Shown: piece by piece, positions 1-64,000 of the stretch
Layout: the number at the start of each line of letters is the position of its first letter
Position numbering within the stretch: position 1 is the first letter of the stretch
Source of the DNA: Candidatus Woesearchaeota archaeon
GTDB lineage: Archaea; Nanobdellota; Nanobdellia; SCGC-AAA011-G17; JACPNG01
Direction of reading: 5' to 3'
DNA length: 64,000 nt
NCBI GenBank assembly: GCA_016185615.1
Contig: JACPNE010000003.1
Coordinates: forward strand, 6,265 to 70,264
Position numbers and translations under genes: made by a program
Notes under the pieces: model-generated
Seen by the model: only the letters and a program-made list of their open reading frames with translations
Told to the model about the DNA's origin: nothing
Database searches by the model: none

Positions 1-1414
1 TTTGACTAACCTCATTAAAATCTTCTCCTATCATCTCAGAGGTGAATATGTCACACCCAGTATTAGAGCTTTTAAATAGTTTAGAGTCCGAAGGGCAGAT
101 AAAATCATTTATGCATGTTCCTCCGACTCCATTACATGTTTGTGTTTGTTGCTGTGTTTTCCTTGTTTCACAAGATCTTGATTCCAGATTAAAGCTACAT
201 TGTGGGTTTATTTCGCATCTATCTTGTGTTAACCTTGTACAGTCAGTTCTTTGAACGCACCTACTTCCAGATAAAGTGCATACATCAAAGTTTACACAAT
301 TGTTAACAGTTAAATCTTCACAGATAATTTGTTGTAATGACAATAATTTAGAATCTCTTGTTTGTTTATTTCTAATTAATACTTCCTTTGTTTGATTATC
401 TTTTATCCTTATATCCTCTACTATCCAGTTAGATCCTGAATATAAGCTACTTCCTTTAGATACAACACTAACCGAAAATTCATTTTTTGAATTTTGATAT
501 ATAAGGAATTTTGCCTTCTCTCCAACACTTCTTATATCATTGACCCTTATTCTAAACCTATTAAATAAATTGCCAAATCTTGAATATCCTCCGTTTAATA
601 TAACTCCAGATGTCCTGCCTCTTTGGATAGTTATTGCCCTACTGTTCAATAAGTTCATATTATTATCATAAAGAACAAAACTTGCACTATCTCCCTTGAC
701 TTCAGATGCCCTTATAAAACCTCCAAAAAAGCTATGCTGGTCTTTCTCTCCCAACCACTCATGCTCAGTCTGCTCAATCAGAACATCCTCTCTGGGGCCA
801 AATCCTAATCCTTCAGAAACATCAAAGCTGATGACTGCATCCAAACTGATTTTTATTGTTTCTGGGACATCCTCTTCCTTAGGAATTCTTCTTATTGTAG
901 TTTGGATAAATCCCAAATTATCATAAGTTGGATCTGATCTTACTTGCATGGTTGAAAACCCAGCTAATAACCTTGGATTTATATATCTTGAACTAACACT
1001 CACTTTTTTTCCTTCAGGAACTGTAGTTACATTAGCTATTCTTATCCTTACATCCCTTATCCTTGGAACTGTTATAGATGGGTTAGATGGGTATCCCAAT
1101 AATAAAGACCTTACATAAACGTCTTGTTTTTCTAACAAAGAAGCTCTTATCCTATCTGGAACGTTCTGTTCAATATTAATTACAATATCCTCTCCAAGAT
1201 TTCTCTCTTGGGTTGGTCCCAAGACGATAGAATCTCCACCAAGTTCAAATCCCGTTCTTAACCTTGGATCTCCTAATGATAAGGAGCTACTAAATCTTGG
1301 ATCTGTGTATATATTTGTGTTTGTTTGTATATTAGATTGAGCATAAACTTGTATTGTTGAGATATTGCTAAATATTAAAATCGTTATAAAAAATATTGAT
1401 AACCCCTTTTTCAT
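1..1414 (-). CDS. secreted hypothetical protein, 3' end cut by window edge (Sec-type signal peptide, Cys-rich distal region)
   Basis: Absent from the ORF track because no stop lies in the window. Manual translation from ATG at 1414 gives MKKGLSIFFITILIFSNISTIQVYAQS... and stays open to position 2. Its ATG overlaps the stop of the upstream gene (ATGA at 1411-1414). The last ~95 aa in the window contain 12 Cys (..IICEDLTVNNCVNFDVCTLSGSRCVQRTDCTRLTQDRCEINPQC..). Confidence 0.6.
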   Translation of the reverse strand, partial: MKKGLSIFFITILIFSNISTIQVYAQSNIQTNTNIYTDPRFSSSLSLGDPRLRTGFELGGDSIVLGPTQERNLGEDIVINIEQNVPDRIRASLLEKQDVYVRSLLLGYPSNPSITVPRIRDVRIRIANVTTVPEGKKVSVSSRYINPRLLAGFSTMQVRSDPTYDNLGFIQTTIRRIPKEEDVPETIKISLDAVISFDVSEGLGFGPREDVLIEQTEHEWLGEKDQHSFFGGFIRASEVKGDSASFVLYDNNMNLLNSRAITIQRGRTSGVILNGGYSRFGNLFNRFRIRVNDIRSVGEKAKFLIYQNSKNEFSVSVVSKGSSLYSGSNWIVEDIRIKDNQTKEVLIRNKQTRDSKLLSLQQIICEDLTVNNCVNFDVCTLSGSRCVQRTDCTRLTQDRCEINPQCSFNLESRSCETRKTQQQTQTCNGVGGTCINDFICPSDSKLFKSSNTGCDIFTSEMIGEDFNEVSQ

Positions 1415-3381
1415 CTTGAAAACTCTGGTTGTATTACTTGATTAGTGTCAATCTTATTATAAATATTATTTAGTTCATTAACATTTGCTGGAATTCCAAA
1501 GCTGTTAATGAAAAATATAATTTTCTTTGAATTGGACAGATCTTCCCTATTAACACCCCACCCAAAGTTAACTCCACCACTAATAACTTGAGGCAAAGTA
1601 ACTCCATCAACTTGTGTTTTAATGCATTTCTTTTCTGTCAGTCCCATAATTCCGAGTATTCCCTCTCTTGGCTTGTCCAAACATGTTTCAATCTCTTGTC
1701 CAGGAATGAATACTTCTGAATCTAATAATACAAAACCATTAACATTATAATTTCCATCTATAAGTTTTATTGTGTTAATATCTGTAGATGAGATGGTTGT
1801 AACATAATTAGATTGCTCATTTCTAAATGTCAATGTTACCTGCTCATTTTTTGATAAACTTCTTATTACTCCATTTTCATTAATTTTTATCTCGTAATTA
1901 AGCTCATAGATTGGCTCCATTAAAACAGAAATTATTGATTCTTCTGTAGTTGACAATAAAGTTTCACCATTATGATATCCTTCTTTCTCTACAATAAGTT
2001 GTCCATTTGCACATTGTGGGAATTTATCATCTAAGAATATATCTCCCCCAATATTAGTTGTCTCTCCAATATTACATAAAGTAGTTGAACATTTATAAGA
2101 TACTTTAGCTCCATTTAATTCATTTAGATTTCCATCTGGATTTATTCCTAAAGCAAATACTTTTATTCTTGTCAATGGATTTTCACATATAATTGGATTA
2201 GTATCATAATTTTGATCAATTTCAACAGCATTCTCTCTTGGTTGATTATTATCAATTATAACTTGAGTAGCAAACTGGAATGTATAATCCTCTTTTTCTA
2301 AAGTTACTAAAACGGGATATTTTATATCATAAACAAAATTATATTGGTTTAAACAAAAAAATGGTGTTAAAAACCTTCCAATCGATCCTCTGTTAAATGA
2401 TTCCCCCTGTAAAACCTCACCTTCTGGTGTAATGTCTATTAACAATGGCCAATTTTCCGAATACTCAAAATTTATGTTAATCTCTCTTGCTTTATCTAAA
2501 ATGTTTAATACTTGATACTCATTATCTACATCTTCAGAATCTTTAGTGCCTTCAACCCTGAATGAATTTATATTAACATCAAGAATGCTCTTCAGATCGG
2601 TAATAACTTCTTCTTTACTCCATCTTCTAGGACTACATTCAAAATCAACATCGTTATAGGGAATTTCATCGTACACATTTATGAAATCTAAAGTTTTTTC
2701 TTCCAAGAATAAATTTTCATTTTCCTTGTTTATTATTTCCATTGCTGCTTCATATAACTCACCAATCGGAACATCTAAATTTACATTAAAATCCCTTAAT
2801 CTAAAGTTTTTTCCTTCAAAGTCAATTTCTAAAGGATATTCAACATTTACTCTTACTCTCTCATCTAATATATTAACCTGGCTTTCTACGCTTCCTGAAA
2901 CAATATTAAAATTTAGATTTGAAAAATCAACACAATTTTCTAGATTAGCATCTATATAATTTTTCAATTCTTGCTCCATTCTTTGTCTTGGTGGCATTAA
3001 AGAATCAACTACTCCATTTGCCTTCTGATAAAACCAGTAAGCTACATTGATATTAGACCCCGGAAATATCTCCAATTTATTGGATAAAGGGTTTGCTGGA
3101 GTTATAATTGGATCATTAGGCAGGATTATATATCCACCTTGCTGACCCATTATTTCTAATCCTGCTCTTGAAACCTCTTCTATGCATGAGGTTATTATGT
3201 TACTAACCCCCTTTACCTCATTTGGCAAAGCAGTAGACTCAAATAACCCTATTTCACTTAATTCACCAAATATAACATCCCTATAATAATAAGATAGCAA
3301 TAATAGCGAGACAGTTATTAACCCAACTATAACAAAAATGGTTACTTGTGCTTTTTTATCCTCTCTTTTTTTGGATTTCAT
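1411..3381 (-). CDS. large extracellular protein with prepilin-like (class III signal-like) N-terminus
   Basis: 656-aa ORF. N-terminus MKSKKREDKKA-QVTIFVIVGLITVSLLLL is a basic stretch, then A/Q, then ~20 hydrophobic residues. Residues ~55-200 resemble the whole 195-aa protein at 57693-58280. No enzymatic motif recognised. Confidence 0.7.
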   Translation of the reverse strand: MKSKKREDKKAQVTIFVIVGLITVSLLLLSYYYRDVIFGELSEIGLFESTALPNEVKGVSNIITSCIEEVSRAGLEIMGQQGGYIILPNDPIITPANPLSNKLEIFPGSNINVAYWFYQKANGVVDSLMPPRQRMEQELKNYIDANLENCVDFSNLNFNIVSGSVESQVNILDERVRVNVEYPLEIDFEGKNFRLRDFNVNLDVPIGELYEAAMEIINKENENLFLEEKTLDFINVYDEIPYNDVDFECSPRRWSKEEVITDLKSILDVNINSFRVEGTKDSEDVDNEYQVLNILDKAREININFEYSENWPLLIDITPEGEVLQGESFNRGSIGRFLTPFFCLNQYNFVYDIKYPVLVTLEKEDYTFQFATQVIIDNNQPRENAVEIDQNYDTNPIICENPLTRIKVFALGINPDGNLNELNGAKVSYKCSTTLCNIGETTNIGGDIFLDDKFPQCANGQLIVEKEGYHNGETLLSTTEESIISVLMEPIYELNYEIKINENGVIRSLSKNEQVTLTFRNEQSNYVTTISSTDINTIKLIDGNYNVNGFVLLDSEVFIPGQEIETCLDKPREGILGIMGLTEKKCIKTQVDGVTLPQVISGGVNFGWGVNREDLSNSKKIIFFINSFGIPANVNELNNIYNKIDTNQVIQPEFSR

Positions 3382-3503
3382 TTATCCTCTTTAACCCTTT
3401 TTTTAATAAGCTCCATTATCTCTGTATTAATATCATTTTTAATCTTAGATTTAAATTTCTGCCATAAACTCTCATCCTCTATTAGAAGAAGGTATTTTTT
3501 CAT
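3378..3503 (-). CDS. 41-aa ribbon-helix-helix-like small protein (putative transcriptional regulator)
   Basis: Unlisted ORF, translated manually: MKKYLLLIEDESLWQKFKSKIKNDINTEIMELIKKRVKEDK. It shows a beta-strand/helix/helix pattern of CopG/Arc-type RHH. Its TGA overlaps the ATG of the 656-aa gene (ATGA at 3378-3381). Palindromic repeats lie just upstream. Confidence 0.45.
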   Translation of the reverse strand: MKKYLLLIEDESLWQKFKSKIKNDINTEIMELIKKRVKEDK

Positions 3504-3547
3504 TATGATTATATATAAATTAAGATATTTAAAGATTTCTTAGTTAA

Positions 3548-3570
3548 TTACTTAGTAACTTACTTAGTAA
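3548..3570. promoter_or_regulatory. tandem 11-bp palindromes TTACTtAGTAA x2 (12-bp period), candidate operator
   Basis: ttacttagtaa occurs at 3548-3558 and again at 3560-3570. Each is a 5+1+5 inverted repeat. They lie 45-67 nt upstream of the RHH-like ORF start, just distal to AT-rich TATA-like sequence (tttaaatat). Confidence 0.35.
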
Positions 3571-3579
3571 GTATTAATC

Positions 3580-4344
3580 TTATTTATGAAGAACCCTAAT
3601 ATAAGAATATAGTAATAAAGCAAAATTGATGGAATTCATATTAATTTGATAGGCTTTGTCTACTCCTTGTTTTATTTCCAAAACTCCTTCTTTTATCTTT
3701 TCAGAAGTCAATAATAATTCTTGTGGTATTCTCAGTTTTATAACATTAAATTTCGTTTTAGCTAATTCTTCTTCTAATCTAACATGAAATAAAAATCCAT
3801 TATCAATCATATTATATAAATCTTTAATATGGGATGTATGAACTTCATTTATTAAATCATTATAGTTAAAAGAGAAGTCTCTATTCCTTAATATGTGGTT
3901 AAAAAGCTCATTAATCCTATCATTTAATTTTCTTTTGTCTTCGATATTAATTGTATTTGGTAATAAATTTATTATATTGAATAATTCATCAAAAATATCT
4001 TGTTTTCTGTTTAAAAGATTTTTAGAATATTCTATATTATTCTTCAAAGGATTTGGAATTTCCTCGACTAATTTTATTGCCCTAGCAATATTTATCTGTT
4101 CATAAGTCGGATTTTTTTCATTGTATATCTTAATAAGATCTTCTAATAAAATATCAACAGCCCTTAACGAATTTTCCATAAGAGTTAAATTTTCATCTTT
4201 AACATAATATTCTATAAAAGAAGATTCTATACTTTCATTTGTTAATGGAAAATTAATTTTGTCCTTAATATTTCTAATAATTGGAATAACCTCTATATCT
4301 GCAATTTTTGGAGATAATTGACTTAATTTATGTATATAAATCAT
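3580..4344 (-). CDS. hypothetical protein (helical, cytoplasmic)
   Basis: 254-aa ORF with no TM segment or recognised motif. The antisense ORF 3893-4105 is low-complexity. Confidence 0.55.
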   Translation of the reverse strand: MIYIHKLSQLSPKIADIEVIPIIRNIKDKINFPLTNESIESSFIEYYVKDENLTLMENSLRAVDILLEDLIKIYNEKNPTYEQINIARAIKLVEEIPNPLKNNIEYSKNLLNRKQDIFDELFNIINLLPNTINIEDKRKLNDRINELFNHILRNRDFSFNYNDLINEVHTSHIKDLYNMIDNGFLFHVRLEEELAKTKFNVIKLRIPQELLLTSEKIKEGVLEIKQGVDKAYQINMNSINFALLLYSYIRVLHK

Positions 4345-4387
4345 AGGATTATTCTAATATATTAAAACTTAAATATTTTACTAAGTA

Positions 4388-4459
4388 TGGGCCTGGCAGG
4401 ATTCGAACCTGCGACCTTTTCCACGTCAAAGAAATGTCATACCACTAGACCACAAGCCC
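4388..4459 (-). tRNA. tRNA-Val (anticodon GAC)
   Basis: The reverse complement folds as a cloverleaf: acceptor GGGCTTG/CAGGCCC, anticodon stem TTTCT/GGAAA, loop TTGACGT, T-arm GCAGG-TTCGAAT-CCTGC. No encoded CCA. Confidence 0.85.
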
Positions 4460-4498
4460 ATCGCTTATTTTTTGACTATTTAGGTTTTCATATTAAAA

Positions 4499-4592
4499 AG
4501 CCCCAGGGAGGATTTGAACCCCCGACCTACTGCTCTCTTATGAATAATATACTCAGTACAAGGCAATTGCTCTACCACTGAGCTACTGAGGC
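4499..4592 (-). tRNA. tRNA-Thr (anticodon UGU) with 22-nt intron at 37/38 (intron 4535-4556)
   Basis: Reverse complement: acceptor GCCTCAG/CTGGGGC, D-arm GCTC-AGTGGTA-GAGC, anticodon stem ATTGC/GCAGT, loop CTTGTA|intron|A, T-arm GGGGG-TTCAAAT-CCTCC. The intron can form a bulge-helix-bulge (CTTG:TAAG helix flanked by 3-nt bulges TA|C and AG|A). Confidence 0.8.
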
Positions 4593-5132
4593 ATAAAAGA
4601 ATTCTCCTCTTAGATAATTTAAAACATATATTGATTTTATCTTCTCTCTTAATGCCCTTTGTAAAGTATTATGGGCTATCAGATTAATCAAATCATTATA
4701 ATCATACTTCTTCACTTCTTCTGTTAAAAATTCCCTAACACTTTTTCTTATATTTTTTAACACACCTTTATTAGTTTTATATCTTGTTATGATCAATGGT
4801 TTGATGATTACTTTTGTATTATCTTTTGTGTCATATATAAAAGAGTCAACTACTTTATTTGAGCCTTTTCTAATTAGTCTTTTTACATAAGATAAAGTCA
4901 ATTCATATCCAACAACATCAGCAATGACATTATTGTCTTTTATATCTTTTATTTTAAAAACCATCCTAACATTTTGGCTTTTAGGATCATTTGTCAAGCT
5001 CATATAGTTAACATCAAGCTTTCTATTAACAAGATCTTTCTCATCAGAACCTAAAGTTTCACCTATTATAGCATTCTTAAAAGTAGGTGAAACCACGCTA
5101 TACCATTTTTTCTTTGTTTTTCCTACAGCCAT
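4572..5132 (-). CDS. rps3ae: 30S ribosomal protein S3Ae (eS1)
   Basis: 186 aa. MAVGKTKKKWYSVVSPTFKN... and the overall basic profile are typical of S3Ae. The 3' 21 nt of the ORF run into the tRNA-Thr gene. Confidence 0.85.
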   Translation of the reverse strand: MAVGKTKKKWYSVVSPTFKNAIIGETLGSDEKDLVNRKLDVNYMSLTNDPKSQNVRMVFKIKDIKDNNVIADVVGYELTLSYVKRLIRKGSNKVVDSFIYDTKDNTKVIIKPLIITRYKTNKGVLKNIRKSVREFLTEEVKKYDYNDLINLIAHNTLQRALREKIKSIYVLNYLRGEFFYASVAQW

Positions 5133-5166
5133 ATTTCCTCACTATATGAAAAGCTTATAAAAATTT

Positions 5167-6564
5167 CTATTGTAAGATTGTATTAATCTCTGAAATTGCC
5201 TTTATAAATTCTTCCTCCTTGTCTTTTGGGATTGAAGCCCCGCATGCACTCTTATGACCACCACAAGGATAATCTCCGATTTTTAAAACAACATCTTTTA
5301 AGGCACTTCTTAGATCAAAATCACTATTTCCTGACACTCTGGCTGATATTTTTATTTCATCATTTTCTTTATGTGCCATCGCAAATATTACCGTTCCATC
5401 TTCATAAAGCTTAGACTTAGTGATAATTGATGCTAATGTCCCAATCATTGTATCTTTTATATTATCTTTAGCATTTATTATTATTTTACCATTACTCATA
5501 AAGCTGTCTTTGTTTTCATTAAACCAAGTTAACATTTCTACAATTTCTGATTTGTATGAACTCAAAACTTCCATTGATTCTTTTTTAGCTTCTTCATTTT
5601 TCAAACATAAGCTTATTCCTAAAGATGTTTTTCCAAATCTTCCGACAGCATTCAACAAAGTCGCAAATTCTTTTAAATCCTTTAATGGTGTTCCATTCTC
5701 TTCTTCTTTTAAGATGTAATGATTGCCAAATATATCTTCTGGATTTTCTTCATTCAATCTATTAATTATTATCCCAGAAGTTATTTTTTTAATATCCTCT
5801 TCATCCAATTCTATCAATTTCTTAAAATTTCCATTACTCTCCCTTGCATTTATTCCAAGATCATCTAAGAACTTTATTGCTCCTTCACTGCTTCCAGTAA
5901 CATTTGGGATAAAAGGATCAGTACAATATTCAAGAACTTTATTTATTGGTCTAGTTTGCATCCCAAAAAATCTTGGTCCTATATTAACATCTAATATCTC
6001 TTCAGCATCTTTTAGTATCAAAGAGTTCAATCCAATAAATCCATTTTTCTCCTGCATGTCACCCATTGCTCCAGCAAGGGCTAGATGGGCTAAATCTTTA
6101 TTCCCTTCATTTAAACATTTAGCAAATAAATAACATACTCCAGAGCTTGATATCTCCCTATATTCTAAATCAAAGATTGTTGGGTTTACAACTGTTATTT
6201 TTGTTTCAGAACTTTCAAATCTATGATGATCTAAAATGAAAACTGTTTTATTGGTCTTCTTTTCTATATCTTTTATATTTTCACTTCCCAAATCCAAGAA
6301 AAATAAAACATCAAAATCATCTTTTAAAATTTCATCTAAAATATTTTTGTCTAGCTGTTTAACATTCATAACCGAAAATCTGAAATCCTCTCTTTCCAAT
6401 GCTTTTACTATAATAGAAGTTGATGATATTCCATCACAGTCTATATGTCCTATTATTTTTATGAAACTGTTTTTGTTTAGAAGTTTGAACTTATTGGCTG
6501 AATCACTAATAAGGCTAAGAAAATCAGATTTAGTATATCTTTCCTTTTTCATATGTCCAGTCAT
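5167..6564 (-). CDS. DHH/DHHA1 phosphoesterase, archaeal RecJ/Cdc45 (GAN)-like nuclease
   Basis: DHH motifs GHIDCDGISS, FFLDLG, ILDHHR and DHHA1 motif GGHKSACGA. The start may be the internal MKKERY, since the first 35 nt overlap the S15 gene. Confidence 0.8.
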   Translation of the reverse strand: MTGHMKKERYTKSDFLSLISDSANKFKLLNKNSFIKIIGHIDCDGISSTSIIVKALEREDFRFSVMNVKQLDKNILDEILKDDFDVLFFLDLGSENIKDIEKKTNKTVFILDHHRFESSETKITVVNPTIFDLEYREISSSGVCYLFAKCLNEGNKDLAHLALAGAMGDMQEKNGFIGLNSLILKDAEEILDVNIGPRFFGMQTRPINKVLEYCTDPFIPNVTGSSEGAIKFLDDLGINARESNGNFKKLIELDEEDIKKITSGIIINRLNEENPEDIFGNHYILKEEENGTPLKDLKEFATLLNAVGRFGKTSLGISLCLKNEEAKKESMEVLSSYKSEIVEMLTWFNENKDSFMSNGKIIINAKDNIKDTMIGTLASIITKSKLYEDGTVIFAMAHKENDEIKISARVSGNSDFDLRSALKDVVLKIGDYPCGGHKSACGASIPKDKEEEFIKAISEINTILQ

Positions 6565-6973
6565 TTTGTAGTATTCCTTCTCTTTTGTAGTATTTGATTA
6601 GTCTAAGAATTTTACTTGTTGTTAATCTTAATCCTCTTTTGCTAGGCATATCTTTTTTATTAATTTCCATATGTTTCATTATTTGTGATTCTCTTTTTAT
6701 TAATGAATGTAAATCTTCTGGAATTTCTGGATTAAGTTTATTTTCTTCAAGTATTGTTGATATTCTTTTATTTGTTATGCTTTTAACGCTTGGGACCCCA
6801 TACGAGTCTCTTAAGATAACCCCTATCTTGCTAGGAGGATTTCCAGCTTTAGCTAACTTCAATACTAATTGCTCTATCTCTTTTGGAGCATGATCTATCC
6901 AACTAGGTTTAGTTTTCTTAACTGGTTTTTTGCTTCCTGATTTTCCTTTCTTTCCTGAATACATCCTTGCCAT
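6530..6973 (-). CDS. rps15: 30S ribosomal protein S15 (uS15/S13e type)
   Basis: 147 aa. MARMYSGKKGKSGSKKP... with basic N-terminus and C-terminal S15 helical region (..RGLRLTTSKILRLIKYYK..). Confidence 0.9.
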   Translation of the reverse strand: MARMYSGKKGKSGSKKPVKKTKPSWIDHAPKEIEQLVLKLAKAGNPPSKIGVILRDSYGVPSVKSITNKRISTILEENKLNPEIPEDLHSLIKRESQIMKHMEINKKDMPSKRGLRLTTSKILRLIKYYKREGILQNDWTYEKGKIY

Positions 6974-7058
6974 ATTAAATCCACCTAGAACTAATCTAGG
7001 TATAAGTAAGCCTAAACTGACTCATCCTAAAATTTAATCAAAATAACTATTTATAAAT

Positions 7059-7310
7059 CTATTCCTTAAAGACCTCATCATTGGGTCTTACTCTGTCTAC
7101 TACTTTTATTCCTACAGAACTTCCTTTTTTTGCTTCCTTTACTTCTTTATGCTCTACCTGCATAGAATCTACTGTTTGGGTAAAATCAGTTGTGGTTCCT
7201 TTTATATGAATCATCTCTCCAGATTTGAGACTTCCATCTGTTAATTGGATTGCTGCTACACCTATGTTGGCATAATAGCTGAATACTGTTCCAATCTTTT
7301 TTTCTGCCAT
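7059..7310 (-). CDS. small EF-Tu domain-2-like beta-barrel protein (translation-factor-like)
   Basis: 83 aa. IGTVFSYYANIGVAAIQLTDGSLKSGEMIHIKG...SVGIKV resembles stand-alone elongation-factor domain II proteins. Confidence 0.5.
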   Translation of the reverse strand: MAEKKIGTVFSYYANIGVAAIQLTDGSLKSGEMIHIKGTTTDFTQTVDSMQVEHKEVKEAKKGSSVGIKVVDRVRPNDEVFKE

Positions 7311-7355
7311 TTTTGACCATTTATTAGAAGTGTAGACTAATATATAAAAATTTGT

Positions 7356-7428
7356 ATAGCCCTACCTGGATTCGAACCAGGGTCACTAGCTCCAAAGGCT
7401 AGTGTGCTTGACCACTACACCATAGGGC
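7356..7428 (-). tRNA. tRNA-Gln (anticodon UUG)
   Basis: Reverse complement: acceptor AGCCCTA/TAGGGCT, anticodon stem CTAGC/GCTAG, loop CTTTGGA, T-arm CCTGG-TTCGAAT-CCAGG. Confidence 0.85.
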
Positions 7429-7446
7429 TATAAACTAATTACCTCT

Positions 7447-8055
7447 TTATTGTTTATTTAAATGCTTTTTCTTATATCTTCCTCTGGATTCAACTTTTTC
7501 TAATCTATCCAAAACCTCTTTAAAATTCTTTGATTTTTTATATCCCTCAATAATACAATCAAAACATAATTCATGGTCCTTATGGTGTTTTGCTTTTAAC
7601 ACCTCTTTTAATAAATGCAAATCAACGGCTTTGTCCTCTGGTTTTTTAGAAAAAAAACTCAGTCCAAAATCAATGAAATAAACTTTATCTTTCTTTATCA
7701 TATTAGAGGTTGTTAAATCCCCATGGATTATATCATTATTATGCATTTCAGCTATCTTTTCCCCTATAGAGGAGCATAATTTCTTCTTTTCTGTTAAATC
7801 AGATCTGTCAAATAGTTTAGTAAGAATTTCTCCATCAATATACTCTGTCTCTATAGTCATATCTTTATCTGAAAACTTGATTAATTTTGGGGCATTATCT
7901 ACTTTTTCAATGACTTTTGCTTCCCTTCTTGTTCTAAATTTTCTAATTTTATCATCAATTAAATTTATTCTATAATTTTTCTTAATTCTTTTTTTTATTA
8001 TTTTATTTTCATCTAAATATATATTCGCTTCTGCTCCTTGTTTTATTAATATCAT
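7447..8055 (-). CDS. bud32: Bud32/PRPK-type small RIO-like kinase (KEOPS subunit)
   Basis: 202 aa. Catalytic loop HGDLTTSNM and FIDFGLS (DFG) motif. The size and glycine-poor N-lobe are typical of Bud32. Confidence 0.8.
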   Translation of the reverse strand: MILIKQGAEANIYLDENKIIKKRIKKNYRINLIDDKIRKFRTRREAKVIEKVDNAPKLIKFSDKDMTIETEYIDGEILTKLFDRSDLTEKKKLCSSIGEKIAEMHNNDIIHGDLTTSNMIKKDKVYFIDFGLSFFSKKPEDKAVDLHLLKEVLKAKHHKDHELCFDCIIEGYKKSKNFKEVLDRLEKVESRGRYKKKHLNKQ

Positions 8056-8056
8056 T

Positions 8057-9415
8057 TTAGAATTTCAATCCAGGAATTTTTCCTTTAAATTTCCTCATGA
8101 CTTTATCCATTCCTTTTTCAGTTGAAGCTCCTTTCATTATTTTAACCAACTTTTTACTTTGTTTATATTGCTTCAATAGATCTCTTATTTCACTTGGATT
8201 TACTCCAGCCCCTTTAGCTATTCTCTCTACCCTATTTCTATCTATAGATTCAGGATCTTCTAATTCTTCTTTTGTGCAACTATCCATAATATATTTCCAT
8301 CGCTTTAATTTATCTTCCTGTACATCCAATAATTCTTTTGGAATGTTAGCATTCGACATTCCGGGTATTAATTCCATTATTTTGCTTAATGGGCCTAATT
8401 TTTTCATACTCTCCATCTGATCATACAAATCAACCAAATTATAATCTCCCTTCAATAATCTTTTTCCTAATTCTTCAGCTTTTTCTTGAGAAACTTCAGT
8501 TTTTACTTTCTCCAATAATGATTCTAAATCTCCCATTCCTAACAATCTAGAAACAAATCCTTTTGGATTAAATTGTTCTAAATCATCAACTTTTTCTCCT
8601 ATTCCTATAAACTTGACTTTTGCTTCTGTAGCAGCGCATGCACTTAGTGCTCCTCCACCCTTAGCAGTTCCATCCAATTTAGTTATTATAACCCCAGTTA
8701 TTTTACAACTATCATGGAAAGCCTTAGCTTGTGTCTGTGCGGCTTGTCCTATATCTGAACTTATAACCAATAATCTTTCTTCTGGCTTTATTGATTCATT
8801 TAATCTCTTGATTTCTTCAATTAAGTCATTGCTTAATGCATCTCTTCCAGCTGTATCAATTATTAACAAATCATATTTATTAAATTCATTTTTAAATTTC
8901 TCATAAATCTTTAAGGGATTTTTCTCTTTTTTGTCTATGAAATAAGGAACATTAACTTGTTTGCTTATTTGTTCTAATTGGTCAAAAGCTGCTGGTCTAT
9001 AAACATCTAACCCCAAGGTTGCGACTTTATATCCCCTTTTAGTGTAAAACTTTGATAATTTTCCTACTGTAGTGGTTTTTCCAGATCCAAATAATCCAAC
9101 TAACATTATTTTGAATGGTTTTTTCTTTTCTAGAATAATCTCTTCTTTTTCTCCACCCAAAAAATTTACTAATTCTTCATAAACAATGTTTACAATATGT
9201 GCTCTTTGATCAAGTTTCTTAGTAACTTCATTAAGAGCTCTTTCCTTAATCCTCTTTGTTAAGTCAAAAACTAATTGTACATTCACATCAGCTTTTAGCA
9301 ATGCCTTTTGTATCTCTTTAACCAGTTCATTTATTAAAGTGTCATCAACAAACATGCTATTAGCTATCTTTTTCAATGTATTTTTCAATGAACTGCTTAA
9401 TGTATCTAATACCAT
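8057..9415 (-). CDS. srp54: signal recognition particle protein SRP54
   Basis: G-domain motifs GLFGSGKTTT, DTAGR and TKLDGTAKGG, followed by a Met/Lys-rich M domain. Confidence 0.95.
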   Translation of the reverse strand: MVLDTLSSSLKNTLKKIANSMFVDDTLINELVKEIQKALLKADVNVQLVFDLTKRIKERALNEVTKKLDQRAHIVNIVYEELVNFLGGEKEEIILEKKKPFKIMLVGLFGSGKTTTVGKLSKFYTKRGYKVATLGLDVYRPAAFDQLEQISKQVNVPYFIDKKEKNPLKIYEKFKNEFNKYDLLIIDTAGRDALSNDLIEEIKRLNESIKPEERLLVISSDIGQAAQTQAKAFHDSCKITGVIITKLDGTAKGGGALSACAATEAKVKFIGIGEKVDDLEQFNPKGFVSRLLGMGDLESLLEKVKTEVSQEKAEELGKRLLKGDYNLVDLYDQMESMKKLGPLSKIMELIPGMSNANIPKELLDVQEDKLKRWKYIMDSCTKEELEDPESIDRNRVERIAKGAGVNPSEIRDLLKQYKQSKKLVKIMKGASTEKGMDKVMRKFKGKIPGLKF

Positions 9416-9453
9416 TAATATTTCTTAGAATCAGTGTTTAAAAAACTAATTAT

Positions 9454-9825
9454 CTATCTAGCATATAAGTTATCATAACTATCTTCAGCCATAACCTCTA
9501 TTTTAATCTTTTCTTCTGTAGGGATATTAGATTCTAAAGGAATATATTCTGTTCTCATGATTATACATTCAAGCATTTCTCTACTTATTTTTTTACTGTA
9601 TGATGTGATAGCTAAAAGACGGCAATCACCAAAATCCCCAATTGATATTAGTTCATTGGAATTAGGTATTTGATAACAATCTATCCCGATCTTCTTTTCT
9701 CTATGTTCTAAAAGAAAGCCATCCGCCCTATTTTCATTAGCTAAAAGAAGTGAACATTGAGAACTTAAATCTTGTTTTATCCTAGGAATATTTGACTCAA
9801 GGAAAGCCATATTGGTATAAACCAT
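9454..9825 (-). CDS. hypothetical protein
   Basis: 123-aa ORF between srp54 and ftsY on the same strand. No motif recognised. Confidence 0.45.
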   Translation of the reverse strand: MVYTNMAFLESNIPRIKQDLSSQCSLLLANENRADGFLLEHREKKIGIDCYQIPNSNELISIGDFGDCRLLAITSYSKKISREMLECIIMRTEYIPLESNIPTEEKIKIEVMAEDSYDNLYAR

Positions 9826-9862
9826 TAAATATAGAATATTTTTAAATATTTAAATATTTATA

Positions 9863-10975
9863 TTAAAGTCCTAATGATTTAACAACTTCTTTGGAATCAA
9901 ATTCTTTTAAATCATCATATTCTTGCCCAACTCCAAAATATAGAATTGGTTCTTGTGTAATAAAACTAACAGATATTGCTGCCCCCCCTTTCTCATCAAC
10001 ATCAGCCTTAGTTAAAATAATTCCATCTATCTTAATTGCTTCATTAAATTGTTTTGCCTGTTCAATGCAATCATTCCCAGTAATAGACTCTCCAATAAAT
10101 ATCTTTAAATTAGGATTTGCAACTTTTATTATTTTTTTCATCTCATTCATAAGATTTTTGTTGCTTTGTAGTCTTCCTGCTGTATCAACAAGAACAACAT
10201 CAATGTTTTTGGCTTCTGCGTGTTTTATTCCATCAAATGCAACTGCCGCTGGATCTGATCCATAATCGTGTTTTATTACCTTGATTCCAAGTCTTTTGCC
10301 ATGTTCCTCTAATTGCTGGATTGCAGCAGCCCTAAAAGTATCAGCAGCCACCATTACAGAACTTATCTTGTTTTTCTTTAATATATTGGCTATCTTAGCT
10401 ATTGTAGTAGTTTTACCTCCACCATTAACTCCGACAAAAACAATAACAAATGGCTTTTTTCCTTCTTTAATAATTTTTAAGAAATTTTTTTGATTTATAA
10501 AAAGAGAGTCGATACTCTCTCTAAGACTTTCTTTTATTATCTCTTCAATCTTGCCTCTTTTCAATGGCTTGTCAACCAAATCAGATTTTAAATCATCCTT
10601 AATTTTGTCAATTACTTCAGATGCAACATTATTTTCAAGCATTATCAATTCTAAATCCCAAAATAAATCTTCAAATTTATTTTCTGAAATTTTTGTTGTT
10701 ATAATTTTTTCTTTTATTTTTCCAAAGAATGATTTCTTCTCTTCTACGTCTTCAATTAAATCATCTTTTTTCTTTATTATCTCTTTTTGGGTTGATTTTT
10801 TTTGAATTTCTTCTTTGGTTTCTTCTATTTCTTCTATTCCTTCTATAACTCCCTGTACTTCTTCTTTTATTTCTGGTTGTTTTTCTAATTTTTCTTCAGT
10901 TTCTTTAGATTCTTCTACTTTAGAACTAAATTTTGAGATTGTATCTTTTAATTTATCTTTCAAAAATTTAAACAT
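9863..10975 (-). CDS. ftsY: signal recognition particle receptor FtsY
   Basis: Acidic/Lys-rich N-terminal region, then NG domain with GVNGGGKTTT, DTAGR and TKADVDEKGG. Confidence 0.95.
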   Translation of the reverse strand: MFKFLKDKLKDTISKFSSKVEESKETEEKLEKQPEIKEEVQGVIEGIEEIEETKEEIQKKSTQKEIIKKKDDLIEDVEEKKSFFGKIKEKIITTKISENKFEDLFWDLELIMLENNVASEVIDKIKDDLKSDLVDKPLKRGKIEEIIKESLRESIDSLFINQKNFLKIIKEGKKPFVIVFVGVNGGGKTTTIAKIANILKKNKISSVMVAADTFRAAAIQQLEEHGKRLGIKVIKHDYGSDPAAVAFDGIKHAEAKNIDVVLVDTAGRLQSNKNLMNEMKKIIKVANPNLKIFIGESITGNDCIEQAKQFNEAIKIDGIILTKADVDEKGGAAISVSFITQEPILYFGVGQEYDDLKEFDSKEVVKSLGL

Positions 10976-11005
10976 AAACTAATAGTAAGAGCTAAATTTA
11001 TAAAA

Positions 11006-11986
11006 TTAACCGAACATCTTTTTAACAACTAAAGTTGCATAGCTTCCAGGCGGTAAAGAAAATTCCAAAATTGCTTTCAATTTTCCTTTACTTGATTCAT
11101 CTTTTTCATAAGTACATTTTAAGTTTTTGATTTTTACTATCAAATCTCTCTCATTACCCTCACTGCTTATTTCTGGAATTTGTTTTATTATAAAATCCTC
11201 TTTTTTTATTTTATATTTGTTCATTAATTCATTATATAATAATTCTATCTCATTATTCTCAAACTCTGTTAAAAATCCCAATATTGGAACTTTTATATTG
11301 TTTATATTTTCATTGGAAAAAATAAATTCTCCATATTCATATTCTATTTCCTTAAATTCTTTGTATTTTTTAGAAAAATATATGTTTAATACTTCATTAA
11401 ACAATAAACTCTGATATGAATTAATATAAAATCTTAATAATTTTTTTCCTAAATTCCTTAACGGATTTACATAATCTCCTTTATCCCATTTCAATTTAAG
11501 TGTATAACAAGCTTTCCTAAATTCTTTTTTTATTAATGCGTTTCCTACAATTGGATTTATATTTCCAAATCTCTGGTCATCAAAATAATTTTCAATAAAA
11601 TCAATTTTTTCAGCTTCCCTATCTAAATTTCTGACAACAATTATAAATCTATTAGACTTAATTTGTCCTAACTTTAGCCTTTCATTAGAATATCCAATAA
11701 ATTGTAATGTCAAACCCTTTATGTTAACATTTTCAATCTCTTTTCTACTAATTTTGTACACAGAAACATATTGTCTAGTAATAGCCTTCTTATCTTTAAT
11801 GCCAGCCACATTAATTCTATTTGGTTTTATTCTAAGCTTAGAGGCTATTGCTTTTATAGCATCATTAGTATTCCAATCTCTCTTTTCAAGTATAAAATAT
11901 GTATAATCCCTAATATTACTAGATAAGTCTAATTCAATCTCTTCTTCAACGAAGAAATCATCCATTTTTTGCTTTATTTTGTACAT
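11006..11986 (-). CDS. truD: tRNA pseudouridine synthase TruD/Pus7 family
   Basis: 326 aa. AGIKDKKAITRQY motif containing the catalytic Asp, characteristic of TruD. Confidence 0.75.
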   Translation of the reverse strand: MYKIKQKMDDFFVEEEIELDLSSNIRDYTYFILEKRDWNTNDAIKAIASKLRIKPNRINVAGIKDKKAITRQYVSVYKISRKEIENVNIKGLTLQFIGYSNERLKLGQIKSNRFIIVVRNLDREAEKIDFIENYFDDQRFGNINPIVGNALIKKEFRKACYTLKLKWDKGDYVNPLRNLGKKLLRFYINSYQSLLFNEVLNIYFSKKYKEFKEIEYEYGEFIFSNENINNIKVPILGFLTEFENNEIELLYNELMNKYKIKKEDFIIKQIPEISSEGNERDLIVKIKNLKCTYEKDESSKGKLKAILEFSLPPGSYATLVVKKMFG

Positions 11987-12054
11987 TATTTAACCTTAAA
12001 AATAATCATTTAAGAATAAGAAAGATTTTAAAAAACTATTCAACACAGATTAGT

Positions 12055-12672
12055 ATGGATGGAGAGATAATAACCTATGAAGTGCTGTATGACATACTAA
12101 GAAAAGAGAAGTATAATCAAGAATTACAGCGTCTAGACAAAGATTTCTTTGAAAAGGTAACAAAGTACATTAATGAAAAGATGTCTATATTAGAATCGCA
12201 AGAACAGAAAACAAGTATATTTGCCTCAACAGAGCTACAGAAAACAAGAAAACAATTAGAAAATATTAGTAAAATATTAAAAGATTTATATGAAAGAAGG
12301 GAAAATAAGATTATTCAAATTGCCTTGTTTGCATCTAAAACTAAAGAAAAGCCAGATTTGTCAGTATTATTGCCTGACGAACAAGGATTTTATAATTCAA
12401 TAATACTTATCCTAAACCAGTATAGGATGAATATCTTATTTAATGTATTAGAAGGCAAAGCACCAAGAATAGTAGAAGTAGAGAAACCAAAAGAATTAAA
12501 AAGCCAAAATAAGGATAAAGAAAACAAAACAATAATGTTTACTGAAAACGTGCCTAAGTTTATGGGTGATGACCTTAGTATATATGGTCCATTTAAACAA
12601 GAGGATATAGCCTCATTGCCAAAAATGATTGTTGAAATATTAGTAAGCAAGGGAAAAGCAAGGGAAATATGA
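12055..12672 (+). CDS. hypothetical protein, possibly GINS (Sld5/Gins51-like) replication factor
   Basis: 205 aa. The N-terminal helical pattern ITYEVLYDILRKEKYNQELQRLDKDFFEKVTKYI...RRENKIIQIAL resembles archaeal GINS A-domains. This is a weak, motif-level call only. Confidence 0.4.
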   Translation: MDGEIITYEVLYDILRKEKYNQELQRLDKDFFEKVTKYINEKMSILESQEQKTSIFASTELQKTRKQLENISKILKDLYERRENKIIQIALFASKTKEKPDLSVLLPDEQGFYNSIILILNQYRMNILFNVLEGKAPRIVEVEKPKELKSQNKDKENKTIMFTENVPKFMGDDLSIYGPFKQEDIASLPKMIVEILVSKGKAREI

Positions 12673-12980
12673 AAATTCCAAAGATAATTAACACTTATTG
12701 TAAATATTGTAAAAAGCATACGGCCCACAGTGTTAGCCAAGCAAGGGTAAAAGAAAGAGGTTCTTTAAAGAAGGGTTCAATTCAAAGGGCCATGAAAAGA
12801 GGACTTGGTAAAGGGCATGGTAATCTTGGGAAATACGGCTCAAAGCCAGCAATCTCAAAATGGAAAAGAACTGGGGCAAAGGGATCAAAGAGAGTAGATT
12901 TAAGATTAAAGTGTAATGTGTGTAATAAAACAACAGTAAAAGCAACAAGATCAAGAGTCAAGAAATTCTCCCTAGAATAA
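12669..12980 (+). CDS. rpl44e: 50S ribosomal protein L44e (eL42)
   Basis: 103 aa, very basic, with zinc ribbon CKYCKKHT...CNVCNK. ATGA overlap with the upstream ORF. Confidence 0.9.
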   Translation: MKIPKIINTYCKYCKKHTAHSVSQARVKERGSLKKGSIQRAMKRGLGKGHGNLGKYGSKPAISKWKRTGAKGSKRVDLRLKCNVCNKTTVKATRSRVKKFSLE

Positions 12981-13014
12981 AAAGTTTTTTAAATTATCTT
13001 AAATTTTTTGTAAT

Positions 13015-13203
13015 ATGCAAGAATACATAAAAGAAACAAAAAGTAAGTTTATAAAACTAAGATGTCCTAAATGTAAGAACGAACAAGTTATGTTTGGCAA
13101 AACAGCTACCAAAGTAAAATGTTTGGTATGCGGCAAATTGCTTGCTGTTCCTACTGGCGGAAAGGCTAAGATAAAATCCCAAATATTGGAGATATTGGAA
13201 TAA
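13015..13203 (+). CDS. rps27e: 30S ribosomal protein S27e
   Basis: 62 aa. C4 zinc ribbon CPKCKNEQ...CLVCGK typical of S27e. Confidence 0.9.
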   Translation: MQEYIKETKSKFIKLRCPKCKNEQVMFGKTATKVKCLVCGKLLAVPTGGKAKIKSQILEILE

Positions 13204-13988
13204 TGTTTTATAAGAAAGAAGGACTTCCAGGAGACTCAGAATTAGTTTTATGTACTGTAAAAAAAGTCCTTGATCATTCTGTTTTTGTTTCATTGGATGA
13301 ATATAAAGAATTAGATGGGATGATACACATATCTGAAGTATCTCCTGGTAGAATCAGAAATATAAGGGATTTTGTAAAAGAAGGTAAAACAATAGTATGT
13401 AAAGTACTTAGAATCAATAGAGAAAAGAAGCATGTTGATTTGTCATTAAGAAGAGTTTCCTCGTCAATGAGGAAAAGAAAAAGTAATGAGTATAAGCAGG
13501 AGCAAAGAGCAGAAAAGATATTGGAAATAGTTGCTAAGAAGTTAAAGATAGATTTAGAAAAAATGTATCAAAATGCGGGCTATTCATTAATAGAAGAATT
13601 TGGATCATTATATGAATCATTCACCCAAATATTAAAAGATAAAAATGTTGCTAAGAAGTTAAAGGTAAAAGATAAATATCTAAAACCACTTATAGAAGAA
13701 ATAGAAAATAATATTAAGCCTCCCGAAATAAATAAAACTGCAACATTATTCCTAAGAACTACATCTCCTGAGGGGGTTGAAGTAATAAAAGCATGTATAA
13801 AAGAATTATTAAATTTAGCAAAACAAAAAAGTTATAATATAAGGGTGTCTTATATAAGTTCGCCTAAATATAAAATAGATGTCAAATCTCATGATTATAA
13901 AACTGCTGAGAATATATTAAAAGAGGTTTCTCAAGTAGCAATAAAATATATAGAAAAAAATAAAGGCAAGGGACAACTAATAGAATGA
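13203..13988 (+). CDS. eif2a: translation initiation factor 2 subunit alpha (aIF2-alpha)
   Basis: N-terminal S1 domain (ELVLCTVKKVLDHSVFVSLDEY..GMIHISEVSPGRIRNIRDFVKEG). 261 aa. Conserved L44e-S27e-aIF2a-Nop10 gene order. Confidence 0.9.
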   Translation: MFYKKEGLPGDSELVLCTVKKVLDHSVFVSLDEYKELDGMIHISEVSPGRIRNIRDFVKEGKTIVCKVLRINREKKHVDLSLRRVSSSMRKRKSNEYKQEQRAEKILEIVAKKLKIDLEKMYQNAGYSLIEEFGSLYESFTQILKDKNVAKKLKVKDKYLKPLIEEIENNIKPPEINKTATLFLRTTSPEGVEVIKACIKELLNLAKQKSYNIRVSYISSPKYKIDVKSHDYKTAENILKEVSQVAIKYIEKNKGKGQLIE

Positions 13989-14137
13989 TATTAAGATGTA
14001 AGATCTGTGGGGGATATACAATGGACAAAACTTGCCCTAAATGCAAGGAAGAAACGTTAACAGTTAAGCCTGCAAAATATTCTCCAGAAGATAAGTATGG
14101 GCATTATAGGAGATTAGCAAAGAAAAATGAACTATAA
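13985..14137 (+). CDS. nop10: H/ACA RNP protein Nop10
   Basis: Unlisted 50-aa ORF: MILRCKICGGYTMDKTCPKCKEETLTVKPAKYSPEDKYGHYRRLAKKNEL. It has a zinc ribbon plus the PAKYSPEDKY signature. ATGA overlap with the aIF2a stop. Confidence 0.85.
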   Translation: MILRCKICGGYTMDKTCPKCKEETLTVKPAKYSPEDKYGHYRRLAKKNEL

Positions 14138-14891
14138 ATTTAAACAAATAGCAAAACTGAATAAGCTAAATGATGCAATTTTGATAGAAGGACTTCCAGG
14201 AATAGGCAATGTTGGGAAGATAGCAGTAGATTTTATGATTGATAATCTCAAAGCAAAAAAAATCTATCAAATATACTCGCATAGCTTTCCTCATGCTGTT
14301 TTTATAAATGAAGAAAATTTAGTTGAACTCCCAAGAATAGAAATATATTACAAAAAAGTAAAGAATAAAGATGTACTATTATTGGCTGGAGATATACAAC
14401 CAATTGATGAATCATCATGTTATGATTTTTGCGAAAGTGTATTAGACAATGTATCAAAATACAAAGTTAAAGAAATAATCACAATAGGCGGGATTGGATT
14501 ACAGCATATTCCTCAAAATCCAAAAGTATATTGCACCTCAAATGATAAAGACATTGTTAAAAAGTATAAATCAAAAAATCTGACAAATAATATTTTCGGT
14601 GTTGTGGGTCCAATAATCGGTGTGTCTGGATTATTGGTTGGATTAGCTCAGCAAAGAAATATTCCTGCAATGGCATTATTAGCAGAGACATTTCATCACC
14701 CAACATATTTAGGAATAAAAGGTGCAAGAGAAGTCTTAAAAATTATAGATGATAAACATAAATTGGGCTTAGAACTGGGAAAACTAGATGATGAGATATT
14801 TGAGATTGAAAAGGAAATAAAAACAAAGACTAAAGAATTCTCAAAACTTCAACAAAGAAAAGATAATACTAGAACAGATTATATAGGTTAA
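14127..14891 (+). CDS. PAC2-family proteasome assembly chaperone-like protein
   Basis: 254 aa. LIEGLPGIGNVGKIAVDFMI near the N-terminus is typical of COG1938/PAC2 proteins, which usually follow nop10 in archaea. Confidence 0.7.
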   Translation: MNYKFKQIAKLNKLNDAILIEGLPGIGNVGKIAVDFMIDNLKAKKIYQIYSHSFPHAVFINEENLVELPRIEIYYKKVKNKDVLLLAGDIQPIDESSCYDFCESVLDNVSKYKVKEIITIGGIGLQHIPQNPKVYCTSNDKDIVKKYKSKNLTNNIFGVVGPIIGVSGLLVGLAQQRNIPAMALLAETFHHPTYLGIKGAREVLKIIDDKHKLGLELGKLDDEIFEIEKEIKTKTKEFSKLQQRKDNTRTDYIG

Positions 14892-16123
14892 AATTCTCTT
14901 AAAGTTTTTTGCTCTTTTTTGTTAATTATTCCTGATTCCTCAAGTACAATTTCCCCATATTCTCCATCATATCCTGGATTGATTTTTAGTTTATCTTCTC
15001 TGTTTAAAATAATAACCTTTGCCATTTTTTCCGGGACAACTTTAATAAGTTCATTATAATCTACATTCAATAAGACATTAAATTCACTCCCAAATTTGTT
15101 TATTATTGTGTTATATACCCCCCATACTTTCTTAGAGGTTATCTGATTTGTATTATAGACTTTAATTATTAGTTCATGTAAAGGTATTAATCTCTTGTAT
15201 TGTATTGGATTTTTTGGTTCATATCCTTCTTTTTCTTTGGCTAATTCCTCAATCCTATATTGTACCCCAATTGTTAATGGTTGTCCGCATTTGGGACATA
15301 TTCCTTTTAATTTTCTTGTTTCTTCAGGATTTAATCTAATGTTACAACCTTTATGACCATCATAATGGTATCTCCCATAATCCGGAACAGTTTCAATAGT
15401 AAAAGAAAATCCTTTCCTTGTCCTTATTGCTTCTAAGATATTTTTATAGCTTAAATCACAATCAAAAGCGGTAGCTTCTCTTCCTAGCCTCCATGGCCAA
15501 TAACTATGCGCATCTGAAAATGAAACTATATTTACATCCTCTTTTAAGCGCCATAACATTGGGGGATCTGCACTCATTCCTGATTCTATAGCATGAATGT
15601 GTTTAGTATTATCCTTAAAACAATCTTTCAGTGAATCAAATCCTGTCTTAGACCCATATAATCCAAAATATGGTGTCATACAATGTGCTGGAACAATCTC
15701 AATATCATTACTAATATTCCTCATAAAATCAACTAGTTCTATAGAAGAAAAGCCAAATATTGGTCTGCCATCATAATCCAATCTTCCTTTGCTCCCCAAA
15801 AATGCAATTATCTGATCAGCAACTTCCCCATTGGGAGCGAAGATTAAATGATGAATTCTCCTGCCCTTCCCATCTTGTCTGTACATTAAGCTTATTTCTG
15901 TTTGCCAGATAAAAGGAAATTTTGTGCTACTCCACAAGATTCCATTTTCATCTTCCTTCAATTTTTCTTTTATTTCTTTATTCCACAATGGATGCTGAAA
16001 ATCGCCTGTTCCTAATAAATCTAAACCTTTTATTCTCGCATATTTTTCAAGAAGGTCTAAAGTAGTATTTTTACTACAAGCAGCAGCATATCTGCTATGT
16101 ATTTGTAGATCAGCTATTATCAT
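14888..16123 (-). CDS. PHP-domain endonuclease Q (EndoQ)-like protein
   Basis: 411 aa. N-terminal PHP motif DLQIHSRYAAA, GTGDFQHP, SDAHS, internal zinc finger CPKCGQP and C-terminal PGYDGEYGEI, matching the EndoQ (COG1379) architecture. Confidence 0.65.
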   Translation of the reverse strand: MIIADLQIHSRYAAACSKNTTLDLLEKYARIKGLDLLGTGDFQHPLWNKEIKEKLKEDENGILWSSTKFPFIWQTEISLMYRQDGKGRRIHHLIFAPNGEVADQIIAFLGSKGRLDYDGRPIFGFSSIELVDFMRNISNDIEIVPAHCMTPYFGLYGSKTGFDSLKDCFKDNTKHIHAIESGMSADPPMLWRLKEDVNIVSFSDAHSYWPWRLGREATAFDCDLSYKNILEAIRTRKGFSFTIETVPDYGRYHYDGHKGCNIRLNPEETRKLKGICPKCGQPLTIGVQYRIEELAKEKEGYEPKNPIQYKRLIPLHELIIKVYNTNQITSKKVWGVYNTIINKFGSEFNVLLNVDYNELIKVVPEKMAKVIILNREDKLKINPGYDGEYGEIVLEESGIINKKEQKTLREF

Positions 16124-16149
16124 AATTAACCACGATAAATAATTTGTAT

Positions 16150-17109
16150 TTAAGCTTCTGTATCCTCTACAACAATCTTCTTCTCTGTAGAATCTTTAAA
16201 GAAGTAAGTTAATTCAATTGATAATGGTCTTGTGTGTGCAAATTCTTGTAATCCTGATGTTGATATCTCACAGCTTATTGTCCTTTTTCCATCTATTAAA
16301 TCAATCACTCCTTCGCTACCATCATTTAGTCTGCTACATTTAGCATTTAGTCTTCCAGAAACAGAACTTACTTTTACTAATATTTTATTCTTTTTATCCC
16401 TGTTTTCATCACAAACATCAAAGAAAGTTCCTGGCTCATAAACTTCACCTTTACCTTTCTTTTCTATATCAAATGTGAATGTAACCTCATTAGCCCCGCT
16501 TGGTCTTTGGTTTATTTTAGTTACTTGAATTGGAGCACCCGAATTTTCAATATTTAAATTATCATTATCTAGTTTGCATACATCATTGGTTAATCTTTCA
16601 TTAGCTGTTTTTTTCAAACATAAATCAGTTTGTGCTATTGTTTTATACTCATAACAAACATCTGCTCTTATATTAACAGTAAAGTCAGCGCTAAGATCAA
16701 ACTTATATCTTGCATCTCTGAATTTTAGCTCTATTTCTTCCCCTAATTCTTCTCTATCCCTAAATTTCTTTTTTCCGCCAAGTTCTGTATCGCTTCTCTC
16801 AGATAATGAACGTAAAGAAAATGCTTCTCTGTCTATCCCTTGTAATGAAGCAATAACCTTTCCATCATCAATATCGTGCTCTCCTTCATTCTCAACAACA
16901 ACAACAACATCAAATTCATCCGCACTATTATCTCCAACCCTGGTTGGGGTATCATCACTAAAACTCAATTTTAGCCCATTATCCCCCCCTACAAATCTTT
17001 TACTGGATAAGTTATTAGAATCAGATGCTTTATCGCAACCTGCAATTAATAAAACTCCAAATAGAACTAAGACTAAAAAGTGCTCTTTTTTCATTATATT
17101 AAGTCTCAT
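16150..17109 (-). CDS. lipobox-containing secreted protein (paralogue of 27526-28467)
   Basis: Signal peptide ending in lipobox LLIAG-C. Collinear similarity to the 313-aa protein at 27526-28467, e.g. SGAPIQVTKINQ / NSPVAITSIKQQ and LSIELTYFFK / LIIKLAYPYK. Confidence 0.65.
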   Translation of the reverse strand: MRLNIMKKEHFLVLVLFGVLLIAGCDKASDSNNLSSKRFVGGDNGLKLSFSDDTPTRVGDNSADEFDVVVVVENEGEHDIDDGKVIASLQGIDREAFSLRSLSERSDTELGGKKKFRDREELGEEIELKFRDARYKFDLSADFTVNIRADVCYEYKTIAQTDLCLKKTANERLTNDVCKLDNDNLNIENSGAPIQVTKINQRPSGANEVTFTFDIEKKGKGEVYEPGTFFDVCDENRDKKNKILVKVSSVSGRLNAKCSRLNDGSEGVIDLIDGKRTISCEISTSGLQEFAHTRPLSIELTYFFKDSTEKKIVVEDTEA

Positions 17110-17131
17110 ATTTATTTATTAAAGTTTTCTA

Positions 17132-18424
17132 TCACTCCAAAAATATTGTTAATCTCTCTATTTCAAAGGAAGTTTTTGGTATTATTTTAATTGCATTGTC
17201 TCCTCTTCTTACGAAAGAGGAAATATCTCTTTCATAAAAGCTATCAACAACATCAAAAGATACTGTATCTTCATTTATAGCAATATTTGCTCTTTTTATC
17301 TTAGAGCCTCTTTCATCTTTAAAATCTAATCTTAAGATTATATTTGAATCCCCTTTACAATCAAAGTCAAATTCACAATCTTCTGTACATCTATCAAAAC
17401 AACTATCTGTTCCACAATCAAAATCGCATTCTCTTATGCATCTATCAAATCCAGTTCCACATAATCCAGTAGTTCTATCAAAATCTTCGTCATCTACTTG
17501 AAAGTTATATTTTGGGAAGGATATCTCTCCAATGCTTAATTCAACCTGAATATCATCCAGCTGATAATCTCCTCTGTCAATATTAAACTCAAATCTATTA
17601 AGTCCAGATTTTACCCTATCTGGGGAGATATCTATTTTATTTAATCCTGAATCACAAAACACAAAATCATTGAACAATAGCCTATTATTCAAAGTCATGG
17701 ATAATCTTCCTTGTTCTTTAAGTGATAAGCAATTTACAAAATAAGATAATGTTAATCCTTCCAATCCATTTTTTTCATTATCAGTCAGGGAAAAATCTCT
17801 TGAGGCTACTTTATTATTTGATCTTGTTGTTACAATTAATTTTATATCATTCAATTGATAATCATCTCCAAATCCTCTTGAAGAAATCAATTTCAGTTCA
17901 TTCTTATTTCTCAAACCATTAATTGGAAGACTTATTGGAATTCTGCTTGATTCAATCTCATCTTCAAAAACCAAATTTCCATTCAATTCAATCTTTACCT
18001 TTCCTTTTCCTTTGACAACAAAAAGAAATAATTCAAATTTTTCTATATTCTCAACATCATTTAAATCAAATTCAAAAGATCTATCATTCTCAATAAAAAA
18101 ACTTTTTTCTAATGTCGTTGTTTTTGATAGGTCTATTGTACTTTTTTCTAATCTAGAATATAATAACACTGGAACAAATTCCTTAACTACAGATTCTTCC
18201 CCAAATGGTGTTACTTCGCCGGGAAATGCACTCAATAATACCTTTTCTGAATCAATAAAATCGATTCTATCACCACCATTATTTATTCCACCCGAAGAAG
18301 TTCCAGGCAATAACTCTTCTCTCAAGTCCACAGGAATAGAAACGATATACAAGACAATCAATAATGCAGTTATAAGAATAAGAGCAGCAATATTTGTTCC
18401 CGCCTCTCCCCTTTTACTTTTCAT
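17132..18424 (-). CDS. extracellular protein with prepilin-like N-terminus, two DYQL-motif domains and a Cys/Asp-rich cluster
   Basis: N-terminus MKSKRG-EAGTNIAALILITALLIVL. Internal repeat GDDYQLNDIKLIV / RGDYQLDDIQVEL. Ten Cys within ~36 aa (GLCGTGFDRCIRECDFDCGTDSCFDRCTEDCEFDFDC). Confidence 0.65.
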   Translation of the reverse strand: MKSKRGEAGTNIAALILITALLIVLYIVSIPVDLREELLPGTSSGGINNGGDRIDFIDSEKVLLSAFPGEVTPFGEESVVKEFVPVLLYSRLEKSTIDLSKTTTLEKSFFIENDRSFEFDLNDVENIEKFELFLFVVKGKGKVKIELNGNLVFEDEIESSRIPISLPINGLRNKNELKLISSRGFGDDYQLNDIKLIVTTRSNNKVASRDFSLTDNEKNGLEGLTLSYFVNCLSLKEQGRLSMTLNNRLLFNDFVFCDSGLNKIDISPDRVKSGLNRFEFNIDRGDYQLDDIQVELSIGEISFPKYNFQVDDEDFDRTTGLCGTGFDRCIRECDFDCGTDSCFDRCTEDCEFDFDCKGDSNIILRLDFKDERGSKIKRANIAINEDTVSFDVVDSFYERDISSFVRRGDNAIKIIPKTSFEIERLTIFLE

Positions 18425-18465
18425 CGATTAATAATGAGATTTTTTCTATTTAAATATTTCCACGA

Positions 18466-19533
18466 TTAGTTAAAAAACAGGTATTTTAGAAATTTAAGTA
18501 ATCTTGGTTCTTTTATAAACAATTTAAATGCAAATTTAGCTATATAATCTCTATCATTTTCTTCAAGTATTTTTTTCAATTTATCTTGAGAGAATAAATC
18601 AACAAACTCATTGTAATCTTTTTCATTAAACTTATCCATAACTTTTCGAGCATAAAGTCCAACCAATAAGTCTCTCCCTATTGCTTTTCTCCAGTTTTTA
18701 TCATAATCAGAAAAAGATTTTGTCATCTCTTTTGCAGCTAATAATCCCTGTATGATTCCACCATATGTTGTAGCCTTAACTTGAGTAGCAGAGTCTCCTA
18801 TCAGATAAACATTATTTTTAGTTGTAATAACATTTGGATCATATACTGGAATCATCCCGGATTGATAATTTATTATCGTAGCATTTCTAAGTTTTAATAA
18901 TCTTTCAAAATCTTTAGTTGAGTTGTTATATTCCGCCACCCCTATCCTTGCAATCTTATTATTTTCTGGAACAACCCAACCAAAACACCCATATCCTAGA
19001 TAAAAGTCAATTTTTTCCTCATCACATTTTGTATTACATCTAGCCTGGATGCCATATACAAAATTTCTATTGTTAAACATTCCATTGGTTTTGGCAACAC
19101 TAGAAAATGGGCCATCAGCGCCAACAAGGATATCTGTTTCTCTAAAGCCATTATTAATTTTGATTTTCATTTTACCATTATTTGAACAACCGTTATATCT
19201 GCTTTTTAGATGAAGTTTTGCTCCTTCATTCACAGCGAGATTAGCAATATATCTATCAAATCTGTCTCTGTCAAATACATAATTACTTTTGTTAAGCTTA
19301 ATTTCAATAAAATTGTTGTTTGGTGAGAAAATTCTAGCATATTTTGCTTTATTTAGAACAAAATCATGATCCATATCAAGGATTCCCTTTAATGAGCTTG
19401 TAGTTATTCCAGTACATTGTATTGGACTACCAACGACTGAATGCTCTTCATACAGATTAACCTTTTCTCCCTTCTTTGCTAATAAGTATGCTAAATAACT
19501 TCCGGCTGGGCCTGCCCCTATAATTGAGATCAT
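18466..19533 (-). CDS. geranylgeranyl reductase family FAD-dependent oxidoreductase
   Basis: N-terminal IIGAGPAGSYLA dinucleotide-binding motif. The 355-aa length is typical of archaeal lipid geranylgeranyl reductases. Confidence 0.8.
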   Translation of the reverse strand: MISIIGAGPAGSYLAYLLAKKGEKVNLYEEHSVVGSPIQCTGITTSSLKGILDMDHDFVLNKAKYARIFSPNNNFIEIKLNKSNYVFDRDRFDRYIANLAVNEGAKLHLKSRYNGCSNNGKMKIKINNGFRETDILVGADGPFSSVAKTNGMFNNRNFVYGIQARCNTKCDEEKIDFYLGYGCFGWVVPENNKIARIGVAEYNNSTKDFERLLKLRNATIINYQSGMIPVYDPNVITTKNNVYLIGDSATQVKATTYGGIIQGLLAAKEMTKSFSDYDKNWRKAIGRDLLVGLYARKVMDKFNEKDYNEFVDLFSQDKLKKILEENDRDYIAKFAFKLFIKEPRLLKFLKYLFFN

Positions 19534-19611
19534 ATGCTTATTATGAAAAAAAGACTTATAAAACTAATCATCAGAAAATTATTTAAACAAAAATAGACTT
19601 TTAAGTACATA

Positions 19612-21282
19612 ATGGCCTTTTTTGATGCGTTAAGAGATATTAGAAGAATAAAAAATGTTGTTGGTGTTATGTTCAAGTATGAACTTGGATATTTCTTAGA
19701 AAAATTAGACCTAAAAAATTATCTTCCATTCAATAAAAAACTACAAACAACTAAATTCTCAAAGCCGGATTCTATTCCAAAAAGATTAAGGTTGGCTATT
19801 GACGAGTTGAATGGTGGTTTTGTTAAGTTGGGTCAATTACTAAGCTTAAGACCAGACTTAATTCCAAAAGAATATTGTGAAGAATTCTCAAAACTTCAAG
19901 ACAATGTCAATCCTTTAAGTTATAGACAAGTAAAAGTAGTAATAGAAAATGAATTTAAAATATCATTAAATAAGTTATTTTTAGATTTTGGGAAAGAACC
20001 CATAGCTTCTGCTTCAATAGGGCAAGTCCATAAAGCACAGCTCAAGACAGGAGAATTTGTAGCAGTAAAAGTCCAAAGACCAGATATAGAAAACTTATTT
20101 GAGGCCGATATTGATTTAATGTATAAATTGGCTAAAATTCTAGAAAATAATATTCCAGAGACAAAAATTTATAGACCAATTCAAATTGTAAAAGAGTTTG
20201 AAGATTATACAAAAAAAGAATTGGATTACACTTTAGAAGCTAAAAATATAGATGATTTTTATAATTTAAATAAAGATAAAGAAATTATCGCTCCAAAAGT
20301 TGTATGGGAATATACAAAAAAGAAAGTTCTGACAATGGAATTCATAGAAGGTAAGAAAATTCATGAAATAAAAAATTTTAAGGAAATAAATTCAGACCCA
20401 AAAATTATTATGAAGAACATTGCTTCATCAATAATAAAACAGATTTTAGAATATAAAATATTTCATGCAGATCCCCATCCTGGAAATTTATTATTATTAG
20501 GAAAAAATAAAGTTGCATTACTGGATTTTGGTATTGTGGGGAGATTGAATGATGAGTTAGCTGAAAAAATAGAAAATGTTTTCATAGCATTAATGAAGCC
20601 TGATTCAAAATTATTAACTGAAAGTTTGATAGATTTAAATTTTGCAGAAAGCCATGTATCTCAAAATGAGTTAAAAAATGACTTATCAGTTCATCTGTCA
20701 AGATATTATTCAATAAAATCTGAGAATCTAAATTTATCAGAAGCAATGTATGATTTATTAGCAATAGCAAGAAAACATAATTTACAGCTTCCGGATAATT
20801 TTGTTCTTTTAATCAAAAGTTTAATCACAACAGAGGGATTGGCAAAAATAATCTATCCAGAATTTAATTTTATAGAAGAATTAAGGCCATATACAAATAA
20901 TTTAATAAAGAAAAAGTCATCAACAAGGTATGTTCTGGGCTCATTAAAAGAAATTTTATTAGATTTTAAGAATAGCATTTCAAACGCCCCAAGAGAGATA
21001 AAAAAAACTGTAAAAGCAATACAATCTCCAAAAGTAAAGATTGATATAGATGATACAGACATCCAAAAATTTGTTATAGAATTGGACAGATCAAGTAACA
21101 GAATAACATTTGGTTTGATTATAGCTGCTTTGCTTGTTGGGGCAGCATTGGTATTTGCAGCAGACTTGCCACCATATATATTTAATTTGTCATTAATGGG
21201 GATAATATTTTTAATAGTTGCAATGATTGTTTCTATTATGCTAATATCATCAATACGCAAAGAGGGGAGGTTCAAAAGATGA
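19612..21282 (+). CDS. ABC1/UbiB (AarF) family atypical kinase with C-terminal TM segments
   Basis: Motifs ASASIGQVHKA, VAVKVQRPD, HADPHPGNL, LDFG. Two hydrophobic helices at the C-terminus. Confidence 0.85.
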   Translation: MAFFDALRDIRRIKNVVGVMFKYELGYFLEKLDLKNYLPFNKKLQTTKFSKPDSIPKRLRLAIDELNGGFVKLGQLLSLRPDLIPKEYCEEFSKLQDNVNPLSYRQVKVVIENEFKISLNKLFLDFGKEPIASASIGQVHKAQLKTGEFVAVKVQRPDIENLFEADIDLMYKLAKILENNIPETKIYRPIQIVKEFEDYTKKELDYTLEAKNIDDFYNLNKDKEIIAPKVVWEYTKKKVLTMEFIEGKKIHEIKNFKEINSDPKIIMKNIASSIIKQILEYKIFHADPHPGNLLLLGKNKVALLDFGIVGRLNDELAEKIENVFIALMKPDSKLLTESLIDLNFAESHVSQNELKNDLSVHLSRYYSIKSENLNLSEAMYDLLAIARKHNLQLPDNFVLLIKSLITTEGLAKIIYPEFNFIEELRPYTNNLIKKKSSTRYVLGSLKEILLDFKNSISNAPREIKKTVKAIQSPKVKIDIDDTDIQKFVIELDRSSNRITFGLIIAALLVGAALVFAADLPPYIFNLSLMGIIFLIVAMIVSIMLISSIRKEGRFKR

Positions 21283-21515
21283 TAAGAGAATTTATTAGAA
21301 GAACTTTTGGGTTTGGAGCAAAAACAATATTGGACAATAGAGATTTAGATAGGAAAGATTTGAAAGACATGACAAAAAACGTGATTAATGAGTCAGTAAA
21401 AGAAGAAAAAAGGCTAAAAAATGTAATGAGGAAAGAGGTAAAAAAATCCATCAAAAGAGTTGCTTCTAAAGCAAAAGTTTCCAAAAAGAAAGCTAAAAGA
21501 AAAAAGAGGAGATAG
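21279..21515 (+). CDS. small Lys/Arg-rich hypothetical protein
   Basis: 78 aa. ATGA overlap with the UbiB stop suggests translational coupling. The composition is low-complexity, so the call is uncertain. Confidence 0.35.
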   Translation: MIREFIRRTFGFGAKTILDNRDLDRKDLKDMTKNVINESVKEEKRLKNVMRKEVKKSIKRVASKAKVSKKKAKRKKRR

Positions 21516-22362
21516 ATTGACAATAGAGAATATACTATTGACTGTAGGCATTGTTGGATTAGTGGCTGCTTCTGTTTCTGATATAAAGACAAAAGAAGTT
21601 CCTGACTGGATAAGCTACAGTATGATATTCTCTGGAATATTTCTAAGATTGATCTTTTCAGCAAAAACTTTTATTTGGTCTTTCTTTTTTATTGGACTTT
21701 TGGGATTTTTTAGTATGTTATTGCTTGGAAATCTAATGTACTACACAAAACAATGGGGTGGGGGAGACACAAAAATCATGATGGGTATTGGTGCATTATT
21801 TGCTACCATAAATGAACAAAATTTATTTTTGCTTAATTTGATAATTAATTTACTCATTGTTGGAGCCATATATGGATTAGTATGGAGTATTATACTTGCA
21901 ATCAAAAACAAAGATAAATTTTTGAAAGAAATGCATAAAAAAATGAGAGATAATAAAAGATTGGGTTTAATATTATTAATAATATCAATAATTCTAACAA
22001 TAAATCTTCTCTTTGTACAAAATACAATAGTTAAAATATTTATATTTACAATTGTTTTGTTGGTTGGATTATATTATTATCTATTAATTGTTATAAAAGC
22101 AATTGAAGATTCTTCAATGTACAAGATGATTTCTGTATCTAAGCTAACTGAAGGCGATTGGATAGCACACAATATCAAACTAAATCATAGGATTATATAC
22201 AAAAAATCTAGTTTGGGTGTAACGAAAGACCAACTTAGTCTTATAAAAAAGTCAAAAATAAAGAGAGTATTGATAAAAGAAGGCATTCCATTTATTCCTT
22301 CTATATTTATAGCAACACTAATAACTTTAGTTTATGGGAGTTTAGTTTCTTTATTAGTTTAG
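21460..22362 (+). CDS. type IV prepilin/preflagellin peptidase (A24 aspartic peptidase, PibD/FlaK/EppA-like)
   Basis: Polytopic membrane protein with two Asp motifs in A24 order: AASVSDIKTKEVPD and KQWGGGDTKIMMGIG (GxGD). The true start is probably TTG at 21517, directly after the stop of the preceding small ORF. Confidence 0.75.
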   Translation: MLLKQKFPKRKLKEKRGDRLTIENILLTVGIVGLVAASVSDIKTKEVPDWISYSMIFSGIFLRLIFSAKTFIWSFFFIGLLGFFSMLLLGNLMYYTKQWGGGDTKIMMGIGALFATINEQNLFLLNLIINLLIVGAIYGLVWSIILAIKNKDKFLKEMHKKMRDNKRLGLILLIISIILTINLLFVQNTIVKIFIFTIVLLVGLYYYLLIVIKAIEDSSMYKMISVSKLTEGDWIAHNIKLNHRIIYKKSSLGVTKDQLSLIKKSKIKRVLIKEGIPFIPSIFIATLITLVYGSLVSLLV

Positions 22363-22967
22363 GCCTTTCTTTCTTCTTCCCAATACTCAGTAAGTGTCTT
22401 TTTAGTCAATTTAACCTCTTTATGGGTTGAGATATTCTCTTTTATTTTCTTAGCTAGATTAGACATTTCATCATCACCTATTTTTTTGAAATTCCATTTA
22501 AAATCTATTCCATCATCTTTGTATCTTGGAATTAGATGTATTATTATGTGTGGAGAATTCTGACCAGCTATTTGACCATTGGCAACAAATATATTATTTC
22601 CATCCGCATTTAAACCATTGATCATAGCCAATGATACTTTATTAATAATTTTGAATAAATGTTGCACTTCCGTATCAGAAAGTTGAAATAAGAATTGATG
22701 ATGTTTTTTCGGGAAGATTATCGTGTGCCCTTTGTTTGCCGGATTAATATCAAGAATGCCCATTACAATTCCGTCTTCATAAACAATTTTAGAATCTATT
22801 TTTTTCTCAGCTATACCACAAAATGGGCATTGCTGTTTTGTTAGTTCATGTAATTCTTCCGGTGGCAATTCATTCAGAATTTCTTGTAATTTTTTCTGCT
22901 GCTCTTCAGGACTTAAGTCTTTTATTCTTTCTTGTATCTCTTTTATTCTCTCTTCAGATAATGCCAT
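22359..22967 (-). CDS. HIT-family protein with N-terminal coiled extension and degenerate histidine triad
   Basis: CPFCGI...VYEDG...LDINPANKGHTIIFPKKHH is a HIT fold signature. The triad position reads SPHIIIHLIPR (H-I-I-I-H instead of HxHxH). Confidence 0.75.
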   Translation of the reverse strand: MALSEERIKEIQERIKDLSPEEQQKKLQEILNELPPEELHELTKQQCPFCGIAEKKIDSKIVYEDGIVMGILDINPANKGHTIIFPKKHHQFLFQLSDTEVQHLFKIINKVSLAMINGLNADGNNIFVANGQIAGQNSPHIIIHLIPRYKDDGIDFKWNFKKIGDDEMSNLAKKIKENISTHKEVKLTKKTLTEYWEEERKA

Positions 22968-23007
22968 GATAAGTTAATTATTTAAAGCATTAAAAAACTT
23001 TTCATTA

Positions 23008-23649
23008 ATGATTTCAATTATAATTCCAGCTTATAATGAAGAGAAATATATTGAGAAAACATTAAAATCAATCAAGAAACAAAATTTTAAGCATTATGAG
23101 ATAATAGTTGTATGTAACGGCTGCACTGACAATACAAAAGATATAGCAAAAAAATATGCAGATAAGGTTCTAGTTATAAAAGAAGCAAATGTTATGGCTG
23201 CAAAGAATAAGGGCGCTTCTGTATCAAAGTATAAAAAATTAATTTTTTTGGATGCTGATACTAAATTTAATGATTCTAATGCATTGTACAAAATATCAAA
23301 AGATAAATGGGATATTTCAACATGTTTTTTCTTGCCAAATGATTTCAAATTAAGATATATTCCGTTTTTTATCATCAAAAATTTATCCAATTTTTTCGGG
23401 ACTGCAAACGGAATAATAATCTGTGATAAAGAAAAGTTCCATAAAATTGGGGGATTCAATGTAAAAAGATATCCTTTAGAAAATAGGGATTTGATTATAA
23501 GATTTAAAAGAATTGGTAATTTTCATGTTGTTCCTTTATTTGTTGTTACATCAATGAGAAGGCATGATAAATGGGGACTGTATAGCTTATGGTATTGGAG
23601 CAAAAGTTTAATATTCAACAATAAAGAAAGATATGAAGCAGTAAGATAA
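23008..23649 (+). CDS. family 2 glycosyltransferase
   Basis: IIIPAYNEEKYIEKTLKSI N-terminus and DAD motif (FLDADT). 213 aa. Confidence 0.8.
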   Translation: MISIIIPAYNEEKYIEKTLKSIKKQNFKHYEIIVVCNGCTDNTKDIAKKYADKVLVIKEANVMAAKNKGASVSKYKKLIFLDADTKFNDSNALYKISKDKWDISTCFFLPNDFKLRYIPFFIIKNLSNFFGTANGIIICDKEKFHKIGGFNVKRYPLENRDLIIRFKRIGNFHVVPLFVVTSMRRHDKWGLYSLWYWSKSLIFNNKERYEAVR

Positions 23650-23925
23650 TTAACCAACTGCCCTTCTAACATCAACAACCTCAACAGAATTAACTCCATC
23701 TATTTCTCTAATTTGGTCTTCCAAATCATCTGTTCCACCTTTTGATTCATCCATAATACATATTAGTTTTATGGCTTTTAAACCAAAAGCAATTGGTTCT
23801 ATTTCAGTTTTTCCTACATGAACCCCATAGTCTTCTATTTTAGAGATTGCTTCATCTTTAACAGAGTCTATATCAGTTTCAGGGCTTTCCAGCATAATCT
23901 TAAAAGTTATTACAACATTTGCCAT
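23650..23925 (-). CDS. ef1b: elongation factor 1-beta (aEF-1beta)
   Basis: 91 aa. MANVVITFKIMLESPETD...IAFGLKAIKL...VEVVDVRR is typical of aEF-1beta. Confidence 0.85.
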   Translation of the reverse strand: MANVVITFKIMLESPETDIDSVKDEAISKIEDYGVHVGKTEIEPIAFGLKAIKLICIMDESKGGTDDLEDQIREIDGVNSVEVVDVRRAVG

Positions 23926-23926
23926 T

Positions 23927-24109
23927 TTAATTAGGACCTGAGAATTTACATTCAGGGCAAGTATATCTTGTGGCTATTTTCCTTTCATGTAAGCTTCTTA
24001 TTATAATATATTTTCCACAGTTAGGGCACTTGAATTTAGTAGAACCCTTCTCATTAGTAATTTCTTCCCCACTTGCACTTTTAATCATTTTTAATTCAGC
24101 CATAAACAT
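23927..24109 (-). CDS. Zn-ribbon protein (COG2888-type, commonly paired with aEF-1beta)
   Basis: Two CxxC pairs (CPNCGK...CPECKF), ~58 aa, immediately upstream of ef1b. Confidence 0.7.
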   Translation of the reverse strand: MFMAELKMIKSASGEEITNEKGSTKFKCPNCGKYIIIRSLHERKIATRYTCPECKFSGPN

Positions 24110-24165
24110 TCTCTATAAAATCCATTTATAAAACTTTTTATATTTAAGATTAGTTAAGAACAAAT

Positions 24166-24253
24166 GCCCTTATGGTGTAATCTGGACTAAGCACAGAAGC
24201 TTGCGGTTCTAAGCAAAAAGCTTCAAATCTGGGTTCAAATCCCAGTAGGGGCA
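24166..24253 (+). tRNA. tRNA-Arg (anticodon GCG) with putative 12-nt intron at 37/38 (24207-24218)
   Basis: Acceptor GCCCTTA/TAGGGGC, D-stem GTGT/GCAC, anticodon stem GAAGC/GCTTC, loop TTGCGG|intron|A, T-arm CTGGG-TTCAAAT-CCCAG. TTGC:GCAA helix with 3-nt bulges GG|T and AA|A (relaxed BHB). Confidence 0.7.
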
Positions 24254-24332
24254 ATATCATTCATTTAATTGTAAAAGAAGATACATAATAAATTATCCAA
24301 GTATTAATATATTTTAATTTTTTATTTGATGT

Positions 24333-24647
24333 ATGCAGATTAGAAGGAGTTTTGATAATTTAGTAGATAAAATATTGAAAGAAGTTTCTATAAAAATAGC
24401 TAAACATGAATTTGAAGAAGCAATTAGATATACTTCAGATAAGGTTTATTATCGAATTGTCCAGAGCACTAATCCAATATTTTCACATCATAAACCAAGA
24501 GATTTAACTGTTAATGAAAAAGTAAAGAATAGAGTTTATTTCTTCCTAAAAGAATATATTCCTGAATCTTACTTAGATTATGGATGGAAAAAAGTTAAAG
24601 AAGAGGGAAGTAAACCAGTTAAATTAAATTTGTCCCATAATTATTAA
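24333..24647 (+). CDS. hypothetical protein
   Basis: 104-aa ORF with no recognised motif. Converges on radA with a 4-nt overlap. Confidence 0.45.
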   Translation: MQIRRSFDNLVDKILKEVSIKIAKHEFEEAIRYTSDKVYYRIVQSTNPIFSHHKPRDLTVNEKVKNRVYFFLKEYIPESYLDYGWKKVKEEGSKPVKLNLSHNY

Positions 24648-25603
24648 ACATCCCTAATTCCACCTTCGCTTATCTCAAATATGGCTTCTCCATCAGGCAT
24701 TGCCGGAGCATCTACAAGTTTAGCTACCCTTGTTCCTTTTTTTCCTCTTCTTAAATAAATTCTATAAGTAGATGCATGTGCTAATACATGTCCACCGATA
24801 GCCTCAGTGGGATCTCCAAAGAAGACATCTGGCCTTGCCATAACTTGGTTTGTTATATATACTGCAATATTATACTTATTTGCTAATTTCATCAATGCAT
24901 GCATATGTTTATTCAGTTTTTGTTGTCTATCAGCTAATTGTCCCCTTCCGGAAAAATCACTCCTAAAATGACTCATCAAAGAATCAACAATAATTAATTT
25001 AATTGGTAATCCTTCTTTTATCAAATCTTCAACCTTTTCAGCTAATAACATTTGATGATCTGAATTAAAAGACCTAACTCCTCTAAAATTTCTTAATGCC
25101 TCTTCTCCATTTAATCCCTTTGCTTCTGCTAATTTTTTTATAAATTCTGGTCTTAATGTTGATTCAGAGTCAATCCAGACAGCCATCCCTTCAGCCCCAC
25201 CTTTATCCCTAGGAAGTTGAACATTAACAGCTAATTGATGCGCTAAGGTTGTTTTTCCAGAGCCATATTGTCCATAAGCCTCTGTTATTGCCCCAGTTTC
25301 TACCCCCCCACCAATTAATGAATCAAAAGCTTTACTATTTGTTGTTATTTTTATTATCTGTTCCCTCTTCTTAAGTAAATCTTCTCCACTCTCAAAACCC
25401 ATATCTAATTTTGTCCTAGCTACACTAATTATTCTTTTAGCTACATTATCACCCATGCCACATGCATCAACTAATTCAGCAGGAGATGCAACAGCAATTG
25501 ACATTAAATCTGTATATCCGGACTCCATTAACTTTTCTGCTGTTGCTGATCCAACTCCCGGTAGATCTTGAATAGTAAGTTCTTTAGTTTCTTTTGTTGC
25601 CAT
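24644..25603 (-). CDS. radA: DNA repair and recombination protein RadA
   Basis: N-terminal HhH (LPGVGSATAEKL), Walker A GQYGSGKT, Walker B LIIVDS. 319 aa. Confidence 0.95.
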   Translation of the reverse strand: MATKETKELTIQDLPGVGSATAEKLMESGYTDLMSIAVASPAELVDACGMGDNVAKRIISVARTKLDMGFESGEDLLKKREQIIKITTNSKAFDSLIGGGVETGAITEAYGQYGSGKTTLAHQLAVNVQLPRDKGGAEGMAVWIDSESTLRPEFIKKLAEAKGLNGEEALRNFRGVRSFNSDHQMLLAEKVEDLIKEGLPIKLIIVDSLMSHFRSDFSGRGQLADRQQKLNKHMHALMKLANKYNIAVYITNQVMARPDVFFGDPTEAIGGHVLAHASTYRIYLRRGKKGTRVAKLVDAPAMPDGEAIFEISEGGIRDV

Positions 25604-25605
25604 CT

Positions 25606-25893
25606 TTATTCATCCCCCTCATTTTCTTCTGTGTTTTCCTTTTCTTGCTCTTTATTAACTTCAAAAAACAAATAATCTTGGGCTTTGTTTAATAAAAGTT
25701 GGAGTCTTACAATATCTTGTCTTCTCAAGTTATTAATAACTTCAGACCTCCAGATATCTTCCTTCTTTTTCTTATAGCTCTTTGTTATACTAAAAGTTTT
25801 GTAAGAAAGCTCTCCTCCTTCAAACTCCTTTTTATTATCCCAGATAGATAAGTCCATATTGCCTATCCTCCATTTTTGTATTGGTCTTGTCAT
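25606..25893 (-). CDS. hypothetical small protein co-transcribed with radA (acidic tail; possible nucleic-acid-binding protein)
   Basis: 95 aa. Strong SD-like GGAGG 6 nt upstream of the ATG, and only 2 nt from the radA start. The C-terminus is Glu-rich (EQEKENTEENEGDE), as in many SSB-type tails. Confidence 0.55.
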   Translation of the reverse strand: MTRPIQKWRIGNMDLSIWDNKKEFEGGELSYKTFSITKSYKKKKEDIWRSEVINNLRRQDIVRLQLLLNKAQDYLFFEVNKEQEKENTEENEGDE

Positions 25894-26061
25894 TTTTCCT
25901 CCTTTGCTTTCGCATTTTGTTTCAACAGTCCTAGAAATAGCTCCAATTAGTCTCCCTTTTCGGAACTTATTTCATGAGACTAATAGTATAATATCAAGTT
26001 TATTTATAAATCTGGCGCGTGGTTGTCCGCTGTCCGCTACGTATATACTAGAAAATATATA

Positions 26062-26526
26062 TTAAAAAACATTATTTATTGTAATTGCTATAAACACTAA
26101 TATTGTTGCTAGTAAAGCATATTCTAATATCCCTCCAGTCTTGATAAAACCTTTAAGATGTAAATTATTAAATGGTCTCAGGAAGCTTATTCCTGTAGTT
26201 GTTAATGAGTCTATCAATAAATGGGAAATAAATCCAATCAGAAAAGCAAATCCAACTACTGGGTAGCCAAACAAGCTTATAACTATGAAAATTGCTATTG
26301 GAATATATATTGTATGCATTAATCCCCTGTGCCCAAATAATAATTCTAACAAAAAAGACAAAGGTTTTATTTTAGATCCTATTCTGGAAGACATTTTATC
26401 TAAATCAGCTAAAGCAGCCCCAAATATGACAGCTAAGATAAAGATAGATTGATTTGGAACCTCAATTAGAGTCATAGTTAGTAATGCAACTAAAAATCCG
26501 AAAGCTATATGGGTTATGAACATCAT
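26062..26526 (-). CDS. membrane-bound metal-dependent hydrolase (YdjM/DUF457 family)
   Basis: 154 aa, 4-5 TM. His/Asp-containing motifs THIAFG, ADLDK, GHRGLMHT and SHLLIDSLT are typical of YdjM-like proteins. Confidence 0.65.
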   Translation of the reverse strand: MMFITHIAFGFLVALLTMTLIEVPNQSIFILAVIFGAALADLDKMSSRIGSKIKPLSFLLELLFGHRGLMHTIYIPIAIFIVISLFGYPVVGFAFLIGFISHLLIDSLTTTGISFLRPFNNLHLKGFIKTGGILEYALLATILVFIAITINNVF

Positions 26527-27521
26527 TTTAGCTTGCTTAACAATTCATTCATTGATTCTTTTAGGTTAATCTCCTCTACAGAGTTTGTTATAAACTCTAA
26601 TCTATCAAACATATCATTCCTTACAACCTTACCATTGATTATTATCTGACTTCCCAATAATCTTTCTCTTGCATCAGAAAATTTGTTTATATCCTCTTTT
26701 AAGTTTAAAACTTCTTTATCATCCAACTTTAATATTTTAGAAACATTATCCCTAAAAGCAACTACCCTTATATTATCTGTTCCATCATCAAAGAATAAGT
26801 TTAGGATTGGATTAAAATTCTCCTTGACATTTCCATGTACATCACATTTATACTTGTCTCCATTAAGAGTAAGTTTTTTACTGCATTCTGGGCAAGCCGG
26901 ATAAAATTTAGGCTCAAATAATTGGACTATTGTTCCAACAATAGAAACATTATCTCCTAACTTAAGGTCTTTAATTTTTTTCTTCTGCAGTCTTTTTTGT
27001 AAGTTAATAAAAACATTTCCTACAAACTCATTTTCAGGATTAAGTTGAATAGAACTTGATTTGTTTAGATGTACTTCTTTAAATCCGTTATTTTCCCTTA
27101 TATATCCATTTCTTACTAATAATATATCTCCTTCATTTACTTCTTCCATTGATTTTATCTGTGATTCATCCCATATTACTATCCTTATTGCTCCGGTTTC
27201 ATCCCCAACTAATAAACTCTGCACTTTTCCTTGTCTGTCTTGTTTCTTATATTCTATAACTTCATTCTTTTGAACTATCTTAACAAGAATTTCTATATTT
27301 GAAATTCCAGTCATTAATTCATTAACTTTGTATCTTTTTTTGCTTAAATCAAATATTTTTATTCCTAGTTCATTAGCTACTATATAAGCAGCCCCATCCT
27401 TACTTATCAAATCATTAAGCTGTTTTATTTTAGAATTTACTCTTGATTCTATCTCTTCATTGCTAAGATTCTTTTCTTCTTTTATTCTCTTTACAATGTC
27501 TTCATAAGTCGCTTTGTACAT
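26523..27521 (-). CDS. replication protein A (RPA/RFA) ssDNA-binding protein with zinc finger
   Basis: 332 aa. Two OB-fold-like blocks (..VQSLLVGDETGAIRIVIWD.., ..FFDDGTDNIRVVAFRD..) flank the C4 finger CPECSKK...CDVHG. Confidence 0.8.
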   Translation of the reverse strand: MYKATYEDIVKRIKEEKNLSNEEIESRVNSKIKQLNDLISKDGAAYIVANELGIKIFDLSKKRYKVNELMTGISNIEILVKIVQKNEVIEYKKQDRQGKVQSLLVGDETGAIRIVIWDESQIKSMEEVNEGDILLVRNGYIRENNGFKEVHLNKSSSIQLNPENEFVGNVFINLQKRLQKKKIKDLKLGDNVSIVGTIVQLFEPKFYPACPECSKKLTLNGDKYKCDVHGNVKENFNPILNLFFDDGTDNIRVVAFRDNVSKILKLDDKEVLNLKEDINKFSDARERLLGSQIIINGKVVRNDMFDRLEFITNSVEEINLKESMNELLSKLK

Positions 27522-27525
27522 TTTT

Positions 27526-28467
27526 TCAAAATTGATTAAACTCTTGTTCTACTGCAACAACAGGAATTTGTTTTGTTGCTACAACAGTTTTATATGGATA
27601 AGCTAATTTTATTATTAAAGGATTTTGGAAATAATTAGTTTCTGCTGGTAAACTAACTGTTAAAGTGCAGTAAGCCTCTCTTGTTTTTATCGTATCAGTA
27701 AATTTGATTATATTTTGATTGCAATTAAAAACCCCACTCCCCTCCAGATTAATGGCTCCGGCTATATTCAAACTTCTATCCTCATTATTAATCCGTCCAT
27801 CACTTCCACCAAAATCTTGGAAAGTAATTATTAAAGTTACAAATGCTTGGTCATTAACTGCATCAGTCTGTTGTTTTATGCTAGTTATTGCAACAGGTGA
27901 ATTGCGTGCATCAGGTCCAAGATCATTAATACTAAAGGAAGTTCTCGAAGTACATTCTTGTTCCCTTACATTCGCTTCTTCCCCCTTCACACATAGCTGG
28001 GTTATAAAATCCGCTTCATAGTCATATTCTAACTCTGCTCTTATTGCCGCGTTGGTTAAACTGCTATAAGAATATGCAAAAGTATCAAAATCAATCTCTT
28101 CTTCAACAACGGTTTGTCCAAATTCAGCTTCTCTTCCTTTTATTAAAAAACTTCTTGATATTCTTCCAGGAATAGCTTCTAAATTTCCTGTAGGGGTATC
28201 AGATAAATAAACTATTCCAGAAATATCCTTTGTTCCCCAATTCTGTAATAATGCTTCAACCCTAAAAGGAATCCCAATTCTTATTCTGTCTTGTGGCGGT
28301 TTTCCTTCTACGAATTTTAATGTAACTCCCCTATTAGATAATTGCCCTGGCTGATTAGGATTAACTTCAGTTGCAACATTTCTTGGCTGGGAATTAAAAG
28401 GTAATGTTGCACATCCAGAAACAACTACAACAAGGATTAATACTAATAAAAGAACTATATGCCTCAT
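27526..28467 (-). CDS. lipobox-containing secreted protein (paralogue of 16150-17109), last gene of the pilus-like operon
   Basis: Signal peptide MRHIVLLLVLILVVVVSG-C (lipobox). Collinear similarity to the 319-aa lipoprotein at 16150-17109. Confidence 0.65.
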   Translation of the reverse strand: MRHIVLLLVLILVVVVSGCATLPFNSQPRNVATEVNPNQPGQLSNRGVTLKFVEGKPPQDRIRIGIPFRVEALLQNWGTKDISGIVYLSDTPTGNLEAIPGRISRSFLIKGREAEFGQTVVEEEIDFDTFAYSYSSLTNAAIRAELEYDYEADFITQLCVKGEEANVREQECTSRTSFSINDLGPDARNSPVAITSIKQQTDAVNDQAFVTLIITFQDFGGSDGRINNEDRSLNIAGAINLEGSGVFNCNQNIIKFTDTIKTREAYCTLTVSLPAETNYFQNPLIIKLAYPYKTVVATKQIPVVAVEQEFNQF

Positions 28468-28479
28468 CTAATTAAAAAA

Positions 28480-29994
28480 CTATGGGTTGTTTAAAAGGTT
28501 TTCTGTAAAAAATACTACAGCTCCAGATACACTATTATCTAGTTGTCCAAATAATAAATTTTCAACCTTTCTTATTTCTATAGAAGCATCTTGTGTTACT
28601 CTATAAGTATATCCAGCATCAGCTTGAATTTTATATACTTCTAATAAATCTTGTTCTTGTGGAGCACCTTGTATCATTATTCCACAGTCAAATATTAAAT
28701 TATCCCTAAAACTTGGACATAATTGTGCATCTTTATTGTCAGAGTAGCAATATAATCTTATTCTATCGTTTATATCTTTTATAATTATAGATGATAAGTC
28801 TCCATCAGTAAATGATTCACAACTATCTTGGTTAATCGAAACCCCAGGTTCATTCAATGAACTTATTCTCAAATAATTTAACTTTTCTAAATTTCCACCC
28901 CAAACAAACTTATCTGAAACTGTGTTTATTAATCCAATTTTTATTCTTTCATTTTGTATTGTAAATGGTTGTCTTCCAAATAGTTGAATAGATAAAGGAA
29001 TTGGAGTTCTAGCACCAATTTGTTGTGATCTTATTTCCCCATCCCCTTTCCATAATCCAGAGTTAACTAATCCTTGATATAAATCATTTCTTTCAAATAA
29101 AAGTCTACCTACCCCACTTCTTGCTAAACTATCTTGACTTGTGACATATAGGTCTTGTATTGTTCTAGAGATTACATCATACTTAACATTTAATGTTATT
29201 AGTTTTCCAGTTCTTACTTGATCTTTTACAATACTAAAACTATTTTTTGGAAGAACGCATCTTACTTGCACTTGTCTTGTTATTCCAGAAGCCCCACCCA
29301 TAACAATTGTTGAGACTTCATTTATTCCCTTTGTCCCTTCACCAACTAATTCTATTTGTATTGGACCATTATAATCTTTTGAACTACAAGAGATATCTAA
29401 TCTAATATCATTTTGAACATTTTTTATATTAATTAGTCCATCTAATCTTATTTCTTCATCTTCATTATAAAATCTTCTTAATGATTCAAATTGCTGAATA
29501 ATTACCCCCATCTTCTCAGTAGGTTTTTCTGAGACTACATCTGGATTTTTAAATTCGCCTATCTCTTCTGGATATTTCAAGAATTTTACAAAATTATTAA
29601 CTATTGCGTCTTTTGTAGCTTCAAAGGACCTTCCTAAACTAGCTTCAGCTTTTGAGACAAAAATGTTACATGTTCCTCCTAAATACGGAACAGATTGAAG
29701 AAAAGTTGAACATGAAAAGTAAAAGAAAATTCCGACAATTAATACAACAAAAATCGCTTTTAATAAACTCGGCTTTTTACCATTTCTAACAGTAATGGAG
29801 GTTTGTTGAGGTTGTTGATAAACTGATTGTATTGGTTGAGAAGGTTGAGATTCTCTTCTCCTAAAAGGTGATGTAATAGCATCAAGTGGTTGTTTTGCTA
29901 CTCTCCATCTCCACTGCATTTTTTCCCATCTTCGTCTCTCTAAATTTAATCTTTTTAATTCTTCATCCTCACTTTCCTTTCCCCAAAAAGCCAT
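28480..29994 (-). CDS. membrane-anchored extracellular protein (basic/Gln-rich cytoplasmic N-tail, one TM)
   Basis: The ORF track gives 28480-30024. ATG at 29994 (MAFWGKESEDE...) is preferred because GAGGT precedes it and it clears the upstream stop at 30005-30007. Single TM LLKAIFVVLIVGIFFYF, about 75-90 residues from the N-terminus depending on the start chosen. No known domain recognised. Confidence 0.65.
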   Translation of the reverse strand: MAFWGKESEDEELKRLNLERRRWEKMQWRWRVAKQPLDAITSPFRRRESQPSQPIQSVYQQPQQTSITVRNGKKPSLLKAIFVVLIVGIFFYFSCSTFLQSVPYLGGTCNIFVSKAEASLGRSFEATKDAIVNNFVKFLKYPEEIGEFKNPDVVSEKPTEKMGVIIQQFESLRRFYNEDEEIRLDGLINIKNVQNDIRLDISCSSKDYNGPIQIELVGEGTKGINEVSTIVMGGASGITRQVQVRCVLPKNSFSIVKDQVRTGKLITLNVKYDVISRTIQDLYVTSQDSLARSGVGRLLFERNDLYQGLVNSGLWKGDGEIRSQQIGARTPIPLSIQLFGRQPFTIQNERIKIGLINTVSDKFVWGGNLEKLNYLRISSLNEPGVSINQDSCESFTDGDLSSIIIKDINDRIRLYCYSDNKDAQLCPSFRDNLIFDCGIMIQGAPQEQDLLEVYKIQADAGYTYRVTQDASIEIRKVENLLFGQLDNSVSGAVVFFTENLLNNP

Positions 29995-30004
29995 ATTACC
30001 TCTT

Positions 30005-31246
30005 TTACTCCCTCTCAGGATCAAATTTAAACATTAAAATCATATTTTCTTGGATTAAATTGTTATTTTTGTTTGTTAACAATTTAAAGTTAGTTATAAT
30101 TTCGAATTTAATAAATCTATCTTCTCTATTAAGATTCCATTGAAGTCCTTTTTTATCTTCAATGCAATTGGATAAATCAAAAGTTATGTCTTTCGTTTTT
30201 AGGCATTCTTTAGATTTCATAACTTCACTATGTAACTCATCCAGAATGTTGAAATTAAAATTAATTTTTTCAATGAAAGAAGGATCTCTTTCATATGTTC
30301 CCGTAACTATTGTTTCTCTTTTTATGTCTGAAGATACAACTGATCCTGTTATTCTATTTAATTCGTTATTAACTTTTTTAACATAATTTTGAGTTTCTTT
30401 TAATTCTGGAATTTTTCCTAAACTAGCCACTCTTGATGGACCCGCATTATAAGCAGCTAGTGCTAAATCAATATTTTTGAATTTGTCTAGTTGTAATTTT
30501 AGATAAGCAGTTCCAGTTAAGATATTCAATCTAGGATTAAACTTAGCATCTTCAAAATCCCATTCAACATTAAACTTATTTTTAACATCTTTAAATGCTA
30601 TCTCTCTTATTTGCATCAAACCATATGCATCTTTATTAGAGATTGATGTTGGATTATAATTAGATTCAACATTTATTACAGCCCTTATCAAATTTTCATC
30701 AACATTAAAGGTTTGGCTAGCTTCTTTTATCCAATGATCATATCCAACATCCTTTACAGAAAAATCTATTACTTTCTTTTCTTTTAATGTTATATTATCA
30801 TTGTTTATTTCAAATAAAAGAGAATTTTTAGATTTAACAATGAGATTATTATCTTGAATTGTGTAATCAAAATCCAATTTTGGAATTTTGTTATTTAAAT
30901 TTAAATAATTCTTAAAATTGTTATCAAAGTATAATAGATAGTCTTCTTTATTTGGTTTACATTCATTATTCCAAACAAATTCATTTTCTGATTTACATCC
31001 TTCTTTTCTTAACCCACCATTTTTTCCAAACTCATTTAATGCATCATTGATAGAATTCCTTGCACTCTGTTTTATATATTGCCTAATAAACTCTCCCTTT
31101 TGATATAGTTGAATTATGTCTATTTGATTCTTTCCTGCTTCTCCGGCAATTGATGTATTTGTAGTTAAAACAGTTAATGTGGCATAAGCTAATAAGAACG
31201 CAGTTAATGCAACCAAAGTCGGCAAATAGATTCCTTTTTTGTTCAT
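30005..31246 (-). CDS. prepilin-like N-terminus fused to lytic transglycosylase (SLT, GH23-like) domain
   Basis: N-terminus MNKKG-IYLPTLVALTAFLLAYATL. SLT signatures in order: AVINVESNYNP (catalytic E-S), AYGLMQI, LAAYNAGPSRV. Confidence 0.85.
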   Translation of the reverse strand: MNKKGIYLPTLVALTAFLLAYATLTVLTTNTSIAGEAGKNQIDIIQLYQKGEFIRQYIKQSARNSINDALNEFGKNGGLRKEGCKSENEFVWNNECKPNKEDYLLYFDNNFKNYLNLNNKIPKLDFDYTIQDNNLIVKSKNSLLFEINNDNITLKEKKVIDFSVKDVGYDHWIKEASQTFNVDENLIRAVINVESNYNPTSISNKDAYGLMQIREIAFKDVKNKFNVEWDFEDAKFNPRLNILTGTAYLKLQLDKFKNIDLALAAYNAGPSRVASLGKIPELKETQNYVKKVNNELNRITGSVVSSDIKRETIVTGTYERDPSFIEKINFNFNILDELHSEVMKSKECLKTKDITFDLSNCIEDKKGLQWNLNREDRFIKFEIITNFKLLTNKNNNLIQENMILMFKFDPERE

Positions 31247-31821
31247 GATAATCCTTTAAACAATTTCAGTTTTATATTAACTAAATTCTTTTTATAATCA
31301 GGCAAAGATAATGAATATTCCAGACTATTTCTGAATTTTTTGTCGAATCCAACTAATGGAAGTATTTTTGGTTCAGTTCCAGTAGTTACTATTGCATCTG
31401 TATTAAAAGAGTGTATTATGGGATCATAACCCCCATTCAGGAAGATAGTTTTGTCAGTAAATTTAATTTCTAAATACCATAAGCAGACTTCTTGTGGGTT
31501 ATCTACTAGCATTTTGCTGTCAACTTTGCATATTTTGTTCATTGGTTCTCTTACTTTTTCTTTTATTTTGTCTTTATCGTTTTGATTTAAGATAATAAAT
31601 TCATACAGATTAACATCTTCAATCGGTGTATTCATCAGATTTTTCAATGTCAAACCACCATCATTGCTAACCTTCTTTGAGGTTATTATCTCACTTATAT
31701 TTTTCATATCAGCATATGAAATTTCATTTGCAAACAAAACAAAGAAGACAGTCAATATTATTGCAAGAGTTATTATTGAAAAGCCATCCATTAATCCCTC
31801 TCCCAAAACTCCTTTTTTCAT
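31243..31821 (-). CDS. prepilin-like protein (192 aa)
   Basis: N-terminus MKKG-VLGEGLMDGFSIITLAIILTVFFVLF. ATGA overlaps on both sides. Confidence 0.6.
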   Translation of the reverse strand: MKKGVLGEGLMDGFSIITLAIILTVFFVLFANEISYADMKNISEIITSKKVSNDGGLTLKNLMNTPIEDVNLYEFIILNQNDKDKIKEKVREPMNKICKVDSKMLVDNPQEVCLWYLEIKFTDKTIFLNGGYDPIIHSFNTDAIVTTGTEPKILPLVGFDKKFRNSLEYSLSLPDYKKNLVNIKLKLFKGLS

Positions 31822-32285
31822 TGGACTATTACCTCTGCTTTTAATATATCATAACTAACTTTACCATTATTTGAAACTAGAACATATTGCTGGCTTTTGA
31901 ATAAACATTGTTTTTGTTTATTTCCAACTTGGCAAAGATTAAAAGCATCTCTATAATTTTCTATGTTAGATATTGTTTTTTCATTATTTTCTAACTCTAA
32001 TTTTATTGGATAGTTTAATCCAATACAATTTCTCAATCTTTCTTCAGTAAATTTACTAATATCTATCTCTCCTGGCTCAATAACAACATTTTGCAATGCA
32101 AAACATTCAGAAGAGTAATACAATTTTCTTATTGTTAAGTCTGCTATTGACTCATTAATATTTATCTCTCTAGCTATAGCTGAATTTACTACAAAAAATA
32201 CTGCACCGAGAATGATGATAGTTAACAATATTCTATTTATCCATAATAATGTCTCTCCAGAGATCATATAAGCGCCCTTTTTCAT
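31818..32285 (-). CDS. prepilin-like protein (155 aa)
   Basis: N-terminus MKKG-AYMISGETLLWINRILLTIIILGAVFFVV. ATGA overlaps on both sides. Confidence 0.6.
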   Translation of the reverse strand: MKKGAYMISGETLLWINRILLTIIILGAVFFVVNSAIAREININESIADLTIRKLYYSSECFALQNVVIEPGEIDISKFTEERLRNCIGLNYPIKLELENNEKTISNIENYRDAFNLCQVGNKQKQCLFKSQQYVLVSNNGKVSYDILKAEVIVQ

Positions 32286-33118
32286 GTTATTTTATTCCTC
32301 TCTATAGAATCTTTATAGCTATAAGCATACATATTATCAAAACAATTTGAATTTGATTTGAAAGAAAGGCTATTAGGATCAAAATAATTAATCGGATCCT
32401 CTACTTTTCCATTGATAACAAGTTCAAAATGTAAATGTGGTTCATATTGTGTGTGGCTTTTTGGTCCATGTTGCCCAGATTTAGCTATTAGCTCCCCTTT
32501 TCTAACTTCACAATTTTCTACACAATTAAATCCACTTAATTTTATTTCTTTTGATAATTTATCTAGATGCAAATATCTAGTAATAACTCCATTCCTATGT
32601 TCAATAGTTAACGAATTCTCAGTTCCGGCCCCATTAACATATGTTTTTATTATTCCATCTTCTATAACAAAAACATCTTCATAATTGGCTCTCAAATCTA
32701 CTCCTTCATGATAAGAAGTTCCTTCGCTTATTTGCCTATTACCGAAGCAGGAGGTAACTATTTTTTGATTTACTGGGAAGACAAAATCAGTTGTTCTTAT
32801 GGCAAGATTCTTTTTCTGTTCTCTTATAAGCAAATTTATATTTGGAGAATAAGTTGAAAATATCTTATTTGATGAAATTTTATTTCCACTTATATCAAGA
32901 TTTCTGTCACCATATTGATAATTTAAATTTAGTTTGCCAGGAGAAAGCTGGGCAGTATTTAATAATAATGATGTATCCAAGGACACATACCTATCAGAAA
33001 ATCCAGATGCTTCAGCAGTTCTATCTATCATAAAGATAGTAGTTATAACAACAAATCCAACTAGAAGAAGATAAAAAGCCCACAAGATGGTTCTTTCTTC
33101 TTCACCCCTTTTATCCAT
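32282..33118 (-). CDS. prepilin-like/TM N-terminus fused to M23 (LytM/lysostaphin-type) metallopeptidase domain
   Basis: N-terminus MDKRG-EEERTILWAFYLLLVGFVVITTIF. M23 zinc motifs HxxxD (SYHEGVDL) and HxH (EPHLHFEL), with intervening TIEHRNGVITRYLHL. Confidence 0.85.
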   Translation of the reverse strand: MDKRGEEERTILWAFYLLLVGFVVITTIFMIDRTAEASGFSDRYVSLDTSLLLNTAQLSPGKLNLNYQYGDRNLDISGNKISSNKIFSTYSPNINLLIREQKKNLAIRTTDFVFPVNQKIVTSCFGNRQISEGTSYHEGVDLRANYEDVFVIEDGIIKTYVNGAGTENSLTIEHRNGVITRYLHLDKLSKEIKLSGFNCVENCEVRKGELIAKSGQHGPKSHTQYEPHLHFELVINGKVEDPINYFDPNSLSFKSNSNCFDNMYAYSYKDSIERNKIT

Positions 33119-33136
33119 GTATCTAAACTTATTACT

Positions 33137-33592
33137 TTATTTATTATTGTTTTGGTCTATAGAAACCCCTGAAGAGTCATATCTTATCTTTAGTACTCCT
33201 CCCCCACTTGAAATTTCTCCAGAATTTTTGAATTTTTTGTTGACTTCTTTACATTCAAATTTCTCGCATGATAAATCTAAGCACAGGCATAAACAACTTC
33301 TTAAAGTGCATACTGGAGACTGCTGTTTAATTTTATCGTTTATTGAGTCTGGATTTAAGTATTCTATTAAATATCCGTCTTTTAAGTTGTAATATGTCTC
33401 AATAAACGGATTATTTAGGCTTAATTTATCTATATCTCTGGAAATATATTCAAATGAATTGTAGCTCTGTTTGTCTATTGTGCTATACTGTGGCAATAGA
33501 CCAATAAAAGAACTTGATACATTATAAAGAACAAGAAGGACAATAACCCCAACTATTAATCCAACTACGGCCTTGCCCGTTATTAAAGTCAT
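33137..33592 (-). CDS. prepilin-like protein (151 aa, Cys-containing)
   Basis: N-terminus MTLITGKA-VVGLIVGVIVLLVLY. Distal CTLRSCLCLCLDLSCEKFEC Cys cluster. Confidence 0.55.
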   Translation of the reverse strand: MTLITGKAVVGLIVGVIVLLVLYNVSSSFIGLLPQYSTIDKQSYNSFEYISRDIDKLSLNNPFIETYYNLKDGYLIEYLNPDSINDKIKQQSPVCTLRSCLCLCLDLSCEKFECKEVNKKFKNSGEISSGGGVLKIRYDSSGVSIDQNNNK

Positions 33593-33629
33593 AAATTAAT
33601 GATTTAAAAGAAGTAATTAAATGTTTTTA

Positions 33630-34082
33630 TTAACATGTAATTTCTGGGCAACCAACGCCCAAATCTAAGATACTATTTGATCCATATCTTTCTTTTATTA
33701 AACCCTCATTAGTTCTAGCCTTATCACTACATGTATAAACAGTATCATATTTCCCGTCACTACCTATGTTTGATCTGCCATCTATCACAAAAGCAGTATT
33801 ACAATAAGCTGAATTTTTTCTTAAATTTCCTGTATCTGGTAGTAACTTAGCTTGATCACAAAATTGTTGACAGCTTTGAACAGCTAAAACCTCATCAGTC
33901 CCTGCTGTAGTCGAGTAAAATGTAGATTTTATTCTATCTGTTAGCCCTTTAAAACCACCAAAAAAGAATGTAACAACAACAACTAAAACTAGAATAGCTA
34001 ATATTGCAATTATGATTGTGTTTAGAGTTAAACTTTGACCTCTTTTGTCCATCTTTTTTTGCATAAAGATATTAGTAATCAT
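33630..34082 (-). CDS. candidate major pilin (class III signal KRG-Q, Cys-rich globular part)
   Basis: ..MQKKMDKRG-QSLTLNTIIIAILAILVLVVVVTFFFGG, with Q at +1 as in many archaeal pilins. The start is probably ATG 34064 or 34052, because TATA-like ttttatatata abuts the first ATG. An 89-bp upstream spacer is present. 7 Cys in the C-terminal part. Confidence 0.65.
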   Translation of the reverse strand: MITNIFMQKKMDKRGQSLTLNTIIIAILAILVLVVVVTFFFGGFKGLTDRIKSTFYSTTAGTDEVLAVQSCQQFCDQAKLLPDTGNLRKNSAYCNTAFVIDGRSNIGSDGKYDTVYTCSDKARTNEGLIKERYGSNSILDLGVGCPEITC

Positions 34083-34171
34083 GTATATATAAAAGTTATG
34101 GTAAATTTATTTTCTAAACTTATATGTAAATGATTATGTTTTGTAACAGATAATAAGATTAATGTTTTATA

Positions 34172-35590
34172 CTAATTCGATTTTGCTATACAAGAATCGC
34201 TTTTGATTATACATCCTGTTGCTGAAAATCCACATGGATCTTGTTCACATAAAGGTTGCCATTCATGTGTGCGTAGTCTTGTATCGTGCCCGCTTGGGTT
34301 AATTGATTTGCTACTGTATGCATCGCAACTTTTTAGAGTTATGGTTGCACAGGAGAAACAGCTACCAGTATTGCCTCCAGTCCATCCCCAAGGAGCATAA
34401 TCATTTACAGTATCCTTCCAATAACATCTAAACAACCCATTACCAAATCCTTTATTTTTTCTTTCACAAACTGAATAATCAATATTTTTTGTGTTCTCTA
34501 AACAATCATTTTTAAGACTATTTTTAAAAGTAGTTGATTTGATTCCTAAACTATTTGGAAATTCTTCCAATAGTTTAGAATAGTATAAATAATAAATAGT
34601 TTGATCTTCTGTTATACATCTATCCGCTATTTCTCTTAATGCTTCAGCAAAAATAGGTTTATTCTTATCTTCAACCCCATTATTGTTAATTAAATATAAA
34701 TTTTCATAAGATTTCCTATCAACATATTGTCTTAGTTTAATCTGGAATTCTTGACAACTAGGATTTTGTTTAGCATTTAGAAGAGCAGTTTTATAATTTA
34801 TACTATTCTTAAAAGATTTCATTACTTGTGTATCTTTACTTAATAATTCTCTAAAATTTTCATCATTAGATAAAGTTCTTAATGCTTCTAAAGTATCTGC
34901 TTTTATATAAGCGGATTTTAATTCTTCAAATTTTTTTTCATTTCCTTCAAATGATTTTTGAACTTTTTCTAGTTCTTCCAATCTTTTTTTGATAGAATCT
35001 GGAAGCCCATTAGGGAAATGCTTTAATGCTTCAGATTTAGCTAAATCAATTCTATCTTTTGTAGGATTAGAGATGGCAGCATCTATTAAACTATTTACTA
35101 TAAATAGTTTATCTTCTTGACTGGTTACTCCTGCTCCTAATGAAGCTATACCTTGTAAATTAGAGTTCATTTTATAACAGTTAATTAACTTAATTCTTAA
35201 ATCCCTAGATAACTTTTCTTTGTCAGTCACTTCATGTTTTTTAATTTCATTCAATGCATCATTATACTCTTTAGTTAATTGAACAACATTATCAGAATTA
35301 CATTCTCCACGATCTGCTAATAATGATATAACTTTGTCCCTTCTACCATCTTTGCTTAATAATCCAAAAGTATTATCAATAATTGGTTTTACACCCTCTG
35401 TTAATCCAATAGCTGTATCCCCTAGTTTACCAACCCCTTTTGATAAAGCAGGCCAATATTTAAAGATAAACATAATTATTATAATTAAAACTGCTATTGC
35501 TATTATTCCATTAATAAATTTCCACCATTCTCCTTCTCCTTTTTTGTTCAATTTATTTTTTATATTTCTCTTTTTTTTCATTTCAACCAA
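34172..35590 (-). CDS. large prepilin-like/TM-anchored extracellular protein (472 aa, helical middle, Cys-rich C-terminus)
   Basis: N-terminus ..NKLNKKG-EGEWWKFINGIIAIAVLIIIIMFIF. The C-terminal ~110 aa contain 13 Cys. Confidence 0.6.
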   Translation of the reverse strand: MVEMKKKRNIKNKLNKKGEGEWWKFINGIIAIAVLIIIIMFIFKYWPALSKGVGKLGDTAIGLTEGVKPIIDNTFGLLSKDGRRDKVISLLADRGECNSDNVVQLTKEYNDALNEIKKHEVTDKEKLSRDLRIKLINCYKMNSNLQGIASLGAGVTSQEDKLFIVNSLIDAAISNPTKDRIDLAKSEALKHFPNGLPDSIKKRLEELEKVQKSFEGNEKKFEELKSAYIKADTLEALRTLSNDENFRELLSKDTQVMKSFKNSINYKTALLNAKQNPSCQEFQIKLRQYVDRKSYENLYLINNNGVEDKNKPIFAEALREIADRCITEDQTIYYLYYSKLLEEFPNSLGIKSTTFKNSLKNDCLENTKNIDYSVCERKNKGFGNGLFRCYWKDTVNDYAPWGWTGGNTGSCFSCATITLKSCDAYSSKSINPSGHDTRLRTHEWQPLCEQDPCGFSATGCIIKSDSCIAKSN

Positions 35591-35720
35591 AACTAGTTAA
35601 CTTTAACAAAGCATCTTTTAAGTTATTTATATTTGTTAGAAAAATTATAACCAATACTAAAACTATTAACACAATTATTGCGCTTGCAATTTGCCAAAAT
35701 TCAAATCCTTTTTTATCCAT
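35583..35720 (-). CDS. 45-aa minimal prepilin-like micro-protein
   Basis: Unlisted ORF, translated manually: MDKKG-FEFWQIASAIIVLIVLVLVIIFLTNINNLKDALLKLTSFG. Its start abuts the stop of the preceding micro-ORF. Confidence 0.5.
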   Translation of the reverse strand: MDKKGFEFWQIASAIIVLIVLVLVIIFLTNINNLKDALLKLTSFG

Positions 35721-35861
35721 CTAAAAATTCTCCTTTAGTTTTAATAAGATATTTGACATCTGATCCTTAAATATTATAGCTAAATAAACAACTATTACTA
35801 TTACTATAACCATGATTATTAGTTTAGCAACAGTTTCCCAATGAAATTCTCCTTTTTCCAT
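35721..35861 (-). CDS. 46-aa minimal prepilin-like micro-protein
   Basis: Unlisted ORF: MEKG-EFHWETVAKLIIMVIVIVIVVYLAIIFKDQMSNILLKLKENF. Same architecture as the neighbouring 45-aa ORF (shared ..N.LLKL.. tail). Confidence 0.5.
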   Translation of the reverse strand: MEKGEFHWETVAKLIIMVIVIVIVVYLAIIFKDQMSNILLKLKENF

Positions 35862-35896
35862 TATATCATAATTGTTTGGTTATTTAATAAAATTTG

Positions 35897-36769
35897 TTAT
35901 CTCGCATAACCAGTGCATAATTCTTTAACTCCTTCCGAATCTGTCGCAATAATCAACGAATTAAATCCTTTACTTTGTAGAAGAGCATTAGCTCCCCCAG
36001 TGCCAACAGCCAGTAATCCGCCACCTATAAGCGCATATGGTTTAGATATATATTTGATGCCAGGAATATTTGCAATTATAACTGCTGTAGCTACTGTTGT
36101 AACAGCCCCCCTTCCAATTCTATTTAATATTCCTTCTTTTTTATTCACTATAAACAAAACAAATAATGATTTATCTTTTGTTATTTCAAGATCTTGTAAT
36201 CCAGCAACTAATTGATTTTCTCTTGTACCTGTCCCAGTTATATAATCTAAGTATGTTCTCTTATCAAGGAGTGGTTTCGGCTTATTATCTCTTAAATAAA
36301 TCGCCATTTCCTCATTGCTTATCTTAATCTCATTTTCAGAGCTTATTTTAGAACAGACATAACAAAGATCATTATCCTTAAACCACCCAGTATAATCTAT
36401 GTCACCATAAAAATTAAATTTTCCCTCTCCAAACCTTCCCCAACAGTTTGCCATCTCTTTTGCTATAACCTTTTTAGCTTCTTCTTTGGTTTTTACATTT
36501 TCTGAGTTAGTCTTACAATTAAGATTAAAAGGAGAGTTAACTTGTGGTACAATACTACCTGCAACTGGAGCTTTTTCTAACACAGCACCAACACCATATG
36601 TTTTGCTATATGTTTTTATAACAACACTAGAAAAACATATTGTATCATTAATATTGTCTAAAACAAATGGTTTCCAAAAATATATTAAGATTAAGAATAA
36701 GACAATTAAAGATATTGTTAACCCAATTAATCCAGTAATTATTGAAAATTCTCCTTTTTTTTCAGCCAA
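35897..36769 (-). CDS. prepilin-like protein (290 aa) with additional Gly-rich hydrophobic C-terminal segments
   Basis: TTG start in the ORF track. N-terminus MAEKKG-EFSIITGLIGLTISLIVLFLIL. C-terminal ..AVTTVATAVIIANIPG..ALIGGGLLAVGTGGANALL. Confidence 0.6.
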   Translation of the reverse strand: MAEKKGEFSIITGLIGLTISLIVLFLILIYFWKPFVLDNINDTICFSSVVIKTYSKTYGVGAVLEKAPVAGSIVPQVNSPFNLNCKTNSENVKTKEEAKKVIAKEMANCWGRFGEGKFNFYGDIDYTGWFKDNDLCYVCSKISSENEIKISNEEMAIYLRDNKPKPLLDKRTYLDYITGTGTRENQLVAGLQDLEITKDKSLFVLFIVNKKEGILNRIGRGAVTTVATAVIIANIPGIKYISKPYALIGGGLLAVGTGGANALLQSKGFNSLIIATDSEGVKELCTGYAR

Positions 36770-36869
36770 AACTTTTCACCAATCCATAAATTATCCCAAA
36801 AATCAAGACTATAAAAAATATTATTAATATCAATATTGCTACGGTTTCTAATCCATGCTCATCTTCCAT
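36762..36869 (-). CDS. 35-aa hydrophobic micro-protein (first ORF of the pilin operon)
   Basis: Unlisted ORF: MEDEHG-LETVAILILIIFFIVLIFGIIYGLVKSFG. It ends in SFG like the 45-aa ORF and overlaps the start of the 290-aa gene. TATA-like tttataaatatttaaata lies upstream. Confidence 0.4.
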   Translation of the reverse strand: MEDEHGLETVAILILIIFFIVLIFGIIYGLVKSFG

Positions 36870-36994
36870 AGTTAAATTTTGGTTTATAAATATTTAAATA
36901 TTATGATAAATGTTAGATTTTTATGGGTTTATTAGAAAAAATTGTATCTAAATCAAAATTATTAGCTGCTCAAATTTATCATTATTATTATGTA

Positions 36995-37186
36995 TTAATG
37001 AAATTTATTAATGCTTATTCCATATAATACTGCTATGGCACCTATTCCTACAATAATGATTTGATATGTTGCTCCTGAACTTGGAATTATTTTTACAGCT
37101 TCTGGAATAAATTCATAACTAGATATTAATGGCCATATTCCTCCCAACATTGTTAGGATTCCAACAAATGTTATCATCAGTTTCAT
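36995..37186 (-). CDS. small 2-TM membrane protein
   Basis: 63 aa with two hydrophobic helices. Directly follows the 222-aa membrane protein (1-nt spacer). Confidence 0.5.
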   Translation of the reverse strand: MKLMITFVGILTMLGGIWPLISSYEFIPEAVKIIPSSGATYQIIIVGIGAIAVLYGISINKFH

Positions 37187-37187
37187 T

Positions 37188-37856
37188 TTAAGTTGTTGAT
37201 TTTTTTATTATTCCCCAAACTATTAAAGCTATTGATCCCAAAAATGCTATATTAAACCATGGCATTAAGTCTATAGGAATTGCAGGACTAAAAATAAAAA
37301 AATTAAAACCAGTGTACTGGTCCAATAAACCAAAATAAGCCATATAAAATACAATGTATGCTCCACCCATTCCAATTAATCCTGAACCAGTAGTCTGATC
37401 TAAGATACTATAAACAAAAACTGAAAGTAGGATTATGATTATGAAAAATGCCCAAGGTCCAAAATTTTCTAATAATGAAAATCCGGTTTGTCTTTCCCAA
37501 ATTAACAAAGCTATTGATAAAAATATTCCTAGTCCAACATAAACAGCTTTTCCTCCTCCCTCTAAATGTTTTCCTAAGATTGATTGTCCTAAACCTAAGA
37601 ATATAGCTAAAAATATTCCCAAATCAAAAAAACTTGTATACTGATAATACAATTCTAGAATATCAAATTGATCATAACCTAAACCATATCCCCTATAAAC
37701 TGCTCCAGAAGTAAAATTTCCAGAGATTAAAAATAATACAAATATTCCAAGGAAGATACTCCCAGTTATTGCTATCTTGCTAGAGATATTATGAAGAGTT
37801 ATTCTATACTCTTCTTTTTTCTGAGTCCTCTTTTTCTTCATTATTATCCTAAACAA
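37188..37856 (-). CDS. polytopic membrane protein with internally duplicated LENFG/FD-type motif (family shared with 43471-45119)
   Basis: 222 aa. The segments SFFDLGIFLAIFLGLGQSILGKHLEGG and LLENFGPWAFFIIIILLSVFVYSILDQTTGSG both resemble the N-termini of the three paralogues at 43.5-45.1 kb. Confidence 0.6.
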   Translation of the reverse strand: MFRIIMKKKRTQKKEEYRITLHNISSKIAITGSIFLGIFVLFLISGNFTSGAVYRGYGLGYDQFDILELYYQYTSFFDLGIFLAIFLGLGQSILGKHLEGGGKAVYVGLGIFLSIALLIWERQTGFSLLENFGPWAFFIIIILLSVFVYSILDQTTGSGLIGMGGAYIVFYMAYFGLLDQYTGFNFFIFSPAIPIDLMPWFNIAFLGSIALIVWGIIKKSTT

Positions 37857-37879
37857 TACAAATTATATAAACCTTTCTC

Positions 37880-40045
37880 TCAAGCCACAGAAGTTATAAC
37901 ATTAATTCCATTCGCTAATACATTAAATACAAATATTCCAATTAATGATATAATAAAGTATAATCCAACCCCAAATATTAAACTTTTCCCAAGTTCATAT
38001 TTTCTCATAATCTTATCATCATTATTTTCAATTGCATTCCTTAAAATTGTTAATACAATTATTATTTCTAAGATATAAATTCCTATAACCAATTGAAAAT
38101 GAAAGCTTGGGATTACATCCTCTATCCTTAATATTTCTATTAATCCTTGTAAATTTCCAACCCCTTCCTCATTTGTCAGAGATACTGATTTGAACTGCTC
38201 CCCAAGCTTATTTATTATTGTAACAACCATTGAAGCGACTCCGACAACAATTGCTGCTATCATTGGTGCTAAGAAACTCGCTTGAGATTTCATGCTGCTT
38301 ATTATTTCTGCTAATAAATCTTTCATCCTTTCAGCCACCTTATGAATTCTATCTGCATAAACTGAGATGCTGATAAGACTCTTTGATACAACTTCAGGGC
38401 CTTTCTTAGCACTCTCAATCAAAACTTTCATGCTACTTTCAATTAGTTTAGAAGGAAAGTAAAGCAATGCTCCCCTTTCTTGATTGAATATTGCTTCATT
38501 AACGCTCATTCCCAGTTTTCTAATATTTATATTTACAATTCTAAAGAAGTTTCCTGTTGGCGTTCCTTCCAAGTCTTCTGAAATTTTTCCGAATGCCGAT
38601 TCAACAGGAATTCCACTGCCAACCCTATTTCCTAATTGAAACAAACTTCCTGTAAACTCTCTTTCTAGTTTATCTGTCTCTCTTTTGATGTCAATTAAAT
38701 TTTTTGTGTTTGCTTTGTAATACATTCCAATTGCTAAAGCCAATCCTAATGGGACAAATAAACTAAGTATCAAAGACCAAATCCCATATGGCCCGATGTA
38801 TTTATTACATACCCCATTTATTTCTTCTAAACATTTGTAATCAAGAAGTTTGCCGCCAATCCCCTCCTCCAAGAATCCAACCTGATCAAAATCATTAGTA
38901 ATTAAATGTAGCAAAACGGGCATAAATCCAATTAGTAAAAAAACAAATCCGATTAATAAAGAGATTAATAATGCTGAATCATTTTTATATTTTTTAACTT
39001 CTGGATTATTCTCAAATAAATCACTCTCTCCAAAACCACTAACTCTTTTTGATAAAATATTAATTCCTAATATTAAGACTAAAGGGGGAAGTAAAAAATT
39101 GTAGATAATTGATAAATGCCACCATTTAACTGCACCCCTCAAGAAACTTGAAACTAAAGGAAATATTACAATTCCCAATATTGGCAATATAATTCCAAGC
39201 ATATGTAACATTGTAATTGGAGAATTTAACTCATGTGCAAAATGTAACATCTTGTCATATGTTCCATCAAGCATGACTTCTAAGCTCTTATCAAGCAAAG
39301 CGACTCTTTTTGATTCATTAGGCTCTTGTAAACTTGCTTCAATTAAATGTAAAGATTCTACAAACTCTAAATTATAATTTTTCCATCCCTCTAAATAAAC
39401 ATCAAGACTTTCTTTCATTGTTGAATATTTATCGGTTTCAACATCCCAGAAAACTTTTCTTAAATCCAAAGCCATTGGATTTCCTATGTGCTCCCCAGCA
39501 AATTTAATTGCTCTTTCTAAATTGCTTGTATGTCTCATATACATAACAACATAAAGAATGCATAAAACCATTTGATTACTTGCCTTTAGTCTATATCTGT
39601 TAGCCAAATAATTTGGTATTTTGCTTAATGGCTTTATTATTAATGCTCCTAACAACAACAGGAATAACGGGGTAAAGATTAATATTTCTCCAAGAAAAAA
39701 TGAAACTAAAGCAACTATGGCTGCAATTAGTATTATTATTCCGGCTAAAATAACTGAAAAACTATAAGCCCCAATTGGAGTTATGTCTAAATGTAATATG
39801 TTTATTGATTTTTGTAATTCTTCTTCATCTTTTTGTTGAGGTTTTATCTTGATAATCCCTTCGGAAAAATTGCATAAATTTTCATAAATTGTTGTTTTTT
39901 TATCCAATAATTCTTTTCTGAATATATCATATTCTCTGGAAAACACCTCATTTGTTGGAAGATTTTCAAAAGAAAGATTTGATGTGCTTTCTAATTTTTT
40001 GCTATACTCTCCAAGAATCCTCTTTGTTTTTTCATCAATCTGCAT
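37880..40045 (-). CDS. type IV pilus/archaellum-type platform membrane protein (FlaJ/TadC/PilC-like)
   Basis: 721 aa, with many TM helices interleaved with two soluble helical regions. Immediately downstream of the secretion ATPase (1-nt spacer). The assignment is by architecture and position, not by motif. Confidence 0.65.
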   Translation of the reverse strand: MQIDEKTKRILGEYSKKLESTSNLSFENLPTNEVFSREYDIFRKELLDKKTTIYENLCNFSEGIIKIKPQQKDEEELQKSINILHLDITPIGAYSFSVILAGIIILIAAIVALVSFFLGEILIFTPLFLLLLGALIIKPLSKIPNYLANRYRLKASNQMVLCILYVVMYMRHTSNLERAIKFAGEHIGNPMALDLRKVFWDVETDKYSTMKESLDVYLEGWKNYNLEFVESLHLIEASLQEPNESKRVALLDKSLEVMLDGTYDKMLHFAHELNSPITMLHMLGIILPILGIVIFPLVSSFLRGAVKWWHLSIIYNFLLPPLVLILGINILSKRVSGFGESDLFENNPEVKKYKNDSALLISLLIGFVFLLIGFMPVLLHLITNDFDQVGFLEEGIGGKLLDYKCLEEINGVCNKYIGPYGIWSLILSLFVPLGLALAIGMYYKANTKNLIDIKRETDKLEREFTGSLFQLGNRVGSGIPVESAFGKISEDLEGTPTGNFFRIVNINIRKLGMSVNEAIFNQERGALLYFPSKLIESSMKVLIESAKKGPEVVSKSLISISVYADRIHKVAERMKDLLAEIISSMKSQASFLAPMIAAIVVGVASMVVTIINKLGEQFKSVSLTNEEGVGNLQGLIEILRIEDVIPSFHFQLVIGIYILEIIIVLTILRNAIENNDDKIMRKYELGKSLIFGVGLYFIISLIGIFVFNVLANGINVITSVA

Positions 40046-40046
40046 C

Positions 40047-42308
40047 TTAAAGCTGTCTCATTCTTATTCTTCTTTTTAACCATTCTTCCCAACTAAAAAA
40101 TATTCTCTTATTGTCAAGGTATCCAACTTCTTCTTTCACTATCTCGCTTATCCTATGGAATTGGTCATTCGAGTCTATAACAAACTTAGCTTCTAATAAT
40201 GAATCATTTTTTAGTTTATCTGCATAATTAACTAGTGTTTCTTTTATTTTTGCTCTTAATAATATATTTTCCCAGATAGCATCCCAGTTACCAGCCCACT
40301 CCTTAACATTTCCGCCTATCTCCTTGATTATTTCACTGTCTCCGTTTATCAAGTCATCAGTAGGAATTAGCATGTCTTTCTTTGTATCATATTTCATCAG
40401 ATCAACAAATCCTCTTTCTCTCAATGGATCTTCTTCCCAATGTTTTCTTACTTCAGTTATTTGGGTAATCCTCCTCCATTTATGCAACCCATCCGGACTT
40501 TTCATTGGATTTGCAACAACAATGATGTCTGTTGCTTTAAAGCTAGTTTTTGGAACTTTCAAATCATTTACAACCCTATCAAATACCCCATAAGGAGAAT
40601 CTCCATGTATTGTACCAGCAACGACATTTGCTAATGCACCTATTCTCATAGCTTCATAAAGTGCAAATGCTTCCAAACTTCTTATCTCCCCAATTATTAA
40701 GCTAGAGTCTCCTAATCTTAGTGCTGTTCTTATCCCCTCATCAGCAGCTACTTCAGTTCCTCCTTTTGTCAAAGCACTTCTAACTTTCATCTGTTGGACA
40801 TTATATCCTAATTCTCTTAGGGCATCAACTGGCAATTCTAAAGTATCTTCTAATGTTATTATTCTATACTTTCTCATTATCTCAACCAAAATTGATCCCA
40901 ATAAGCTAGTTTTTCCAGAACTTCTAGTTCCTGCAACTAACATTGTTCTTGAGCCATCTATTAAGAAACTCAATAATCCTGATCCTAATGGACTTATCAT
41001 CCCATTTTTAATGAATAATGGCAAAGTCCAAGGCTTATCTCTATGTCTTCTTAGGGCATAAGCTAATCCATATGGATTTAATGGTCTTTGTATTATTGCA
41101 ACTCTTGCCCTTGAGCTTGGTAAAATTAATTCTGTATCAAGTATTGGATTTGCTTCATCTAATGGTCTTCCACTTAATATCCTAAACTTTGATGCCCATG
41201 ACTCTGCATCCTCATTGCTAGGAACTAAATTTGTTGAACATTCACCATAATCCTCATGAACTAGGAATATTGGTGTTTGTCCTACTGGAGCATTTAACGT
41301 TATATCTTGTACTTTTTTGTCTTCTAATAAAATTTCTAGTACACCAAAGCCAATAGTATATCTAACTAATATTTGTGCTAGTTCATTTAATTCTTCAAAT
41401 GTAACCTCTACATTTCTTGATTCAGCTAATTCTTGTAATAAATCCCTTCCAATATTAAAGAAAGTATTTCTCATTTTTTCTGGCTCTAGGAATTCTTCCT
41501 CTCTGGGCTTGTGTTCTGCTAATACCCCTCTAGCTAAATCCAATAATTCATATTTATCTTCTGTTAATTTAAATTCAGGGGGAGTTAAATGATATAATGA
41601 TTTTATATCTTTCTCAGTATTGTATATTACAACATCGCTTTCTCCGAAAGAATAAACACTTAATTGCTCTCCGTCTAATGGGTGCTGTGCCATTAATCTT
41701 GTAAACATAAAATCTGGGGTAATAATCGGTCTAAAGATAGATGAATACAAACTTCTGTCTCCAATTTTATAAGCTGCTAAATTTTTTCTTGCTACATTGA
41801 TTAATTTTGTTTTATCTAATATCCCGTAGACATATTCTAATATATTGATATAAGACTGTTGAACCTCAACTAAATCAAGAGGAACTTTATTTAATTTTAT
41901 TTTTTCTTCTCTTATTAATCGTCTTAATTCAATATACGCTCCAAGTGGATCTGCTCTAAGTAAATTTATGATTAGATCTTGTAATTTAGTCTGCCATTCA
42001 GCTAAAAAATTCATGGCTCCTGGTTTTGAAGCTATGTCTGCTAAAGTTAAAATTTTTTTCTGTTTAATAAGCATTTTATACAAATTGGCAATCTCAACAA
42101 GCATCTGTGTTTGTTCATATCCATAGCTATAATTTCTTCTTTGAGTAAAAACTATTCTTCCTGTACTTGGAACTTGGACTAAATAGTCTATAGTTTTAGC
42201 CATCACAACAGCATTACCTTCTATACTAGGAACAAAACTCCATTGATTAGCATTTATTCTAAGAATATCCTCTCTTCCCTCTTTTAGAACTTGATAATCT
42301 TCTGTCAT
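40047..42308 (-). CDS. type II/IV secretion-system family ATPase (FlaI/PilB/VirB11 superfamily) with long N-terminal extension
   Basis: Walker A AGTRSSGKTS, Asp-box/Walker B region TLEDTLEL...SSLIIGEIRSLEA, His-box AGTIHG. 753 aa. Confidence 0.85.
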   Translation of the reverse strand: MTEDYQVLKEGREDILRINANQWSFVPSIEGNAVVMAKTIDYLVQVPSTGRIVFTQRRNYSYGYEQTQMLVEIANLYKMLIKQKKILTLADIASKPGAMNFLAEWQTKLQDLIINLLRADPLGAYIELRRLIREEKIKLNKVPLDLVEVQQSYINILEYVYGILDKTKLINVARKNLAAYKIGDRSLYSSIFRPIITPDFMFTRLMAQHPLDGEQLSVYSFGESDVVIYNTEKDIKSLYHLTPPEFKLTEDKYELLDLARGVLAEHKPREEEFLEPEKMRNTFFNIGRDLLQELAESRNVEVTFEELNELAQILVRYTIGFGVLEILLEDKKVQDITLNAPVGQTPIFLVHEDYGECSTNLVPSNEDAESWASKFRILSGRPLDEANPILDTELILPSSRARVAIIQRPLNPYGLAYALRRHRDKPWTLPLFIKNGMISPLGSGLLSFLIDGSRTMLVAGTRSSGKTSLLGSILVEIMRKYRIITLEDTLELPVDALRELGYNVQQMKVRSALTKGGTEVAADEGIRTALRLGDSSLIIGEIRSLEAFALYEAMRIGALANVVAGTIHGDSPYGVFDRVVNDLKVPKTSFKATDIIVVANPMKSPDGLHKWRRITQITEVRKHWEEDPLRERGFVDLMKYDTKKDMLIPTDDLINGDSEIIKEIGGNVKEWAGNWDAIWENILLRAKIKETLVNYADKLKNDSLLEAKFVIDSNDQFHRISEIVKEEVGYLDNKRIFFSWEEWLKRRIRMRQL

Positions 42309-42391
42309 ATTTTGATATAAAGGCTAACGGAACTTTTTTATAGTCTTAAGTTTTATTTAATTTTAATAAGATAAATAGTTTTCGTTTTAAG

Positions 42392-42838
42392 ATGGCTCAA
42401 GAATCAGATCTTTCATATGTTCTAAGCGACCTAAACTCAAGGTTAAGGGTGCTTGAGAGTAGGTACAACATACTTGGGGAAAGACTTCTCGTAATAAATA
42501 AGAACATGATAGAAGAATATAAAAAATTGTTAAATGAGATTAGGGCAATAGACTCAGAATTAAAAGAATTTAAGAATGATTTATTTAATGTTAAAGAAAC
42601 TACAAAAAGGGTTCTTGACGAATTTGGAAGTTTTGCTAAAAAAGAAAACATAAAAGTCCTTGAGAAATATATAAATATGTGGAATCCAATTCAATTTATA
42701 AGGGAAGAAGACGTTGAAAGAATAGTAAGCAAAAAAATGGATAAGTTTGCAACAAAGGAAGATATTCAAAAATTAATAAAAGAGTTAACAACAAAAGAAG
42801 ATGTTAAAAGATTAATACGGGGTGAAAGATTTGGATGA
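42392..42838 (+). CDS. coiled-coil protein, divergent from the pilus ATPase
   Basis: 148 aa. Heptad-rich (LNSRLRVLESRYNILGERLLVINKNMIEEYKKLLNEIRAIDSELKEFKNDL). No TM. Confidence 0.5.
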   Translation: MAQESDLSYVLSDLNSRLRVLESRYNILGERLLVINKNMIEEYKKLLNEIRAIDSELKEFKNDLFNVKETTKRVLDEFGSFAKKENIKVLEKYINMWNPIQFIREEDVERIVSKKMDKFATKEDIQKLIKELTTKEDVKRLIRGERFG

Positions 42839-43481
42839 TATTCCTACTGAAGAAGCCATGGATTTGAATAAAAGGGGACTAAAAAAAGGAGAGATAGTTA
42901 AAAAATTAGAAGAAAAAGGTTACAGACCCCAACAAATAAATGATGCTTTTAACCAAATTGATATCAAAAGTGGGATAAGTGGAAAATATCCTTATGAAGA
43001 TGTTTCTCACCCGGGAATGGAATCTTCCGTATTAAACCTAGAAGAAGAGGCCCCTTCTCCAACACAAATGGAAGAAAGGGAGATTCCTCAGCAAAGGCAA
43101 AATATTTCTACTCCGCAAATACCTCAAGTTACACAACGAGATTATAGTGCAGATACAGAAGAATTGATAGAAGCTGTAATAGAAGAAAAATGGCAGGAGT
43201 TTATGGATAGACTCGGAGATATGGAGTCTTGGAAGATAAGAACCGATGATGATATTACATCAATAAAACAAGAGGTTATTAGATTAGGTAAAAGATTTGA
43301 TAACTTACAAAGTTCAATAGTACAAAAAGTAGGGGAATACAACCAAAATATAATGGATGTAAATACTGAAATTAAAGCACTAGAAAAAGTATTCCAGAAT
43401 ATAATAGATCCTTTAACAAATAATATTAAAGAGCTAGGAAGAATAACAAAAGATTTGAAAGGGAATAAAACTAATTTTTAG
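42822..43481 (+). CDS. coiled-coil protein with small N-terminal helical domain and Pro/Gln-rich linker
   Basis: 219 aa. N-terminal RGLKKGEIVKKLEEKGYRPQQINDAF, a linker rich in P/Q/E, and a C-terminal coiled coil. Overlaps the upstream ORF by 17 nt. Confidence 0.5.
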   Translation: MKDLDDIPTEEAMDLNKRGLKKGEIVKKLEEKGYRPQQINDAFNQIDIKSGISGKYPYEDVSHPGMESSVLNLEEEAPSPTQMEEREIPQQRQNISTPQIPQVTQRDYSADTEELIEAVIEEKWQEFMDRLGDMESWKIRTDDDITSIKQEVIRLGKRFDNLQSSIVQKVGEYNQNIMDVNTEIKALEKVFQNIIDPLTNNIKELGRITKDLKGNKTNF

Positions 43482-44004
43482 CAGAAATTAATCTTACTGC
43501 TTGTGAAGCAATTACTAGAATAAATAATGTCCCCAACATTCTTGGATGGAAGAGTATTCTACCTATATCAAAAGTTATCCCCTCTCTTGCAGTCTCTTCA
43601 GAGCCATACAATCCTTGGATTACTGGACCATAAACTTGGGACATTGCAAATCCAAATATTCCTACAATAGCTATTATTGCTATTGTCCATACAACCCAAT
43701 TTTCTGAAAAAACACTTACAACTAATTTTTCATCCACTCCAACCATCATGAACACTAAGACTAACATTATGATAAAAATAAACATAAATACAAACCATGG
43801 TGTTGCTACATTCAAAACATCTTTTACTCCCGGAGTCAACATAAATAGCATAGCCATAGAAAAAGCAACAACTGTATTTATGTTGGAACTTTTTCCGAAT
43901 AAAGGCACCCTTGCAAGAATAGCATATAATACTCCAAATACAAATAAGAATGTGAATATTGGTTTGAAATAAACTACTAAACTTGTATCTAACACTGTTG
44001 CCAT
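43471..44004 (-). CDS. polytopic membrane protein, paralogue 3 of tandem family
   Basis: 177 aa. FKPIFTFLFVFGVLYAILARVPLFGKSSNINTVVAFSMAMLF aligns with the two upstream paralogues. Confidence 0.6.
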   Translation of the reverse strand: MATVLDTSLVVYFKPIFTFLFVFGVLYAILARVPLFGKSSNINTVVAFSMAMLFMLTPGVKDVLNVATPWFVFMFIFIIMLVLVFMMVGVDEKLVVSVFSENWVVWTIAIIAIVGIFGFAMSQVYGPVIQGLYGSEETAREGITFDIGRILFHPRMLGTLFILVIASQAVRLISAKN

Positions 44005-44016
44005 TTTTAATTACTT

Positions 44017-44574
44017 TTAATTTTTACCCCCTCTAAGCTCAGTTGCTAATTTTTCTAAAATTCCCTCTTCTCCTTGTTTTTTCTCTTCCCTTGTTACAAG
44101 CCAAATGATTATAACAAATACACCAACAAAAATTACGGTTCCTTTCGTTTGATCATCAAGATTAGTCAAATAATCTGGAAGGTCTAATGTTTCTCCTATT
44201 GTATTAGAAGATAATGCCCAGATTATGAATATTAATGAAACAAAAAATGCTACACCCAATAAATTTCCAGTCCATCCTGCATGTTCTTTTCCAACAAATA
44301 TTCCAACTAATAATAAGAACATCAGTATTATTATCATAAATATAGAAACATTAGGTAAAAATCTATTTACTAGTCCAACCAAAGCTTGATTTCTTATGAA
44401 TAATAATGCTATAACAAGTGAAACAACTATATTCAATTGTTTCATCTTTCCCAATATTTTTGATTTGTCTAAAACACCGAATGCTAATGTAAAGACTAAT
44501 AAGAAAGGCAACAATACATCAAAAGCTCCAATCTCTTCACCTAAATTTAATAAATCTCTAAAATCAATTGCCAT
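44017..44574 (-). CDS. polytopic membrane protein, paralogue 2 of tandem family
   Basis: 185 aa. LGEEIGAFDVLLPFLLVFTLAFGVLDKSKILGK...VVSLVIALLF. Confidence 0.6.
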   Translation of the reverse strand: MAIDFRDLLNLGEEIGAFDVLLPFLLVFTLAFGVLDKSKILGKMKQLNIVVSLVIALLFIRNQALVGLVNRFLPNVSIFMIIILMFLLLVGIFVGKEHAGWTGNLLGVAFFVSLIFIIWALSSNTIGETLDLPDYLTNLDDQTKGTVIFVGVFVIIIWLVTREEKKQGEEGILEKLATELRGGKN

Positions 44575-45119
44575 TATGCTTTGTCCTCTTTTGGGGTTCT
44601 TACGATGTATAATATCACCCCAACAATTATTGCTAAGAATATTAATGAGACTATAAAGGTTTGGTCCCAGTTCTCAGCAACATAATCCAAAATCGGGAAT
44701 AACCACCCAATTGAATTCATGAAGACTGCTAACACTGCAACAAATAAAACAAATATCAAAAATAGTTTCCAATTTTTATGTTTATCAAAACTAAATGGTT
44801 CATCCCCACTAACTAATGCTCCTGCTAACATCATAAAACTAACTATTATGACTAAAATTAAGGCTATTTGGGGCATTGATTCCCTTATTGAAAATACAAT
44901 CTCTTTTGTCACAACAACAAATAATGCTATAACAAAAGCAACCATTGAATTGACGCTTTTTCTTGTTACTTGAGCATCTCCCTCTTTCTCCCTACCAAAT
45001 ATTGCCGATTTCTCCAGAATAGCATAAACTATTGTAAAAACAAGTAAGAAAGGAAGTATAACATTAAAAAATCCAAAATTTTCTAAAAAATCTAGTGCGT
45101 TCTCTAAAGGCGTAGCCAT
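44574..45119 (-). CDS. polytopic membrane protein, paralogue 1 of tandem family
   Basis: 181 aa. FLENFGFFNVILPFLLVFTIVYAILEKSAIFGR...MVAFVIALFV. Confidence 0.6.
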   Translation of the reverse strand: MATPLENALDFLENFGFFNVILPFLLVFTIVYAILEKSAIFGREKEGDAQVTRKSVNSMVAFVIALFVVVTKEIVFSIRESMPQIALILVIIVSFMMLAGALVSGDEPFSFDKHKNWKLFLIFVLFVAVLAVFMNSIGWLFPILDYVAENWDQTFIVSLIFLAIIVGVILYIVRTPKEDKA

Positions 45120-45149
45120 AATCTACTAAAGAATAAATAGTATAAAAAT

Positions 45150-45425
45150 TTATTCCTTCTCTTCTTCTTTTTCTTCGTATGAAGGTATGGCTGATTTGCT
45201 AATTATTACTATGTCACCTATTGCCTTAACAAACTGATGAGGCACAATAACCCCTTTTGCTCCACCTAAAACCCTTGTTAAGAATGAATTTTTTGTTGCT
45301 CTAATTCTCCATCCAGAAATCTTATTCATAGTTAAAATGCCTTCTTCTATCTCTCCGAAATAATCTCCAGAATCAGTATAAACCTTCATATCATATGCGT
45401 CACTTATGTGTTTTATCTTTAGCAT
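45150..45425 (-). CDS. PRC-barrel domain protein
   Basis: 91 aa. ..YDMKVYTDSGDYFGEIEEGIL...VIVPHQFVKAIGDIVII is the typical PRC-barrel pattern. Acidic tail. Confidence 0.7.
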   Translation of the reverse strand: MLKIKHISDAYDMKVYTDSGDYFGEIEEGILTMNKISGWRIRATKNSFLTRVLGGAKGVIVPHQFVKAIGDIVIISKSAIPSYEEKEEEKE

Positions 45426-45482
45426 TTTTACCTCCCTATGGTTTTAGAAAGTATTTTAAGTATTTAAAAATTTATCTCCAAA

Positions 45483-46151
45483 ATGGAAACTTACAAAAAC
45501 TTAATTATTATAGGAACATCTCATATTTCAATAGAAAGTGTAAAGGAAGTTGAATCTATAATTATCAACAAAAAACCAGAAATTGTTGCTATAGAACTTG
45601 ATAGATTAAGATATAGGGCATTAACATCAGAAGGCAGAAGGGTTGGTATAAAAGACATTAAATACATAGGTGTAAAGGGATATCTTTTTGGTATGTTTGG
45701 GGCATGGATTGAAAAACAACTTGGGAAGATTGTCAATGTTAAACCAGGTTCTGAGATGATAAAAGCTATAGAATCTGCAAAAAAAGTGGATGCAAAGGTA
45801 GCATTGATAGACCAAGACATAAGAATAACCTTAAAGAAGATATCAAAAGAGCTTACATGGAAAGAGAAATTTAATTTTGTTAAAGATATATTTGTGGGAA
45901 TTTTTTCAAAAAATAAAGTTAAAATTGATTTAAGGAAGGTTCCAGATAAGAAGCTGATAAAAGAGTTAGTAATAAAATTAAAAAAAGATTATCCGACACT
46001 CTATAAAGTTCTTATAGAAGAGAGAAACCAGATAATTGCAAAAAACTTAAATAAACTAATGTCTACTGATAAAAGGATAGTTGCGGTCATTGGTGCGGGA
46101 CATACTGATGATGTGCTTGATATTATAAAAAATGAAAATAAACAAAACTGA
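45483..46151 (+). CDS. TraB/PrgY (GumN-like) family protein
   Basis: LIIIGTSHISIESV, EIVAIELD, GSEM, ERNQIIAKNL and VIGAGHTDDV follow the TraB family motif order. Confidence 0.8.
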   Translation: METYKNLIIIGTSHISIESVKEVESIIINKKPEIVAIELDRLRYRALTSEGRRVGIKDIKYIGVKGYLFGMFGAWIEKQLGKIVNVKPGSEMIKAIESAKKVDAKVALIDQDIRITLKKISKELTWKEKFNFVKDIFVGIFSKNKVKIDLRKVPDKKLIKELVIKLKKDYPTLYKVLIEERNQIIAKNLNKLMSTDKRIVAVIGAGHTDDVLDIIKNENKQN

Positions 46152-46875
46152 GATAAAATATTTTGTTATAACTATTTTCTTCGTTACATTAGCATTAGCA
46201 TTTGATGATAAGATGCAAGAATTTGTATTAAGTAATTGGTTAACAAATTTTTTAGTTATATTAATTTTTGTTACAATCGCTGTTCTAGTCCATTATATTG
46301 GCCACAGATTAATGGCACGAAGATATAAGGTTGAAGTGGAGCACAGCATATGGCAAATGAGTCATTTTTACTTTACAAATTTTTTCTCAACAAGATTAAA
46401 AAAATCTGTACCGATTGGAATAATATTATCGATATTTATAAGTTTAGGTTCATTTGGACAAATGTTCTTTATTGCAATAGAATCATTTAATTTTAAGGAG
46501 AACAAACGTAGAAGAGTAGGTTTTAGATATGCAAATTTAACCGAATATGAAGTAGCTTTGATTTCTGCAGCCGGACCATTAGCCAATTTATTTTTTGCAT
46601 TACTGATAAAATTGGTTAATTTGCCATATCTTAATAATTTAATTTTCATAAATTTGTATTATAGCATCTTTCATATGATCCCATTCTCCGAATTAGATGG
46701 AAGTAAAGCACTTTTCAGCTCTCCTTTAATATATGTCTTTTCATTGTCTTTAATACTAATTTCATTATTGTTATTATACTTCTATTCCTTAACAATAACT
46801 GTAATATTATCATTACTTATTGCAATAATATTTACTACAACCTTTTTTATTGTGGTTTATGGGGATAGTTCATAA
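46132..46875 (+). CDS. M50/site-2-protease-like membrane protein with HYxxH in place of HExxH
   Basis: LVHYIGHRLMA (codons cat tat att ggc cac), ISAAGPLANLFFALL and NLYYSIFHMIPFSELDGSK (NxxPxxxLDG-like) match M50 topology, but the catalytic Glu position is Tyr. Confidence 0.55.
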   Translation: MKINKTEIKYFVITIFFVTLALAFDDKMQEFVLSNWLTNFLVILIFVTIAVLVHYIGHRLMARRYKVEVEHSIWQMSHFYFTNFFSTRLKKSVPIGIILSIFISLGSFGQMFFIAIESFNFKENKRRRVGFRYANLTEYEVALISAAGPLANLFFALLIKLVNLPYLNNLIFINLYYSIFHMIPFSELDGSKALFSSPLIYVFSLSLILISLLLLYFYSLTITVILSLLIAIIFTTTFFIVVYGDSS

Positions 46876-47160
46876 AAAAGTAAAAACTCCTTTTTGCAAA
46901 AGCCAAAGAGCGGCAAGCCATGTAAGTATGTTAACTGTGCCGAAAATCGCCAAAATAAGAAGTGCTCCCGAAGCAATATCAATTAAACTTGTTAAAGATT
47001 TAATGAATATCACCCCCTTGATAATTAGATAAAGGCCGAATATCCAAGCCAGATTAGTTATATTGCTTGTATAAATATCAAAACGGAATAAAATCAGTAA
47101 GACTGCTGATATTAGATCCATAATTCCAAAAATATAAATTAACATTTTGGCATGTTTCAA
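46870..47160 (-). CDS. small membrane protein (3 TM)
   Basis: 96-aa hydrophobic ORF in an otherwise uncovered gap. No motif recognised. Confidence 0.45.
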   Translation of the reverse strand: MKHAKMLIYIFGIMDLISAVLLILFRFDIYTSNITNLAWIFGLYLIIKGVIFIKSLTSLIDIASGALLILAIFGTVNILTWLAALWLLQKGVFTFL

Positions 47161-47197
47161 GATTAATTATATAAATCTATCCATCAATTGATAAAAT

Positions 47198-48703
47198 ATG
47201 AACATAAAAAATTTCATACCAAGAGATTATCAAGAAAGTATAAAGAATACCTGTTTGAATAATAATACTCTTGTCATTTTACCAACCGGTTTAGGAAAAA
47301 CAAAAATAGCGTTATTGACTTCTATAGAGAGATTAAAAAGTTTTCAAGATTCTAAAATATTATTTTTAACTCCTACAAAGCCGTTAGCATCACAAATCTA
47401 CTCTGAATTTATAGATTATACGGACGTTGATAAAGAGAAAATATCAATGTTAACTGGAAAAAATAAACCAGAGGAAAGGATTGTTTTATTCGATAATTCT
47501 AGTATAGTTATAGCAACACCACAGACTATACAAAAAGATATTGAAAATAATAGAATTTCATTAGAAAATGTTTCTTTGTTATGTATAGATGAAGCCCATA
47601 GATCAAGACAAAAATTTGCTAATACAATTGTAGCAAAAAATTTCATTGAAAATTCCAAAAATAAAAGAATAATTGCATTAACCGCTTCTCCGGGGGGAAA
47701 TAGGGAAAAGATAAATGACATAATAAATAATTTGTTTATTGAGTCAGTAGAGATCAGAACAGAGGATAGTGAAGACGTATCTGAATATATACAAAAAAAA
47801 GAGAATGAATGGATTACAATAGAGTTTAGTGGGGCTATTAAAGGATTACATAATGAAATTAAGAAAGTTTATGACAATAAGGTATTGGAATTGAAAAAAT
47901 TCGGAATTTATAAGCCTACAAATCTAATAACAAAGAAGGATCTTCTTGGATTACAAATAAGATTTAGAGATTGGATAAGAGAAAATAATCCATTAGCATA
48001 TCGTGGGATTGTGTTAACTTCGCAATTAATTAAGATTGATTACGCATTAGAATTATTAGAAACTCAGACATTAAAAAGTGCATTAAAATTTTTAGAAAAA
48101 ATTAAAGACGATCCATCAAAGTCTGCTAAATCATTGATAAAAGAGCATTGGTTTGAAGATTGTCTGAAAAAAATAAATAAGATGATGGATGAAGGGATTG
48201 AAAATCCAAAAATAAATAAGATGATAGATATAATAAAAGCACAACTAGAGATAAATAAAGATTCAAAGATAATGATTTTTGTAAATTTCAGAAATACTGT
48301 AGATGAAATAACTGAGAGATTAAATAAAATTCAAGATATAAGAGCAATTAAATTGGTTGGACAAAAAGACGGTGTATCTCAAAAAACCCAAATATCTTCA
48401 ATTAAAAAGTTCGAAGATGGTGTGTTTAATGTATTAGTTGGGACAAGTATCTCGGAAGAAGGATTGAATATTTCTGGAGGATCTGATTTAGCAATATTTT
48501 ATGATAATGTATCAACAAGCATTAGAAGAATACAAAGATCAGGAAGAGTAGGAAGAATAAAAGCGGGAAGAATAATATTCTTAATGAACAAAGATACAAG
48601 AGATATTGCTTATTATTGGAAATCAAAAAAAGAAGAAGGAAAAATGAGGAATATACTAAATAATATGAAAGAGAAAAAGTTTATACAAAGAAATTTAAAA
48701 TGA
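47198..48703 (+). CDS. hef: Hef/FANCM-type SF2 helicase (helicase half of a split Hef)
   Basis: Walker A LPTGLGKT, DEAH box CIDEAH, TAS motif ALTASPG, motif VI RIQRSGRVGR. An inserted helical domain lies between the RecA lobes, as in archaeal Hef. Confidence 0.85.
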   Translation: MNIKNFIPRDYQESIKNTCLNNNTLVILPTGLGKTKIALLTSIERLKSFQDSKILFLTPTKPLASQIYSEFIDYTDVDKEKISMLTGKNKPEERIVLFDNSSIVIATPQTIQKDIENNRISLENVSLLCIDEAHRSRQKFANTIVAKNFIENSKNKRIIALTASPGGNREKINDIINNLFIESVEIRTEDSEDVSEYIQKKENEWITIEFSGAIKGLHNEIKKVYDNKVLELKKFGIYKPTNLITKKDLLGLQIRFRDWIRENNPLAYRGIVLTSQLIKIDYALELLETQTLKSALKFLEKIKDDPSKSAKSLIKEHWFEDCLKKINKMMDEGIENPKINKMIDIIKAQLEINKDSKIMIFVNFRNTVDEITERLNKIQDIRAIKLVGQKDGVSQKTQISSIKKFEDGVFNVLVGTSISEEGLNISGGSDLAIFYDNVSTSIRRIQRSGRVGRIKAGRIIFLMNKDTRDIAYYWKSKKEEGKMRNILNNMKEKKFIQRNLK

Positions 48704-49374
48704 ATAAGATAATTATAGATCATAGAGAAAGACCTTCTGGAATAATCAAAGAATTAGCAAAAAAAGATGTGGAGGTAGAAGTAAAACAGCTTATTGTTGG
48801 TGATTATATAATAAAGAGCAAAGATAGCAATAATAAAGAAGTTGTTATAGGAATAGAAAAAAAGACTCAATCAGACTTTCTTAATTCAATAATAGACAAA
48901 AGAATAATCCAGCAATTAATTACATTAAAAGAAAATTTTGATATCCCAATATTAATCATTGAAGGCTCTGATAATATATATGAAATAAGAAATTTCCATC
49001 CAAATTCAATTAGGGGAATGCTTGCCTCGATAGCCATAGATTACAGAATCCCCATAATATTTACAAAAAATATGCGAGATACAGCATCTTTGATCAGAGT
49101 TATAAACAAAAGGCTTGAAAGACCAATAAAGAATATAGACTTATTAACAAAAAGAAAACCATTAACTAGAAAAGAGCAACAAGAATTTATGATAGGAAGC
49201 CTTCCAGGGATTGGTCCTACAATTTCTAAATCATTGTTAATAAAATTTGGTTCAATAGAGAATATAATCAATGCAAAAAAAGAAGAATTGATGACTGTAG
49301 ACAAAATAGGTAAGAAAAAAGCTGAAGAAATTAAGGAATTGCTTAAAGCCAATTATGATTATGTTAATTTATAA
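48700..49374 (+). CDS. ERCC4/XPF-type nuclease with C-terminal (HhH)2 (nuclease half of split Hef)
   Basis: IIDHRERPSG, VGDYII...GIEKKTQSDF (GDxn-E[RK]K-xxxD signature). HhH pairs LPGIGPTISKSLL and VDKIGKKKAEEI. ATGA overlap with the helicase stop. Confidence 0.85.
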   Translation: MNKIIIDHRERPSGIIKELAKKDVEVEVKQLIVGDYIIKSKDSNNKEVVIGIEKKTQSDFLNSIIDKRIIQQLITLKENFDIPILIIEGSDNIYEIRNFHPNSIRGMLASIAIDYRIPIIFTKNMRDTASLIRVINKRLERPIKNIDLLTKRKPLTRKEQQEFMIGSLPGIGPTISKSLLIKFGSIENIINAKKEELMTVDKIGKKKAEEIKELLKANYDYVNL

Positions 49375-49877
49375 GTCTCTAAAACAGTATATTTCGAACC
49401 ATCTTTTGATAAATCACTCCTAATTAGTTCAAATTCATTGATTAATAATTCCTCTTCAAATTTAATTTTAAGTTTATCCCTAAATTCATCTTTCTTTTTA
49501 ATAAATTTCACCCTGCCTAATGTTATGTGTCCATGAAACTTTTCATCATTTGGAAATAAACTTAATAAATTTCCATCTATCTCTTTTTGTAATTCCATGA
49601 CTTTTCCATTTATTCCAACCCAAACAACTTCAATTTTTTTGTTATTTGGAAAAGAGCCAATATCTTTTATTTTTGTCTTAAAAGAATGAAATTTTGTTTT
49701 ATTTAATCTATTTTTTATTTTGTCCAATAATTCTTCATCAACCTCTCCAAGAAATTTTAATGTACAATGAAATGAGTTTACAAACTTTATTTTTGCTAAT
49801 CCTTTAAATTGTAATTGTATTAATCTGAGTTTTTCTGATATTTCTTTAGGAATTTTTATTGCTATAAACAGTCTCAT
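49359..49877 (-). CDS. thpR: RNA 2',3'-cyclic phosphodiesterase (ThpR/LigT, 2H family)
   Basis: MRLFIAI start and two HxT/S motifs (FHCTLKF and GHITLGR). 172 aa. Confidence 0.8.
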   Translation of the reverse strand: MRLFIAIKIPKEISEKLRLIQLQFKGLAKIKFVNSFHCTLKFLGEVDEELLDKIKNRLNKTKFHSFKTKIKDIGSFPNNKKIEVVWVGINGKVMELQKEIDGNLLSLFPNDEKFHGHITLGRVKFIKKKDEFRDKLKIKFEEELLINEFELIRSDLSKDGSKYTVLETYKLT

Positions 49878-49908
49878 ATTAATTAAGGGATATTAGAACA
49901 AATAAAGT

Positions 49909-51033
49909 TTATCCAAACATTGATATGTGGTCACTTTGTTCTTCTGATCTAACTTTTTTTATCGACTCAACAAAATCATTATTATTTACATTATATCTAT
50001 TTTTTCTTATTGCGATATAACCTGCCTCCGTGCATATCGCTTTTATTTCTGCTCCAGAAAAACTTTCAGTATTTTTTACTAATTGATTTAGATCAACATT
50101 ATTAAGATTCATATTTTTTATATGTATCTTTAGTATTTCTTCTCTTTCTCTCTCATTTGGCAGATCTATTTCGATCAATCTATCTAATCTTCCCGGTCTT
50201 AAAAGAGCTGGATCTAATACATCAATTCTATTTGTAGCCCCTATAAGCTTAACATTGCTAAGTGGCTCAAATCCATCCAGCTCAGATAAGAACTGCATAA
50301 AGGTCCTCTGCACCTCTCTTTCCCCAGAAGTACCTACATCCATTCTTTCAGAAGCTAAAGCATCTATTTCATCTACAAATATTATGCTTGGTGCTCTCTC
50401 TTTAGCAAGTTTGAATATATCCTTGACTAATTTTGCACCTTCCCCTATATACTTTTGATTTAATTCTGATGCAACTACCTCGATAAATGTGGCTTTTGTT
50501 GAAGCTGCAACTGCTTTGGCTAGTAATGTTTTTCCAGATCCTGGTGGACCATACAATAAAATTCCTTTTGGGGGTTCAATGCCTACTTTTTCAAATATAT
50601 GCGGTTTTGTTAATGGGAGCTCTATAACTTCTTTTATTTCCATTATCTGTTCTTTTAGTCCACCTATGTCCTCCCATGAGATATTTGGTTTTTCTATGAT
50701 AACAAAATTTTCTACATCGTAAGATTTGTGGCTTTCTAACTTATCAACTATCATTAATGATCTCTGCTCGACAAAAACTTCATCATTAACTTTTAGTTTA
50801 CCTACGAGGTGATTAGAAACCTCAACCAAGAAATTATTTCCATTAGGTAGTTTTATTATTATCTTGTCATCTATAATATTTTTTACATGACAGAGTATTA
50901 ATGGTTTTTTTCTAAATTTATTTAATTCATTTTTCAAATGAATAATTGTTGCTTTTAATACTTTATTTTCACTTTCAATAGACAAGTTAGAATTAGTAAT
51001 GACATCGTCATATGATCTGGAGTTTACTTCCAT
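49909..51033 (-). CDS. pan: proteasome-activating nucleotidase PAN (AAA+ ATPase)
   Basis: N-terminal coiled coil, OB region, Walker A GPPGSGKT, Walker B IIFVDEIDA, second region of homology ..ATNRIDVLDPALLRPGRLDR. Confidence 0.9.
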   Translation of the reverse strand: MEVNSRSYDDVITNSNLSIESENKVLKATIIHLKNELNKFRKKPLILCHVKNIIDDKIIIKLPNGNNFLVEVSNHLVGKLKVNDEVFVEQRSLMIVDKLESHKSYDVENFVIIEKPNISWEDIGGLKEQIMEIKEVIELPLTKPHIFEKVGIEPPKGILLYGPPGSGKTLLAKAVAASTKATFIEVVASELNQKYIGEGAKLVKDIFKLAKERAPSIIFVDEIDALASERMDVGTSGEREVQRTFMQFLSELDGFEPLSNVKLIGATNRIDVLDPALLRPGRLDRLIEIDLPNEREREEILKIHIKNMNLNNVDLNQLVKNTESFSGAEIKAICTEAGYIAIRKNRYNVNNNDFVESIKKVRSEEQSDHISMFG

Positions 51034-51102
51034 AATTTAAAATTAAATCCTTATTGTTTATAAAGATTTATCTTACGATTAAACAATTAATATATTATTT
51101 AA

Positions 51103-52122
51103 TTAAGAGTATGCTTCTTTTCTTAATTTTTCTAAAGAGGTCCTATTTTTATTAAATGTTTTTAATAGATTGTTTATTTCTTTTGCCAAAGAAGATTTCA
51201 AATCCTGTGGATGTAATTTTTTATTGATAAAATCATTTTCTATTTCTTCATAGTTGTTATAGACTATATTCCCCCCATATTTCTGGTCTCTTTCTATAAC
51301 AAATTTTTCTTTATTATCTATTTTTATTGGTATTATTACATGCTTCAAAAAAGCTAATAGTCCATTATTCTCAACTATTCCAGCCTCACAATGGGCTTTT
51401 TTCAGTTTAGATACAACTGTTGATTCATTATCTAATAAATCTATTTTACTACTAGGATCAGAAGCACTCATTTTCTTGCCCATTAATCCCGGAATCATTG
51501 GAGTCATAATCTCAATTCTTGGTTTATAACTTAGTTTAGGTAAGTTTTCTCTAGCAAATACTAAAATTTTTCTTTGATCTACTCCACCGTATTGAACATC
51601 AATTCCTAAATACTCTTCATCTAAAGACTGCATTATTGGATAGATTAATCCACTTAATTTTGGATTATCTCCCATTTTAACAACTTCGGATGCTGCTCTT
51701 GTAGTATCATTAATAGTTGTAAATGTGCTCATTCTTAAAACATCAAAAAAATATTTACTACTTAATTGAAAGTCTGATCCTTTGACTATCTCAAAATTTT
51801 TAATGTCAGTATTAATAGATTTAAACATTAGAGGAATTACTTCTTTGTAATATTTAAATCGTTTATCTAACTTGTCCCATGGTGTATTGTCCAATGCTCC
51901 GTGTAAATCTGCTAATAACAATTTGACTTTAAATCCAGCTCTTAAAAAATCAGACAATTTTAATACCCAAATAAAATAAGCTATATGTGGTTGTCCTGTA
52001 ACTGCTGTTCCAAGATAAACTGAGGGTTTTTTCTTTTTGGTTAATAAATCAATTAATTCTTTCTCGGTTATTATCTCTTCCGTATTTCTTTTTATGAGCT
52101 CTAATTTTATTCCAATATCCAT
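51103..52122 (-). CDS. tyrS: tyrosyl-tRNA synthetase (archaeal type)
   Basis: Class I motifs GQPHIAY (HIGH variant) and KMSAS (KMSKS), with LLADLHGALDN. The 339-aa length fits archaeal TyrRS. TrpRS is not formally excluded. Confidence 0.8.
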   Translation of the reverse strand: MDIGIKLELIKRNTEEIITEKELIDLLTKKKKPSVYLGTAVTGQPHIAYFIWVLKLSDFLRAGFKVKLLLADLHGALDNTPWDKLDKRFKYYKEVIPLMFKSINTDIKNFEIVKGSDFQLSSKYFFDVLRMSTFTTINDTTRAASEVVKMGDNPKLSGLIYPIMQSLDEEYLGIDVQYGGVDQRKILVFARENLPKLSYKPRIEIMTPMIPGLMGKKMSASDPSSKIDLLDNESTVVSKLKKAHCEAGIVENNGLLAFLKHVIIPIKIDNKEKFVIERDQKYGGNIVYNNYEEIENDFINKKLHPQDLKSSLAKEINNLLKTFNKNRTSLEKLRKEAYS

Positions 52123-52168
52123 ATAGAAGTATAAAAATTAATTTAAATATAAATCTATCTATGGACAT

Positions 52169-52768
52169 ATGCCATATAGAGAAGATACAAAGTATAATGG
52201 TCCGATTTTGTTATATGGAAAGAAAATTGCTGTTATGGATGATTCTAGATGGGATTTTTTGAATAGACTTAAAATTTTTAAAGATAAGAAAGTTAAAGAT
52301 TTACAATTAGAATTAGAGGTAAGTAGCCTATATTTTCCCGATAAAAATTCCCATAGATCATTATATCTAATCAAACAAAGAAAACCCCCTCAAAAAGAAA
52401 AAGAAAGAATTAGATTAAAAGAAGGAAGAGAAAAAGCAAATTTTTTGTATAAACGTGCAAAAAATAGGATTATAGGGATGTGTAAATGTTATGATTATTT
52501 TGAAGACGTAATCGGAGAAAAATTCAATTTAAAGCGAATCTTCTATTTTAATGGTGTAATACATCTTCCTGATAAAAGTTTTTATGAATTAGAAGATAGA
52601 ATTGATTCCATTGCCAGAGAAGAGAGAAAATATGTGATAGAAGTAATAAAAAATTTAAAATCTGGTGATTTGAGTAAATTGGAAAAAGCAATATTAGACA
52701 ATAAAAGAAGTTTCAAAATATCAATTCCTAAGAATGGTAAACCAGTCATATTAAGGTTTGTCCTATGA
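52169..52768 (+). CDS. hypothetical protein
   Basis: 199-aa basic ORF with no motif. Preferred over the antisense 71-aa ORF 52159-52374. Confidence 0.45.
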   Translation: MPYREDTKYNGPILLYGKKIAVMDDSRWDFLNRLKIFKDKKVKDLQLELEVSSLYFPDKNSHRSLYLIKQRKPPQKEKERIRLKEGREKANFLYKRAKNRIIGMCKCYDYFEDVIGEKFNLKRIFYFNGVIHLPDKSFYELEDRIDSIAREERKYVIEVIKNLKSGDLSKLEKAILDNKRSFKISIPKNGKPVILRFVL

Positions 52769-53112
52769 AAGAATCTACCCTATTAAAAATCTCTTTATGC
52801 TTTTCCTTGATTGGTGTATTTATCATCTTGATTATTGCAGAAACTTTGGAAGTAAAACAATATGGGATTTCATCAATAACAGATAAAGAGGTTGATAAAA
52901 AGGTTAAGATTGTTGGAACTATCTCATCAATCGTTGAAACTCCAGGATTATTTATACTGGATATAATAGATGAAACTGGGAAGATGAAAGTTGTTATATT
53001 TAAGGAAGATGATTTGGGATTTAACAAGTATGATGAGATAGAAGTTACTGGAAAAGTAATAAAATATAGAAATTATCTTGAAATAGAGGCTGAAACAATA
53101 AGTTTATCATGA
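52765..53112 (+). CDS. membrane-anchored OB-fold (tRNA_anti-like) protein
   Basis: N-terminal TM (LLKISLCFSLIGVFIILIIA), then VKIVGTISSIVETPGLFILDIIDETGKMKVVIF...IEVTGKV, an OB-fold pattern. ATGA overlaps on both sides. Confidence 0.55.
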   Translation: MKESTLLKISLCFSLIGVFIILIIAETLEVKQYGISSITDKEVDKKVKIVGTISSIVETPGLFILDIIDETGKMKVVIFKEDDLGFNKYDEIEVTGKVIKYRNYLEIEAETISLS

Positions 53113-54305
53113 TTTTAGAAGTATTTATAGCAATATTAATCGGAATAACTCTCGGAATAATTACAGGCTTAACCCCTGGGGTGCATATAAATTTAGTTGC
53201 TGTTCTTGCCTTAACTTCTTTCCCAATATTATCTGAGTATTTTTCAGTTTTGTCTGTAATAATCGCATTAATATCTATGGCAGTAGCCCATACGTTTTTG
53301 GATTTTATCCCTTCAGTTTATTTGGGCGTACCAGATTCAGATACATCATTATCTGTATTTCCGTCACATAGACTATTATTTGAGGGAGATGGTCATGAAG
53401 CAGTCCAATTAGCAACCTTGGGTAGTTTATTTGGGTTAGTAATTACCATATTTATGACTCCAGTATTAATAATTAGTGTAAGAAACTTTTATCCAGTAAT
53501 TAAACAATATATTCCACTTATATTAATTCTTTCTTCTTCATTTTTAATTTTAAGAGATAGAGACAGAAAATGGTCATTAATCGAATTTTTATTATCGGGC
53601 GTACTAGGATTAGGAGTATTAAGTTTAGATTTAAGTCAGCCATTATTTCCGTTGTTTTCTGGTATGTTTGGGATTAGCACATTATTAATGAGTCTAAAAA
53701 ATAATACAAATTTGCCAACACAAAATATAAAAGATTTATCCATAGACAATAAAGAAACCTTTAAAGCTCTTGGTGGTGGTTTTATAGCTTCTTCATTAGC
53801 TGGATTTCTTCCGGGCCTTGGATCAGCACAAGCAGCAATAATTGCATCTAATATAACTGGAAAATTAAGTTCAAGAGGATTTATAGTATTAATAGGATCG
53901 ATAAACACAATTGTAATGATCATCTCTTTTATAGCATTATATGTTATAGACCGGGCAAGAAATGGAGTAATAGTTGTGGTTTCTAAGATTGGTGGAGTAG
54001 TAGATATGAATCACCTAATACTATTTTTAGGAGTCAGTTTTATTGTAGCAGGATTATCAACATTTTTAACATTAGAGTTATCAAAATTATTTTCTAGAGT
54101 GGTTAGTAAGATAGATTATAAAAAAGTGAGTATCTTGATTATAATTTTAATAATAAGTTTGGTTACGTTTATTACCGGTTTATTAGGATTATTTGTATTA
54201 ACGGTATCAACTTTTGTCGGATTAATTCCTATGCTCAAAAATACAGGAAGAAGTCATTTAATGGGCTCATTAATAATTCCGGTTATACTTTATTTGTTGT
54301 TATAA
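53109..54305 (+). CDS. polytopic membrane protein, TctA/DUF112-like
   Basis: 398 aa, >=9 TM. N-terminal GIITGLTPGVHINL and internal GFLPGLGSAQAA resemble the duplicated DUF112 motif. Confidence 0.55.
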   Translation: MILEVFIAILIGITLGIITGLTPGVHINLVAVLALTSFPILSEYFSVLSVIIALISMAVAHTFLDFIPSVYLGVPDSDTSLSVFPSHRLLFEGDGHEAVQLATLGSLFGLVITIFMTPVLIISVRNFYPVIKQYIPLILILSSSFLILRDRDRKWSLIEFLLSGVLGLGVLSLDLSQPLFPLFSGMFGISTLLMSLKNNTNLPTQNIKDLSIDNKETFKALGGGFIASSLAGFLPGLGSAQAAIIASNITGKLSSRGFIVLIGSINTIVMIISFIALYVIDRARNGVIVVVSKIGGVVDMNHLILFLGVSFIVAGLSTFLTLELSKLFSRVVSKIDYKKVSILIIILIISLVTFITGLLGLFVLTVSTFVGLIPMLKNTGRSHLMGSLIIPVILYLLL

Positions 54306-57300
54306 TTTTTACGATTGAATATTTTCCCGCCAAATAAGCTATTTGATTTCCTATTTGGTTTTGTATCTTCTGATTTTTTATGTGATGAAGAAACTTTCTC
54401 GATTTCTTTTTCATACCATCCAACATTTAATGATTTTGTCTTTAGATAATCCAAATTATATCCTCTTTTTATCCCTTCTTTGAAATAATTTTCTAAATCT
54501 TTTATATTAGAATGCTCATCAAAAGTATTTTTCTTGAATTCAGGCATTGGTTCTATTATGCTTTTTTGTTGGGATTGTTTCATTTTTGATTCAAAATCAA
54601 ATGATGGAATATTAGTTACTTTCTTATCATCTTTTTTACTTTTAATTTTCTTATTTTTCAGATAATAGTATCCAATAGCAGAAATAACTAATAAAGATAT
54701 TAAAATTATAATAAATAATAAAAATAAATTTGAGCTTTCTTTTGTGCTACAGTCTACTTGACAATTGTTTATTGTTTCTGGATATTCTCCAGAATTATCA
54801 CAAATGCCATTTTCATTACATAAAGGAGTTATATCTTCCCTGTCATTTAATCCATCTGTATCTGTATCTGGATTAGAGGGATTATATCCTAATCTTAATT
54901 CTTCATCATCGCTTAAACCATCATTATCAGAGTCTTTTGATGAAATCTGTTGTGTTTGTAATTCTGTTTTTTGTATTTGAGCAACAGGTTCTATACATGT
55001 TCCATCGGGCCTGCATATATTATTAACAGGACATCCGCATATTGCACATTTCTGCTCTAATTTTCCATCATTACAGTATTTTGGTTTATTATTACTACAA
55101 CTATTATCAGAGGTTCCATCAGAGCAGGATTCTCCTGAACCAGAACAATCAGAATCTTTGTTGTCTATCTGTCCATCGCAGTCATTATCTAATTTGTCTA
55201 AACATGAAGTTTCTTGTCTCTCATATTCTTCTAGTGAGTCATAATCGCAAGAATCCCATTCTCCATCTATACAAGTTTGGGTTAACCCCCCACAAATCCC
55301 TTGTGTTAAATCACAAATCCTTGTTTCATCTTCTTCACAACTACAGTCTTCATCTACTGAGCCATCGCAGTCATTATCAATATTATCTTCGCAAACTTCT
55401 TGTATTGGAAGAACCGTTCCTAGACATACACTCCATATATTATTAATGCATTCTTGGGTTCCTAAACTACATGCCCCTATTCCTGTTCCACAATTTTTAG
55501 ATTCTCCTAAATTACAATTACATCCTTCATCTACTGAGCCATCGCAGTCATTATCTGATGAGTCACATATCTCATTTAGTGGTGCAACTGCATTTTTGCA
55601 TATGCCCCATTCCAATAAGTCTCCAGAGAGTTCACATGTTTGGATTCCTTCTTTACATATTCCTTGGTTTGGACCCCCACAACCCCTTGTAACCCCTTCA
55701 TTAGTGCATTCACAATCCTCATCTATTGTATTATCACAATCATTATCTAAATTATCTCCACACATCTCTGTTGTTGGTCCAGTAGAACCCTGGCAACTGC
55801 CCCAACTTCCATCATCCTGACATGTTGTAATGCCTTGATTGCATTCCCCAATAACACTTCCACAAGCCCCCACATCTCCGGGGTTACAACTAGTTTTATC
55901 AAGGCAATCTTGTGAACATGAAATTTCATTCTCATTTGAATTACAAATTCCGTCCCCACAATATCCTTCTGTATCTTCTGCTCCACAATCTGTATCCTCT
56001 TCATCTAATTTTCCATCACAATCATTGTCTTTTCCGTCTTCACATAAATTCTGTTCATTATTATTACAAACACTAAATTCTCCATTCACAAATTTACTGC
56101 ATCCAAAATCTCCATCAGCCAAATATTTATCACAGAAAAATGTAAAGAATCTGTTTAATCCTATGTCATTTTCTTCCGTTTTATATGTACAATTCGCTTC
56201 ATCAGTATTTGTAGAAGTGCTACAATATTCTCCTTGATTACATGCCCCATTAATTATATCCTCATTTTCTCCATCACCCTTACATATAATAATTGATTTC
56301 AGGCATATATCTCCTTCATCCACTTGTCCATTACAATTGTCATCTTTAAAATTACAAACTTCCTGTACATCTTGATAGCTCTCTGAATTATTGTTACAAT
56401 ATTCTCCTTCAGAGGTATAATTGGAAGGCATTGATTCATTATTTGGAATTCTTCCTAAATCTCCAAATGCACTGTATTCAATTATTACTGGAAATCCTCC
56501 AAGCCCTTCATCTGGAATCTCGACTTTGAAACCATTATCTGTTAATGTTGCCCAACCATATATAGAAGAAGTGACACTTACTGGATTATTACCACCCTCT
56601 CCATCATCTGTGTATCCAACAACACAAGTGTCTTTTGATTCTATACACACCCCATTTATCTTAAATCCTTCACTTTTTAAGAGATTATAATTATAAGCAG
56701 TTAACCAGTCTAAAGTGCTTCTATCACATATCGTGCTATTATAAAGATTTACTCTTGTTCCAGTAACGCAATAATCAACTTCGGCACTTTTTGCTTGTGT
56801 TTGGGGGTAATTACATTGTTGTGAGGTCATATCACCTTTGTATATATATCCATAATATAATTCAGTCCATGGTTTATCTGGAAACTGCCCAGCAAGTTCA
56901 GCATTCATGCATGAATAAAGATTTAATGTTAATATTACTAATTTTGGTCTATATCCAAGATCTACTGTATAAGTTGGTCTTCTTACAGAATGCATCCAGA
57001 ACCTATCTGAGTCTACTGCACTACTTATTCTAATATCATTTGAAGAATTTTTTTGGGTACAATCTGAATCAAATTCTCCACAATCCGAATCACATAAATT
57101 ATCGTCTGATAATAAACAACAATCTCCGGAATTAGATGTGCATTCACCGCAATCAGGATCTACTCCTTGGGTACATTTATTGCTGCATATTCCGTCCTCT
57201 GTAGGATTACATCCAGGAATTATTCCGCATAAATTGAATTTTATATCTTCACCAACTTTAACATTGCCATTTTGAGGAATTAAAAAGACCCCATTGCATG

Positions 57301-57715
57301 AAGATTCTAATGCACATTCATTTGTTTTTATTATTGCAAATGTTCCCAATTCATCTATTTGTGTTGTGATAAACTTTTCAGTCCCATTTATGATTATTTG
57401 GCTCTGGAGATTGATCCATTCTTTTTTATCATAATTATATTTAGCTAAAGTTATATCTGTTTTACTATTACATGTATTCCACTCTTCATTATATGGTCCA
57501 TCTGGTGGAAATTGATATGTAAATTCACCAAAATTAGAGGATAAATCCTCATATTTATATATTGGACTTAATACTAAACTGCAATCACTAAAATTGGAAT
57601 TTTTACAGTCTAATATCTTCTCATAATTTATTGTATCTTGCTCCCCATATACTATTTCGAATGATAATAAAATTATTAGTAACGATAATATTTTAACAGG
57701 CAACACAAACATCAC
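54290..57715 (-). CDS. giant Cys-rich surface protein (signal peptide, DNDCDG-type repeats, TSP3-like Ca-binding repeats, C-terminal TM anchor and Lys-rich cytoplasmic tail)
   Basis: 1141 aa. Signal MMFVLPVKILSLLIILLSFEIVYG. At least 5 copies of C-x-D-x2-DNDCDG-x2-DE (residues ~555-855). DSDNDGLSDDEE/NPDTDTDGLNDRED. TM LFLLFIIILISLLVISAIGYYYL (residues ~997-1019), followed by a tail of ~120 aa. Confidence 0.8.
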   Translation of the reverse strand: MMFVLPVKILSLLIILLSFEIVYGEQDTINYEKILDCKNSNFSDCSLVLSPIYKYEDLSSNFGEFTYQFPPDGPYNEEWNTCNSKTDITLAKYNYDKKEWINLQSQIIINGTEKFITTQIDELGTFAIIKTNECALESSCNGVFLIPQNGNVKVGEDIKFNLCGIIPGCNPTEDGICSNKCTQGVDPDCGECTSNSGDCCLLSDDNLCDSDCGEFDSDCTQKNSSNDIRISSAVDSDRFWMHSVRRPTYTVDLGYRPKLVILTLNLYSCMNAELAGQFPDKPWTELYYGYIYKGDMTSQQCNYPQTQAKSAEVDYCVTGTRVNLYNSTICDRSTLDWLTAYNYNLLKSEGFKINGVCIESKDTCVVGYTDDGEGGNNPVSVTSSIYGWATLTDNGFKVEIPDEGLGGFPVIIEYSAFGDLGRIPNNESMPSNYTSEGEYCNNNSESYQDVQEVCNFKDDNCNGQVDEGDICLKSIIICKGDGENEDIINGACNQGEYCSTSTNTDEANCTYKTEENDIGLNRFFTFFCDKYLADGDFGCSKFVNGEFSVCNNNEQNLCEDGKDNDCDGKLDEEDTDCGAEDTEGYCGDGICNSNENEISCSQDCLDKTSCNPGDVGACGSVIGECNQGITTCQDDGSWGSCQGSTGPTTEMCGDNLDNDCDNTIDEDCECTNEGVTRGCGGPNQGICKEGIQTCELSGDLLEWGICKNAVAPLNEICDSSDNDCDGSVDEGCNCNLGESKNCGTGIGACSLGTQECINNIWSVCLGTVLPIQEVCEDNIDNDCDGSVDEDCSCEEDETRICDLTQGICGGLTQTCIDGEWDSCDYDSLEEYERQETSCLDKLDNDCDGQIDNKDSDCSGSGESCSDGTSDNSCSNNKPKYCNDGKLEQKCAICGCPVNNICRPDGTCIEPVAQIQKTELQTQQISSKDSDNDGLSDDEELRLGYNPSNPDTDTDGLNDREDITPLCNENGICDNSGEYPETINNCQVDCSTKESSNLFLLFIIILISLLVISAIGYYYLKNKKIKSKKDDKKVTNIPSFDFESKMKQSQQKSIIEPMPEFKKNTFDEHSNIKDLENYFKEGIKRGYNLDYLKTKSLNVGWYEKEIEKVSSSHKKSEDTKPNRKSNSLFGGKIFNRKNYNNK
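55145..56053 (-). repeat. protein-level tandem Cys-rich repeats (~55-65 aa units ending in DNDCDGxxDE) inside the 1141-aa gene
   Basis: Units read from the translation: ..CEDGKDNDCDGKLDEE.., ..CGDNLDNDCDNTIDEDC.., ..CDSSDNDCDGSVDEGC.., ..CEDNIDNDCDGSVDEDC.., ..CLDKLDNDCDGQIDNKD.. The motif resembles the MopE-type putative metal-binding repeat. Confidence 0.6.
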
Positions 57716-58280
57716 CTGCGCCTTTTAAGTTAAAGCTTACTTTATCACCAATTTTAAAATTCTTCGAAATTCCACCAGTATTGACTGTCTTTGACTCCTG
57801 TGAGATACAATTGTCATAATTATCTACGATTATTGGGAAACAAAAATTAATAAATAGAACATCTTTTGAGATGAAATTATTTAACGAGGTTATCTTACCC
57901 TCTTTCAATATTTTTATTGGCCAAGTAACTTCAACAACCAAATCTTTATTTGGCCTTAGAGTAGATTCTACATTAGTTAATTCTCCTACTTCTATATTAT
58001 AATTTACAAATCTAGAAAAATCATTGCATTTTAAAGGTAAATTAGTTTTAACATAATCTTCTAAGCTAGATTTAAAATTATCAGATTTAACTGCAATCCC
58101 TTGTCCTACCTTAACAACATCATCTAAACATCCTTGAATGTAAGATTCGACATCCGGAAATTCTTCAGGTTGAATATTAATTAATGAGATTTTTCCGCCA
58201 ATAAAATAAAAAATAGCTATAACTGCTAATAATACAATGCCCAATATTATGAAGATTGTAGTCTGTCCTCTTTTTTGCAT
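57693..58280 (-). CDS. prepilin-like protein (195 aa), homologous to the N-terminal domain of the 656-aa protein at 1411-3381
   Basis: N-terminus MQKRG-QTTIFIILGIVLLAVIAIFYF. ..YIQGCLDDVVKVGQ..LEDYVKTNLPLKCNDFSRFVNYNIEVG.. parallels ..IITSCIEEVSRAGL..LKNYIDANLENCVDFSNLNFNIVSG.. in the 656-aa protein. Overlaps the start of the 1141-aa gene by 23 nt. Confidence 0.7.
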   Translation of the reverse strand: MQKRGQTTIFIILGIVLLAVIAIFYFIGGKISLINIQPEEFPDVESYIQGCLDDVVKVGQGIAVKSDNFKSSLEDYVKTNLPLKCNDFSRFVNYNIEVGELTNVESTLRPNKDLVVEVTWPIKILKEGKITSLNNFISKDVLFINFCFPIIVDNYDNCISQESKTVNTGGISKNFKIGDKVSFNLKGAGDVCVAC

Positions 58281-58326
58281 ATATTTATTTAGGATAATGA
58301 TTATTTAAATATAACGAAGATATTAA

Positions 58327-61300
58327 TTAGAACCATTTATTCAATCCTTCTTGTTTATCATCATCCTTGCCAAATACACCCTCTATTCTTCGTTTTGTCA
58401 ATTCTAAGGATTGTTTTAGATAAGTTGAAACATTATAGCGCTCAGCTAACTGCATACTTGGCTCCAAGTATTTAATAATACTTCCTTCAGAAATAGTAAA
58501 TAGAATTTTACCATTACAATTAGGGCATTTCCCAACTAAGGGTGGTCTTCTAAATTTTTCATTGCAATCAACGCATCTGAATTGTTGTGATGAGAATTTT
58601 CTAAGATTACCTTTAATATCCCTTATAAAATGCCTCTCTATAGTCAATCTTGCAACATCCGCCTCATCAACAGCCCTTATCTTATTTGCTATCTCCATCT
58701 GTCCAAGAACTTTATCCATCATAGATGGAATATTTTTGTAAGCACTGCAAAGAACACCAATATTAAGATTAGATATATTGTGTGTAAATCCCCAATTTTC
58801 AAACTGTCCTTCTTTTCCTAATCTCTTCCTTAATTGTTCTATCTCAATTTCCCATGGGTCTTTATATTGTTGGGCTGCCTCATATAATTTTAATGGATAC
58901 TCCCAAACTAAGTCCATATCAAATATCATATCATCTACTTCGCTAGGAGTTAATATAGATGTTAAAACTAAGGGGGTATCTTGTGTTGCTCCTCTGCTAT
59001 TTGGTAAATAATGTCTGGAAAAGTTCAATAATGAGTCCATTAATAACATGACACAATTCTCATCGCCCTCGCAATCTCTTCTCTGGGCAGAATGCCATAA
59101 TGGGTGAGCAAAACATCCCTGGGTTTTACTAAATCCGATTATTCTTCCTATAATGGATGCACTTATGTGTGGTGCTAATCCAATAACTAAATGTCCAATT
59201 AGGTCTTCTCTTGTAGTAATCTTATAAAACTTGTCTAGTCCATAAAGTTGTACTAATAAATCATCAATATAGTTTGCTACCCTAGTAAGAACTTTATCTG
59301 CTCCTTCTTCATTTGAGACTTCGCATGCAGGTAATATAATATCTTGCGGTTTTATCTCTAACAATTGTTCTTCATTCGAAATCTCATTTCCATAAATATC
59401 CTTTTCATACCCTAACTCTTTTAATTTTTCAATAGTTGTAAAAATTTCTTTTGGTTTAAAATGAGTTATTGGCATCTCAGTCATGTCATATCTTATTGTG
59501 CCATCCTTATTTACATTTAAGTTGTATTTTGATCTAAGAATTCCTTTTACCATATTTTCGGGAATATGCTCTTTATTTGAAGTTCCTCTTACTCCCTTTA
59601 TTATTCCCGGATATTCAGTTAATCCAACTTTTTTTAGTGCGTATTTGAAATAATAGTCAACATCAACATTAATTTTTCCAAATCCTTTAAACTCTAATTT
59701 TTCTCCACAAATTTCACACTTAGGATAAATTGTTTGTTTGTTACATTTTTTACAAAAGTAGTTAGAAAATTCTGCTGTTACCTTTCCTTTGGTTAATGCT
59801 GTCTGTAAATTTCTCATCCTCCCGCCTTGTTCTCCGACAGGAAATAACATGTGTGGATTTCCAGTTAATTTTCTAAGTTTTGCTTTTTCAGGTCTTCCCA
59901 TTCTTGCACCAATGAAAGTTCCTGATTTATCTCTAATATTAATTCCAGAAATCTTATTTATATTTTCTAAAGTATTATTTGATATATTATCTAAATTATT
60001 TAGATTGATAAGGTGATATAAAGTATATGCATCATCATCTTCTATAGCAACATATTCCCTTTCAATGACTCTATGTGGAATTCCAAGTAATTCTAAGACT
60101 CTCTTTGGGTCTCTATCTTTTATCTCTGAAGTAAGATCATAAACAAAGGGTAATAATATTTTTTCTTCATTAAGACTTCCTTCTTTATACCAATTAATAA
60201 AACTCTTGAATTGCTCAATATCTATGTCATTCCAATGATATGTATATCTTGGATGTAATGAGACATTATACTTTTTTGATAATTCAAATGATTGCTTTGC
60301 AGTTATCTTGTAAAATCTATCTTGTTTTAATTTTTCTATTAATTCATCTTCTGGATTTAATTGTTTTAGTTCTTGTAAATACCACTCTTCGTTATAACCA
60401 CAAGGAACTAATCTGTGTCCTCTATTAAAGAACTCACCATAATTAACCAAGAAGTCCCCTAAAAATAAGATCTCCTCAACTTGATTTTTGTATAATCTAG
60501 CTTCTTCTTCTGTATTAACAAATATAACGTTTCCATTTTTTAATTTAACAATTGGTCCTTCAATCGTATCACATGGTTCCATAGCACTACTTTTTCCTGG
60601 TCTTTCATATCTCAGCTGTGTTCCAGTAGCAATATAATCATCCAACAAAATCATGGTGGCTGGATGTATTGCCATACTACTCAATCCAGAAATTCTGCTT
60701 CTTCCATATCTCAATCTAAACCCACCCACCCTTAAAGGGTGTGTTAATATTGGTCTGCCAGCAACTAAATCTTTTATATAATTATAATCTGGAGAAACCT
60801 TTCTTGTATCATCTTTTTTTACTTCTTTTCCCTTGGATCTTATCTTCTTTTGTAATGTTATAAAATCATTAATATAATCCCAGTGTTTTAATCCAAATTC
60901 ATCTTTCCATTTGAACATATTCTTCCACATCTTCGGAGCCTTTTGTGCTAATCCCTCTCCTAAAACCAAACATGGACCATTTCTGATGAAATTTGTTTCA
61001 ATTCTTGGAAGATTTTTATAATTGCTGACTTCTATCTTTTCTGATGGGTCTCCAGAAATTTGTAATGATAGATTTCTTACTAAAAATTCTATTTCTTGTT
61101 CGCTTGGAAGATACTGTAGATTTGTTGCACGCTCATGATAATCATATAATTCGGTTATCATTCTTTTTACTTCTTCTTCTGTGGGGTCATATGGTTCATA
61201 GCCCATATTTTTCCTAACATAATCTGCTGATAATAATGTTCCACATATAATTGTAGTTCCTGCACTTCTTATTGGTCCAGAAAACATCAAACAAAAATAT

Positions 61301-61725
61301 TCTTTTCCATCATTTCTTTGTTTTATTTTCAATTCAACAAAACCTTCTAATGGGCTTGAAACAACCCCAGAAGTTAAGTAAGCTAAAGCTACTCTTATTC
61401 CTACTTCCATTGCCTCTTTTTTATCTTTAAATTTACAGAATTTCTCTTGTGCAACTTCTAAAGCAATTTTTAATGCTACTCTCCAGTCTAATTTATTATA
61501 TTCATTTTCCAATTCAAGAATTCTATCAGTCATGCCGCTATTCTTAATTTGGGGGGCAACAGTACTTATTATTCCCTCTACCCTCTCTACCATATTTCTT
61601 GCTAAGATTATCTCTGCTTTTACTTCTGGATCATAACCTAAGATTCTTGCTTTATTAGCTAATTCATAACATGATTTTACGTTTCTTTCAATTTCATCAA
61701 AATATTCATTTATCATTTTCACCAA
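58327..61725 (-). CDS. polC: DNA polymerase II (PolD) large subunit DP2
   Basis: 1132 aa. Conserved FIGARMGRPEKA, and C-terminal zinc fingers incl. CVDCNEKF..CPNCNG. No intein-sized insertion. Confidence 0.95.
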   Translation of the reverse strand: MVKMINEYFDEIERNVKSCYELANKARILGYDPEVKAEIILARNMVERVEGIISTVAPQIKNSGMTDRILELENEYNKLDWRVALKIALEVAQEKFCKFKDKKEAMEVGIRVALAYLTSGVVSSPLEGFVELKIKQRNDGKEYFCLMFSGPIRSAGTTIICGTLLSADYVRKNMGYEPYDPTEEEVKRMITELYDYHERATNLQYLPSEQEIEFLVRNLSLQISGDPSEKIEVSNYKNLPRIETNFIRNGPCLVLGEGLAQKAPKMWKNMFKWKDEFGLKHWDYINDFITLQKKIRSKGKEVKKDDTRKVSPDYNYIKDLVAGRPILTHPLRVGGFRLRYGRSRISGLSSMAIHPATMILLDDYIATGTQLRYERPGKSSAMEPCDTIEGPIVKLKNGNVIFVNTEEEARLYKNQVEEILFLGDFLVNYGEFFNRGHRLVPCGYNEEWYLQELKQLNPEDELIEKLKQDRFYKITAKQSFELSKKYNVSLHPRYTYHWNDIDIEQFKSFINWYKEGSLNEEKILLPFVYDLTSEIKDRDPKRVLELLGIPHRVIEREYVAIEDDDAYTLYHLINLNNLDNISNNTLENINKISGINIRDKSGTFIGARMGRPEKAKLRKLTGNPHMLFPVGEQGGRMRNLQTALTKGKVTAEFSNYFCKKCNKQTIYPKCEICGEKLEFKGFGKINVDVDYYFKYALKKVGLTEYPGIIKGVRGTSNKEHIPENMVKGILRSKYNLNVNKDGTIRYDMTEMPITHFKPKEIFTTIEKLKELGYEKDIYGNEISNEEQLLEIKPQDIILPACEVSNEEGADKVLTRVANYIDDLLVQLYGLDKFYKITTREDLIGHLVIGLAPHISASIIGRIIGFSKTQGCFAHPLWHSAQRRDCEGDENCVMLLMDSLLNFSRHYLPNSRGATQDTPLVLTSILTPSEVDDMIFDMDLVWEYPLKLYEAAQQYKDPWEIEIEQLRKRLGKEGQFENWGFTHNISNLNIGVLCSAYKNIPSMMDKVLGQMEIANKIRAVDEADVARLTIERHFIRDIKGNLRKFSSQQFRCVDCNEKFRRPPLVGKCPNCNGKILFTISEGSIIKYLEPSMQLAERYNVSTYLKQSLELTKRRIEGVFGKDDDKQEGLNKWF

Positions 61726-63157
61726 AATTGATCATACTTACTTCTCTTGTTTTTAGATTTACAATTTGCACCCTTGAAGGCAAAGGATTGTTCCCCATCT
61801 TCTCCTGATAAGGGGTTTTTCCCTGCCAGCATGAACAATTGATTATTGTAGTTCCATTATATGTTAAAGAATCTGGCCTGTGCATCTCACCCAGTACAAA
61901 AAAATCAGGTATGTTATCAATAACTAGTGGATCATCATCTTTGTATGGAACATAAACATTTGATCCATGCGTAGGGGCTAGATGTCTTTTTTGAAGCAAA
62001 AATTTAGAAGCAATACTTGCATTATCTCGAGCATTTCCTAATCTAAGGCTTTCCACATTATCAATAAAATAATGCATACTATTCCCATGGTACATCAAAA
62101 CATTAAAACCTTCAAAATTATCTGATGAGTGAATATTAACTATGGCAGGATTGCTTACTAAAAATGTATTCGGAAGTGCCCATATGTTTTTTGCCATGTC
62201 CTTATCAAGAAATGGTTGTGGTTCACTTAATCTTAGAGCATCATGATTTCCTGGACAGATAATTAAATTAATATCACTTCTTATTTTGCTTAAGTAACAA
62301 GCCAATTGATCATATTGTTTTCTAACATCCAGAATATTAAGTTCTAAATCTTGGTCTGGATAGATCCCAACACCATCAACTAAATCTCCGACAATGAAGA
62401 GATATTTCGTTTTCGCTGCAATATTCTTTTGTCTGTCATCTCCTAACTCCAGATTTATCCATTTCAGGAATTTCTCAAATTCATCTTTCAAGAAAACTTT
62501 ATTCCCGATATGAATATCACTTATAAAAATTGTATAAACCTCTTCTTCAGCTTTCTTTAATTCATTGGTGTGTGGCATATCTGGGAAATAAATTTCGTTA
62601 ACAAATAAAGTTTTATTTCTCATAAATCCTTTAACAGCTATAACCTCATCAAGGACAATATTCTTTGCTATTTCAAAACATTCTTTTTCTGGATTAACAA
62701 CTACTGGAATGCTCCCAGTTGGATCTTCTAATTTTATTGAGATGTTTCCATTCTTTGTTGGGGTTTTATCAAAAACTAATCCTATAAAAGAAACATTTTG
62801 ATTATTCTTTTCTATTCCTTTGCTAATAGAAATTACATCCTGTAAATCCTGTCTATTTGATAGAATATCTTTTATTTTATTATATCTTGCTTTAAAATGT
62901 GATACAAAATCTTTCACTTCTCTTTTTTGTGAATCAGCATTATGACTTTTTATAATCTTAATTCTTCTTTCAGCAGAATCTATCTTAATATCTTCATTAA
63001 CTTCTTTATTTTTGTCTAATAACTCTTTTGTCAATACAATTATTTTATCATAATTTTTTTCATCGATTAAATCAGAATAATTTTCTTCAATCTCACTGAT
63101 AATCTCGGGGCTCAAAAGAATTTTTTTGTCCATGAAATATTTTATTACTTCCTTCAT
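61706..63157 (-). CDS. polB: DNA polymerase II (PolD) small subunit DP1
   Basis: 483 aa. Calcineurin-like phosphoesterase motifs FISDIHIG, VGDLVDGVG and CPGNHD, preceded by an OB-fold region. Confidence 0.95.
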   Translation of the reverse strand: MKEVIKYFMDKKILLSPEIISEIEENYSDLIDEKNYDKIIVLTKELLDKNKEVNEDIKIDSAERRIKIIKSHNADSQKREVKDFVSHFKARYNKIKDILSNRQDLQDVISISKGIEKNNQNVSFIGLVFDKTPTKNGNISIKLEDPTGSIPVVVNPEKECFEIAKNIVLDEVIAVKGFMRNKTLFVNEIYFPDMPHTNELKKAEEEVYTIFISDIHIGNKVFLKDEFEKFLKWINLELGDDRQKNIAAKTKYLFIVGDLVDGVGIYPDQDLELNILDVRKQYDQLACYLSKIRSDINLIICPGNHDALRLSEPQPFLDKDMAKNIWALPNTFLVSNPAIVNIHSSDNFEGFNVLMYHGNSMHYFIDNVESLRLGNARDNASIASKFLLQKRHLAPTHGSNVYVPYKDDDPLVIDNIPDFFVLGEMHRPDSLTYNGTTIINCSCWQGKTPYQEKMGNNPLPSRVQIVNLKTREVSMINFGENDK

Positions 63158-64000
63158 AGACCTAATCCTTCTTTTAATGTATCGTTTATTTTTGGAATTG
63201 TAGAAGACGGGATTGCTAGTCTAATCTCCCTTGTTCTTCCGTATCTTCCCTTGCTTATCACCTTAGCATTTATTATTCCAAGCATATCTAATTCTGCTAT
63301 TATATCTGAAACCCTTCTCTGTGTTAATGGTTTTAATCCACAGCTTTGGCATGCATCTTTGTAAACTTCATAAATATCTCCCGTAAAGATTGGATGTCCA
63401 TTATTATTAGTATTTGAACAAACACTGAAAATTGAGTATAAAGTAAGTTTGAATTGTTTTGGTTGTGAGTTAACCTGTTCTAAAACCCTGTCTCTCTCTA
63501 TTTTATCTTCTGCCTCATCTATGTGCTCAACTTTTATTTTATTCTCATTTTTTCTCTCACTAATCTCTCCCGCAACCCTCAACAATTCTAGCGCTCTTCT
63601 AGCATCACCATGATCACGAGCGGCATATGCGGCACATTTCTCTATTACTCCTTCATCTATTACATCTTTTCTAAATGCTAATTTTGCTCTTTGTCTTAAT
63701 ATTCCTTGTAATTGCATTGCATTATATGGTGGGAAAACTAATTCTTCTTCACTTAAACTGCTTTTTACCCTCGGATCTATATTATCAACAAACAATAAGT
63801 CGTTGCTTATTCCTATCAAAGTAACCTCACTATTTGTCAATTCTGTATTTAATCTTGTTAGATTATATAATATTTCATCTCCTGTCTTATGAACAAGTTG
63901 ATCTATTTCGTCTAAGATTAAGATAAGTAATAATTTTTCTTTGTCTACTTGTTTAACAAATAGTTTGTATATCTCCTCTGTTGGCAATCCTGTTGCCGGA
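63154..64000 (-). CDS. cdc6: Orc1/Cdc6 replication initiator (N-terminus beyond window)
   Basis: The frame is open to the window end (..PATGLPTEEIYKLF..). Walker B LILDEIDQL, sensor-2 HGDARRALELLR, C-terminal winged helix. ATGA overlap with the DP1 start. Confidence 0.9.
   Translation of the reverse strand, partial: PATGLPTEEIYKLFVKQVDKEKLLLILILDEIDQLVHKTGDEILYNLTRLNTELTNSEVTLIGISNDLLFVDNIDPRVKSSLSEEELVFPPYNAMQLQGILRQRAKLAFRKDVIDEGVIEKCAAYAARDHGDARRALELLRVAGEISERKNENKIKVEHIDEAEDKIERDRVLEQVNSQPKQFKLTLYSIFSVCSNTNNNGHPIFTGDIYEVYKDACQSCGLKPLTQRRVSDIIAELDMLGIINAKVISKGRYGRTREIRLAIPSSTIPKINDTLKEGLGL

Follow-up and report, generated by a model that had tools for sequence, protein, structure and literature searches.

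Gene Content of the Locus

We analyzed a DNA stretch of 64,000 nt from a Candidatus Woesearchaeota archaeon (contig JACPNE010000003.1), in the following called the window, and followed up a first-pass annotation made from its letters. The features of the locus are listed in Table 1. Three consecutive genes of the minus strand, here termed A, B, and C (together the trio), lie between a gene for a small PRC-barrel protein and two plus-strand genes for coiled-coil proteins (CC1 and CC2). Genes for a secretion ATPase, a platform protein, and a further membrane protein (M222) complete the set.

Table 1. Features of the locus, with positions counted from the first nucleotide of the window.
Feature	Position	Strand	Length (aa)	Basis or remark
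PRC-barrel protein, CdpB-type by similarity	45150..45425	-	91	PF05239; first gene of the PRC-A-B-C operon
Trio member A	44574..45119	-	181	ORF and paralogy
Trio member B	44017..44574	-	185	ORF; start overlaps stop codon of A (TAATG)
Trio member C	43471..44004	-	177	ORF; most diverged of the three copies
CC2	42822..43481	+	219	Coiled coil; convergent with C
CC1	42392..42838	+	148	Coiled coil; divergent from the ATPase gene
FlaI/TadA-like secretion ATPase	40047..42308	-	753	PF00437
Divergent platform protein	37880..40045	-	721	GspF/PilC-type cytoplasmic domains, fold-based
M222 (membrane protein)	37188..37856	-	222	Own small family

A, B, and C Are Paralogs Encoded in One Operon

The first-pass annotation had described A, B, and C as paralogs with related N-termini. 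The ORFs and these N-termini were present as described, and the similarity of the proteins was far above chance (BLASTP: A/B 2e-22, A/C 3e-7, B/C 5e-8), with 30% identity between A and B across the full length. HMMs of the three subfamilies matched one another at 1e-38 to 2e-11, and an HMM of the whole family matched all three proteins over their full length (A 2.5e-50, B 1.1e-52, C 1.5e-45).

The trio was also correctly placed in a tight, co-oriented operon with the PRC-barrel gene: 30 nt separate the end of this gene from the start of A, and the sequence GGGAGG is found 7 nt 5' of its ATG. The overlap of A and B is a single base, the gap between B and C is 12 nt in the window, and the median length of both spacers across loci is 2 nt. 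At its 3' end, C shares 11 nt with the convergent CC2 gene. We concluded that the A/B/C operon is translationally coupled, and because of this coupling the three products are probably made in equal amounts.

The Trio Belongs to an Undescribed Membrane-Protein Family

The family, as delimited in this analysis by alignments A1 and A2, has a colinear layout of about 180 aa. An acidic amphipathic N-terminal helix is followed by TM1 with the motif L-P-F-L-L-V-F-T, by E/Q-K-T/S-K-I-F-G and K-N-x-N, by TM2 and an L-P hinge, and finally by three further TM helices. In A, the acidic amphipathic helix leads into a TM1 with the near-invariant sequence G-x-F-D-V-I-L-P-F-L-L-V-F-T...L-E-K-T-K-I-F-G, and a Lys-rich loop with a beta-hairpin separates TM1 from the other four TM helices. 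The invariant residues are G16, P23, F24, L26, F28, L35, K37, G42, and G100, and the C subfamily has its own C-terminal motif F-H-P-K/R-V/M-L-G. The predicted topology (five TM helices, N-terminus outside, C-terminus inside) is backed by the distribution of Lys and Arg. Only two polar or charged residues, Asp19 and Thr29, are conserved within TM helices, and both are in TM1. The AF2 model of A was of moderate confidence only (pLDDT 74, pTM 0.46), and its comparison to PDB folds gave no match below E=5.

The first-pass annotation had not recognized this family, and our searches agreed with that: A, B, and C had no match in Pfam, NCBIfam, PHROGs, PADLOC, or the PDB (sequence, profile, and fold), and the PDB profile search with the family yielded no significant match. 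All 323 homologs retrieved are annotated as hypothetical. A profile search against 1.84 billion representatives retrieved 3,723 representative clusters at 50% identity (E<=1e-3); the best 150 of these 3,723 matches were all family members of about 180 aa, and none of the matches listed linked the family to a known one or to another phylum. We concluded that the trio belongs to a family of small polytopic membrane proteins that is as yet undescribed.

Two known families were considered and rejected. For Acyl_transf_3 (PF01757) the best score was 25.2 bits against a cut-off of 31, reached by matches in 12 of 53 members that covered positions 128-265 of a model with about 326 positions and 10 TM helices. 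Platform proteins of the T2SSF/PilC/FlaJ type (PF00482) alternate TM helices with cytoplasmic GspF domains of six helices, and the trio proteins had no PF00482 match and no fold match.

Within the class to which the window belongs, the family was present in 297 of 301 sampled genomes, with 2-5 matches per genome. In a tree built from 72 loci, the genes grouped by their place in the trio, with one clade per position (SH-aLRT 92, 94, and 100 for positions 1, 2, and 3), and the position labels required only 2 changes compared to a mean of 103 for shuffled labels. The triplication is ancient, and the order of the trio is fixed.

M222 Is Not Demonstrably a Fourth Copy

M222 had been taken as a fourth, internally duplicated copy of the family. 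The protein does carry the sequence strings on which this assignment was based, but neither the membership nor the duplication held. The family HMM gave E=0.66 for M222 among 17 sequences, which was worse than for unrelated TM proteins. In hhalign comparisons to the family, the probability was 6.6% with 4 sequences and 1.0% with 13 (14.6% versus subfamily B alone), and it was 0.3% for one half of M222 versus the other. Residual weak signals were a match of the M222 HMM to B at 18 bits and a match of one M222 ortholog to the B-HMM at 8.5e-5. Among 80 platform-centered loci, about 25 had M222 3' of the platform gene, but only 5 of the trio-centered genome loci did. The picture of five modules bracketing the ATPase/platform pair has thus to be given up: there are three copies, not five, and the motor pair is not bracketed in the window.

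Genes Adjacent to the Trio

The ATPase scored 54.8 bits with PF00437 (cut-off 24.9). The FlaI/TadA models of NCBIfam covered only residues 291-692 at about 120 bits, below their cut-offs, and the protein has an additional N-terminal region of about 290 aa. The platform protein of the window had no Pfam match, and T2SSF appeared as a weak, sub-threshold match in 4 of 31 orthologs. Its AF2 model (pLDDT 79, pTM 0.75) was matched by Foldseek to the cytoplasmic domains of EpsF, OutF, and PilC with probabilities of 0.91-0.99 and TM-scores of 0.6-0.7, the top match being PilC of 3JC8. As judged from these profile and model comparisons, positions 37880-42308 encode a type IV filament core, in which a T2SSE-type ATPase adjoins a GspF-fold platform. 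Pilin-like genes, the products of which have N-termini of the type MDKRGQS..., are located downstream in the locus.

CC2 begins with a small module of three helices (UBA-like), which a Pro/Gln-rich linker connects to a coiled coil at the C-terminus. CC1 ends in a conserved motif, Y-I-N-L-W-N-P-x-x-F-V-T, and the divergent spacer between CC1 and the ATPase gene has a median length of 92 nt across loci. Searches of the PDB and Pfam with CC1 and CC2 returned generic coiled-coil noise only; FlaC_arch and Arch_fla_DE were not matched.

The 91-aa protein upstream of A had been called a PRC-barrel protein, and PF05239 bore this out with 27.4 bits (cut-off 21.2). It also matched solved CdpB structures, namely PDB 8QZO at 5.6e-11 and 8ONW at 8e-11; 8QZO is CdpB2 of A. 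fulgidus (PMC13488343). By family and structure match, the protein is CdpB-like, with a putative role in division. The gene was present upstream of A in 46 of 79 loci, all of them within one of the two major clades of the trio tree (0/24 in the other).

The Order of Trio, Coiled-Coil Pair, and Motor Genes Is Conserved

Gene order was compared in a genome sample of 80 species-level, trio-centered loci. The conserved order was A-B-C, then CC2 and CC1 on the opposite strand, then ATPase and platform. B and C followed A in 66-67 of 67 loci, and the coiled-coil pair (CC1 and CC2 counted together) adjoined the trio in 58 of 63. The ATPase gene was at most 8 kb from A in 44/52 loci, and the platform gene was near the trio in 34/46. 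In a reciprocal, platform-centered metagenome sample, the trio was upstream in 31 of the 35 loci with enough flanking sequence. The genomic tie of the trio to the ATPase/platform pair, as suggested by the first-pass annotation, was seen in about 150 loci from other genomes. One clade of the trio tree (clade I) lacks the upstream block of PRC, TraB, and M50 genes in 24/24 loci, and the arrangement of trio, coiled-coil genes, and ATPase persists there. The link between trio and motor thus spans both major clades.

Some loci departed from this order. The coiled-coil pair was found with the trio and without the motor in four loci (L064, L076, L081, and L082), and with the motor and without the trio in one (L153). 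That the pair can travel with the trio alone or with the motor alone fits a bridging role. Locus L125 has no trio within 10 kb, and a divergent single member of the family (B-HMM 2e-26) directly abuts the platform gene; this is an independent juxtaposition of the trio family and the platform. Since 8 of 52 trio loci have no ATPase gene nearby and 4 of 35 platform loci have no trio, adjacency is dispensable. The trio, the coiled-coil pair, and the motor do not share one operon: each is a transcription unit of its own, with convergent and then divergent orientation. Gene order in these small genomes is generally stable, and the unrelated TraB/M50 pair keeps its position in 58% of loci as well, so that a part of the synteny between trio and motor may be inherited order.

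The covariation of evolutionary rates on a fixed tree was weak and non-specific for the trio (B-platform rho 0.36, A-CC2 0.24; controls: ATPase-platform 0.49, TraB-M50 0.43). At the level of modules, everything but PRC was correlated, including A/B/C with TraB/M50 (0.48).

Possible Functions of the Trio

On the basis of synteny, we give an even chance to A, B, and C being membrane accessory subunits of a type IV filament machine specific for Nanoarchaeia. From genomic context alone we infer the A/B/C complex, all physical contacts, and the functional role that this assignment implies. The three proteins would form a hetero-oligomeric sub-complex in the membrane. In DPANN archaea of the Woesearchaeota/Pacearchaeota type, this would be a lineage-specific accessory to the type IV filament (pilus-like) machine. 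The trio would be located in the membrane beside the platform protein, and its Lys-rich cytoplasmic hairpin loops and tails would hold the soluble proteins CC1 and CC2. These would in turn touch the extra N-terminal region of about 290 residues of the hexameric ATPase. The whole assembly would then anchor the motor and align it beneath the platform, a task that falls to PilM/N/O, GspL/M, or ArlX/ArlCDE elsewhere among type IV filament systems. ATPases of archaeal type IV filament (T4F) systems have subsystem-specific N-terminal extensions, which were proposed to bind subsystem-specific accessory proteins, and a survey by Sivabalasarma & Albers (2026) could not assign most DPANN loci to any known T4F subsystem (PMC13705601). 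A further-reaching version, which we put forward only tentatively, sees the trio and CC1/CC2 as a scaffold or stator of a new kind, in which membrane proteins and coiled coils together support a type IV filament motor. It would have arisen a single time, at the root of the Woesearchaeota/Pacearchaeota radiation, and have been retained by nearly all members.

The first-pass annotation had itself named a role in the cell envelope or in FtsZ-linked division as an alternative. The trio would then be the membrane anchor of a division or envelope complex of the FtsZ/SepF/CdpB type, in function a counterpart of haloarchaeal CdpA, working with the co-transcribed PRC protein, and its proximity to the pilus genes would be inherited order. 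The CdpB-like PRC gene does head the operon in the window and in the majority of loci given above, 5 loci of a sub-clade without the PRC gene have sepF about 1.7 kb upstream of A, near-universal presence is expected for a housekeeping function, and in Haloferax the polytopic CdpA, with its 4-TM domain, works with SepF and CdpB1/2 (PMC12126565). CdpA (HVO_0739) is an anchor of the division ring and shares with the trio a small polytopic TM domain and a link to a CdpB-type PRC barrel. In CdpA, however, a long disordered linker joins the N-terminal domain with its 4 TM helices to a small C-terminal domain, whereas the trio proteins, compared to it by architecture only, have five TM helices, lack linker and C-terminal domain, and always occur in threes. 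The CdpB-like nature of the PRC protein supported this alternative, but its restriction to one major clade weakened it, as the link of trio, coiled-coil pair, and ATPase is found in both. The sepF adjacency is confined to one small sub-clade and the opposite strand, the rates of PRC did not covary with those of A, B, and C (rho -0.03, 0.06, and -0.07; the protein is short and the values are noisy), and PRC-barrel genes occur in many unrelated neighborhoods (10.1101/2023.03.28.534520). We regard a division anchor as quite unlikely.

We also think it unlikely that the trio is an independent housekeeping membrane complex, for instance a transporter of small solutes or lipid-linked compounds or a factor in membrane biogenesis, held in place by frozen synteny in reduced genomes. 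Such a complex would agree with the near-universal presence in the class, with the trio being a transcription unit of its own, with the synteny of the unrelated TraB/M50 genes, with the sub-threshold Acyl_transf_3 matches, and with the 8 of 52 loci in which the trio is away from the motor among unrelated housekeeping genes. It agrees less well with the searches of Pfam, NCBIfam, and the PDB (sequence or fold), which yielded no significant match to a transporter or an enzyme, or with TM helices in which Asp19 and Thr29 are the only conserved polar or charged residues. Moreover, the trio was retained next to the coiled-coil pair and the motor in 85-92% of loci, in both clades, compared to 58% for the upstream block, and L125 represents an independent re-juxtaposition with the platform gene. 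The first-pass annotation would have given up the pilus association for a known transporter or housekeeping family with no such association elsewhere; the family was unmatched, and the association recurred in other genomes.

That A, B, and C are themselves filament subunits or pilin-like substrates, cut by a prepilin peptidase after Gly16, is suggested by their pilus neighborhood and by the conserved Gly that precedes a highly conserved, very hydrophobic first helix (G16|F-F-D-V-I-L-P-F-L-L). Against this, the segment before Gly16 is acidic and has no class III motif (Lys/Arg-Gly/Ala), each protein has five TM helices and lacks an exported globular domain, and the genuine pilin-like genes of the locus bear little resemblance to the trio. 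The architecture effectively refutes an identity as type IV pilins or proteins with a class III signal peptide, and we consider this reading extremely improbable.

Comparison to Known Systems and Implications

An accessory role in a filament machine would place the trio next to several known sets of proteins. PilM/PilN/PilO of type IVa pili and GspL/GspM of type II secretion are, like the trio, paralogous small membrane proteins encoded beside an ATPase and a platform protein. Their presumed function is to anchor the cytoplasmic motor and keep it aligned, and they are associated with coiled-coil segments, as proposed here for the trio. PilN/O and GspL/M are, however, bitopic, with periplasmic ferredoxin-like domains and coiled coils in the same chains, while the trio proteins cross the membrane five times with almost no mass outside it, and CC1 and CC2 supply the coiled coils as soluble proteins of their own. 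Profile and fold searches of the PDB revealed no similarity in sequence or fold between the trio and PilM/N/O or GspL/M, and the likeness is to be understood as a functional analogy only.

Lineage-specific genes likewise flank the conserved ArlI/ArlJ-like pair in the archaellum (ArlX/ArlCDE) and in the accessory sets of other T4F systems. Archaeal T4F systems also combine cytoplasmic coiled-coil proteins with a subsystem-specific N-terminal extension of the ATPase, as seen at the trio locus. Three paralogous polytopic proteins are part of no described archaeal T4F subsystem (Makarova et al. 2016; PMC13705601). Castelle et al. (2021) defined a module 98 of 51 mostly unannotated protein families that are common to Woesearchaeota and Pacearchaeota, and these have the same taxonomic range as the trio and are, like it, unannotated and predicted to be membrane-bound (PMC8204110). 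The text of that study lists the families solely by presence/absence and describes no trio, gene order, or pilus link. The trio family is probably among the anonymous families of this module.

The trio and the two coiled-coil proteins make up a group of five that are all conserved and unannotated, and they would form a coherent, near-universal accessory set for a pilus-like machine. The set can serve as an annotation signature and provides targets for structure prediction, cryo-ET, and pull-downs. Trio and coiled-coil pair can also be used to study how a type IV filament motor comes by anchors specific to its lineage. In one clade, the scaffold may in addition be wired to the CdpB-type division system, and should the trio belong with the CdpB protein instead, it would become a candidate for anchoring the DPANN divisome in the membrane. 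DPANN archaea of the Woesearchaeota type are abundant, uncultivated, and thought to live attached to other cells, and pilus-like machines are prime candidates for mediating this cell contact. If the trio and CC1/CC2 do act as scaffold or stator, they would be central to the cell-contact apparatus that these episymbionts rely on, and a hallmark of the lineage.

A, B, and C Are Ancient Paralogs of an Undescribed Membrane Protein Family

The three minus-strand genes A, B, and C (the trio) encode membrane proteins that the first-pass annotation had taken for paralogs. BLASTP strongly supported this: A and B aligned end to end with 30% identity (E = 2e-22), and A/C and B/C matched at 3e-7 and 5e-8. 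Subfamily HMMs from other genomes cross-matched at 1e-38 to 2e-11, and the relationship is well beyond chance. The same annotation had counted five copies of the module flanking a pilus core, two of them in M222, a 222-aa membrane protein. The quoted strings are present in M222, yet membership was not demonstrable by profile comparison and its halves were unrelated (hhalign probability 0.3%). The count is therefore three.

Among 17 proteins, M222 matched the family HMM with E = 0.66, poorer than several unrelated transmembrane (TM) proteins. A 13-sequence M222 profile reached an hhalign probability of 1.0% against the trio family and 14.6% against subfamily B alone. The M222 HMM gave a weak match to B (18 bits); since this match is colinear, M222 would be one very remote copy rather than two, a relationship that we regard as unproven. 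M222 belongs to a separate small family in which the invariant core is W/F-F-D-x-x-I-F-L-x-I-F-L-G-L-G...G-G-K-A-V-Y-V-G-L-G-I-F-L...W-E-x-Q-T-G-x-x-L-L-E-N-F-G-P, and the platform gene lies directly 5' of it in about 25 of the 80 platform-centered loci. Since it has these properties, M222 is probably another lineage-restricted accessory protein.

The trio family had not been recognized from the sequence, and this was also the case in our searches. A, B, and C had no match above threshold in Pfam, NCBIfam, PHROGs, or PADLOC, and the sole recurrent match was a sub-threshold one to Acyl_transf_3 (12/53 members). PDB profile searches matched no chain, and an AF2 model of A (pLDDT 74, pTM 0.46) had no Foldseek match to PDB folds better than E = 5. 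A word-indexed search returned 323 relatives, all "hypothetical" and, where named, from Woesearchaeota or Nanoarchaeota; in an exhaustive profile search the family came to 3,723 clusters at 50% identity, 2,664 of them at E ≤ 1e-10. The family is undescribed in the libraries and papers searched. Castelle et al. 2021 (PMC8204110) describe module 98 as anonymous Woesearchaeota/Pacearchaeota protein families, and the trio family is probably among them.

The AF2 model and hydropathy gave the order amphipathic N-helix, TM1, short beta-hairpin, long helix, TM4, short helix, and TM5; by hydropathy, the long helix consists of TM2 and TM3 on either side of a conserved Leu-Pro. Best conserved and best modeled were TM1 and its flanks (G-x-F-D-V-I-L-P-F-L-L-V-F-T-I-V-F-A-I-L-E-K-T-K-I-F-G). 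In 102 A-type sequences, Lys+Arg was abundant in loop 1 (5.4), loop 3 (2.2), and the C-tail (3.2), and scarce in the N-terminus (1.1), the hinge (0.4), and loop 4 (0.7). This distribution supports a predicted N-out/C-in topology with five TM helices. One representative among the profile-search matches listed (P0121) is a 365-aa A-B fusion with a Ser/Pro/Gln/Asn/Gly linker. Should this fusion be genuine rather than misassembled, it would support contact between A and B, but an odd TM helix count is compatible with it only if the linker spans the membrane.

We sampled the window's phylum evenly and obtained 301 genomes, every one from a single class; 297 of them carried the family, with 2–5 matches each. 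The 4–5 matches in some of these genomes mean that extra paralogs exist. In a tree from 72 loci, each of a different species, the genes grouped by position, with one clade for each of the three places (SH-aLRT 92, 94, and 100 in gene order), and label changes were at the minimum of two, against a shuffled mean of 103. These clades and label changes indicate that the triplication predates the sampled radiation and that the A-B-C order has stayed intact throughout. The median A-B and B-C spacers were 2 nt, in keeping with subunits that are produced at a constant ratio.

The Trio Is Genomically Linked to a Type IV Filament Motor

The genes of the trio region are compiled in the table; the G+C content of the window is about 30%. 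A overlaps B by a single base (TAATG), a gap of 12 nt separates B from C, and 30 nt lie between the end of the PRC gene and A; GGGAGG is found 7 nt ahead of the PRC gene ATG. The convergent 3' ends of C and CC2 overlap by 11 nt. Several genes with pilin-like N-termini lie downstream of the platform gene and M222.

Genes of the trio region in the window
Feature	Position	Strand	Remarks
TraB/PrgY-family and M50/S2P-like membrane protein genes	45483-46875	+	overlap by 20 nt
PRC gene (91 aa)	45150-45425	-	first in transcription order
A (181 aa)	44574-45119	-	ORF, after PRC gene
B (185 aa)	44017-44574	-	ORF, after A
C (177 aa)	43471-44004	-	ORF, after B
CC2	42822-43481	+	coiled-coil gene, convergent with C
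CC1	42392-42838	+	coiled-coil gene
ATPase (753 aa)	40047-42308	-	divergent from CC1
Platform (721-aa membrane protein)	37880-40045	-	after ATPase, divergent from CC1
M222 (222-aa membrane protein)	37188-37856	-	after platform gene

The ATPase passed PF00437. FlaI and TadA models matched residues 291-692 only, with about 120 bits and far under their cut-offs; the N-terminal extension of about 290 residues was matched by no model, and its length is conserved (orthologs of 750–765 aa). The platform protein had no match in Pfam, T2SSF appearing weakly in only 4/31 orthologs. Its AF2 model (pLDDT 79, pTM 0.75) resembled the cytoplasmic domains of EpsF, OutF, and PilC (Foldseek probability 0.91–0.99, target TM-score 0.6–0.7), with PilC of the type IVa pilus machine model 3JC8 as best match. 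On its predicted fold, the 721-aa protein is thus a divergent platform protein, and "pilus core" was an appropriate name for this motor.

At its N-terminus, CC2 has a small module of three helices (consensus G-x-S-x-x-x-I-x-x-x-L-x-x-x-G-Y-x-x-x-Q-I-x-D-A-x-N-Q-A), from which a Pro-rich linker leads to the coiled coil. We take the module to resemble a UBA-like fold; Pfam UBA_3 was matched weakly by only one CC2 ortholog.

We annotated 80 trio-centered loci from a one-genome-per-species collection, including the complete genome CP010426 of archaeon GW2011_AR20 (L060), with HMMs built from the window's proteins, and restricted neighbor counts to loci with enough flanking DNA. The block was stereotyped: M50-like(-), TraB(-), PRC(+), A B C(+), CC2 CC1(-), ATPase platform(+), pilin-like genes(+). 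A was followed by B and C in 66–67 of 67 loci, the CC pair was present in 58/63 (upstream in two more), the ATPase in 44/52, the platform gene in 34/46, and the PRC gene in 46/79. In a reciprocal sample of 80 metagenome loci centered on the platform gene, the trio lay upstream in 31 of the 35 that had 5.6 kb or more of flanking DNA. The suspected association with pilus genes therefore held in other genomes.

A concatenated A+B+C tree showed two well-supported clades (99). The PRC/TraB/M50 block was missing upstream of A in 24/24 clade I loci, most of which retained trio, CC, and ATPase; the PRC gene was present almost throughout clade II, which includes the window. Trio and CC occurred without the motor in L064, L076, L081, and L082, CC and motor without the trio in L153, and the trio alone amid housekeeping genes in L058, L083, and L025. 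Locus L125 carries a lone, very divergent family member on a long branch (12098-12592, minus strand, 164 aa, B-HMM 2e-26), which abuts the platform gene, on the opposite strand, and an M222 homolog; no trio was found within 10 kb.

One sub-clade that lacks the PRC gene has, immediately upstream of A and on the other strand, sepF and the gene for a secreted protein of 476 aa with a C-terminal anchor and a faint NPCBM_assoc match (L004 112-2030; L076, L077, L078, L084). Throughout clade II, the TraB-M50 pair is kept upstream of the PRC gene, and its rate covariation ranked second among the pairs tested (rho 0.43, p = 0.002), which suggests that the two proteins work together. The metal motif of the M50/S2P-like protein is HYIGH, with no Glu.

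Discussion

A, B, and C may form a hetero-oligomeric membrane sub-complex accessory to the type IV filament machine of this lineage, a reading that we prefer and to which we give about an even chance. The Lys-rich cytoplasmic loops and tails of the trio would hold CC1/CC2, which would bridge to the extra N-terminal region of the ATPase. Beyond paralogy, topology, and synteny, all of this is what we infer. The trio would be a functional analog of PilM/N/O, GspL/M, and ArlX/ArlCDE, and a relative of none.

The trio could also be an unrelated housekeeping membrane complex held in place by frozen synteny. Its near-universal presence, its separate transcription unit, and the TraB/M50 pair, which is just as syntenic, agree with this. 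We nevertheless consider it unlikely, since the trio gave no transporter or enzyme signal, its retention with CC and motor is stronger and covers both clades, and a family member is again juxtaposed with the platform gene in L125. The gene heading the trio is indeed a PRC barrel, as first annotated: it scored above the Pfam threshold, and its product matched the solved entries 8QZO, which is Archaeoglobus fulgidus CdpB2 (PMC13488343), and 8ONW at about 1e-10. A division or envelope role together with this CdpB-like protein would suit its predicted co-transcription with the trio in the window, the nearby sepF in one sub-clade, and the precedent of CdpA (PMC12126565). PRC adjacency is, however, confined to one clade, PRC-barrel genes occupy many unrelated neighborhoods (10.1101/2023.03.28.534520), and PRC and trio showed no rate covariation, which makes this role distinctly unlikely. 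Controls for the covariation analysis were good; trio signals were weak and, at the module level, non-specific. That the trio proteins are pilin-like substrates is highly improbable and was rejected because of their architecture.

New here are the two-clade pattern of the PRC gene, the reciprocal platform-centered sample, the fold-level confirmation of the platform protein, the positive-inside topology, the L125 case, and the rejection of the 222-aa "fourth copy". A role of the trio as an accessory sub-complex would fit a survey of archaeal type IV filaments that ties subsystem-specific ATPase extensions to subsystem-specific accessory proteins and leaves DPANN loci mostly unassignable (PMC13705601). 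The system to which the trio most likely belongs, a type IV filament machine, is of a known kind.

Follow-up and report, generated by a model that had tools for sequence, protein, structure and literature searches.

A pilin-like gene and the gene of a giant cysteine-rich predicted surface protein form a conserved pair in a DPANN archaeon: a candidate cell-contact cassette

FimU-PilVWX-PilY1 of Pseudomonas and PilC of Neisseria are bacterial sets of minor pilins and a large non-pilin adhesin. In the S-layer of the Sulfolobales, two proteins share the work, SlaB being the anchored stalk and SlaA the canopy. As for DPANN archaea, few of which are cultivated, their attachment to and recognition of other cells are, to our knowledge, largely unknown. 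PilY is discussed in PMC13705601, a recent survey of type IV filament systems in archaea, according to which these systems are rarely detected in DPANN, and the archaeal type IV filament loci of systems 2, 4A/B and 4G hold large adhesin-like proteins (PMC13705601; Makarova et al. 2016, PMC4858521).

The locus analysed here belongs to a tiny DPANN (Woesearchaeota-type) archaeon, in which a small gene with a pilin-type leader is located directly 5' of, and overlaps, a cysteine-rich giant gene. Judging from comparison of sequences, the pair represents a gene cassette that is widespread and associates an unannotated pilin-type family one-to-one with predicted giant secreted proteins, a pairing that is new here; no description of such a cassette was found in the literature searched. 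All positions refer to the window, i.e. the whole stretch of 64,000 nucleotides that was analysed.

Locus layout and anatomy of the giant protein

The features of the locus, together with the type IV filament genes and a paralogous pair present in the same window, are listed in Table 1. As proposed in the first-pass annotation, the two ORFs overlap by 23 nt when the giant is read from its GTG at 57715; from the ATG at 57712, which is the start in a 94%-identical orthologue (L009) and is probably the true one, the overlap is 20 nt.

Table 1. Features of the pilin-like/giant gene pair and of related genes in the window
Feature	Position	Strand	Details
Pilin-like ORF (class III signal type)	57693..58280	(-)	195 aa; belongs to the C-x-A-C subfamily within a large DPANN family
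Leader MQKRG	58266..58280	(-)	prepilin peptidase predicted to cut between G5 and Q6
Hydrophobic N-terminal helix of the predicted mature protein	58194..58265	(-)	aa 6-29; hydropathy; AF2 helix 4-29
C-terminal C-V-A-C (CXXC) motif	57696..57707	(-)	dual coding: overlaps the start of the giant ORF
TATA-box-like element TTATATTTAAATAA	58301..58314	(-)	20 nt upstream of the pilin-like ATG
Giant ORF, predicted type I surface protein	54290..57715	(-)	1141 aa from the GTG start
Sec-type signal-peptide-like segment	57644..57715	(-)	aa 1-24 (...EIVYG/EQDT); hydropathy; conserved in L009 and L012 mid376
Domain A	57047..57643	(-)	aa 25-223; ~110-aa beta-sandwich, then Cys-rich DG-x-C...DPDC segment
Domain B, lineage-restricted junction domain	56465..57046	(-)	aa 224-417; window, L009 and L059 only
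Cys-rich stalk	54941..56464	(-)	six MopE (PF11617) motifs, at aa 458, 563, 657, 721, 780 and 843
Two TSP3-like Asp-rich loops (DSDNDG, DTDTDG)	54836..54940	(-)	aa 928-960; both match Dx[DN]xDG
Single C-terminal TM helix	54668..54736	(-)	aa ~994-1016; hydropathy peak 3.13
Lys-rich tail, predicted cytoplasmic	54293..54667	(-)	aa 1017-1141 (125 aa); 30 K+R vs 17 D+E
Conserved ~39-aa tail module NIKDLENYFKEGIKRGYNLDYLKTKSLNVGWYEKEIEKV	54392..54508	(-)	aa 1070-1108
A24 prepilin (class III signal) peptidase	21460..22362	(+)	PF01478, E 3.4e-12, 47.2 bits (cut-off 26.5); GGGDTK motif
Candidate major pilin	33630-34082		KRGQ motif in common with the 195-aa protein
T2SSE assembly ATPase	40047-42308		PF00437, E 8.1e-15
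Paralogous pilin-like family member	1411..3381	(-)	656 aa; overlaps downstream giant by 4 nt
Secreted giant partner of the 656-aa protein	2-1414		1878 aa; continues past the window edge

The pair follows polD DP2 immediately and shares its strand with cdc6-DP1-DP2, there being 46 nt between the DP2 stop and the pilin-like ATG. This neighbourhood, previously called odd, is incidental, because the cassette has a TATA-like box of its own: an element of the TTTA[AT]A[AT]A type was found 20-25 nt upstream of the ATG in nine out of ten cassette loci, irrespective of the upstream gene, and in other lineages the cassette adjoins TFIIB, PCNA or further genes instead of polD. The element is probably the cassette's own promoter, which would give a leaderless or near-leaderless mRNA.

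The giant contains 84 Cys. A Pfam scan matched it to PF11617 (Cu-binding_MopE; E 1.2e-13, 51.5 bits for a cut-off of 27 bits) over six stretches, where at least five DNDCDG-type repeats had been proposed, and every orthologue of the giant matches this family too. Six exact Dx[DN]xDG motifs, predicted to be calcium-binding loops, are present vs. 0.19 expected and a maximum of three in 2,000 shuffles. For PF18884 (bacterial TSP3), the giant scores 21.9 bits, under the 25-bit cut-off, and the L012 orthologue 29.1 bits.

The remaining anatomy stands as first described, with slightly adjusted limits: the Asp-rich loops had been placed at nt ~54830-54937, the TM helix, whose position is kept in all orthologues, at nt ~54660-54727, and the tail had been estimated at ~120 aa. 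The Sec-type signal peptide was also recognised then; it and the TM helix are assigned from hydropathy and conservation only. The tail is 50-56% identical to those of L010-L012, and the giant of L018 contains a module of the same ~39-aa type, as does a 187-aa protein from the genome under study. Regarding the head, AF2 gave a pLDDT of ~80-90 for aa 25-135 only of domain A and below 50 for domain B, the dN/dS of the latter (0.15) indicating that it is coding. The architecture proposed earlier, that of an extracellular, repeat-bearing surface protein anchored in the membrane at its C-terminus, is supported. The roles suggested with it, those of an adhesin or receptor binder, of presentation by a pilus and of signalling through the tail, are hypothetical.

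Copper capture for uptake, as in MopE of Methylococcus, might be suggested by the above-threshold match to PF11617. It is nonetheless very improbable, since the copper site of MopE*, as given in PMC3423442, is made of two His and a kynurenine, outside the modelled Cys/Asp motif, the family name being in that light not evidence of copper binding. The motif itself fits the Dx[DN]xDG calcium-loop pattern (PMC3123361), MopE is stabilised by calcium in purification, and the motif is common in surface proteins of myxobacteria, which have it in a wide range of architectures.

The pilin-like protein and its family

The 195-aa protein has the N-terminus of a class III signal protein, with a short basic leader that ends in Gly, where the class has Gly or Ala, and then a ~20-residue hydrophobic helix (MQKRG followed by QTTIFIILGIVLLAVIAIFYFIGG). 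G5 and Q6 are invariant in 27 aligned sequences at 25-67% identity. Six Cys are invariant as well, both in this alignment and in one of five sequences; in the larger, C192, A194 and C195 do not vary, and 25 of the 27 rows have the motif as their very end. The A24 peptidase of the window is, by its family, the likely processing enzyme.

The AF2 model (pLDDT 81.5) comprises a TM helix, a disordered linker (aa 28-38) and an alpha/beta domain of two helices and a sheet. Its Foldseek comparison with the PDB yielded a best E of 0.037, none at E <= 0.001 and no pilin in the top 50; Pfam and NCBIfam gave no family match, pilin or other, and a profile search of PDB sequences returned nothing. Of the prepilin-like identity proposed in the first-pass annotation, the class III N-terminus is supported, together with an A24 peptidase in the window; the model matches no solved pilin fold and the sequence no pilin family.

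At least 1,228 clusters of this large, unannotated DPANN family were recovered by profile search. In 35 further species genomes, a downstream secreted ORF of at least 600 aa was found in 26 (vs. a background of 5.4%) and a downstream ORF of at least 400 aa in 30 (vs. 13.5%). Three of the four family members in the genome under study overlap a downstream giant secreted ORF, as do the members of all three extra metagenome loci. On the tree of the pilin-like N-module, the partner-family labels need 16 changes, the fewest possible, while shuffles average 33 and none out of 200 is as low, which supports the view that pilin-like subfamilies track partner families.

Such a cognate partner subfamily for each giant family would also be compatible with a membrane-tethered maturation factor, the pilin-like protein being a folding chaperone or a CXXC thiol-disulfide exchange partner of the giant rather than a filament or adaptor subunit. 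The Gly-preceded C-terminal C-x-A-C does not vary within the subfamily that accompanies MopE and domain-A giants, the partner has 84 Cys, and translational coupling would ensure one-to-one production. We nevertheless regard this role as doubtful. A thioredoxin-like fold is absent from the AF2 model, Foldseek and Pfam matched neither such a fold nor an oxidoreductase, and the CXXC stands at the extreme C-terminus. Moreover, the partner in L019 (168 aa, 2 Cys), which lacks the CXXC mini-domain, precedes a 1481-aa giant with 118 Cys, Cys-poor giants are paired too (e.g. those of L021, with 4 Cys, and L053, with none), and the best-conserved part of the family is its pilin-type N-terminal region.

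Fusion and fission among relatives

The two genes were found adjacent in all nine related loci examined, in three different neighbourhoods, and overlap by 4-26 nt in eight of them, which supports a real functional unit. The giant is intact in three independent assemblies (window, L009 and L059), and both genes are under purifying selection, with a dN/dS of 0.135 for the pilin-like gene (dS ~0.11) and 0.15 for the giant (dS ~0.19). That they are mere neighbours, or members of a polD operon, without a functional link would agree with their sharing a strand with cdc6-DP1-DP2 and lying so near the DP2 stop; this is barely credible for a pair that moves as a unit among polD, TFIIB and other contexts, with overlapping start and stop codons, a conserved TATA-like box and a family-wide pairing.

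Comparison with relatives shows that the giant joins in frame two genes which its nearest sister lineages have as separate ones, a fusion specific to its own lineage; in the sister lineages, one of the two genes carries a trypsin-like protease. The fusion origin of the 1141-aa ORF and the family-wide pairing are additions to the first-pass annotation. Homologues of domain A are the separate 'middle' genes of L010, L011, L012, L015 and L018, where the giant is split, and the N-termini of the fused giants of L016, L017 and L019, the giant being also fused in the window, L009 and L059; the stalk is orthologous to aa ~127 to the end of the separate 'big' genes in L010-L012. Every cassette has domain A, invariably in the gene adjacent to the pilin-like one, which itself was never found fused to the giant in ten cassettes. 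This Rosetta-stone pattern of fused vs. split giants argues for a physical association of head and stalk. Lineages have swapped heads, some having the protease, some domain B and some none, and the spacing between motifs 2 and 3 of the stalk ranges from 94 to 331 aa among orthologues.

The split forms, in which an anchorless secreted 'middle' protein comes before a 'big' protein with a TM anchor, could likewise be those of a structural envelope module, that is, a constitutive two-part layer or spike comparable to SlaB/SlaA, with the pilin-like protein as third structural subunit and no adhesin. In favour of this, the cassette occurs in one copy, keeps its synteny, evolves under purifying selection and is preceded by a promoter-like box of its own, and it was found in every relative examined. 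Such a module is conceivable, though on balance unlikely: several different giant cassettes in the genome point to a repertoire rather than to one lattice protein, heads are exchanged and stalk length varies as described above, and the Pfam scan gave no match to an S-layer family.

Proposed role and comparison with known systems

With middling confidence, we propose that the pair is one transcription unit for a cognate pilin-like adaptor and a contact spike stiffened by calcium and disulfides. Sec would export the giant and the C-terminal helix would keep it anchored, the conserved tail module staying in the cytoplasm, while a stalk of ~500 residues, made rigid by disulfides and by the calcium-binding loops of its MopE and TSP3-like motifs, would hold the head domains A and B off the membrane. 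Translational coupling would supply the 195-aa protein in fixed proportion to the giant; once cut after Gly5 by the A24 peptidase, it would act as the adaptor of the head, most likely by binding domain A, whose coding sequence comes immediately after the pilin-like gene, be it in a gene for an anchorless secreted protein or in one that also encodes the stalk. The adaptor would thereby connect the head with the membrane or with the type IV pilus machinery. Against an adaptor, the giant needs none for tethering, because it has its own membrane anchor, and a chaperone or maturation role also fits adjacency and co-inheritance.

More tentatively, and as a possibility we do not favour, the KRGQ-type family could be a DPANN-wide, modular two-partner display, in which one cognate class III signal adaptor per giant secreted protein (adhesin-like spikes, protease-bearing heads and others) is mounted, after prepilin-peptidase cleavage, on the membrane or on a single type IV filament machine. 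It would then be the main toolkit by which these episymbiont-like cells recognise and hold others. In a more speculative variant of this display, the exposed hydrophobic helix of the mature adaptor, at the stalk tip, would insert into the membrane of a partner cell.

For the group under study, the cassette probably builds the cell-contact surface. It provides a concrete, testable candidate for the DPANN contact apparatus and gives more than 1,000 'hypothetical' protein clusters a common family and a predicted role. Since close relatives differ in whether the head, stalk and protease modules are joined, separate or exchanged, the cassettes also constitute a natural experiment revealing which parts work together.

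Among described systems, the PilY1/PilC sets likewise encode small prepilin-leader proteins beside a very large secreted protein, contact-mediating in their case; here as there, the genome also encodes the A24 peptidase and the type IV filament machine on which such proteins are expected to depend. The giant is not a member of these sets: the Pfam scan found no C-terminal beta-propeller, a C-terminal TM helix is present, and no sequence or fold similarity to them was detected. Furthermore, there is one adaptor per giant here vs. four minor pilins there, the giant has its own TM anchor and cytoplasmic tail, and ~15 kb lie between the cassette and the pilus core locus.

Archaeal type IV filament loci also co-encode class III signal proteins with large Ig-rich or adhesin-like surface proteins. 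Their adhesins, however, are found inside loci with ATPase and platform genes and in described arCOGs, whereas the present cassette is a stand-alone unit of two or three genes with strict one-to-one pairing and a pilin-like protein outside any Pfam or NCBIfam family. In PilB and PilC of Streptococcus sanguinis (PMC8179133), a pilin-type N-terminal module also serves to display an adhesive or enzymatic one at the surface, but as a fusion, vs. a separate, translationally coupled giant here.

Concerning the stalk, MopE-motif proteins of Myxococcota and other bacteria are also large, secreted and multidomain, with Cys/Asp repeats that are 27-40% identical to those of the giant; some of them are annotated in the sources as MYXO-CTERM domain-containing. 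Only the repeats are similar, and it is specific to the DPANN cassettes to have head domains A and B, an ending made of TM helix and tail, and a pilin-like partner. Finally, the split cassettes resemble SlaA/SlaB in co-encoding an anchorless outer protein and a stalk protein with a C-terminal TM anchor, and differ from them in sequence, to which they are unrelated, in their extreme Cys content, in the several paralogous cassettes and in the pilin-like third partner.

The overlapping ORF pair and its products

The source genome belongs to a low-GC DPANN archaeon (668 kb, 8 contigs, 86% complete), whose nearest named relatives are Candidatus Woesearchaeota. The first-pass annotation described a 195-aa ORF overlapping the start of a giant ORF, and both ORFs were found (see table). 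The overlap amounts to 23 nt if the giant starts at the GTG at 57715 and to 20 nt with the ATG at 57712; an ATG is the called start of its orthologue at locus L009 (94% identical). It is dual-coding: the stretch that closes the small protein (G-D-V-C-V-A-C-stop) is read in the giant as M-F-V-L-P-V-K. At its 3' end, the giant shares 16 nt with a convergent TctA-family transporter gene, as do its counterparts throughout the clade (five loci).

The small protein begins with MQKRG followed by QTTIFIILGIVLLAV..., which looks like an archaeal class III (prepilin-type) signal, and the window encodes an A24 prepilin peptidase as well as a T2SSE-type ATPase. The KRGQ motif is also present in the candidate major pilin of the window's pilus locus. 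Pfam and NCBIfam scans of the 195-aa protein gave nothing usable, and the pilin-like profile had no match among PDB sequences. Its AF2 model (18 sequences, pLDDT 81.5) found no significant match, and no pilin, in the PDB with Foldseek at E <= 0.001. The prepilin-like assignment therefore stands on the N-terminus and the peptidase and not on the fold: in its extreme conservation, the N-terminal helix is like that of true pilins, whereas the fold is unlike theirs.

Concerning the giant, the proposed signal peptide and single C-terminal transmembrane (TM) helix were supported by hydropathy, the only method used for both, and the Lys-rich tail by its composition (30 K+R in 125 aa). Such a tail fits an N-out, C-in topology, and none of the 84 Cys lies beyond the helix. 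The expectation of at least five DNDCDG-type repeats was borne out by six PF11617 (MopE) motifs in Pfam (E 1.2e-13; 51.5 bits vs. a 27-bit cut-off), while a TSP3_bac match remained sub-threshold. Four exact D-N-D-C-D-G loops inside the MopE motifs and two loops in the TSP3-like region give a total of six Dx[DN]xDG, vs. 0.19 expected from shuffling; this is a linear calcium-binding loop motif (PMC3123361). According to PMC3423442, MopE itself is stabilised by calcium in purification, and two His and a kynurenine make up the site where it binds copper. As the PF11617 motif is not that site, the family name is silent on copper here, and copper capture, which the name would evoke, is very improbable.

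N-glycosylation sequons are not enriched in the giant ectodomain (8 observed vs. 13.0 +/- 3.3 in shuffles). Pfam and NCBIfam scans yielded no usable match for domain A, domain B or the tail, and the giant and a domain A profile had none among PDB sequences. The AF2 model of the head, i.e. domains A and B (pLDDT 53.7), had no Foldseek match at E <= 0.001; weaker matches to GAIN and lectin domains were dropped, the model being too poor past the first ~110 residues.

The tail contains a ~39-aa module (..L.NY...G...G.....LK...L..GW.EEEIE..), with no Pfam match, which also forms the C-terminus of a type I membrane protein (187 aa) from this genome and of the giant of the distant cassette L018. It may be a common intracellular docking or sorting element. 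A second tail type, ..K(S/T)(R/K)EE..LE.S(M/L)K...E(L/M)F.KK, is common to the giants of the TFIIB-context cassettes L015, L016, L017 and L019 and recurs in a 614-aa Cys-rich anchored protein of the source genome.

Two over-long tRNA genes, both probably containing introns, were observed in the window, and a 260-aa protein with eight hydrophobic segments and YD...GGGD motifs was met during the prepilin-peptidase search. These motifs make the latter a candidate protease resembling the presenilin or signal-peptide-peptidase type.

Coordinates of the features discussed (window positions unless a contig of the source genome, C, or a locus, L, is named; aa, residues of the protein concerned)
Feature	Position	Strand	Remark
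Pilin-like ORF	57693-58280	-	195 aa
TM helix of small protein	aa 4-29		AF2
Disordered linker	aa 28-38		AF2
Two helices			AF2; bearing C51 and C85
Four-stranded sheet			AF2
Small C-terminal beta mini-domain			AF2; bearing the other four Cys
Giant ORF	54290-57715	-	1141 aa
Signal-peptide-like N-terminus of giant	aa 1-24		hydropathy
Single TM helix of giant	aa 994-1016		hydropathy
Tail module of giant	54392-54508	-	~39 aa
Shared 3' ends, giant and TctA	54290-54305		16 nt
A24 prepilin peptidase	21460-22362		PF01478, E 3.4e-12
T2SSE-type ATPase	40047-42308		
tRNA gene	4499-4592	-	94 nt; odd 4-base anticodon (ARAGORN)
tRNA gene	24166-24253	+	88 nt; found by Rfam only
Second cassette	2-3381 (C2:2042-9645)	-	runs past left edge of window
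Third cassette	C4:110303-119956		outside window, in pilin-rich cluster
187-aa membrane protein	C5:82149-82712		shares tail module
614-aa anchored protein	C3:5217-7061		second tail type
260-aa candidate protease	C8:30621-31403		outside window
Trypsin_2 head genes	L010:1776-3722; L011:4042-5991		sister lineage
S8 peptidase and Y1 transposase genes	L018:189-3085		ahead of cassette
DsbA/Thioredoxin_4 protein	L020:1932-2789		related marine DPANN contig

Orthologous loci and head-stalk fusion

The protein search returned 328 relatives, nearly all via the repeats, four of them close orthologues (loci L009 to L012). At all four loci, DP1 and DP2 are followed by the pilin-like gene (192-197 aa), then by the surface gene(s) and a convergent TctA. 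In L010, L011 and L012, the surface genes are two: a middle gene (648, 649 or 376 aa) with a signal peptide and no anchor, and a big MopE gene (917-1065 aa) that encodes a separate signal peptide, a TM helix and a tail. Residues 24-223 of the giant (domain A) are 55-59% identical to the middle genes, and residues 418-1136 align with the big genes from ~aa 127 on. By this mapping onto separate genes, head and stalk have been fused in frame to give the 1141-aa ORF, the stalk being the Cys-rich MopE-motif region, and domain B (aa 224-417) is, on the same alignments, a replacement of the middle gene's 3' end and the big gene's 5' end. Domain B had no match beyond the window's own lineage among module proteins, the source genome and JGI metagenomes.

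An assembly error was ruled out, since three assemblies made independently, namely the window, L009 (ENA) and L059 (JGI), all carry the intact fusion. Every part of the giant, domain B included, has a dN/dS of 0.06-0.18 (at dS ~0.11-0.30). The suggested variation in repeat number was not seen between the window and the near-identical L009; differences occur between species only, where the spacing from motif 2 to motif 3 is 94, 162, 163 or 331 aa.

In the middle genes of L010 and L011, a Trypsin_2 serine-protease domain (E 1.3e-12 in L011) sits after the signal peptide and ahead of domain A, so that the cassette can display an enzyme. No trypsin-like domain was found by tblastn in the window's 86%-complete genome.

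Five more distant subfamily members (23-30% identity) are all followed directly by a MopE giant, which is fused in three cases (1700, 1464 and 1481 aa) and split in two (689+960 and 502+1207 aa). The flanking genes differ greatly: TFIIB plus a TRM methyltransferase, or else a RIO kinase facing an S8 peptidase and a Y1 transposase across the cassette. Such repeated fusion and fission argues, as a Rosetta-stone case, that head and stalk work together. Domain A occurs in all ten cassettes, always in the gene directly 3' of the pilin-like gene; nine of these cassettes have an overlap of 4-26 nt between the two genes, and none has them fused. At L018, the S8 peptidase gene and the Y1 (IS200-type) transposase gene hint that cassettes can move, and at L020 a DsbA/Thioredoxin_4 protein lies a few kb from the cassette.

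As for the polD neighbourhood, which the first-pass annotation found odd, the position behind polD holds but is confined to the window's clade. Nine of ten loci have a TTTA(A/T)A(A/T)A element ahead of the pilin-like start codon, whichever gene precedes, and its end lies 20-25 nt from the ATG, as would be expected if an archaeal TATA box gave rise to a leaderless mRNA; in the window, the box is at 58301-58314. In an AT-rich genome, the element is no more than suggestive of a TATA-like promoter of the cassette's own. Given this TATA-like box and the different neighbours elsewhere, membership of a polD operon was rejected.

The pilin-like family and its partners

With a profile built from five orthologues, 1,228 clusters were retrieved at E <= 0.001 among 1.84 billion representative proteins; their lengths range from 150 to 1,200 aa. 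All start with M-x-KRGQ(V/I)T(I/V)F(I/V)I(L/I)GI, followed ~30-40 residues past this motif by a helix, V..YV..C(L/I), conserved family-wide. No Pfam domains were found among the members, each named one is called 'hypothetical protein' and comes from Woesearchaeota, Nanoarchaeota or unclassified archaea, and the family motif had no match in a text search of 8.4 million papers. In the window protein's subfamily (~190-215 aa), G5, Q6 and six Cys are invariant; the window protein ends with G-x-C-x-A-C. This terminal CXXC could mark a dedicated maturation factor for the giant, yet the L019 partner lacks CXXC and is followed by a giant with 118 Cys, other family members pair with giants of 0-4 Cys, and no thioredoxin fold supports an oxidoreductase; we consider this reading improbable.

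The source genome has four family members (195, 261, 656 and 271 aa). The first three each overlap the giant secreted ORF that follows, of 1141, 1266 (60 Cys) and 1878 aa (43 Cys), respectively, and a 577-aa secreted protein starts one base past the stop codon of the fourth. For three further metagenome members, the ORF that follows measures 1222, 729 and 1158 aa, and the overlap is 4-7 nt. A survey of 35 loci from named species genomes, scanned with a 6-sequence alignment, considered the same-strand ORF starting -45 to +90 nt from the stop. This ORF has at least 600 aa in 26 loci and at least 400 aa in 30, vs. 5.4% and 13.5% of the other ORFs at these loci; its median is at least 1218 aa, many ending at the locus edge, and all but three have a strongly hydrophobic start. 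That the window's two genes are merely adjacent is the least probable reading of all.

When mapped on a 47-row maximum-likelihood tree of the N-terminal module common to the family, the partner-family labels need 16 changes, the minimum for 17 groups; label shuffles averaged 33, and none of 200 was as low as 16. A branch with support 73 sets apart the nine partners of MopE/domain-A giants, and the source genome's four paralogues fall in four clades, each with its own partner family. Relatives share labels, and the tree shows stable co-inheritance of cognate pairs rather than physical binding. BLAST single-linkage clusters were too coarse against partner families (ARI 0.11-0.20), and the tree test was used instead.

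The second cassette pairs the 656-aa member (KKAQVTIFVIVGLI...) with the 1878-aa protein through a 4-nt overlap, and members of 614-663 aa with partners of at least 1399 aa (reaching the locus end) occur in six other genomes. The third cassette comprises a 1027-aa Cys-rich protein, the 261-aa member and the Cys-rich 1266-aa protein, the last two overlapping by 4 nt. Next come three small proteins of 327, 178 and 145 aa, each with a pilin-type N-terminus; the upstream neighbour is a PCNA-like gene, as at locus L022.

A putative surface device and known systems

The best-supported reading, to which we give about an even chance, is a three-part surface device made of a pilin-type adaptor, a head and an anchored stalk. 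The adaptor would be processed by the A24 peptidase and either retained in the membrane or incorporated into a filament. The head would consist of domains A and B here, or include a protease in L010 and L011, and the stalk would be stiffened by disulfides and calcium and would bear a membrane anchor as well as a conserved module in the cytoplasm. Domain A is the most likely binding partner of the adaptor; this would account for the constant place of domain A behind the adaptor gene, for the existence of heads that lack an anchor and for the agreement between adaptor subfamilies and partner families. Head and stalk could instead form an S-layer-like structural pair, an unlikely reading, though less so than a maturation factor.

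Bacterial minor pilins with PilY1/PilC are a known pairing of prepilin-type proteins and large adhesins. Adhesin-like proteins are also known in archaeal type IV filament loci (PMC13705601, PMC4858521), and MopE-motif surface proteins were common in Myxococcota in our protein search. No description of a DPANN adaptor-giant cassette was found in the literature searched. Compared with PilY1/PilC and the archaeal filament loci, the adaptor family is unannotated and DPANN-wide, its pairing with giants of many families is strictly one-to-one and translationally coupled, the cassettes lie outside the pilus core locus, and the window giant is self-anchored and made by head-stalk fusion.
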